A DNA stretch of 34,400 nt, taken from IMG/VR virus record IMGVR_UViG_3300032323_002985, positions 1 to 34,400 of that record, one strand, 5' to 3'. Below the pieces are notes generated by a model. The model had not been told where the DNA came from and ran no database searches. It saw nothing but the letters and a program-made list of their open reading frames with translations. Source of the DNA: a virus (lineage: Duplodnaviria; Caudoviricetes). Shown here piece by piece: positions 1 through 34,400 of this stretch. Made by a program: the position numbers and the translations under genes. The first letter of the stretch is position 1. Each line of letters begins with the position of its first letter.

Positions 1-1302
1 GCTGCAGTTAAACGTGGTTTTGATAGAGCTCATTCACTTCCTTTGATTTCTGGAAATGTTGAAATGATGAAAACATTTTTTAAATCTGCATTACAAAAAG
101 GTCTAAGTGCATCTCAACCTTATGATTTGGTAGGTGAAATGGGTGAGGGTGTTAAAGCATATTGGGCTGGAGCTGTTATGGCAACTGCACCAATACCATT
201 ACAACCAGCTCCGGGTAGTACAGCCAATATACAAGTTACACAAAATCTTATTACTGATGTTGGAGTTTGGCAAAAACCACAATCATCAGTAAATACAGAA
301 CCAAATTTTGAATTGAGTAATGAAAGAAGAGCGGAAGTACAAGAACAATTAGAAAGAGCTACAACCAATCATACTAAAGCATTAGTAGAGAATAGACTTG
401 TTGATGCATCTACTTTAGAAGATGAAATAAATAAATGTGAATCTATATTAATTGAAAATGAGGAATATAGAATAACAATACCACCTGATGCAGTTAAGTT
501 AGGTACATTAGATAATATACCACAAAATACAGCACCAACACCTGCACCAGCAGCAACACCACAAACGCCAACTGAACCAACCACATCAGCACAAACACAA
601 ACTCAAGAAGAAACACAAACTCCAGAAGAAACGGATGCGGAATTAGAAGCATTTTTAGCAGGGCCTACAGCTGAACGAATAAGTGGTGGACAAAATGAAG
701 GATTTAAATGGAATCAGGGTAAACCATTTGTTCAAGGATTTAGAGCAGGTGGGGGTCCTGGTGGTTTTGGTGGTAGCTTTAATCAAACATATCCACCACC
801 AACATTTCCGCCAAACGCATCACTTGGTTTAAAAGCAGTATTAATTGCACAAAACGATGAAGCTAATGGGGTACGAGAAATTCCCAAAGAAAGTGATACT
901 GGGCATGCTAGAATACTACAAATGCATAAAAATGGTGGATGTAGTACTCCAAACCCTTGGTGCGCATGTGCTGTTACTACTTGGTGGCAGGAAGCTGGAG
1001 CAGTTATATCAGGTCATCCGAATAAAGCATACGTTCCAACTTGGGTTAAATGGGCTATTGATAATGGTAGATGGGTTAGTAAACTAGATGGAGCAAATCC
1101 AAATTATGTACCAAATGTTGGTGATGCAATTGTATATGGATGGGGAAGTATGAATAATGACCATGGTGGAATGGACCATATTGGATTAGTTTTAAAAGTA
1201 GATGGTAAAAAGGTATATGGTATCGATGGTAACTATTCAGCAGCAGTAACTACGCATTTAGCCAATCCAAAAACCATTAGAGGTTATATAATAATAGGAT
1301 AA
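1..1302 (+). CDS. Putative virion-associated peptidoglycan hydrolase with C-terminal CHAP domain (5'-truncated)
   Basis: Frame is open from base 1 (AAVKRGFDRAHSLPLISG...), so the true start lies upstream of the window. C-terminus has CHAP motifs PWCACAVTTWW (catalytic Cys), GDAIVY, DHIGLV (His) and IDGN, preceded by a Pro/Thr/Gln-rich linker. Confidence 0.85.
   Translation, partial: AAVKRGFDRAHSLPLISGNVEMMKTFFKSALQKGLSASQPYDLVGEMGEGVKAYWAGAVMATAPIPLQPAPGSTANIQVTQNLITDVGVWQKPQSSVNTEPNFELSNERRAEVQEQLERATTNHTKALVENRLVDASTLEDEINKCESILIENEEYRITIPPDAVKLGTLDNIPQNTAPTPAPAATPQTPTEPTTSAQTQTQEETQTPEETDAELEAFLAGPTAERISGGQNEGFKWNQGKPFVQGFRAGGGPGGFGGSFNQTYPPPTFPPNASLGLKAVLIAQNDEANGVREIPKESDTGHARILQMHKNGGCSTPNPWCACAVTTWWQEAGAVISGHPNKAYVPTWVKWAIDNGRWVSKLDGANPNYVPNVGDAIVYGWGSMNNDHGGMDHIGLVLKVDGKKVYGIDGNYSAAVTTHLANPKTIRGYIIIG
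634..756 (+). repeat. Copy 1 of a 123-bp/41-aa coding duplication
   Basis: Encodes DAELEAFLAGPTAERISGGQNEGFKWNQGKPFVQGFRAGGG; 38 of 41 aa identical to copy 2. Confidence 0.95.
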
Positions 1303-1312
1303 ATTAATTTAA

Positions 1313-2302
1313 GTGGCAGCAATACAACCAACAGATAATACGGGATTAATAGTAGATGAGTTTATATCTTATGCAACCAATCACTTAAATAGTGTTAAAG
1401 GTACGATATATACTGTATCAGTATATCCACCATTAGGAACTCCAAATATTGGTGTACTAAATTGGACTGGATATTCCGTTTCACCTGCAACTCGAACTAC
1501 AATAGTAACTCAAGATGATTTTAAACCCAAAGAAGATGTAGAGGAGCATAATTCAGTAAGACCAACACAAGAAGAAAGTATTCAAAATGGAACTAGTGAA
1601 GAAGAAATAGATGCAGAATTAGAAGCATTTTTAGCAGGACCTACGGTTGAACGAATAAGCGCTGGACAAAATGAAGCATTCAAATGGAATCAAGGTAAAC
1701 CATTTGTTCAAGGATTTAGAGCAGGTGGTGGATTCCCGCCAGGATTTACTGGAGCTACGAATGTTGATTTAGGTGCTTTAGATTTAAGTGCACCTTGGCT
1801 TCCATTAGCAGCTAAATTTATTGGTAAAAACGAAGGATTTACCGAATTTGCAACTTGGGATGTAAATGCTTATAGATTGGGATTTGGTTCTGATAAGATA
1901 TTAGGGACAGATGGTAAAGTACGAGATGTACAACCACCAGCATCATATTATAAACAAACAGGGGAAAGGATTCCTGCAAATGGCGATAGAACTACTGTTG
2001 AGGCTGCACTTAAAATGCTTGAATATGAATTAGCCGGTCCATATAAAAATAGATTAGTTGGTAATCAAGCATATCAAATCCCACAAGCAACTTTTGATGC
2101 ATTAAACAATAAACAAAAAGCTGCATTAATAAGTTATGTTTATAATGTGGGTAGTTTGAGAGTAGGTATAGCAACGGCAATTAAAGAAGGAAACTTAGCT
2201 TCAGCTGTAACACAAATACAAGCTGGGCCGGTAACCCCAGAAAGATATCGTCAGGGTTTACAAAGAAGAAGAAACGAAGAAGCAACCCTATTTAGTTCAT
2301 AA
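1313..2302 (+). CDS. Putative virion-associated lysozyme (GH24/phage lysozyme-like C-terminal domain)
   Basis: GTG start. NEGFTEFATWD gives E-x8-D; LNNKQKAALISYVYNVG and GLQRRRNEEATLF are typical GH24 C-terminal motifs. About 160 aa of N-terminal non-catalytic region. Confidence 0.85.
   Translation: MAAIQPTDNTGLIVDEFISYATNHLNSVKGTIYTVSVYPPLGTPNIGVLNWTGYSVSPATRTTIVTQDDFKPKEDVEEHNSVRPTQEESIQNGTSEEEIDAELEAFLAGPTVERISAGQNEAFKWNQGKPFVQGFRAGGGFPPGFTGATNVDLGALDLSAPWLPLAAKFIGKNEGFTEFATWDVNAYRLGFGSDKILGTDGKVRDVQPPASYYKQTGERIPANGDRTTVEAALKMLEYELAGPYKNRLVGNQAYQIPQATFDALNNKQKAALISYVYNVGSLRVGIATAIKEGNLASAVTQIQAGPVTPERYRQGLQRRRNEEATLFSS
1610..1732 (+). repeat. Copy 2 of a 123-bp/41-aa coding duplication
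   Basis: Encodes DAELEAFLAGPTVERISAGQNEAFKWNQGKPFVQGFRAGGG. Confidence 0.95.
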
Positions 2303-2323
2303 TTTTCAAAAATAACAATTCAA

Positions 2324-2331
2324 ATATTTAT
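2324..2331 (+). promoter_or_regulatory. ATATTTAT motif, putative phage late promoter
   Basis: Same octamer found in seven intergenic leaders. Confidence 0.6.
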
Positions 2332-2352
2332 AAACATAACAAATAATAAAGT

Positions 2353-2850
2353 ATGAATACGGACAAACTATTAAAAGCCATCCAAATTCTTATTAAAGAA
2401 GAACTTAAAGAACAATTACCTGCTTTAATTAAGGAAGGTGTGAAGGCTGAAATGAAAAAGATGTTAGCAGAGGGTAAACAACCTGCTAAACCAAAAACTA
2501 CTGGATTATCAATGGCTAAGGCTATGTTAGATGATGATATCATTGAAGAATCTGTATCTACAAATACAGCTCCTCAAAAACAATTTAGTAAAAACCCAAT
2601 GATTAATCAAATCCTTAATGAAACACGTGGTGGAATTCCACAAGGAGATGGGGGGTTTAGAACAATGAATTTTGGACAGGGTGATATGAGTTCAATAGTA
2701 GGTAGAACGGCAATTGCCGAAAAAATGGGTTATGGTGATTTAGCAAAAGGACCTCAACCAACTGGATTGGGTGTAAATACCGGAGTAGCTGAATTGGATA
2801 AAGCTTTTAACAGAGATTATTCTGAATTAGTAAAAAGATTTAAGAAGTAA
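2353..2850 (+). CDS. Hypothetical phage protein (165 aa)
   Basis: Clean ORF preceded by ATATTTAT; TAATG overlap with the next gene; helical N-terminus (IQILIKEELKEQL). Confidence 0.75.
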   Translation: MNTDKLLKAIQILIKEELKEQLPALIKEGVKAEMKKMLAEGKQPAKPKTTGLSMAKAMLDDDIIEESVSTNTAPQKQFSKNPMINQILNETRGGIPQGDGGFRTMNFGQGDMSSIVGRTAIAEKMGYGDLAKGPQPTGLGVNTGVAELDKAFNRDYSELVKRFKK

Positions 2851-3287
2851 TGGCAATTATATTAGGTAGAAAACCAATTATAGAAACTAAAGATTATGAA
2901 GACTATGCAGTTGGTTTAGCCTTGCCAATCCAAATAAGTAATGTTGCGTTTAGGCAAAATTACACGGAAATAGAACAACTTAAATCTAACATAAAAAATT
3001 TGTTATTAACAAAAAGAGGAGAACGATTAATGAATCCATTCTTTGGAACAGGTGTTGAAACTCTATTATTTGAACAAATAACAGATGATTTTGAAGACAG
3101 AGTTCAGGAAATAATAACAAATTCGGTTGAAAGATATATACCAAATATTAATATCGATGAGATAATTGTTGATATGAGTAATGAAAATAAAGATAAAAAT
3201 TTAGTGAATATATCATTGAAGTTTAGAAGTAGAAATACTGGAAATTCTGGTGAAGTATCAATGACAATTCAACAAACAGCACCATAA
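2850..3287 (+). CDS. Baseplate wedge / sheath-initiator protein, T4 gp25-like (GPW/gp25 family)
   Basis: QLKSNIKNLLLTKRGERLMNPFFGTGVETLLFE matches the gp25 signature (L.T..GER...P.FG..l..LLFE); 145 aa; lies directly upstream of a gp6-like gene. Confidence 0.92.
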   Translation: MAIILGRKPIIETKDYEDYAVGLALPIQISNVAFRQNYTEIEQLKSNIKNLLLTKRGERLMNPFFGTGVETLLFEQITDDFEDRVQEIITNSVERYIPNINIDEIIVDMSNENKDKNLVNISLKFRSRNTGNSGEVSMTIQQTAP

Positions 3288-3288
3288 T

Positions 3289-5319
3289 ATGAATCCAAAA
3301 CCTAATAATAAAATGTATAGCGGAAAGGATATAAAATATCTTAATAAAGATTTTTCTGCTTTTAGAGATAATTTAATAGAATTTGCAAAAACATATTTTC
3401 CAAAAACAAATACGGATTTTACGGAAGCATCTCCGGGTATGATGTTTATAGAGATGGCATCTTATATAGGAGATGTTTTATCATATTATGTAGATGATAC
3501 ATTTAAAGAATCATTATTAACAACAGCCGAAGACCAAGAAAATGTAATAGCATTAGCTCAATTTTTAGGATATAAACCAAAAGTAACATCACCATCAACA
3601 ACAACATTGGAAGTGTATCAACTTGTACCGGCTATTGGAAGTGGTGCAGCAAACACCATCGATGGTAAATATTTGTTGAGAATAAAGCAAGGTATGGTAA
3701 TTGAATCAAAAACCGATGCTATTAAATTCATAACTACTGATGTAATAGATTTTAGAGATGCTAATAATAGAGAGATTACAATATATAAAAGAGATGTAAA
3801 CACTGGAGACCCAACTTTATATCTTGTTAAAAAATATATACAAGCGATATCTGCAATTCCACAAGTAGCTACTTTTGATTTTGGTTCATACGAACCATTT
3901 GCAAATATAACTTTAGAAAATACTAATATTATAGAAATATATGATGTTAGAGATTCTAATGGTAACAAATATTATGAAGTTCCTTACTTAGCTCAAGAAA
4001 TGGTATTCTTAGATTACCCAAATACAGAATCAAACGATCCTGACCTTGTTCAATTTAAAGATAGCGTTCCTTATATTTTGAAAACTTTAAAAACACCTAG
4101 AAGATTTGTTTCTAAAGTTAATGCAGATTTTACAACAACTATACAATTTGGAGCTGGTGACCCAAATGCAAATGATGAACAATTAATTCCAAATCTTAAA
4201 AATGTAGGATTAGGATTACCTAATTCAATTAGTAGATTAGAAGAATCATTTGACCCAACTAATTTCTTAAAAACAAAAGCATACGGTATATCTCCATCGA
4301 ATACAACTATAACTGTTAAATATTATATTGGTGGTGGTGTTGCATCTAATGTAGAAGCTAATGAGATTACAAAAATAACATCTATTGAGTATGATAATGA
4401 TTATGCTGATTTAAACCAAGCACAAATAGGAACATACAATAGTTTAAAAAATACAGTAGCAATTAGTAATAGAATACCAGCAAATGGTGGTAGAGGAGCT
4501 GAAACAATTGAGGAAATTAGACAAAATGCATTAGGTAATTTTGGGGCTCAAAACAGAGCAGTTACATCAAAAGACTATCAGATTAGAGCATTATCAATGC
4601 CACCCAAATATGGTGCTATTTCAAAATGTTACGCAACGGCTGATGGTAAACTGGATAACAACTCACCATCATCTATTTTAGCATCACCAAATGCTTTGCA
4701 AGAATTTACTGATTTGGTAATGGGATTTATAGAAAGACCTGATTCCGATGAACCAACTAGAGCTACTGTTAATAACGAAATTCAAAGATTTTTAATTGGA
4801 AAAACATCTAATGAAAATGAGAAAAACAATCCATTTGCTATAAATTTATATATGTTAGGAATGGATACTTTTGGAAAATTAACACCGATTAATAGAGCGG
4901 TTAAAGAAAATTTAAAGACATATCTAAATGAATATAAAATATTAACGGATGGTGTTAATTTTTCCGATGGATTTATTATAAATATTGGTGTAGATTTTGA
5001 AATAATTTGTAATAGAAATGATAACAAATCGGAAGTGGTTACTAAATGTATAATAGAATTACAAAACTATTTTAACATAGATAATTGGTCTTTTAACCAA
5101 ACAATTAATTTAAGTGAAATAGAAGTATTGCTTGCAAACATTGAAGGAGTATCTTCTGTTACAAAACTTCAAATAGTAAATAAGTGTGGAGGTCAGTATT
5201 CACCAAATTCATACAATATAGAAGCTGCAACAAAAAATAAAGTGGTGTATCCATCGTTAGACCCTTCTATTTTTGAACTCAAGTTTCCAAATTCAGATAT
5301 AAAAGGGAGGGCAAGATAA
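3289..5319 (+). CDS. Baseplate wedge subunit, T4 gp6-like (baseplate J-related)
   Basis: YLNKDFSAFRDNLIEFAKTYFP, DFTEASPGMMFIEMASYIGDVLSYY, AQFLGYKP, IQFGAG, GGRGAETIEEIR and QNRAVTSKDY are characteristic gp6 motifs. Confidence 0.92.
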   Translation: MNPKPNNKMYSGKDIKYLNKDFSAFRDNLIEFAKTYFPKTNTDFTEASPGMMFIEMASYIGDVLSYYVDDTFKESLLTTAEDQENVIALAQFLGYKPKVTSPSTTTLEVYQLVPAIGSGAANTIDGKYLLRIKQGMVIESKTDAIKFITTDVIDFRDANNREITIYKRDVNTGDPTLYLVKKYIQAISAIPQVATFDFGSYEPFANITLENTNIIEIYDVRDSNGNKYYEVPYLAQEMVFLDYPNTESNDPDLVQFKDSVPYILKTLKTPRRFVSKVNADFTTTIQFGAGDPNANDEQLIPNLKNVGLGLPNSISRLEESFDPTNFLKTKAYGISPSNTTITVKYYIGGGVASNVEANEITKITSIEYDNDYADLNQAQIGTYNSLKNTVAISNRIPANGGRGAETIEEIRQNALGNFGAQNRAVTSKDYQIRALSMPPKYGAISKCYATADGKLDNNSPSSILASPNALQEFTDLVMGFIERPDSDEPTRATVNNEIQRFLIGKTSNENEKNNPFAINLYMLGMDTFGKLTPINRAVKENLKTYLNEYKILTDGVNFSDGFIINIGVDFEIICNRNDNKSEVVTKCIIELQNYFNIDNWSFNQTINLSEIEVLLANIEGVSSVTKLQIVNKCGGQYSPNSYNIEAATKNKVVYPSLDPSIFELKFPNSDIKGRAR

Positions 5320-6407
5320 TGGCATACTATTTTTTAACAGCATCAAAAGATGCAACGGTATATTTACAACAACCAAATCAAAACACTGGTTTGGATGAAA
5401 TATTGGAAGTTAGTAAAGTTTACTTTGGTAATGTAAAAGATGTATCTCATGCTTTACTAAAATTTGATTTAGGTTACCTATCTGCTTCGTTGGTAAATGG
5501 AAGTATTGGTATGGCTGAAGCAACATTGATGTTGAAAGAATCTCAAACTGAAGAAATACCATTAGAATATACTATACATGCAAATCCAATATCTGGCAGT
5601 TGGGAAATGGGAATTGGTACTAGATTTGATGCTATAACCACTAAGGGTGTTACTTGGAATTATAGAGAGGGTGATACAAAAGTAAATTGGTTAGATAATG
5701 ATTTTAACTCATTTACAACCGCAAGTATAAATGATGGAAGTGGTGGCACTTGGTGGACACGATATAGTGCATCTCAAAATTTTAATTATGAAAGAGGTGA
5801 TATCAATATGGATATTAAACCTTTTTTAAAAGTGTGGATGACTGGTTCTATTCCAAACGATGGATTAATGCTAAAATTTGCTAATTCAACTTTGTTTCCT
5901 GAAAACATAGAAAGTGATACGCAAGATTATGGAATATTAAGATTATTTAGTAAAGAAACTTTTACAATATACCAACCAAAAATTAGAGTAGGTTGGGATG
6001 ACCAATCATATATAACAGGTTCATTATTACCATTGACAGCTTCTGATATAAAAGTTGATGTTAGGAATTTTAAAAATGAATATAAAAAAGGTACTAATCC
6101 AAAAATAAGAATATTTGGTAGAGAACTATATCCTTTAAAAACATTTGCAAATCAATTTGCATATAATGATATAAAATATCTTCCACTAACAACATATTAT
6201 CAAATTAAAGACTTTGCATCGGATGATGTTATAATTCCTTTTAGTGAATATTCAAAAATTAGTTGTGATTTGGAAGGAAATTATATTAAATTAAATCTTT
6301 CAAATTGGGAAGTTGGTAGAGTTTATAAAATTGAATTTAAAGTAGATATGGATGGAGATGTAAAATATTATGATAATAAAATAACATTTAGCATTACAAA
6401 TAGTTAA
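5319..6407 (+). CDS. Putative virion protein with DNRLRE-like beta-sandwich domain
   Basis: KDATVY...NTGLDEILEV...HALLKFDL...ATLML...GSWEMG...VTWN...NDGLMLK...FSKE...PKI follows the DNRLRE-type pattern. TAATG-coupled to the gp6-like gene. Confidence 0.6.
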   Translation: MAYYFLTASKDATVYLQQPNQNTGLDEILEVSKVYFGNVKDVSHALLKFDLGYLSASLVNGSIGMAEATLMLKESQTEEIPLEYTIHANPISGSWEMGIGTRFDAITTKGVTWNYREGDTKVNWLDNDFNSFTTASINDGSGGTWWTRYSASQNFNYERGDINMDIKPFLKVWMTGSIPNDGLMLKFANSTLFPENIESDTQDYGILRLFSKETFTIYQPKIRVGWDDQSYITGSLLPLTASDIKVDVRNFKNEYKKGTNPKIRIFGRELYPLKTFANQFAYNDIKYLPLTTYYQIKDFASDDVIIPFSEYSKISCDLEGNYIKLNLSNWEVGRVYKIEFKVDMDGDVKYYDNKITFSITNS

Positions 6408-6408
6408 A

Positions 6409-7431
6409 ATGAGAAGAATACAAAACTCAGGATTACGAAACTTAAGTTTACTTGATGATATAAGTAAAAGTGGGTCTTTGGTTGTGCCTAAAACAAGCGA
6501 AAATTCGTATCAATTTAACGAAGAAAATGAATTAGATGGTGTAATTTTTGGAAAGTTATCAAATCCCAAATATAATGAAAATGATTTAATAAAATCAGTA
6601 GATACTCGTATATTTGAATTGATACCAGCCGAACCACCACCATTGGATGATGATGTTCCTAGGCCTGTTTATAATGAAGTAACACAATCAGTAATCGATT
6701 TGACTGAAGAAGTAATTAGATTAAATACAATAGTAGTTGATTTAACGGCTAAAGTTAGTGAATTAGAAATAGTTTCCGAAAGTTTAAGAGTTGATGTTGA
6801 TGCACAAAAAATATTAGTAGCATCATTTGAAAATCAATTAAATCAATCTAATGTAAAAATATCATCTACCGTTATTGATTTACAAAATTCTATACAAAGA
6901 GGTACTGCCGAAGCTATACAAAGAGTTTCTCTTACTGCTCGTAATCAATCATTAAAAGAACAAAACGACCAATATAGAGAAATATTAGAAGGTAAGCAAG
7001 CTAAAATTGCAGAAGGTGCAAAAGTTGGTATGGATTTCTCTGTTAAGAGTGTACAAAAGGGCTCACCTCAATTTGGTGATTTAACTTATAGAGCTAGAGC
7101 AAAAGATGATGGTAATGGACAATGGATAAATGGACCTGATGTTGAAGTTTATAATTTCTCAAGAGAACCAATAACACTTACATTTGAAGAAAGTGGACAG
7201 ACTATAGGTTCTTTTGAAAAAATTGCATCATTCACATTACAACCAAAGCAAACAAAGTTTTTCACTGTAAAAACAATCCCATCAAAAATAGATAGTTTCA
7301 GACCTTCAGCTGGTGTTACTTTATTGGGTGATACTGAATATAAAGGTAGCTTAATTGTTAAATCTCAAAAATCAAATGTAAATGTATCTGTTTCAATTCA
7401 AAAACAAGTTGGAACTAGTTGGAGTGGGTAA
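6409..7431 (+). CDS. Hypothetical structural protein with central coiled coil
   Basis: Heptad-like segment at about aa 90-200 followed by a beta-rich C-terminus; located in the baseplate operon. Confidence 0.65.
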   Translation: MRRIQNSGLRNLSLLDDISKSGSLVVPKTSENSYQFNEENELDGVIFGKLSNPKYNENDLIKSVDTRIFELIPAEPPPLDDDVPRPVYNEVTQSVIDLTEEVIRLNTIVVDLTAKVSELEIVSESLRVDVDAQKILVASFENQLNQSNVKISSTVIDLQNSIQRGTAEAIQRVSLTARNQSLKEQNDQYREILEGKQAKIAEGAKVGMDFSVKSVQKGSPQFGDLTYRARAKDDGNGQWINGPDVEVYNFSREPITLTFEESGQTIGSFEKIASFTLQPKQTKFFTVKTIPSKIDSFRPSAGVTLLGDTEYKGSLIVKSQKSNVNVSVSIQKQVGTSWSG

Positions 7432-7450
7432 TATTAATAAAAAATAAAAT

Positions 7451-8755
7451 ATGGCAGCATCGGGATTAAGAAATTTTAAAGAAATAATTCAAAACAAAGC
7501 TTATCGAATTAACCCAAATGATAGAAAAATATTTGAGCAAGGCGATTTACAGTCTTTTTTTGGATTAAGCGAAGATGATGTTATTGAATTTATTATGTAT
7601 GATTTTTCTGAAAATCAATTACCGCAAAAAAATAATGGTTTAGTTAGATATATATCTCTTACAACTGAAAATATAAGTGATTATTTTTTATTAGCTGAAG
7701 GTACTGTTTTAACCAAAAACAATTTACCATCTGAATATTTTATTGATGTTGAAAGATTGATAAAAGAAGCTGGATATGAAAATGGATTATTTAAAACACA
7801 AATTTCTCTTATAAATAAAAGACTTGGGTCTTATAAATTAGATGATAAAGTTTGGATTAGTGAGATATCACCATCCAGAACAGAACTTAGATTATTCCCA
7901 TTAGAAAAAAGTCCAAATATAGATGATATAAAAGAAAGATTTGGTATATTCTATAATAATGGTGATTTTAGAAATGACATAATTTATAATGCATTAAGAT
8001 TGGTTGAATCTATAAATCCTTCTGTAATTGATGATTTTATAAAAAATACATACGGACAGGGATGGTATGAAAAATTAAAAACGGAGTATAAAATTTTTAA
8101 TTTCGATTCATTTAGTGCTAACGTACATAAAAAATTTGTAGAATCTGCATATTATGAATTTACAAATAGAATATCCGATGTTAAAGATTTAAATTATGGT
8201 AAACCAAGAAAAACAAAACCAAGATTACAATTAGCAGAAAATACAATAGTAAAACGATTATCGGAACTTATTGTTAATTCTATTAATTTTTATTTATCTC
8301 AAAAAGACGAACAATTATCCGCTACATCTATAAATGCTAATATTGCTAGTATGGATGATGCGACAGCTATATTACAATCAAAATCATCTGATATACAAAT
8401 TGATACTAAAGTACCTGAACTTAAAACAGTTATAATAGAAAAGCCAACACAAAGCGAAAAGAAATTACAATTTAAGAAAAAGATAGCAGTAGAGTTTCCA
8501 ACAGATACTCCACCTGAAGTGATTGTACAGCCTGTTGAAGTAGAAAATCCAAAAACTGGAGAAATTAAAACAATAGAAGTACCACCTGATAATGATATTG
8601 ATGTATTACCAATTGTAATAGAAACACCTGGTCCATCTACTGGTGGTGGTGGAGGTGGTGGTTTCACTGGTGGTGGTTTTACCGAAATTGATCGTGGTGA
8701 TGGTAGAATTGGCAGAGATAGAATTTACGAAGGTGGTAGAGAAAATATACAATAA
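7451..8755 (+). CDS. Hypothetical baseplate-module protein (434 aa)
   Basis: Long ORF with WISEISPSRTELRL; Pro/Glu-rich and then Gly-rich C-terminal tail. Confidence 0.7.
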   Translation: MAASGLRNFKEIIQNKAYRINPNDRKIFEQGDLQSFFGLSEDDVIEFIMYDFSENQLPQKNNGLVRYISLTTENISDYFLLAEGTVLTKNNLPSEYFIDVERLIKEAGYENGLFKTQISLINKRLGSYKLDDKVWISEISPSRTELRLFPLEKSPNIDDIKERFGIFYNNGDFRNDIIYNALRLVESINPSVIDDFIKNTYGQGWYEKLKTEYKIFNFDSFSANVHKKFVESAYYEFTNRISDVKDLNYGKPRKTKPRLQLAENTIVKRLSELIVNSINFYLSQKDEQLSATSINANIASMDDATAILQSKSSDIQIDTKVPELKTVIIEKPTQSEKKLQFKKKIAVEFPTDTPPEVIVQPVEVENPKTGEIKTIEVPPDNDIDVLPIVIETPGPSTGGGGGGGFTGGGFTEIDRGDGRIGRDRIYEGGRENIQ

Positions 8756-8756
8756 A

Positions 8757-8764
8757 ATATTTAT
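8757..8764 (+). promoter_or_regulatory. ATATTTAT motif, putative phage late promoter
   Basis: Occupies most of a 15-nt intergenic gap. Confidence 0.55.
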
Positions 8765-8770
8765 TAAGTA

Positions 8771-11700
8771 ATGGCAGAAGCAAATTATGGAATATTCGGG
8801 GATGACTTTTCGTTAGAGGGAACAAACCCTGCAAGTGTACTTAGTAGTATTAGTGATACATCTGTGTCTTTTGGTGGAGGTGGTGGTGGTGGAGTAGCCA
8901 CATCAAATCCAACATCAACTCCAACTAATGTGATAATTCCTATCACAACAAATCCAAATGCATACGGTACTATAAATGCAAATAGTAATGTAATAGTAAA
9001 TGTAAAATCAAATCAAGAATCACAAATACTTGTAAATTCTGAAAATACATTTAAAACAACAACAGATAAATTAGATATATCTGTACATGATTTGTTAAAG
9101 GTAGGTAGTAAAACAATTACTGTAGAAAAATCTGGATTTAAATCAAATGAAAAATATGTATTTAAAGCAGTACCTAATCTTAATTTTAATTTTAGTAATT
9201 TAGATTTTAATATAAATTTAGGAGATAGTTTAATTGGATATCAAAATAGACTATTACCAAATTATAACGAACCATTAGGACCTACAAATCAACCTATATA
9301 TACCAATACACCTCCGTTTCAAATAATAGTAGAGTATTATAAAAACGATGAAATACAAATATTTCAATACGATACTGCTAGCCAAATAATTGATATAAAT
9401 TTTAATTTAGAAAAAGGGCAAGTACCAATAGAGGTAAATCCAGTAGATTTAAATGCAACTATTACAATTGATATAGACGGTATTACTGATTCTGTTTTAT
9501 ATTCAAATGGTATGGTTGCCGATACTTTAACTACCGGTAGAGTATATACATATACTGAAAAAATTGGAAGTGAAATATCTATATCATCTTCCGATTTACA
9601 AAGTCATATAATATCAAAAATTATAGTTACAAATGCAAATGGACAGGTAGAAGAAGTACTTCCAGATGCTGTATCTGCGGCTTCCGGTCTTTTAAATAAC
9701 ACAATTACAAATTCAAGTGTATTTTTACAATTTGAAGTTGCTGGTAATACAAAAATATCAATAACAACAGTAGCTGCACCAACTACTAGACTGTTACCAT
9801 CTATTGAATTTTCAAATAAAGAAAGTAATAGAAAATATAATATAAACGAAAAATCGGATATACCTATTGGTATAATTAAGAATGGTGTAGTATCCGATGT
9901 AGCTATTTATATAGGTGATAAAGTATATAAATACACAAAGTTAAACCAAGAGCCAAATTTACAACCTGGAATATTTGTAACAATTCCAGCATCAGCTATT
10001 GAAAATATAGGAAATTATAGAGTGGTATTAGTACCATCTACAACTAAAAAAACAGGCTTAGGTGTTTTATCAACTAATGGAAATTTTGATGGAACTCCGA
10101 TTGAATTTACTTTAAATGTTGTAAACGAAGTTTTTGTTGGTGTACCTGATATTAGAAATATATCATATCCATCTGAACTAATCGGACCTGATTTTGTTGG
10201 AACGGATGTTAATTTTGAAATATCATACGAATCAGTAAATACCGATTATGTTAGAGTATTCAATGGCACTAACTATACACAAGTATCACCAAACGGAAAG
10301 GTTAGATTAAACATAAAGAAGTTAATAGAACTTGGTGGTAGTAATATAGCAGAAGACCAAAATAATATTGTATTAAATTTAAAATTAGTACCATATAATA
10401 TTAGCGGTATTGAAACTGTTGTTGGTAAAGAGGAATTTATTACTATTAAATTTGTAAAGAGTAATTTTACTATACCAAGAAACGTTGCTATTAATAGAAT
10501 AGCAGAAGGCTTTATAAATCAATTTGATAGAAGTATATTAAGAGAAAAAAACTCTAAATACTTAACTCACCTTTTACATTTTGGTGATGGTGATAACAAA
10601 TTAATTACAACATGGACTGGTAGTCAAAATTCTTTAATATTAAAATTATACGAGCCACTACCAACTTCAGTACAAACAAATCAACAAGTTTGGGTTTCTA
10701 AAATTTTAGCAAATCCAATAATTGATACTGTACGTTTGATTGGAGATACCACTCAAAACTGTCCACCATTAAGAGGGCCTAATTTTTCTTTAGATGTTGA
10801 TAATGGAATTGGATATCAAGTGTTTGATGAATTAGTAGCAAGTGGTTCTTATTCATCTAACCTATTATATAACAATTATGTATCATCGAAAGGAATTGAT
10901 ACTTCTAAATTAAATATTCAATATGTAAGTGGTTCTGATTATGCTTGGGGTAATTATGTAAATTTTGGGTCTGCCGAAGAAAGGGTAAATAATTTTATTT
11001 ATAAAATTGGTATACTTGAAAAATATATTATAGAATATCAAGCTCTTATAGGGCAAACATTTGATACGGGTTATATTCTTACAGAAGATTCTATGGGAAT
11101 TTTCACACCTGAAATAGAAGGTAATGAAGTACTCAATACTGAAAGCTCATTAGATATAACAACGGAAATTGCAATAAAATATGGGCAATATTCAATTGAT
11201 GAGTCTGGCACTTTATTAAATAAAATCAATAACATAATACAAAACTTTGATGGTTTTGAAAAATATTTATATACATCAACCAATGAATTAGCATATCCTA
11301 AATTTGATAATGCTAGCGAAAATGGTATAGTTAGAAAAGTAAATTATTTATCAACGTCAGACCAAGCTAAATTATGGTATAATAATATAGTTGCATCTGC
11401 TGAATATTATGATAGATACAATTCAAATTATTTAGTAAATAATCTTCCTCTTTTTATACAAGAAGATTATGATAATAATGATTTCATTGTATTTTTAGAT
11501 ATGATAGGTCAGCATTTTGACATAATATGGGCCTATATAAATTCTCTTAGAGATAGTAAAAAATTAGGAGAACTTCAATCCAAAAATATAATAAATACAA
11601 TTGTTGGTCCTGTTTTGGAATCTTTTGGCTGGGATACTAAGAGAGCTTTTAATTCCAATTTCCTTTGGGAGCATGTATATGGTACTAACAAAGAAGGTAA

Positions 11701-14041
11701 TCAAATATATTCAATGCCTCTTGATGAAGCAAACAATCAAGTTTGGAGAAGAATATTAAATAACTTACCATATCTATTAAAACATAAAGGAACGGGTAGA
11801 GCAATGAAAGCTATTATGGCTTGTTATGGTGTACCACAATCTTTATTGACAATAATGGAATTTGGTGGCCCGCAAGACCCAACGAAAGATGCAACTACTA
11901 AATTTACATTTGATGATAGAACAGCTGCAATTTATTTGACAGGTAGTTTAAATCAAAATGGTAGTTCGAATATTAAAGTTCCTTGGAAAGTAGCACCAAC
12001 AACAGGTAATTATCCGGCGTGTGTTGAATTTAGAATAAAGCCTGCAAAACTACCTGAAACATCATATACTATAATTTCTGGAAGTGAATGGAAGGTAGAT
12101 TTGGTTAGAACTACTGGTTCGTTTGCTTCGTTAGAATTAAACTTTGGTGGTGATGTTGGTGAGAGTAGTTACTTTATGACAACTGGTGTTGGTACTCCAT
12201 ATATTGAAACTTCGATTGATTATGTATATGGACCTGAATTTAAAACAAGAAGTATTAATATTCCATTATCATTAGAGAACTATACAAATATTTCTATAAA
12301 TAGATACAACTATGGTGGGTCTCAATCACAATATGAAGTTTGGTTTGCAACATCCGATGGTATCAGAATAAATACATTTGTTAGTATGTCATTATTGACA
12401 TCAGATAATCAATGGGAAACTGGTTCTACTTTACAAATAGGTGGTAATGGATTTGAGGGTAATGTTGATGAGGTTCGTTTATGGACTGTTCCTTTACAAA
12501 GAAGTAAGTTTGAAAATCATACGTTATTCCCTGATGCAATCAATGGTAACGATTATGATTCATCTACAAAGGATTTATTATTCCGTTTAGATTTTGAATA
12601 TCCAAAGGATAGAACAAACGATTCGTTTATTAAAAATGTAGCAATAAATGAGAGTTATACAGAACCATTTGGATTTGCAAATAATATGTATTCGGCATCT
12701 GTATATCCATATCAATACACACCATACGATAGAACTGTAACAGCTACTGTTCCATCTTTAGGATTTAATGTTTCTAATAAAATTCGTTTTGAAGAACAAA
12801 CTTTAGTAACAAATTTATCACATAAAGTTAGAGCAACTAAAAAATCATTTGATAGAGCTCCAATAGATTCAAATCGTTTAGGATTATTTTTCTCTCCAAT
12901 TAAGGAATTGAATATGGATATCCTAAAAGCATTTGGTGATTTTAACATTGATAACTATATTGGTGACCCATCGGATGAATATAAGGATAATTACAAACAA
13001 CTAAGTGTTCTTAGAAACTATTACTTTGAAAGACTTGATAGAAACATCTACGAATATATTCAGTTAGTAAGGTATATTGATAAATCTTTGTTTGATGTAT
13101 TGGATGATTTAGCACCTGCTAGAGCAAAGGTATCGAAAGGATTATTAATCGAACCTCACTATTTGGAAAGGAGTAAAATTAAATGGACAAAGCCGGAATC
13201 CGAAAGAAATGATTTTGATACAACTATATCAACTTTTGATGATGTTGATATAAATTCTACATTTGATTATAATGAAGGTGAATTGAATGCACAAGAAATA
13301 GCAACATTGGAAAGTAATTTAAATAATTTTGATGGTGTGGTTGATGCGGATAGTGCAATTTCATTGGAAAGTACAAATCCAACGTATGAATCTGAAATAG
13401 AAAATAATTTTGTAGATATATTAGATACTGAATATCCTACATACCCATCTCAAGGTTCTGTAAATATTGAGTGTCCTACTGGTGCAAGTTTATATGGTGA
13501 AGTTGATTCGTTTTCATCTACTCAAATTGGTATGGATAGAAATTCATTGGCAAACTTAGGATATGGTTTATATGCTAAGAGAGGAAATTCTATTTATAGA
13601 ACATTTGATGATATATTTGGAAACTTAGAAACAACAGGTAGTAGAGTTAGTGCATTCTTAGTAAAAGAATCTAAACCTAAAAAGAAAAAAACTCAAACGG
13701 GTGGATATCCAGCAACAACTTCAGGTCCTGTTAAATATACTACAATAACTACATTTGAAGATAAATACTATGTATCGTTATTACCTTTTAGTGGTAGTAT
13801 ATCATTAGGAAATGATGTAGTACAAGTTACACCTATTAATGGCTATTTACCAACTCACTATAAATTTACCAATGGGTTGGGTGAGGGATTACAACGTTCA
13901 TATTGGAAGGGTTCTATGCAAACTGCGGCAACTACACCGGATGGATTATCTCCAGTAGAAACATTTACAACTAATCCTAACATCCTTAGAGTGGCTAAGA
14001 CAGGTAGAGGTAGTGGTGAACCAATACTTGAAGTGGATTAA
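8771..14041 (+). CDS. Large baseplate/tail structural protein (1756 aa) with gp7/P2 gpI-like segment and LamG-like domain
   Basis: WRRILNNLPYLLKHKGTGRAMKAIMACYG resembles the tail protein I/gp7-type 'KGT' motif. VEFRIKP...LQIGGNGFEGNVDEVRLWTVPL is LamG/concanavalin-like. N-terminal half is beta-rich. Confidence 0.7.
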   Translation: MAEANYGIFGDDFSLEGTNPASVLSSISDTSVSFGGGGGGGVATSNPTSTPTNVIIPITTNPNAYGTINANSNVIVNVKSNQESQILVNSENTFKTTTDKLDISVHDLLKVGSKTITVEKSGFKSNEKYVFKAVPNLNFNFSNLDFNINLGDSLIGYQNRLLPNYNEPLGPTNQPIYTNTPPFQIIVEYYKNDEIQIFQYDTASQIIDINFNLEKGQVPIEVNPVDLNATITIDIDGITDSVLYSNGMVADTLTTGRVYTYTEKIGSEISISSSDLQSHIISKIIVTNANGQVEEVLPDAVSAASGLLNNTITNSSVFLQFEVAGNTKISITTVAAPTTRLLPSIEFSNKESNRKYNINEKSDIPIGIIKNGVVSDVAIYIGDKVYKYTKLNQEPNLQPGIFVTIPASAIENIGNYRVVLVPSTTKKTGLGVLSTNGNFDGTPIEFTLNVVNEVFVGVPDIRNISYPSELIGPDFVGTDVNFEISYESVNTDYVRVFNGTNYTQVSPNGKVRLNIKKLIELGGSNIAEDQNNIVLNLKLVPYNISGIETVVGKEEFITIKFVKSNFTIPRNVAINRIAEGFINQFDRSILREKNSKYLTHLLHFGDGDNKLITTWTGSQNSLILKLYEPLPTSVQTNQQVWVSKILANPIIDTVRLIGDTTQNCPPLRGPNFSLDVDNGIGYQVFDELVASGSYSSNLLYNNYVSSKGIDTSKLNIQYVSGSDYAWGNYVNFGSAEERVNNFIYKIGILEKYIIEYQALIGQTFDTGYILTEDSMGIFTPEIEGNEVLNTESSLDITTEIAIKYGQYSIDESGTLLNKINNIIQNFDGFEKYLYTSTNELAYPKFDNASENGIVRKVNYLSTSDQAKLWYNNIVASAEYYDRYNSNYLVNNLPLFIQEDYDNNDFIVFLDMIGQHFDIIWAYINSLRDSKKLGELQSKNIINTIVGPVLESFGWDTKRAFNSNFLWEHVYGTNKEGNQIYSMPLDEANNQVWRRILNNLPYLLKHKGTGRAMKAIMACYGVPQSLLTIMEFGGPQDPTKDATTKFTFDDRTAAIYLTGSLNQNGSSNIKVPWKVAPTTGNYPACVEFRIKPAKLPETSYTIISGSEWKVDLVRTTGSFASLELNFGGDVGESSYFMTTGVGTPYIETSIDYVYGPEFKTRSINIPLSLENYTNISINRYNYGGSQSQYEVWFATSDGIRINTFVSMSLLTSDNQWETGSTLQIGGNGFEGNVDEVRLWTVPLQRSKFENHTLFPDAINGNDYDSSTKDLLFRLDFEYPKDRTNDSFIKNVAINESYTEPFGFANNMYSASVYPYQYTPYDRTVTATVPSLGFNVSNKIRFEEQTLVTNLSHKVRATKKSFDRAPIDSNRLGLFFSPIKELNMDILKAFGDFNIDNYIGDPSDEYKDNYKQLSVLRNYYFERLDRNIYEYIQLVRYIDKSLFDVLDDLAPARAKVSKGLLIEPHYLERSKIKWTKPESERNDFDTTISTFDDVDINSTFDYNEGELNAQEIATLESNLNNFDGVVDADSAISLESTNPTYESEIENNFVDILDTEYPTYPSQGSVNIECPTGASLYGEVDSFSSTQIGMDRNSLANLGYGLYAKRGNSIYRTFDDIFGNLETTGSRVSAFLVKESKPKKKKTQTGGYPATTSGPVKYTTITTFEDKYYVSLLPFSGSISLGNDVVQVTPINGYLPTHYKFTNGLGEGLQRSYWKGSMQTAATTPDGLSPVETFTTNPNILRVAKTGRGSGEPILEVD

Positions 14042-14062
14042 GAATGAAAATATTAATTGGTT

Positions 14063-14070
14063 ATATTTAT
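14063..14070 (+). promoter_or_regulatory. ATATTTAT motif, putative phage late promoter
   Basis: 34 nt upstream of ATG 14105. Confidence 0.6.
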
Positions 14071-14104
14071 TTTAGATAATAAAGAATTAAAAAAACAATA
14101 TCAA

Positions 14105-14728
14105 ATGGCATATTTAGATAATACCGAAATAACAGTAGATGCAATTCTTACCAAAAAAGGAAGACAAAAGTTAGCATCTGGTCAATCTTTAAACATTTCA
14201 AAGTTTGCTTTGGGTGATGATGAGATTGATTATACATTATATGAGCCTGCACACCCAAAGGGTTCGGCTTATTATGATTCAGCAATTAGAGCTATTCCTA
14301 TTACCGAAGCATCACCTGATGAAACTCAAATATTGAGATATAAATTAGTGACTCTTCCAAAAGGAACAACTCAAATCCCAACTGTAAGATTGGGTGTACC
14401 TTCAATCGCTGTAAATCAATTAGAAGGTGGTGTTGGATTAACACCAACTACATCTCCTGCTGGAAACGCAAGTGCTGGATACACTGTAGTATTAACAGAC
14501 CAAAGAGCTGGTACATTGACAGTTACTAGAGGTGCATCTGCAGTTGGTAGTGTTCCTGTTTTCTTAGGAGAAGAAATTACAACAACCGCACAGGTGGTTA
14601 GTGGTTTAGAATTCAGATTCACACCAAATCCAAACTTAACAATCGATGTAGCAACTACATTGACAGTTTATGGTAATGAAACTGGGGGTTCTCAAACTAT
14701 ACCTGTAACTGTAACTTATAAAGCTTAA
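14105..14728 (+). CDS. Virion structural protein, tail-collar-fibre (DUF3751)-like N-terminus
   Basis: Start is more likely ATG 14105 (MAYLDNTEITVDAILTKKGRQKLA...ISKFALGDDEIDY) than the TTG at 14057, because an ATATTTAT motif lies at 14063-14070. Confidence 0.7.
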   Translation: MAYLDNTEITVDAILTKKGRQKLASGQSLNISKFALGDDEIDYTLYEPAHPKGSAYYDSAIRAIPITEASPDETQILRYKLVTLPKGTTQIPTVRLGVPSIAVNQLEGGVGLTPTTSPAGNASAGYTVVLTDQRAGTLTVTRGASAVGSVPVFLGEEITTTAQVVSGLEFRFTPNPNLTIDVATTLTVYGNETGGSQTIPVTVTYKA

Positions 14729-14741
14729 AAAGAAATAAATA

Positions 14742-15983
14742 ATGGCACTAATAAATGACCCTAACGTAACCGCCCAGATAGCAGCATTAGCAAACTCTGG
14801 TACGGTTGATACAAATCAAATCGTATCTATTTTAAATAGCGTATTACCAGCTGGTCAACAAATCGCTACTAACACAAGTGGTGTAACTACTGGTATTTAC
14901 AAAAGATTTGGTGATTTTGATAAAGTTAATGCAAAAACTGAAGTAGTAACAACTGGTTTATGGACTGGTGATTCTGGTTCATTAGCACAATTTTTTACAG
15001 CATCTGCACAAACTACCGCAACAAGCGGATACTATTATGCAAATGTTTATGATTACAATCCAGTAACATTTTCTGATACCGCTGAAGTACAATTCGCTGT
15101 AGCGTATGGGCATGTTAATGGTAGTGGTTCAATGACATTAGATGTTAATGATTCTGCACTTCTTGCAACTAAAGCAACTTACGCTCAGTATAGAGCAATG
15201 TTGTTAGACCCAACTGATACTAAATTCTCATTTGAAAATTCAGCAGGTACTTTGCAAGATTGTAACGCTGTTTACATAATCAATATAGCTAGAAGTAGAT
15301 ATAGAGAAAAAATGGATGCTGGAAACTGGTCATTAAGACTAACTGCAGGAAATGGTACATTTACTTTCATTGATAATAGTGGTAAGAAATTTGGTGATGA
15401 CTTGGGTTTAAGTGGTAGAACATTTAAAGTTGTTTCTGGTTCATTGAATTTAGGAACTGAAAATGAAGCAACTATCAATAGAACAACCGATGTTTCAACT
15501 GGACAAGGATTTGGTTTATTCTATCCTGATAGAGGTATTATAGTTCTTAACGCTGAAGCAATTGGTGCTACATTAGGTGCTATTGCTAACCAAACAATCT
15601 ATACCAAAGATGGAGCAATTATTCAGAGTGGTAGTGTAACTCCTTCTCACTCAACTGGAGCTGAAATGTTTAATCAATATAGATTACTTCAGGCAATTCA
15701 AAGAGGTGGTGATTTTGAAGCACGTAGAACTGAAAACATTTCTACTCAACACTTCTTTGTAAGAGCAACAAATAGAGAGTTTAATTACTCTAACAACCCT
15801 ACTTATGTAGATGCTGATGGATTCTTTGTAGAAGGTACATTTGAAACTGACCCACAAACGTTTATCACAACTGTAGGTTTGTTAAACGATTCAAACGAAA
15901 TGATTGCAGTAGCTAAAACTTCACAACCAATTGTTAAATCATTTGACAAGGAAGTACTTATTAAAGTTAAATTATCATTCTAA
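14742..15983 (+). CDS. Virion structural protein (413 aa)
   Basis: GLFYPDRGIIVL and C-terminal FITTVGLLNDSNEMIAVAKTSQPIVK are shared with the next gene; followed by a terminator. Confidence 0.7.
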   Translation: MALINDPNVTAQIAALANSGTVDTNQIVSILNSVLPAGQQIATNTSGVTTGIYKRFGDFDKVNAKTEVVTTGLWTGDSGSLAQFFTASAQTTATSGYYYANVYDYNPVTFSDTAEVQFAVAYGHVNGSGSMTLDVNDSALLATKATYAQYRAMLLDPTDTKFSFENSAGTLQDCNAVYIINIARSRYREKMDAGNWSLRLTAGNGTFTFIDNSGKKFGDDLGLSGRTFKVVSGSLNLGTENEATINRTTDVSTGQGFGLFYPDRGIIVLNAEAIGATLGAIANQTIYTKDGAIIQSGSVTPSHSTGAEMFNQYRLLQAIQRGGDFEARRTENISTQHFFVRATNREFNYSNNPTYVDADGFFVEGTFETDPQTFITTVGLLNDSNEMIAVAKTSQPIVKSFDKEVLIKVKLSF

Positions 15984-16001
15984 TTAAAAATAAACAAAAT
16001 A

Positions 16002-16027
16002 TAAGAACCCCCGAAAGGGGGTTTTTA
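16002..16027 (+). terminator. Rho-independent terminator
   Basis: TAAGAACCCCC-GAAA-GGGGGTTTTTA: 5 G:C pairs, GNRA tetraloop and T-run, just downstream of the stop at 15983. Confidence 0.9.
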
Positions 16028-16036
16028 GTTTAAGAA

Positions 16037-16044
16037 ATATTTAT
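16037..16044 (+). promoter_or_regulatory. ATATTTAT motif, putative phage late promoter
   Basis: Lies just after the terminator, where transcription would need to restart. Confidence 0.65.
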
Positions 16045-16058
16045 ATAAAAAATAATAA

Positions 16059-16931
16059 ATGATTAAAGAAATTCCTAAATCTGATATAGTGACAAGACCA
16101 ATCAAAGTTTATAAAGAATGGACTTTGGATGAGAATGATATTAGACCTATTTTTGGAGAAAACCCAAATAATACTTTAATTGATATTGATTTAGATGCAA
16201 AAACATACGATATAAATGGAGTTGAGTTTGTTAAAAAAATAGTATATGAATCAACAAAAGCGCAATTTTATACAAATCCAGCAACAGCATCTGTTTTAAC
16301 CGAAGTTGGTTTACGAAAATCATACGCATCAACCGATGAAAGGGTTTTAGAAAATGAAATGGCTGTGTTTGCAATACCACAACAAAAATATGGAGAGGGT
16401 ATAAAAGTTGGTACTGTAATATTAGAAGATGAAACATTAAATCGAACCTATACGGATGATGGTTATTCTAATTTATTAGATTCTGGTAGTAATATTAAGG
16501 GAAATATATTTTATGATAGGGGATTGGTGATTGTTACTAAAGATGTAGTTAGTGGTTCTGTTTTAAATCAATTTACATTAAAATATCGTTCTACCAAAAC
16601 AATATATGAAAATGAAGTATTTATTTCGGTTTTGGAAAGTGAATTTAATGTATCACAAAATCCATCAGCGGTTGATTTTAATGGAAGTGATTTTGGTAAA
16701 ATAAAATTAAACAATATACCATCTACACTTGTTGATAATAAATCTGGGGGATTTGCTGATTATGAATATAGTAGCTCGATAGACCCAACTGGTTCGTATT
16801 TAGCTCCTTATATTACAACAATTGGATTATACGATGACCAACTAAATATGGTTGCCGTTGCAAAGTTACCACAACCAATTAAATCTTTACCGGACTATCC
16901 AGTAAATTTCATTATTCGTTTCGATACATAA
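16059..16931 (+). CDS. Virion structural protein (290 aa), partial paralog of the upstream gene
   Basis: GNIFYDRGLVIVT and PYITTIGLYDDQLNMVAVAKLPQPIK. Confidence 0.7.
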   Translation: MIKEIPKSDIVTRPIKVYKEWTLDENDIRPIFGENPNNTLIDIDLDAKTYDINGVEFVKKIVYESTKAQFYTNPATASVLTEVGLRKSYASTDERVLENEMAVFAIPQQKYGEGIKVGTVILEDETLNRTYTDDGYSNLLDSGSNIKGNIFYDRGLVIVTKDVVSGSVLNQFTLKYRSTKTIYENEVFISVLESEFNVSQNPSAVDFNGSDFGKIKLNNIPSTLVDNKSGGFADYEYSSSIDPTGSYLAPYITTIGLYDDQLNMVAVAKLPQPIKSLPDYPVNFIIRFDT

Positions 16932-16935
16932 GGTT

Positions 16936-16943
16936 ATATTTAT
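16936..16943 (+). promoter_or_regulatory. ATATTTAT motif, putative phage late promoter
   Basis: 21 nt upstream of ATG 16965. Confidence 0.6.
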
Positions 16944-16964
16944 TAGTATATAAACATAAAAGAC

Positions 16965-17195
16965 ATGTCAAAATTAGTAGAACTTTTATTAACAAAAAAA
17001 CCAAAGGATTCTAAAGCCAATACAAAAGGCGTAGATAAAACTCCTATTGGTGTTGAATTTCCATTCCAAAACTCAAAGGATTTAATGAACTCCGATTTAT
17101 CAAAGCCAAGAGGTGGACAAATAGGTGGTACAACTGGAGGATTTAACTCATCTAAAAAATACGCAGATTCGGTTAATACTGCAAAAAATAAATAA
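16965..17195 (+). CDS. Small basic hypothetical protein (76 aa)
   Basis: Preceded by ATATTTAT at 16936 and an A-rich leader; abuts the next gene. Confidence 0.65.
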   Translation: MSKLVELLLTKKPKDSKANTKGVDKTPIGVEFPFQNSKDLMNSDLSKPRGGQIGGTTGGFNSSKKYADSVNTAKNK

Positions 17196-17606
17196 GTGAG
17201 CTGGAAATTTAATGGAAATATTGTTACAGAAGAAAACACACCTGAAGGTGCGGTTGGATTTGTCTATAAAATGATACATATTCCAACTGGAAAATTCTAC
17301 ATAGGTAAAAAACAACTTACTCAAACCCGTAGATTAAAACCCCTTAAAGGAAAGACCCGTAGAAGGGTTGTAAAGAAAGCATCTGATTGGGAAAAATACT
17401 ATTCATCAAACGAATGGATTAAATCGGAAGTAAAAGCTGGAAACGCTGGTGATTTTGAAAGAGAGATTATTCAGTTTTGTTTTTCAAAGAAATCCTTATC
17501 ATATTACGAAATTAAATGGCAGTTTCATTACGATGTACTAGCCAACGAACAAGCAATAAACGAAAACCTTATGGGAAAATTCTTCCGTAGGGATATTATA
17601 AACTAA
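17196..17606 (+). CDS. GIY-YIG family nuclease (Seg-like catalytic domain only)
   Basis: GFVYKMIHIPTGKFYIGKK (GIY...YIG), WEKYYSS, FEREII, LSYYE and a terminal N; GTG start. Confidence 0.8.
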   Translation: MSWKFNGNIVTEENTPEGAVGFVYKMIHIPTGKFYIGKKQLTQTRRLKPLKGKTRRRVVKKASDWEKYYSSNEWIKSEVKAGNAGDFEREIIQFCFSKKSLSYYEIKWQFHYDVLANEQAINENLMGKFFRRDIIN

Positions 17607-17611
17607 AAGTT

Positions 17612-17812
17612 ATGACAATACCTGAAATCGCAAAGAAGTACGGAATATCCGAATCTTATTTAAACGCAAAAGATGATGCACTACAAATAGCAGCAGCATC
17701 CTTAGTAGACCTTAAAGGGATGGTATCAAACAATATGCCAAGAGAGCAAATCTCCAATAAACTTCAATTTTTAGCAGACTTTTTATACGATTGTAAAAAT
17801 TCTAACCACTAA
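17612..17812 (+). CDS. Small hypothetical protein, possible N-terminal HTH
   Basis: MTIPEIAKKYGISESYL resembles a helix-turn-helix. Confidence 0.55.
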   Translation: MTIPEIAKKYGISESYLNAKDDALQIAAASLVDLKGMVSNNMPREQISNKLQFLADFLYDCKNSNH

Positions 17813-17844
17813 TTTGGTTATATCAGATAAAATTCGTATATTTG
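17813..17844 (+). promoter_or_regulatory. Bacteroidota sigmaA-type promoter (-33 TTTG / -7 TAnnTTTG)
   Basis: TTTG 17813-17816, 20-nt spacer, TATATTTG 17837-17844, 18 nt before the primase ATG. Confidence 0.85.
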
Positions 17845-17862
17845 TGTACGAATATCTAAATT

Positions 17863-18798
17863 ATGCTATCTGGTAGAAACAAATTACAAATAATTACAAT
17901 ATTAGACACTGCATTGGGTGTGGGTTCTTCCTTAAAGGGAAATGAACAGGCACATCATTGTCCATTTTGTAATCACCACAAAAAGAAACTACAAATAAAC
18001 TTAGATACTCAAAGATGGCATTGTTGGGTATGTGATTCTAAGGGTAGGAGTATAGTATCACTTCTTCGTAAACTTAATGTAGATTTAAGAGACCTATCAA
18101 AGGTTAAAGATATCTATGGTGATGAGCCTGAATACGATTCAAAGGAGGAGTTTGTAGCAAAGTTACAACTACCAAAAGAATTCAAACAATTATATTTCAA
18201 ACCAACTCGTACAAATCCATACTACAATCAAGCTATGCACTATCTTTCTCAAAGAGGTATTACACAAGCGGATATTGTAAAGTATAACATCGGATATTGT
18301 GAAGATGGATTATATGGTGGTAGAGTTATCATTCCATCTTATGATGAAAATGGTGAACTTAATTATTTTGTAGCTCGTTCTTTTTATCAAGATGAAAAGA
18401 TGAAATATAAGAATCCGCCTGTTAGTAGGGATGTAATTGTATTCGAAAACCAAATCAATTGGAAACAACCTATTACATTAGTAGAGGGTGTATTCGATTC
18501 ATTTTCAGTAAAGAGAAATGTGATTCCTTTGTTGGGTAAATTCTTACTTAGCAAATTGAAAAACAAAATTATGGAGAATGGTGTTAAAGAAGTAACAATT
18601 ATGTTGGATTCCGATGCATTAGATGATTCAACTAAACATACCGAATGGTTTTTAAAAAATGGAATAAAAGTTAAGAATATTATACCAACTGATAAGGATG
18701 CTGGTGAAATGGGATTTAAAAAAGTAAACGAACTATTGAAAGAAGCTAAAGAAACTAATTGGGATGATTTAGTACTTTCGAAACTAAACAATATATGA
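17863..18798 (+). CDS. DNA primase (DnaG-type; zinc-binding plus TOPRIM domains)
   Basis: CPFC...WHCWVC zinc finger; YLSQRGI, GRVIIP, YFVARS, KYKNP; TOPRIM LVEGVFD and MLDSD; KDAGE. Confidence 0.92.
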   Translation: MLSGRNKLQIITILDTALGVGSSLKGNEQAHHCPFCNHHKKKLQINLDTQRWHCWVCDSKGRSIVSLLRKLNVDLRDLSKVKDIYGDEPEYDSKEEFVAKLQLPKEFKQLYFKPTRTNPYYNQAMHYLSQRGITQADIVKYNIGYCEDGLYGGRVIIPSYDENGELNYFVARSFYQDEKMKYKNPPVSRDVIVFENQINWKQPITLVEGVFDSFSVKRNVIPLLGKFLLSKLKNKIMENGVKEVTIMLDSDALDDSTKHTEWFLKNGIKVKNIIPTDKDAGEMGFKKVNELLKEAKETNWDDLVLSKLNNI

Positions 18799-21700
18799 GT
18801 AAATTAAAAAGGATTTATCACATTGCGGATATACACATTCGTAACATCAAAAGACACAAAGAATTCAGAGAAGTATTCTATGCTATGTTTGATGAAATTA
18901 AGAAAAGAGGAACGGAAGATTCTATCATTTATTTGGCAGGGGATATTGCTCATGCTAAGTTAGAAATGAGTCCGGAATTGGTAAAAGAGATTAGTTGGTT
19001 ATTGACAGAATGTACAAATCATTGTGAAACTATTATGATTGCTGGAAATCACGATTGTAATATGAATAATGCTGATAGATTGGATGTACTTACTCCAATC
19101 GTTGATGCATTAAAACTACCAAACCTAACATACCTAAGAGATACGCAAGTTTATGCAATCGGAGATGTTGATTTTGCAGTATTTAGTATATTTGATAACA
19201 AAGATAATTGGCCTAAAGCTAACACATTATTCGGAAACAAAAAGATTGCATTGTTTCATGGACCTGTTGATAACTCCACAACCGATATTGGATATGTAGT
19301 TAGTAGTAGACATTTTACAACTGATATATTTGATGGATATGATTTAGCTCTGTTAGGAGATATCCATAAAAGACAAGAGATGATATCACCAAGCGGATGT
19401 AAGGTGGTATATGCCGGTTCTTTGGTACAACAAAACTTTGGTGAGACATTAGATAAGCACGGATTCTTAGTTTGGGATTTGGATACAATGACCTACGAAG
19501 AAGTTGATATCAAAAACGATTATGGGTATTATACTTTGGATGTTGATAGTGGAATTGTGCCGGATGTAACGGATATGCCATTGTACCCTCGTTTAAGAGT
19601 AAGGGTAAAGAATACGGATACCGCAGATACAAAGCGGATGATGGCTGATATTACGGCAAAATATGGAGTTGATGACTTTACAATCATTAGAACGGATTCA
19701 TTCAATACCAAGAAAACCAACGATAGAGAAGCAAGGTTGGAAGTAGATAGTGTGAGTGATATAAACCATCAAAACTCTTTAATAGGGGAATATGTGGAAC
19801 GTATGATGCCATTTGTAACGAAGGAGGACTTAGCTGGAATAGAAAAAATCAATCGTGACATTAATAGTAGAGTACAACCATCAGAACTACAACGAAATAT
19901 AAGCTGGAAGCCTGTAAGATTTGACTTCTCCAATATGTTCAGTTATGGGGAAGACAATATCATTAAGTTTGATAAGGTAAACGGACTGATGGGATTATTC
20001 GCACCAAACGCTCAAGGTAAATCATCCTTATTTGATGCAATCTCATTTTGCTTGTTTGACAAATGTAGTAGAGCATATAAGGCAGCTGCAATTATGAACA
20101 ATCGTAAATCAGATTTCCATTGCCAATTAGATTTCACTATTGATGGTGTAATGTATCATATCCGTAGGGAAGGTAGAACCATTAATAAAGGAAGGAATGT
20201 AAAAGTGGATGTGGACTTTTGGAGAGATGGTGATAGTGGAAGGGAATCCCTAAACGGAACGGAGAGAAGGGATACCAACCAAGTAATTGAAGGTTATGTA
20301 GGAAGGTATGAGGATTTCGTAATGACTGCTTTATCACTACAAGGTAACAACGCTCTATTCATTGATAAATCACAATCTGAAAGGAAAGACCTCCTTGCTC
20401 AATTTATGGGATTGGACATGTTCGATAAGCTATATGAAACTGCAACGAATGACATTAAGGATGTGAACGCTCTTATCAGAAATTTCAAGCGTACTGATTT
20501 TACGACAGAATTAGCCCAAAAAGAAACCGACTTGAACGAAAAGAAAATCGAGTATGGTAAATTAGATGCTGAAAAATTAGAATTAGAAAAAAGAAAGGGT
20601 GAGTTAGAAGAACAAATAGTAGGATTATCCCAACAAATAGTTCCAATTCAAGGTAATTTAGATATTAACGAATTAAATCGTAAAGTAACAAAGATTGATG
20701 GTGAATTAAAAAATTGGGGAGATTCAAAGTTAGACAAAACCACAAAACTTACGGAAGCAACTAAATTAGTTAAAGAGGCTAAAGAAACAATTGATTCCAA
20801 AGTTACTATTAATGGTACGGATATTAGTGAAGCACAAATTCAATTAAATTTAGTTAAGGGACAAATCAGAGATACAAAACATCAGATTCAATTATTAGAG
20901 CAATCAATAGATTCTAATAAAGAAAAGTTATCACACTTAGCGGAGCATGAATATGACCCTAATTGTAACTTTTGTATGAATAACGTATTCGTAAAGGATG
21001 CAAAAGAAACTGAAAAGAAGTTGGAGCAGCAAGGTAATCAATTAGAAACCTTAAATATTTTACATAATGCTCTATTAACTCAATTAGTAGATTTGGATGG
21101 TGTTGAAGACCAATTCAAAGAATGGAAAGAGTGGACTGATGAACATAAACGTTTAATTAGTGTTATAGAAAGATTGGAAGGTGATATCAGAACAGCAGAG
21201 TCTAAAATTGAATTATTACAAACTCAAAAAGAAAGTGTAAACGCTGATATTCAAAGATACAACGATAACGAAGAAACTATTACAAAGAATCAGGCGTTAG
21301 ATATCCAAATTCAAAATGTTCGTAGATTAAAGCAAGGTGTGGAAACTCAAATATCGGATGTAAACAAACTTATGTTACGATTGATGTCTGAAGTAGGTGC
21401 AACAAAAACCTACATTGATAATATGGTAGCTAAGATGGAGGAAGTAAAAGAATTGGAAACTAAAAACCAATTATATACATTCTACTTAGACGCAGTTAAA
21501 AAAGATGGAGTACCATACGAACTAATATCCAAAGCACTTCCAGCTATTGAAAACGAAGTGAACAACATATTAGGACAAGTGGTGGACTTCTCAATCTCAA
21601 TGGATACTGATGGAAAGAACATTAACGCTAGAATCGTTTATGAGGACCAGGAATGGGCTTTAGAGATGTGTAGTGGTATGGAGAAGTTCATATCGGGATT

Positions 21701-21941
21701 AGCGATTAGAGTGGCTCTAATTAACATCTGTAACCTGCCTAGACCTAACTTCTTAGTAATTGATGAAGGGTTTGGTACATTGGATGCCGATAACCTATCA
21801 TCCTTATTTATGATGATGCAGTATCTTAAAACTCAATTTGATTTTATTTGGGTAATTTCTCACTTAGAACAAATGAGAGATATCGTAGATGGACTTATCG
21901 AAATTAAAAAGGTAGAAGGGTTCTCTAAAATTAATTTTTAA
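18795..21941 (+). CDS. Fused SbcD/Mre11 nuclease - SbcC/Rad50 ATPase (gp47-gp46-like recombination nuclease)
   Basis: Phosphoesterase motifs IADIH, AGDI, AGNHD, LFHG, LGDIH. Then Walker A APNAQGKSS, coiled coil with central CNFC hook, signature CSGMEK, Walker B VIDEGFGTLD and VISH. Confidence 0.93.
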   Translation: MSKLKRIYHIADIHIRNIKRHKEFREVFYAMFDEIKKRGTEDSIIYLAGDIAHAKLEMSPELVKEISWLLTECTNHCETIMIAGNHDCNMNNADRLDVLTPIVDALKLPNLTYLRDTQVYAIGDVDFAVFSIFDNKDNWPKANTLFGNKKIALFHGPVDNSTTDIGYVVSSRHFTTDIFDGYDLALLGDIHKRQEMISPSGCKVVYAGSLVQQNFGETLDKHGFLVWDLDTMTYEEVDIKNDYGYYTLDVDSGIVPDVTDMPLYPRLRVRVKNTDTADTKRMMADITAKYGVDDFTIIRTDSFNTKKTNDREARLEVDSVSDINHQNSLIGEYVERMMPFVTKEDLAGIEKINRDINSRVQPSELQRNISWKPVRFDFSNMFSYGEDNIIKFDKVNGLMGLFAPNAQGKSSLFDAISFCLFDKCSRAYKAAAIMNNRKSDFHCQLDFTIDGVMYHIRREGRTINKGRNVKVDVDFWRDGDSGRESLNGTERRDTNQVIEGYVGRYEDFVMTALSLQGNNALFIDKSQSERKDLLAQFMGLDMFDKLYETATNDIKDVNALIRNFKRTDFTTELAQKETDLNEKKIEYGKLDAEKLELEKRKGELEEQIVGLSQQIVPIQGNLDINELNRKVTKIDGELKNWGDSKLDKTTKLTEATKLVKEAKETIDSKVTINGTDISEAQIQLNLVKGQIRDTKHQIQLLEQSIDSNKEKLSHLAEHEYDPNCNFCMNNVFVKDAKETEKKLEQQGNQLETLNILHNALLTQLVDLDGVEDQFKEWKEWTDEHKRLISVIERLEGDIRTAESKIELLQTQKESVNADIQRYNDNEETITKNQALDIQIQNVRRLKQGVETQISDVNKLMLRLMSEVGATKTYIDNMVAKMEEVKELETKNQLYTFYLDAVKKDGVPYELISKALPAIENEVNNILGQVVDFSISMDTDGKNINARIVYEDQEWALEMCSGMEKFISGLAIRVALINICNLPRPNFLVIDEGFGTLDADNLSSLFMMMQYLKTQFDFIWVISHLEQMRDIVDGLIEIKKVEGFSKINF

Positions 21942-22104
21942 CAACCGGTAATATATTTTTAGGTGGGGTCTTCTTTGAGGACTCCACTTTTTCTTTTATA
22001 AGCGTTTCAATTAATCCGCTTATTTTATATCCTTTCTCTTTACAAAATTCCTTTAATAATTGATGAACATCAGCATCAATTTGTATCATTGCGTACTTTT
22101 TCAT
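21931..22104 (-). CDS. Ribbon-helix-helix DNA-binding protein (57 aa; not in ORF track)
   Basis: Manual translation: MKKYAMIQIDADVHQLLKEFCKEKGYKISGLIETLIKEKVESSKKTPPKNILPVVKN*. Pattern is a beta-strand, helix, G-x-x-x-S turn, helix. It fills an otherwise 254-bp gap. Confidence 0.8.
   Translation of the reverse strand: MKKYAMIQIDADVHQLLKEFCKEKGYKISGLIETLIKEKVESSKKTPPKNILPVVKN
21963..21997 (+). terminator. Rho-independent terminator after the SbcD-SbcC fusion
   Basis: GTGGGGTCTTC-TTT-GAGGACTCCAC, an 11-bp stem with two G:U pairs, followed by TTTTTCTTTT. Confidence 0.75.
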
Positions 22105-22165
22105 AACGTTTCTTTAGTTTTCTTTAGAATTCTAATATAATTATAAACATAAAAAATTTAAGTAA

Positions 22166-22173
22166 ATATTTAT
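22166..22173 (+). promoter_or_regulatory. ATATTTAT motif, putative phage late promoter
   Basis: 22 nt upstream of the tail fibre ATG. Confidence 0.65.
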
Positions 22174-22195
22174 CATAGAATAATATAAGCACACT

Positions 22196-25100
22196 ATGGC
22201 AATAATTAAAAAATTCGCAGAAAATCTTACCCAACCACTCACATCGTTTGGTACTTTTTTAGTGGATACTAATCCAACTTCAACGTACTTTAAAATAACC
22301 GAATTTAAAGATGCATTTACTGGAGGTAAAAATGGTTTTCTGATTGAAGGTTCGGAACATCTTATGGAATCTACTGAAATAAAGATTCAGATATTAGATG
22401 TTAATGGTAACCCAATTTATTATGAGCCTGGTAATGGTGTTCCGGAATATTATGAAGGTACATCTAAATTAGTTGCTGTTTATGTATATGAGGATACACC
22501 AATAGGTACTGCTAAAATAACTGTATTAGGTGAGTTAAAAACTTATTTAGATGAAGGTGGAGCTGTTTTACCAATACCGGATGATTGGAAAAATGTATAT
22601 AATGTTAAGTGGGAAAAGGAATTTAAAGTAAATAGATTACTTTCAAATGAAGATAAAGTAAGATTTTATAGAAGACCACAAGTAACAATAAATGAAATAG
22701 TAAAACCTATTTTTAATAATGTAACAACTACTGTTGTACAAACAGGTTCATTAAGTGGACAGGCGCAAGCACCAAGGGTTGGAGAACCTTTAAGTGATTA
22801 CAATGCACCAACAACTTATTTATTAGAAATTGAAGATTCAACAAATTGGACTGGTTCAATAGTAGGTAATACCATCAACGTACCAGCATTAGGATATAGC
22901 GCAGTAGTTGATAGTGTAATAAATAATAAACAGGTATTAGTAATAAATCCATATACTGAAGCATCACCACTTGGTTCAGCATACAGTCCAATTGTTACAA
23001 ACTTTTTAGATGAAGGATATACTGCATCATTTAATTATGTAGAAGGTGTAAACAATTTAAAAACAGCATTGACCGGTTCATTTGCTAAAATTGTACTTTC
23101 TGATTTAACTACATTTGTTGGTGATGTTTCTAGGGTAAAAATATTTAGAAAATCTCAATCAGATTTAGCAGATTATCAATTTATTCAAGAGATAAGACTT
23201 GAATCAAATGAAATACTTAGGGATTTAGAATCACAAGTAAAAAATGAAGAATTTTATGGTATTTTTGATACAAGCAATTTTAAAAACTATTGGATTACTT
23301 CATCAAATAATATTACAACTACATTTAATCAAAATTATTTATATAATTCGGTAAAGTTAAATAGTAATAATTCTAACTTCTTTCACACAACAGCTTCGTT
23401 AGGTGTTACACAAAATATAGAATATACACTTACATTTAATACACGTATTGGAACTGGGTCTGTAAATCCAAATAATTATATAAGAGCATTTTTAAGTGGT
23501 TCAAAGAGTAGTAGTGTTAATGGTTCTCCTAAAATTGTTCAAGTAGAAAAAAATATTGTAACTGTAACATCTGATAGTTCTTTGTTACAAAAGAACCAAA
23601 TAACTGCAAATTTTAAAGCTGAGGAATCTAATAATACAAAACTTTATTTTGAAGTTAAAGGTAATGATTGGTATATATCTGATGTTAGTTTAAGAGCTTC
23701 GCAAGAAACAGCATATTCTCCTGATGAAATTACATTTATTCAAAGCGTTCCAAGAACTTTACCAGAAGAAACATTTGATTATAGATTTGAATTTTACGAT
23801 ATAAATAACAATTACATTCCTGTTTTAGTTGAAGAAAGTAAAACATTTAATGGAGGTAATATACAAAGAATACAAAAAGGATTAGTATTTACTCCTCGTT
23901 CTTTACAATTTCAATTTGATTCTGGCTCACAACCAGTTCCACCAACTGTAGTTGGTTTTACAGTAACAAAAAATTTATTAACTGGTTCGATAACATATAC
24001 ATCTCAATCTTTTGATTTTGATGGAAATGAATTATCGGGTTCTGACTACACAGCATCTTTTACAGGTAGAAGATATCCGGGTTTACTTAGTGATATTACA
24101 TCCGATGCACCAACAATGACAGTTGGTAACTTTACAGGTTCAAGAACTGATAAGACTGTACAATTAATTAAAATTACTGGTGAAGTTGAAGGCTTTACGG
24201 ATACGGTAATATTCAGTAGAGTGTTAGATGGATTTGGTGGTGTAAATTATTTAATTAGACCTTATAGAGGAACTCAAATTAGAAATAGTAGTACTGCATC
24301 ATTAGAATTACAAGCAGTTCGTATTGATGGTGTAAATGATATCGAATTAAGTAGTACAACTAAACCTGAAAAAGGATGGCCTGATAAACAACTTCATATT
24401 ATATCACGTTCGGCAGATGGGGCTGAGAAGTTTGTAAACTTAGCATACGCATCATCAAGTAGATACATATATGGATTAACTACTGGTTCATTGGGTAGTG
24501 GTGAAATAAATTATAACGCAACTTTTAATAGAGATTCAATTGATTTTAGAAGAACAATATATTTGATTTCATCTCAATCAGCAGCAAGTGGACCTGCATT
24601 CTTAACATCTGGCTCGGTTGTAGCATCTATAATATTAGAAGATTTGCAAGATGGATTGGATAGTGGTATTATAACATATAATGCAGATTCGTTTACAATA
24701 AATCCAAGAACAGAAACAACATTTAGACCTTCATTTGCATTTGCTACTGCATCTTTTGCAAAAAGAGGAACGGCTGCATCTGAAATTGAATCGGTAACTG
24801 CATCATTTCAGGTATATCCATCAATGTCAATAAATAAAGATTGGGTTCCTGAATATTGGATGTATTATCATACACAAAGTTTACATCCAACTATAACTGT
24901 TTCGGCAAGGGATGAGAATAGAAATATAATACCATCGCAAGTAGTAAGTGGTAATGTTAGAAGTCCATTAAATCAAACTAAAACTTTAACATTAGCGTTT
25001 ACATACACCGAACCTTGGACATCCGCATCGGTTACTATTGATAAAACATTTACAATTGTTCCTGAAGGTAAGCAAGGTGATGAGAGTATTATATTCGAAG

Positions 25101-28100
25101 TAAATCCAGTAGCTGTAACTTTAGGAGCAAATTCAAGAGGTGTAGTTAATGATTTTATACCATCCATAACTGATATTAAATTAAAGCAGGGTTCAAGGTA
25201 TTTAGCATTTAGTTCTAGCGCTGGAGTTTTAAATAACTTAGATACACATGGTACATTCTACATAGCAACATCTTCAATTAGAGAGAATAGAGTTAAAGCA
25301 GGTAATGTACATTTTACATCATCGTTTGGAACTCCATACACAGCATCATTAATTGTAAGTGCTTCATCAAATATGACAGATTTGAGTGGAAGTATTGAGT
25401 ATCCATTAATTATTCATCCATATTACACATCTTCGATTTATACAGCAAGTGTAGTTGTAAATTATACTAAAGTATTAGAAGGACCTCCACCAATTCAAAT
25501 ATTAATAACACCACCAAACACAACATTAACTGCGGATGAGGTTGGATTTGTAACACCAGTTGGATACGCACCAACTAATACAACAATACAAGTAAAAGAA
25601 GGCGAAGATTTTTTAAGATTCACAACTCAATCAGCAGCACCTGGTACTTGGAGAATTAATTCAATTGAAACTAGAGGTGGTTCTATTTGGAATATAAGAA
25701 CAGGTTCATTATCTTCTTCTTCATTAAGTACTGCAACAATAAATTATAATAGATTTGATTATCCGTATGTTTCCGCAAGTGCATTATATACAATTCAAGT
25801 ATATCCATTTGCGTTAGGAGCTGGACATCAACCAACATCATCTATCTATACTCGTACTCAAACATTTACAAAAAATGTATCAGTCCCAAATGCTAGGACA
25901 GTAGAATTAAAAGCAAATCCATATACTATAAATTATGATAGAGATGGGTATAGAGTTTCACCTGAAGGTGATGTTGAACTAAAAGCAACAGCTCTGAATA
26001 CAACTGGTTCTGCTTGGTTTACTTTATTTTTTGTTGATACGGATGGTTCTGAAACTTTATATGATGGACCTTACTTTGAAGGAGCTGGTATAACTGAAAA
26101 AACATTTTTCATACCTGGAACAGACGCTGCAGGTCCTGAAGAAAATAAAACTTGGAGAGTTAAAATAAGCGATGGTAATGTTTATACATCATCTATATTA
26201 AATCCATATAGAGCTGAAGGTCAATTAACGATTGCAGGTATTAAGGCAGGTGCGGATGCATATAAAGTATCTCCTGATAATATATCAACATCAATTACTG
26301 CGGAATTATTTAGTACATCTTCAATTGGAACGGCTATTAAATTACCAACGTATAAAGGTACTACTCCTTTGATAAATGTTACATCTGGTAATTATCCACC
26401 ACCACAACCAACCGATTTGGATAATTTAGAAAACTTAATTGGTATATTAGGTTATTCATCTGCATCTATTGTTTACAAATCACCATGGATTACACTTCCA
26501 TCAAATAGATTAACAACAAATCCAGCATCTATGGGTAATATTATAGCTTGGGATAAACCAGCTATTAATAGAAGTGGTGAAGTTGTTTATAAAATTGACT
26601 TTGAAGGATATTCTCCATTTGTAGCAAACGATTTTATTAGTAGACCTCCTACTAGACAAACGGAATTTGTAACACAATCATTCGCTGTTCAATTCACCGA
26701 ACCAGCACCATACGATGTTAAGATGCAGAATGAAAATTCTTCTGTTGTTTATAGAGTATCTGGTGAAGTTGAGTTAAATACAACATCTAATATAATACGA
26801 GCATATAGAGGTACTTATGAACTTACTAATAGACCATTAGGATTTACTGGACCTAAAATTGATGCGTATGGTAGTTCATCGTATGAGTATCAATGTACGG
26901 TAGAAGTTCACTCTAAACCAAATTGGATTCATTTAGATAATGACAATATTGATGTAGATGATAAATTACCAGGTACACCGGCTAGTATGCCTGGTATTAC
27001 TGCATGGGATAATCCTGAAACAAATCCAACTGCTGAAATTGTATATCGTGTAAATTGTGAAGGCAGACAAACTTTCTTTAAAACACAATCATTAGCTATT
27101 CAGTTTGAAGGAGCAGTTGGACCTGGTATTGTTATGAGAGGTGAATGGTCACCATTAACTGATTATATAGGTCAAGTTGAAACTACAAACAATCGTAGAG
27201 ATGCAGTAACTTATTTAGCAACGCAAGATACCGTAAAGTATTACGCAGCAATTAGTGGTTCTGGTCCTAATACAAATGACCAAAATGGTGTACCTGTTGG
27301 GTATCATGCACCAACTGTTGATGGTAATAATGATTGGTGGGAATATTTGGGTGACCAAGAATTCTTTGTAGCAGCTAAGATTGCTATATTTGAAGAGTCT
27401 TATGTTAAGAATACAATCAATGTTGGTACAAAAGATGGTACTGGTGCATTTGCAAACATTGTAATAGCTGGTGGTAGAACTGACCCATATATCGCTATTG
27501 GACAAAACGCAACTATTGGTACATCTGGAAATTCTGGTACTACATTAAACCCTGGTGGTAGTGTAATTGGATACGATAGACCGGGTATTTTCTTGGGAAT
27601 TTATGAGCAGGGAGCAAGTGGTACAACTGGTAGATTCTCTATAAAAAATACAGCAGGAAATAGATTCCTCAAATGGAATGGTGAAGGATTGGAAATCGCA
27701 GGTGATATTACTGTAACAGGTGGTAATGCAGCAACATCTCAAGCCGTAAGTGGTTCAGTAGCATCTGGTTCATTTACAGCAACTCAAATAGCAGCAGCAA
27801 ATACTGCAGTAGCTGTAAATGCTCTTAGTGGTTCATTAGGTGCTATGGCAGCTATTAGTGCAATTAATAGTGGTAATGCTACCACATTTATTGGACCGGG
27901 TGTTATTGTGGCAAATATGTTTGCTGGTACTGCGATTCAATCTACAAACTATGTAGCAGGTACTCATCCTAATTTTTCACAAACTGGTACGTTTATTAAT
28001 TTGGCTGGAAGTTCAATACGAACTCAAGGATTTGCGGTAGATAGTTCCGGAAACGCTTTCTTTAGAGGAAATTTAAGTGGAGCAAGTGGTACATTTACTG

Positions 28101-29626
28101 ATACCGTAACTGTTGGTACTGGAAATGTTGCAATTTCAATGACATCTACAAATGGAACTGGTAGTTTAATTGGACCTAATTTTTCATTAACATCGGCTGG
28201 ATTGAACGTATCAAATGCAACTATTGCTGGTACTATAAGTGCAAACGCAGGTTCTATTGGAAGTTGGACAGTTGAAAATAATATTCTTAGGGATGCAAGT
28301 AGTAGGATTTTCCTTGACCCATCACTTCCTGGTCTTGCTATTAGAGAAAGCGGTACTACTCGTCTTAAAGTAAACTTTGGTGAATTAACAGATTTGAGTT
28401 CAACTGGTATAAATTTAGCATCTGATGTATTGAATTATTACAATACATTTAGTGTAGGTAATGTCAACTTTGATGAGGAAAGTTCGGGTGAAATATTTGA
28501 TGTTGCGGCAGGTACATACATTGATGCTAGTGTGTCTTGGCCATCTGGATTTAGTGTAATACAAGCATTTCAACGTGAGGGTGGTGTAAACATATATTGG
28601 GGATATCGAATCTATAATGGTGCAACCCTAGTACAAGAAAATATAATATCTTCTGATTATTGGGTAGGTGGTCCTGATGATTCATCTGCAAATTTTTATG
28701 GATATAATGGTAATTTTCAATTTAGTGCACCTGAAGCAGCATCCACAACATATACCTTTAAATTATTTATAAAAGCTGATGGTTATAACTATGAGGCTGG
28801 TGGCTTTTTTGGAAGTTCATTTGCAGTTAGCGCATACCTACCAACCCCATCAATAACAGCTGCAGCAAATGTCAATATTGTTGAGTTGACAAATAAAGGA
28901 ATTCAGATTGCAACTTCTACTAATAGATTTATTAAATTAAGAAGGGAAGATTCAGCATCCATTCCTGTTTTAGATGCAAAAGGATTTCTTAGATTAGAGG
29001 GAGATACAGCAAATACATTATTACAATTAATTGGTACAACCGGAGCAGGTAATACAGCTATAAATATAGCAAATGGTACTGGTAAAATTGCTATGAATGG
29101 TAACAATATTGAAATGGGTAGTGGTGTTGTTTCTTGGAATACCGCTGGTTCTAATCCGGGTTATTTAACAACTTATAATGATGGAGGACTTAGACCTGCT
29201 ATTATAATAACAAATGTTGGTAGTCCCGGTGGAGGTACTATTAGGGGTATGGAAATATCTCTTTCCACTTGGAGAATTGGTAGAAATACTTCAGCAAGAA
29301 GATTTAAAGAAGAAATAGAAGATTGGCAACATCCATCTATATTAGATGCTATAAATAACGTACCAATAAGGACTTATTATTGGAAAATAGATAAAGATGC
29401 AGAAACAAGACCACAACAAATAGGTATAATTGCTGAAGAATTGGAAGCGGGTGGATTGGAAGAATATGTAGATTATGATTGGTTTGAAGACCCGGAGAAT
29501 CCAGAAGGTCCTAAACAATGGATGACTTCTGGTATTGCTAAGCAAGAATTGGTATTCGTATTATGGAAAGCAGTGCAAGAATTAACACAAAAAGTAAAAG
29601 ATTTAGAAAATAAATTGAATTCTTAA
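22196..29626 (+). CDS. Giant tail fibre/tail protein (2476 aa) with C-terminal intramolecular chaperone (peptidase S74)
   Basis: TSARRFKEEIEDW...IRTYYW...IGIIAEELE...LWKAVQELTQKV is an S74/ICA domain with Ser and Lys retained. Gly/Ser/Thr-rich fibre-like segment (GNAFFRGNL, GTISANAGSIGSW) and tandem beta-rich repeats upstream. Confidence 0.88.
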   Translation: MAIIKKFAENLTQPLTSFGTFLVDTNPTSTYFKITEFKDAFTGGKNGFLIEGSEHLMESTEIKIQILDVNGNPIYYEPGNGVPEYYEGTSKLVAVYVYEDTPIGTAKITVLGELKTYLDEGGAVLPIPDDWKNVYNVKWEKEFKVNRLLSNEDKVRFYRRPQVTINEIVKPIFNNVTTTVVQTGSLSGQAQAPRVGEPLSDYNAPTTYLLEIEDSTNWTGSIVGNTINVPALGYSAVVDSVINNKQVLVINPYTEASPLGSAYSPIVTNFLDEGYTASFNYVEGVNNLKTALTGSFAKIVLSDLTTFVGDVSRVKIFRKSQSDLADYQFIQEIRLESNEILRDLESQVKNEEFYGIFDTSNFKNYWITSSNNITTTFNQNYLYNSVKLNSNNSNFFHTTASLGVTQNIEYTLTFNTRIGTGSVNPNNYIRAFLSGSKSSSVNGSPKIVQVEKNIVTVTSDSSLLQKNQITANFKAEESNNTKLYFEVKGNDWYISDVSLRASQETAYSPDEITFIQSVPRTLPEETFDYRFEFYDINNNYIPVLVEESKTFNGGNIQRIQKGLVFTPRSLQFQFDSGSQPVPPTVVGFTVTKNLLTGSITYTSQSFDFDGNELSGSDYTASFTGRRYPGLLSDITSDAPTMTVGNFTGSRTDKTVQLIKITGEVEGFTDTVIFSRVLDGFGGVNYLIRPYRGTQIRNSSTASLELQAVRIDGVNDIELSSTTKPEKGWPDKQLHIISRSADGAEKFVNLAYASSSRYIYGLTTGSLGSGEINYNATFNRDSIDFRRTIYLISSQSAASGPAFLTSGSVVASIILEDLQDGLDSGIITYNADSFTINPRTETTFRPSFAFATASFAKRGTAASEIESVTASFQVYPSMSINKDWVPEYWMYYHTQSLHPTITVSARDENRNIIPSQVVSGNVRSPLNQTKTLTLAFTYTEPWTSASVTIDKTFTIVPEGKQGDESIIFEVNPVAVTLGANSRGVVNDFIPSITDIKLKQGSRYLAFSSSAGVLNNLDTHGTFYIATSSIRENRVKAGNVHFTSSFGTPYTASLIVSASSNMTDLSGSIEYPLIIHPYYTSSIYTASVVVNYTKVLEGPPPIQILITPPNTTLTADEVGFVTPVGYAPTNTTIQVKEGEDFLRFTTQSAAPGTWRINSIETRGGSIWNIRTGSLSSSSLSTATINYNRFDYPYVSASALYTIQVYPFALGAGHQPTSSIYTRTQTFTKNVSVPNARTVELKANPYTINYDRDGYRVSPEGDVELKATALNTTGSAWFTLFFVDTDGSETLYDGPYFEGAGITEKTFFIPGTDAAGPEENKTWRVKISDGNVYTSSILNPYRAEGQLTIAGIKAGADAYKVSPDNISTSITAELFSTSSIGTAIKLPTYKGTTPLINVTSGNYPPPQPTDLDNLENLIGILGYSSASIVYKSPWITLPSNRLTTNPASMGNIIAWDKPAINRSGEVVYKIDFEGYSPFVANDFISRPPTRQTEFVTQSFAVQFTEPAPYDVKMQNENSSVVYRVSGEVELNTTSNIIRAYRGTYELTNRPLGFTGPKIDAYGSSSYEYQCTVEVHSKPNWIHLDNDNIDVDDKLPGTPASMPGITAWDNPETNPTAEIVYRVNCEGRQTFFKTQSLAIQFEGAVGPGIVMRGEWSPLTDYIGQVETTNNRRDAVTYLATQDTVKYYAAISGSGPNTNDQNGVPVGYHAPTVDGNNDWWEYLGDQEFFVAAKIAIFEESYVKNTINVGTKDGTGAFANIVIAGGRTDPYIAIGQNATIGTSGNSGTTLNPGGSVIGYDRPGIFLGIYEQGASGTTGRFSIKNTAGNRFLKWNGEGLEIAGDITVTGGNAATSQAVSGSVASGSFTATQIAAANTAVAVNALSGSLGAMAAISAINSGNATTFIGPGVIVANMFAGTAIQSTNYVAGTHPNFSQTGTFINLAGSSIRTQGFAVDSSGNAFFRGNLSGASGTFTDTVTVGTGNVAISMTSTNGTGSLIGPNFSLTSAGLNVSNATIAGTISANAGSIGSWTVENNILRDASSRIFLDPSLPGLAIRESGTTRLKVNFGELTDLSSTGINLASDVLNYYNTFSVGNVNFDEESSGEIFDVAAGTYIDASVSWPSGFSVIQAFQREGGVNIYWGYRIYNGATLVQENIISSDYWVGGPDDSSANFYGYNGNFQFSAPEAASTTYTFKLFIKADGYNYEAGGFFGSSFAVSAYLPTPSITAAANVNIVELTNKGIQIATSTNRFIKLRREDSASIPVLDAKGFLRLEGDTANTLLQLIGTTGAGNTAINIANGTGKIAMNGNNIEMGSGVVSWNTAGSNPGYLTTYNDGGLRPAIIITNVGSPGGGTIRGMEISLSTWRIGRNTSARRFKEEIEDWQHPSILDAINNVPIRTYYWKIDKDAETRPQQIGIIAEELEAGGLEEYVDYDWFEDPENPEGPKQWMTSGIAKQELVFVLWKAVQELTQKVKDLENKLNS

Positions 29627-29637
29627 CAATTAGATAT

Positions 29638-29645
29638 ATATTTAT
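29638..29645 (+). promoter_or_regulatory. ATATTTAT motif, putative phage late promoter
   Basis: 24 nt upstream of ATG 29670. Confidence 0.6.
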
Positions 29646-29669
29646 ATACAAACAATAAATAATAAAATA

Positions 29670-29927
29670 ATGGAATTACAAACCGAAAAATTAGAAGAAA
29701 GTGTTTTATCTAAAATAAAAGAACTTAACAATCGTAAAAACGAATTGATTGTAAATGCAGGGCAATTAAATTTAGATGTAGCTGAATTGAAAAAGATTAT
29801 AGTAGTTGTTGAATCGGAATATTCAGCAGCAAATAAAGAATTAAATTCAATATTAGCTGATTTAAACCAAAAATATCCAAACGGAGAAATTGATTTAGTT
29901 GAAGGCACAGTGATTTACCAAAAATAA
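29670..29927 (+). CDS. Small coiled-coil protein (85 aa)
   Basis: Heptad pattern ending in KYPNGEIDLVEG; preceded by ATATTTAT; follows the tail fibre gene. Confidence 0.7.
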   Translation: MELQTEKLEESVLSKIKELNNRKNELIVNAGQLNLDVAELKKIIVVVESEYSAANKELNSILADLNQKYPNGEIDLVEGTVIYQK

Positions 29928-29928
29928 A

Positions 29929-29960
29929 TTTGGTAATTAGAAAATAAATTCGTATATTTG
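29929..29960 (+). promoter_or_regulatory. Bacteroidota sigmaA-type promoter driving the glycosylation cluster
   Basis: TTTG 29929-29932, 20-nt spacer, TATATTTG 29953-29960. Shares AATTTGGT and AAATTCGTATATTTGT with the promoter at 17813. Confidence 0.85.
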
Positions 29961-29967
29961 TTACAAT

Positions 29968-32139
29968 ATGGCAAAGAAAAAGTTACTTTATGTCTGCCCA
30001 CATCTTTCTACTGGTGGACAACCACAATACACATACAAGCAAATAAAACACTTTATTGATGACTTTGAAATTGAAGTTGTTGAGATAAATAATAGTGGTG
30101 GAGATGCTTATGTAGTTCAAAAAAATAGAATCAAATCATTAGTACCTGTTCACACTTTGGGTGATAACAAACGTGCAATATTTGATGTTATTAGAACATT
30201 TCAACCCGATATAATTCATTTTCAAGAAATACCTGAATATGATTTGCCAATTGATATTGTTGAAAAAATATTTTCAAAAGATAGAAAATATTTCATTATA
30301 TGTTCAACGCATGGTTCATTAACAAACCCATCTGAAATAGCATACCATCCAGATAGATATGTTTTAGTTTCCGAATGGAGTAGACAAAGATTTGAAGGAT
30401 TGGGTATTGAAACGGATGTATGGGAATATCCAATTGAAGATTATGTATTTGATAAAGAAGCTGCACAAAAGGAATTAGGATTAGACCCAACATGGAAACA
30501 TGTCCTAAATGTAGGATTATTTTCATCTGGTAAAAATCAAGGTGAAATATTTGCAATAGCAAGGCAGTTAGAAAAATATAAAATCAAATTTCACTTTGTA
30601 GGGAATCAGGCTATGAACTTTGAAAATTATTGGAAACCCCTTATGGAGTTTAAGCCTGATAATTGTATTATATGGGGTGAACGAAATGATGTAGATACAT
30701 TCTATGCAGCATGTGATATGTTTTATTTTAGTTCTAAGTTAGAATTAAATCCACTTTCAGTTAAGGAAGCATTGAGTTACAAACTACCTTCTATATTTAG
30801 AAAGTTATATACATATTTGGATACATACGATAATAATCCATTAGTAACTTATATTGATGATGATTTAAAATTAACTAAGAGAATTATCTTAGAAAAATTA
30901 CAACCTGAATTTAATGAAATACCGGGTTGGTTTGCATATTCTGAATTATATAATAATGTAGTTGATTCGGCAAATGGTGGTGAAACATTTGTAGAAGTTG
31001 GTGCATGGTTTGGTAAATCAACAAATCATTTAGCAACTAAAATTAAAGAATCTGGTAAAGATATTAAATTTACATCGGTAGATACTTGGAAAGGTACGGA
31101 TGATGAACAATTGCATCAAAATATAGTTAATGCATTTAATGGTGATATATTTTATGAGTTCGTTGATAATACAGTCCTTTCGGATAACTATGGTAGATTC
31201 AGTACAATAAAAGATACATCTAAAAACGCAGCTAATAATTTTGCCAACAATAGTATAGATTTTATTATGATTGATGCTGGTCATTCGTATGAAGCATTGA
31301 TGGAAGATTTAAATGTTTGGTATAATAAAGTAAAACCTGGAGGTATAATTAGTGGGGATGATTATGGTGTATTTGAGGGAGTTACTAGAGCAGCAAATGA
31401 ATATTTTTATGGACAGTTCCATCAAGGGTTTCGTTCATTCGTAAGAAGAAAACCTCGTATTCAAGTTAAGCACATGCTGACTAGACCTGATGATATGAGA
31501 GAAAGAGTTTCTATACAATCATTACAACAATTATCAAAATATGGAATAGATTACCAACCAATTATAAATGAAGTTTACGAAGGAATCCCACCTGCTGAAA
31601 ATTGTAGAAGACCTGAACATATAAGTAAAGATAATAAGCCTGGTGAATTATATCCTGGTGCCGGTTTGGGTTGGATGACTGGTAGACACTATGGTTGTTA
31701 TTTAGCGCATAGAAATGCATTAGAAACAATTGATGAGGAAAATTATGATTACACATTAATATTTGAAGCAGATGCATTTATCTATACTGGATTGGAGGAA
31801 TTTGTAGATATAGTACACAAAGCATGTTTTATATCAGAAAGAGATAATGCATACTTTATTTCATTTGCAAATAACCCATCAAGAGAAAAAACAAAAATTG
31901 ATGAATTCTTTACACAAACGGGCCCTAATCAAGACCTTGCACACTGCTACTTAATTCCAAATAGAACTAAACAATGGTGGATGGATAGATTAAATGATTG
32001 TGGGTGGGATGTTGGTGACCTTTGGTTTAATCATGTATTTTATCACTATCCAATGAGAAGATATACAACAAATAAAATGTATTCAAAACAAGCCGAAGGG
32101 TATTCACTATTGGATTTAACAGTTAAAACTTGGAGTTAA
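29968..32139 (+). CDS. Three-domain fusion: GT4-like glycosyltransferase + class I SAM methyltransferase + GT25-like glycosyltransferase
   Basis: GT4: PHLSTGGQ, VGLFSSGKNQ, CDMFYFSSKLELNPLSVKEA. Methyltransferase: FVEVGAWFGKST, IDFIMIDAGHSYE, VKPGGIISGDDY. GT25-like (weakest call): DDMRER, GCYLAH, IFEADA, AHCYLI. Confidence 0.8.
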   Translation: MAKKKLLYVCPHLSTGGQPQYTYKQIKHFIDDFEIEVVEINNSGGDAYVVQKNRIKSLVPVHTLGDNKRAIFDVIRTFQPDIIHFQEIPEYDLPIDIVEKIFSKDRKYFIICSTHGSLTNPSEIAYHPDRYVLVSEWSRQRFEGLGIETDVWEYPIEDYVFDKEAAQKELGLDPTWKHVLNVGLFSSGKNQGEIFAIARQLEKYKIKFHFVGNQAMNFENYWKPLMEFKPDNCIIWGERNDVDTFYAACDMFYFSSKLELNPLSVKEALSYKLPSIFRKLYTYLDTYDNNPLVTYIDDDLKLTKRIILEKLQPEFNEIPGWFAYSELYNNVVDSANGGETFVEVGAWFGKSTNHLATKIKESGKDIKFTSVDTWKGTDDEQLHQNIVNAFNGDIFYEFVDNTVLSDNYGRFSTIKDTSKNAANNFANNSIDFIMIDAGHSYEALMEDLNVWYNKVKPGGIISGDDYGVFEGVTRAANEYFYGQFHQGFRSFVRRKPRIQVKHMLTRPDDMRERVSIQSLQQLSKYGIDYQPIINEVYEGIPPAENCRRPEHISKDNKPGELYPGAGLGWMTGRHYGCYLAHRNALETIDEENYDYTLIFEADAFIYTGLEEFVDIVHKACFISERDNAYFISFANNPSREKTKIDEFFTQTGPNQDLAHCYLIPNRTKQWWMDRLNDCGWDVGDLWFNHVFYHYPMRRYTTNKMYSKQAEGYSLLDLTVKTWS

Positions 32140-33287
32140 TGATATACGATAATTTAGTTAAGAATTTAAATAATAAAGTTGAGATTGATAACAAAGTGTT
32201 TTTTCATTTTGTTAGAGGTGCTTTTTTAGAAATAAAGGGTAATAAACAATGTGAGTATCACGTTAAGTTTTTGAATAACCGAAATGGTAGAGTTTTATAC
32301 ACTACTAATATTTCAAATAATATGTGGACAAGATGTAATGTAGAATATTTTGTTGAATGGAAAATTGAAATATATGAAGGTGACAAACTTTGGTATGAAC
32401 ATGTGTATAATGCAGAAAATAAAAGAATATATGTTGCATTAGATTCTAAAGCATTAGGTGATAGTTTAGCATGGATACCTTATGTTGAAGAATTTGGAAA
32501 AGTGCATAATTGTAAAATGGTTACATCTACATTTATGAATACTATGTTTGAAAGTAGATATCCAAATATAGAATTTGTAGAACCTGGTACAAATGTACAA
32601 AATTTATACGCAATGTATTCAATAGGTTTATTTTATAACGAAGATAGTACAATTAATATTTACAAAAATCCAATAGACCCAAAAACACAAACAATGCAAA
32701 AGATGTGTTCTGATATATTAGGATTGGAGTATAAAGAAATAAAACCTAAATTAAAAGAAAGAACGCCATATATAGACCCAGCATACAAACAAGTGTGTAT
32801 AGGAATTCATGGTACTGCACAATCTAAATTTTGGAATAATCCAAATGGATGGCAAGATGTTGTAGATTGGCTAAATAATAGAGGATATACAGTAAAGCTC
32901 TTATCTAAAGAAGGTGATAACTATATGGGTAACAAGTTACCAACGGGTATTTTAACACATCCAAACGGCCCATTAGACTTGGTTATGGATGAAATGCTAA
33001 AATCAAAAGCATTTATTGGTATTGGTAGTGGATTGAGTTGGTTAAGTTGGGGACTTGATGTACCAACCGTATTAATTAGTGGATTCTCATACGATTGGGC
33101 TGAGATGAAAGATTGTATAAGAATAGCAGCTCCAAAAGGAAAGTGTGAAGGATGCTTTAATAGATTAAGATTAGATCCCGGTGATTGGAATTGGTGCCCA
33201 GACCATAAAGGTACAAATAGACAATTTGAATGTACAAAAAGTATTACATCCGAAATGGTAATAAAAGAATTGGAAAAGTTTTTGTAA
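32139..33287 (+). CDS. Autotransporter strand-loop-strand O-heptosyltransferase homolog (Aah/TibC, BAHT family)
   Basis: Likely start ATG 32139 (TAATG overlap). YFVEWKIEI, ALGDSLAWIPY, SKFWNNPNGW, FIGIGSGLSWLSW, VLISGFS, and iron-finger-type C-x2-C-x13-C-x11-C (CEGC...WCPDHKGTNRQFECTKSI). Confidence 0.88.
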   Translation: MIYDNLVKNLNNKVEIDNKVFFHFVRGAFLEIKGNKQCEYHVKFLNNRNGRVLYTTNISNNMWTRCNVEYFVEWKIEIYEGDKLWYEHVYNAENKRIYVALDSKALGDSLAWIPYVEEFGKVHNCKMVTSTFMNTMFESRYPNIEFVEPGTNVQNLYAMYSIGLFYNEDSTINIYKNPIDPKTQTMQKMCSDILGLEYKEIKPKLKERTPYIDPAYKQVCIGIHGTAQSKFWNNPNGWQDVVDWLNNRGYTVKLLSKEGDNYMGNKLPTGILTHPNGPLDLVMDEMLKSKAFIGIGSGLSWLSWGLDVPTVLISGFSYDWAEMKDCIRIAAPKGKCEGCFNRLRLDPGDWNWCPDHKGTNRQFECTKSITSEMVIKELEKFL

Positions 33288-33673
33288 TGAAAAAAATTTG
33301 GATAAATGGTTGTTTTGATGTTTTACATTATGGGCATTTTAAGTTAATAGATTATGCAAAATCTTTAGGAGATTTGATGATAGGTATTGATTCCGATGAA
33401 AGAATTAAGGAAATGAAAGGAGATGGTAGACCATTTCACACAGAAGTACAAAGAGTATTTAATTTAATGCAAATAAGGGATGTAGATAAGATTGTAGTGT
33501 TTGATAGTGATGATTCTTTGAGAAAGCATTTAGAAACTTACAAACCTGATATATTCGTAATTGGTGATGAATATATGTACAAACCTATTATTGGAGGTGA
33601 ACATGCAAAAGAAATAAAATTCTTTGGTAAATTGGATGGATTTAGTACCACAAAACTTTTAGATGATGAGTAA
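33287..33673 (+). CDS. HldE/RfaE domain II-like nucleotidyltransferase (heptose-1-phosphate adenylyltransferase, HldC-like)
   Basis: Start ATG 33287 (TAATG overlap). NGCFDVLHYGH (HxGH), GIDSDERIKEMKGDGRP and GFSTTKLL. Confidence 0.85.
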   Translation: MKKIWINGCFDVLHYGHFKLIDYAKSLGDLMIGIDSDERIKEMKGDGRPFHTEVQRVFNLMQIRDVDKIVVFDSDDSLRKHLETYKPDIFVIGDEYMYKPIIGGEHAKEIKFFGKLDGFSTTKLLDDE

Positions 33674-34400
33674 AGTATTAGTTATAGGAGAGAGCTGCAC
33701 GGATATTTTTGTATATGGGACATCAGCACGAAAATCTCCAGAAGGAAATGGGCCTGTTTTTATTCCAATTAGTGAAACCTATGGATTGGGTATGGCATCA
33801 AATGTTGTAAACAATTTGAGAGAAATGGGAGTTGAAACAAATATATTTTCTGATAATGGTAGTATTGTAAAGACTCGTTATGTTAATAAAGACACAAACG
33901 AACTTTATTTAAGAGTGGATGAGAACGATTCGGTTAATAGAATTGATACATCTAAATTATCTGACATATCTCAATACGATGCAATTATAATTTCAGATTA
34001 TTGCAAAGGATTTTTAACCGAAGAAGATATATCTAATATAGCATCTATGCATCCATTTGTTATCTTAGATACTAAAAAGAAATTGGGTGATTGGTGTAAG
34101 AATTTAAAATTTATCAAAATAAATCGATTGGAATGGAAAACCAATAAAGATGTAATAAGAGAAAACGAATGGTTGTTTGATAAAATTATATGTACTTTAG
34201 ATAAAACTGGAACAACTTACAAACATATCACATATCCAGTTATTCCAATTGAAAATGCAGATGTTAGTGGTGCAGGGGATACTTTCGTAGCTGGGTTTGT
34301 AGCTCGATATTTGGATTCGGAGGATATTAGTGTATCAATTGAATGGGCTAATTATTGTGCGGGTGAAGTTGTAAAGAAAAAGGGAGTTTCCGTATTTGGA
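33666..34400 (+). CDS. HldE/RfaE domain I-like PfkB kinase (heptose-7-phosphate kinase, HldA-like); 3'-truncated, not in ORF track
   Basis: Manual translation is open to the window end: MSKVLVIGESCTDIFVYG..RKSPEGNGPV..GMASNV..KTRY..LRVD..AIIISDYCKGFL..DVSGAGDTFVAG..ANYCAGEVVKKKGVS. Confidence 0.88.
   Translation, partial: MSKVLVIGESCTDIFVYGTSARKSPEGNGPVFIPISETYGLGMASNVVNNLREMGVETNIFSDNGSIVKTRYVNKDTNELYLRVDENDSVNRIDTSKLSDISQYDAIIISDYCKGFLTEEDISNIASMHPFVILDTKKKLGDWCKNLKFIKINRLEWKTNKDVIRENEWLFDKIICTLDKTGTTYKHITYPVIPIENADVSGAGDTFVAGFVARYLDSEDISVSIEWANYCAGEVVKKKGVSVFG

Follow-up and report, generated by a model that had tools for sequence, protein, structure and literature searches.

Background

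The closest described counterparts of the locus reported here are the TibC/TibA and Aah/AIDA-I systems, whose transferases belong to the BAHT family (TIGR04414; structures 4RAP and 4RB4; PMC4358343). TibC modifies serine and not threonine, the known BAHT acceptors are beta-helices and not collagen, and BAHT genes usually adjoin the gene of their substrate (PMC4358343). The predicted transferase of the present locus has the same barrel, thumb, iron finger and key residues, but it is encoded by a phage, is about 29-35 % identical to TibC/Aah-type enzymes, has no autotransporter nearby, is joined to GT4, methyltransferase and GT25-like domains by gene coupling or fusion, and its likely acceptors are Gly-X-Ser collagen-like repeats.

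Viral heptose enzymes form a partial pathway (Tang et al. 2024, as described in the commentaries PMC11573728 and PMC11461863), as they do here, and the role of heptose in viruses is called unsolved in a commentary (PMC11573728). The cyanomyoviruses P-SSM2 and S-SM2 carry such a partial pathway as a pair comprising an orthologous compact kinase (33-44 %) and a nucleotidyltransferase that shares the R/K-x-x-G-x-S motif of the present one. Unlike those pairs, the present one shares its operon with a consumer enzyme, the BAHT, which was found in four of 50,697 phage records, one of them labelled Microcystis phage, and in no cyanophage record. Mycobacteriophages likewise use phage glycosyltransferases to coat virion proteins (Freeman et al. 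2023, as cited in PMC12619734), the glycans of these actinobacteriophages being carried by capsid and tail tube subunits; here, by contrast, a BAHT would prime the glycan, the likely target is fibre repeats and the host is Gram-negative. In vent worm cuticle collagen and Bacillus BclA, too, the Gly-X-Y triplets carry a hydroxy amino acid at Y; glycosylation can substitute for hydroxyproline, and (Gly-Pro-Thr)10 folds only if glycosylated (PMC11923368). In contrast to these glycosylated-threonine collagens, the repeats considered here have mostly serine at Y and almost no proline, and heptose is predicted as their first sugar.

Source and organization of the operon

The window is the whole contig of 34,400 nt; it is a genome fragment, and the genes downstream of it are therefore unreadable here. 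DNA contigs from four sequencing runs covered the region piecewise and did not lengthen the contig; no RNA run was listed as containing it. The source is a large uncultured phage, probably with a Bacteroidota host. Features are listed in Table 1. The earlier note had described one promoter followed by four overlapping genes, and the coordinates, shared bases and promoter motif bear this out: genes 1 and 2, and likewise genes 2 and 3, overlap by one base between TAA stop and ATG start, and gene 4 begins within gene 3, at 33663 or 33666, with the contig ending about 1-2 codons before the stop of its relatives.

The promoter has the Bacteroidota sigma consensus TTTG-N20-TATATTTG (PMC6847099). The motif occurs seven times in the window against 1.3 expected, the element TATTTATA alone is hardly enriched (16 versus 10), and a scan for E. 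coli-type promoters stayed at chance level (71 versus 76). The promoter is kept in 26 of 30 distinct upstream regions of relatives, and the same type precedes the primase operon, whereas virion genes are preceded by TATTTAT(A/T). An early-type promoter suits a host target equally well.

The cluster had been placed directly behind the giant fibre gene; that gene does lie upstream, but an 85-aa gene intervenes, whose family has 116 members spread over 65 of 75 loci. Among relatives the place of the cassette is fixed, between giant fibre and terminase/portal and amid virion genes. When loci were selected on the terminase only and had 7 kb or more of upstream sequence, 20 of 25 contained it, and two of the other five contigs (G002, G005) carry it farther off. 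No exporter or membrane gene was found in the cassette.

Table 1 Features of the window and the evidence for each
Feature	Position	Strand	Evidence
Giant fibre, 2476 aa, C-terminal S74 chaperone; possible minor acceptor	22196..29626	+	PF13884
Three-triplet Gly-X-Ser/Thr stub, giant fibre residues 1775-1783	27518..27544	+	sole such candidate acceptor in window
85-aa protein, function unassigned	29670..29927	+	in relatives, family members occur on either side of the cassette
Bacteroidota sigma-type promoter, -33 TTTG, 20 nt, -7 TATATTTG	29929..29960	+	consensus match
Gene 1, predicted three-domain enzyme, 723 aa	29968..32139	+	Pfam, model pLDDT 82, Foldseek
Gene 2, predicted Aah/TibC-family (BAHT) protein O-glycosyltransferase, 382 aa	32139..33287	+	TIGR04414, 4rap match, predicted structure
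Gene 3, HIGH-motif nucleotidyltransferase, 128 aa	33287..33673	+	TIGR02199 92.9, TIGR01518 52, phrog_7878
Gene 4, compact PfkB kinase of HldA (HldE domain I) type, cut at contig end just before stop	33663..34400	+	TIGR02198

The BAHT-family transferase

Gene 2 scored 272.6 bits against TIGR04414 in profile searches (curated cut-off 200) and matched the TibC sequence of 4rap with an E-value of 2e-52. Its predicted structure (pLDDT 89) superposes on 4rap with a TM-score of 0.86 and an rmsd of 2.5 over 373 columns, and contains the N-terminal beta-barrel, GT-B core, thumb and iron finger of TibC. The LGD motif is intact, D108 corresponds to the catalytic Asp110 of TibC, T226, K230 and W301 correspond to Thr226, Lys230 and Trp305, and C336, C339, C353 and C365 to the iron-binding Cys 339, 342, 358 and 370. 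These positions are conserved in 56-57 of 57 distinct close relatives, the four cysteines in all 57. The thumb pair Y262-M263 and F363 (Phe368), at positions associated with the dodecamer in TibC, are also kept. As judged from sequence and model, gene 2 is a true member of the BAHT family, with iron binding and ring form predicted. The LGD and four-cysteine motifs on which it had been called a BAHT homolog are thus all present, and the contrary case of an LPS-type GT9 without the iron finger was rejected: the WaaC/WaaF family model TIGR02193 gave 25 bits against 185, and WaaC-type GT9 structures reached a TM-score of only 0.45-0.52. Profile searches also agreed with the earlier note in detecting no autotransporter family among the 23 window proteins.

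Two positions differ, V282 replacing Arg286 of TibC and G296 replacing Pro300. In TibC, Arg286 reads the adenine and is required for activity, and Trp305 contacts the heptose itself. The Trp305 equivalent is invariant among close relatives. Arginine stands at the 286 position in all 33 proteobacterial rows and 40 of the 142 distant representatives but in none of the 57 close relatives, and across the whole YM-thumb branch R286 is replaced by V/L/I/T and Q224 by H/F/Y. The branch is separate from the Aah clade in a tree built by a quick method with SH-aLRT support and midpoint rooting, from which 15 rows (14 near-duplicates and one truncated) were excluded. The family comprises 2604 clusters at 90 % identity, or 726 at 50 % identity with E-values up to 1e-30, and UniProt A0A6J5SVC1 is a member labelled as such by the database.

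The three-domain enzyme

Gene 1 had been read as a glycosyltransferase/methyltransferase fusion; both parts are present, but the enzyme has three predicted domains, a GT4 domain (about 1-315), a class I SAM methyltransferase (about 320-495) and an added GT25-like GT-A domain (about 496-723). They match PF00534, PF13578 and, weakly, PF01755 (GT25), the last at 20 bits against a cut-off of 24. Searches of PDB sequences gave no clear match. Foldseek matched BshA, MeT1 and human COLGALT1 (GT25), the COLGALT1 match (E 4.6e-7, 234 columns) being weak, of fold only and given with no range. Structural alignment by VIA-align, reported for the GT4 domain alone, covered residues 2-315 with Z 22.5, rmsd 3.5 and 293 aligned positions. 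Among 59 long distant homologues, the BAHT is fused to GT4 in 30 and to a methyltransferase in 17.

The nucleotidyltransferase, the kinase and the sugar donor

Genes 3 and 4 had been called HldE-II-like and HldE-I-like, and these remain their best families, although both lie far below the RfaE cut-offs (gene 3 against a TIGR02199 cut-off of 181.5, yet above TagD; gene 4 at 99.3 against a TIGR02198 cut-off of 345). The KG..RP loop of the nucleotidyltransferase is HldC-like and its K-x-x-G-x-STT and GDEY motifs are TagD-like; the motif of HldE domain II and HldC is (F/L)xxGxSTT (PMC11461863). K or R stands at motif position 1 in 28 of 28 relatives and the KGGDY lysine in none, whereas four annotated HldE/RfaE2 proteins have KGGDY and lack K/R at that position. 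The best PDB matches are cytidylyltransferases. The kinase retains the HldA motifs R.SPE, SDY.KG, D.K and DVSGAGDT, conserved in 24 distinct relatives, has HldA (4e84) as its best PDB match, and is orthologous to the cyanomyovirus kinases (34 phage records, mostly cyanophages).

The survey of related phages proposed in the earlier note showed the transferase tracking certain repeats (below) from a fixed place in the virion block, but followed by the kinase/nucleotidyltransferase pair in only 30 of 71 related loci; the pair is missing beside the BAHT in 34. The nucleotidyltransferase occurs in 37 loci, 30 with and seven without the kinase, and in three of three records lacking an adjacent kinase none was found elsewhere, two of these records being fragments. 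The suggested search for gmhA, gmhB and hldD was run in relatives: GmhA was absent from four records and GmhB from five, including two complete relatives (0/2 each), and HldD-like matches were weak general epimerases below cut-off. Among 151 genomes of the phylum of a Bacteroidota bin, GmhA-like proteins were found in 107, an HldE-kinase in 99 and a BAHT in one. A self-sufficient heptose pathway, as implied by the claim that the phage has its own NDP-heptose enzymes, was rejected on the search in relatives. Judged by gene content, the HldE-like pair is an accessory, partial pathway, and with two complete relatives devoid of GmhA and GmhB, at least some of the donor, if not all, has to come from the host. 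The ADP-heptose donor named earlier is uncertain because the Arg286 equivalent is valine; since this arginine is lost throughout the branch and the nucleotidyltransferase motif is of CTP type, the donor nucleotide may be CDP-heptose.

Candidate acceptors

The giant fibre (9.5 % Ser, 10.1 % Thr) contains 19 [ST]GS and 13 [ST]AS motifs, and at the place of its stub a comparable short stretch occurs in the giant fibres of relatives. Long Gly-X-Y repeats lie off the window contig, in other virion-block genes of complete relatives. Several giant proteins of G001, a complete relative, contain such runs, the longest reaching 92 triplets; of the 642 triplets, 479 have Ser at Y and 533 have Ser/Thr at X. 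G002, G005 and G009 carry such proteins too. Neither G003 nor G004 matches a strict six-triplet pattern, but both have looser runs in neighbouring loci. In the distant phages Mel-JY01 and G037 the BAHT adjoins repeat proteins, the GenBank record of Mel-JY01 (PP395634) holding a 149-triplet fibre less than 2 kb from a BAHT fusion gene. Outside the subclade of the window, the BAHT genes of two Gammaproteobacteria bins and of Bordetella sputigena flank proteins with Gly-Ser-Ser tails, at loci with no giant fibre.

In the reverse test, 19 viral contigs of 50 kb or more were chosen only for a Gly-Thr-Ser repeat, and 10 of them (six of the seven near-complete ones) held a BAHT, against one of 15 control contigs chosen for Gly-Pro collagen (Fisher p 0.008), a co-occurrence that is not independent, most positives being related phages and the two contig sets differing in size and completeness. 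The lone positive control contig has 115 Gly-Ser/Thr matches, the first listed lying 2-4 kb from its BAHT genes. G017 (130 kb, CheckV 100 %), which appears to be part of a larger genome, lacks a BAHT despite a 92-triplet run; G011, with repeats and no BAHT, is no counter-example because its contig begins downstream of the place of the cassette. AIDA-type SGG repeats, considered separately as acceptors, were rejected at no more than one per window protein. The gene neighbourhoods suggest that proline-poor (Gly-Ser/Thr-Ser)n collagen-like virion proteins are the likely acceptors. Of the two targets proposed earlier, virion or host surface proteins, the virion is thus best supported, with the qualification that the giant fibre near the cassette offers only the three-triplet stub.

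Alternative explanations

We consider it somewhat probable that the operon O-glycosylates serines in (Gly-Ser/Thr-Ser)n stretches of the phage's own virion fibres, with heptose as the predicted first sugar. That the acceptors are instead the giant fibre and Ser/Thr-rich beta-structured tail proteins resembling the beta-helical TibA, the repeats being only a lineage marker, seems unlikely: the usual adjacency of BAHT genes to their substrate, the fibre lying adjacent in most loci, and its [ST]GS and [ST]AS motifs speak for it, but Mel-JY01 and G037 have the BAHT beside repeat proteins and the three bacterial loci show the repeat link without such a fibre. The same fibres might carry another sugar, from a non-heptose nucleotide sugar made by the cytidylyltransferase-like enzyme or by the host. 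The substitutions at 286 and 224, the missing KGGDY lysine and the seven loci that retain the nucleotidyltransferase without a kinase would fit this, whereas the invariant heptose-contacting tryptophan, the HldA character of the kinase and the pairing of both genes in most nucleotidyltransferase loci make it improbable.

An early-infection role in glycosylating surface proteins or envelope sugars of the host, which would block other phages, is how phage glycosyltransferases and rfaE genes are usually interpreted (PMC7029224 and PMC7824862), and would agree with a host-type promoter common to replication genes rather than the virion-gene motif and with hosts that mostly lack a BAHT; it is distinctly improbable, given a cassette fixed in the virion block that tracks phage-encoded repeats, lacks an exporter or membrane gene, and encodes a transferase with the fold of TibC and not of WaaC. 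Very improbable is a separate role for gene 1 in modifying phage DNA. T4 alpha-glucosyltransferase is one of many structural matches of its GT4 domain (Z about 19) and a PHROG labelled DNA methyltransferase matches its middle domain, but that domain resembles the sugar O-methyltransferases MeT1 and NovP, and about half of the long homologues fuse GT4 to the BAHT.

Proposed mechanism and implications

Under glycosylation of the phage's own fibre repeats, the host-type promoter, judging by its class, would switch the operon on ahead of the virion genes. Host GmhA and a host phosphatase, with a host or phage kinase and nucleotidyltransferase, would produce NDP-beta-D-manno-heptose (ADP or CDP), and the iron-finger transferase, probably as a TibC-like ring, would add heptose to serines of new fibre chains in the cytoplasm. 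The folds and fusions suggest that the GT4 and GT25-like domains may lengthen the sugar and the methyltransferase cap it. By analogy with glycosylated threonine in model collagen peptides, the glycans could stabilize a proline-poor triple helix and shield or tune the fibre. A bolder version, in which a methyl-capped heptose glycan on hundreds of serines of proline-free fibres replaces hydroxyproline in collagen folding, and the donor is CDP-heptose, supplied by a CTP-type nucleotidyltransferase and used by a transferase without the adenine-reading arginine, is put forward as a doubtful possibility.

Our literature search found no paper on a phage BAHT, and subscription papers and supplements could mention such genes. 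If the proposal is true, BAHT enzymes would no longer be confined to pathogen adhesins but would also act in a large and common aquatic phage group, on a new class of acceptor, and would offer an answer to the open question on the use of viral heptose enzymes raised in PMC11573728. The model predicts a collagen that lacks proline and is stabilized by glycans, and a glycosyltransferase that modifies the serines of simple repeats processively. If the CDP-heptose reading is true, this would be the first physiological use of CDP-heptose, within a system glycosylating Gly-X-Ser repeats that is widespread among viruses and partly shared by bacteria.

Genome setting and promoter

The window is the entire 34.4-kb virus record. 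Its gene products include baseplate wedge proteins, lysins, a primase, an SbcD-SbcC fusion and a fibre of 2476 aa that carries an S74 chaperone. The gene order is the same in two complete relatives of 266-274 kb (G001 and G002). Closely related strains were found in a run labelled as a freshwater metagenome, and the host is probably a member of the Bacteroidota. The promoter upstream of the operon fits the Bacteroidota -33/-7 consensus TTTG/TANNTTTG as given in PMC6847099; the pattern occurs seven times in the window (1.3 expected), and the copy before the operon is conserved in 26 of 30 distinct upstream regions of relatives. In G001, promoters of the TTTG/TANNTTTG type precede the replication genes and the cassette operon, and TATTTAT(A/T) precedes many virion genes. 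Because its promoter in G001 is of the replication-gene type, unlike that of many virion genes, the operon is likely an earlier-expressed island within the late block.

The same Bacteroidota promoter also stands before the genes for the primase and the SbcD-SbcC fusion (1048 aa), and a strong terminator closes this group, which makes up another early-type island in the late block. Near the fibre C-terminus, a 297-base stretch is swapped for 306 other bases in contigs of three other runs, marking a variable tip. Assorted genes are inserted between fibre and cassette in relatives. Small proteins of two related kinds, 85-95 aa and 120-140 aa long, lie on both sides of the cassette in most relatives. 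In 58 loci the cassette is followed, directly before the terminase, by a protein of about 1000 aa whose N-terminal motif (GRFQPFHKGH) is of the HIGH type.

Coordinates of features in the window, its relatives and other loci
Feature	Location	Strand	Remarks
Bacteroidota-type promoter upstream of operon	window 29929-29960	+	
Promoter before and terminator after primase and SbcD-SbcC genes	window 17813-17844, 21961-21989		
Replaced stretch of fibre	window 29110-29408		
Small flanking proteins	window 29670-29927; L001:12322-12711		adjoin cassette
HIGH-motif protein	L001:12742-16023		
Mel-JY01 repeat frame	L075:2-3052 (PP395634)	+	>1000 codons, 149 Gly-X-Y triplets
G017 repeat protein	L443:1096-12246		3717 aa, 92 consecutive Gly-X-Ser/Thr triplets
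Bacterial BAHT genes with (Gly-Ser-Ser)n-tailed neighbours	L098:7820-11128, L102:7502-10627, L101:9905-12477		neighbours lipoprotein-like or secreted; no autotransporter
P-SSM2 YP_214542.1	L214:5722-6066		annotated 'phosphoheptose isomerase'
Second cluster of apparent glycan genes	G001:112000-141800 (L081-L083)		

Transferase and partner domains

The earlier reading of gene 2 as a BAHT (Aah/TibC-type transferase) with an intact four-Cys motif is borne out: it scores 272.6 bits against TIGR04414 (cut-off 200), TibC is its sole match in a PDB sequence search, and its predicted model fits TibC with a TM of 0.86. Identity as an LPS-type GT9 enzyme was rejected at a TM of only 0.45-0.52. Among the defining BAHT residues drawn from the TibC paper (PMC4358343), gene 2 retains the equivalents of Asp110, Thr226, Lys230, Trp305 and Phe368 together with all four Cys; its thumb pair reads Tyr-Met. 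Arg286, described for TibC as contacting adenine N1 and required for activity (PMC4358343), is present in all 33 aligned proteobacterial rows, 40 of 142 distant representatives and none of 57 distinct close relatives. As 4 of 11 BAHT genes from repeat-selected phages retain it, its loss marks the Tyr-Met branch and not phage BAHTs as a whole. A quick tree set the Aah/acetic-acid-bacteria clade apart from a broad, mostly phage group containing the window; because its support comes from SH-aLRT alone and it was rooted at the midpoint, no direction of transfer is claimed.

Three domains make up gene 1. Residues 2-315 are a GT4 domain (293 aligned at Z 22.5 and rmsd 3.5, many matches tied); a methyltransferase domain matches MeT1 and NovP, both of which are sugar O-methyltransferases; and at the C-terminus lies a domain whose GT25 match is below threshold. 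For the whole model, Foldseek gives a weak match to COLGALT1, the human collagen galactosyltransferase (E 4.6e-7 over 234 columns, range not given). The methyltransferase is absent from some relatives. Among 59 proteins >500 aa from the top 68 distant representatives, BAHT is fused to GT4 in 30 and to a methyltransferase in 17, which argues for a single assembly line working on one acceptor.

Donor sugar

The donor enzymes are accessory, and the claim of the earlier note that the operon has its own NDP-heptose enzymes is not supported as it was worded. Among 71 viral loci whose downstream sequence spans at least 1.5 kb (duplicates kept), both kinase and nucleotidyltransferase follow in 30, the nucleotidyltransferase only in 7 and neither in 34; the complete genomes G001 and G002 have the kinase and no GmhA or GmhB. 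Many hosts appear able to supply heptose, since 151 genomes from the phylum of a Bacteroidota bin include 107 with a GmhA-like gene (15 above cut-off) and 99 with an HldE-type kinase (75 above cut-off). BAHT occurs in one of the 151, on a 254-kb contig, and groups with phage copies.

The kinase retains HldA motifs, and its nearest annotated relatives are kinases of cyanomyoviruses, where they pair with the same nucleotidyltransferase. Viral heptose enzymes, which lack the phosphatase, are already known, their purpose being called unsolved in the sources consulted (PMC11573728, PMC11461863). The nucleotidyltransferase is mixed: it has an HldC-like KG..RP loop, the KGGDY lysine of HldC is missing, and the STT motif opens with K or R in 28 of 28 relatives, a feature shared with TagD, whose RTxGISTT is described as a cytidylyltransferase signature (PMC8262930). 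The TagD-like motif, the absent lysine and the loss of Arg286 suggest CDP-heptose as the putative donor; against this, the viral enzymes tested gave ADP-heptose according to a commentary (PMC11573728 / PMC11461863), and cyanophage copies carry the same motif.

G001 has a second, larger cluster beside a further 1083-aa Gly-X-Ser protein, with genes judged by eye to be glycosyltransferase-, nucleotidyltransferase-, epimerase- and HAD-like. P-SSM2 YP_214542.1, which we take from its DIDGT...DD motif to resemble a HAD phosphatase, could be a GmhB-step enzyme beside the P-SSM2 kinase and nucleotidyltransferase.

Candidate acceptors

The window fibre has only a three-triplet Gly-X-Ser/Thr stub, with a similar stub in relatives. 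In G001, Gly-X-Y runs that reach 92 triplets are carried by several giant proteins, whose genes lie 20-60 kb downstream of the cassette, and by a further one encoded elsewhere; Ser is at Y in 479 of 642 triplets, and Pro is outside the eight commonest residues at X and at Y. Such runs also occur in G002, G005 and G009. Ser at Y fits the Ser-only specificity reported for TibC (PMC4358343). In the GenBank phage Mel-JY01, one repeat frame lies immediately upstream of a GT4-BAHT fusion and two more immediately after it. In the record, two hypothetical CDS on the minus strand overlie the upstream frame, which probably reflects annotation of the wrong strand; the record labels the host Microcystis, yet the phage has the cassette, a terminase block and rpsU, a reason to question that label.

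In a reverse test, viral contigs were scanned for a DNA pattern of Gly-Thr-Ser; 80 of its 152 loci were listed, and the 19 distinct contigs of at least 50 kb among these were searched for BAHT. Among the matches listed, BAHT was above cut-off in 10 of 19 contigs and in 6 of 7 near-complete ones, against 1 of 15 (near-complete, 1 of 3) for a Gly-Pro-Thr/Gly-Pro-Gln control (54 loci; 16 contigs of at least 50 kb, 15 searched; Fisher p 0.008 for 10/19 vs 1/15, kinship ignored). The one control contig with a BAHT also has long Gly-Ser/Thr runs nearby. BAHT is found in just 4 of 50,697 annotated phage records. Of the repeat-bearing contigs without a BAHT, G011 is a fragment beginning past the cassette position, and G017, a 130-kb contig of a phage unrelated to G001, is rated complete and stands against the rule. 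No terminase was recognised by eye among the G017 ORFs of at least 150 aa, and we suspect a fragment.

Among 38 BAHT loci from cellular genome bins, 7 have a run of at least four Gly-X-Ser/Thr triplets, four of these loci being in the mostly phage group and three in bacterial neighbourhoods; these three are the support for the repeat link least bound by kinship. In two Gammaproteobacteria bins, paired lipoprotein-like genes that end in Gly-Ser-Ser tails are oriented divergently to the BAHT operon, and in Bordetella sputigena a gene with such a tail faces BAHT; the (Gly-Ser-Ser)n-tailed proteins are possibly an unrecognised bacterial acceptor class. Of 26 loci in acetic acid bacteria, Bradyrhizobium and their kin, none had a run of at least four triplets; some have SGG-rich neighbours instead.

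Proposed function

Heptose would be the first sugar, placed on serines of the Gly-X-Ser repeats; the glycan would be extended, then methylated, and may aid fibre folding or shielding. A precedent for folding is (Gly-Pro-Thr)10, reported to pass from random coil to triple helix on glycosylation (PMC11923368). The operon could possibly modify the host surface, the usual reading of phage sugar genes in the sources consulted (PMC7029224, PMC7824862), and the early-type promoter leaves room for such a target. Of the virion or host proteins proposed in the earlier note, virion fibres are now the most likely target.

The component families are known, and phage proteins of this kind already carry database labels. 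A literature search confined to openly available main texts found no paper on phage BAHT or heptosylated phage fibres; 'heptos' is not in the main text of the moraphage, bS21-phage and jumbo-phage papers, and one huge-phage paper lists 'heptosyltransferase I' as an LPS gene. What is new is a real variant of the BAHT system in phage, which most likely serves glycosylation of virion fibres.
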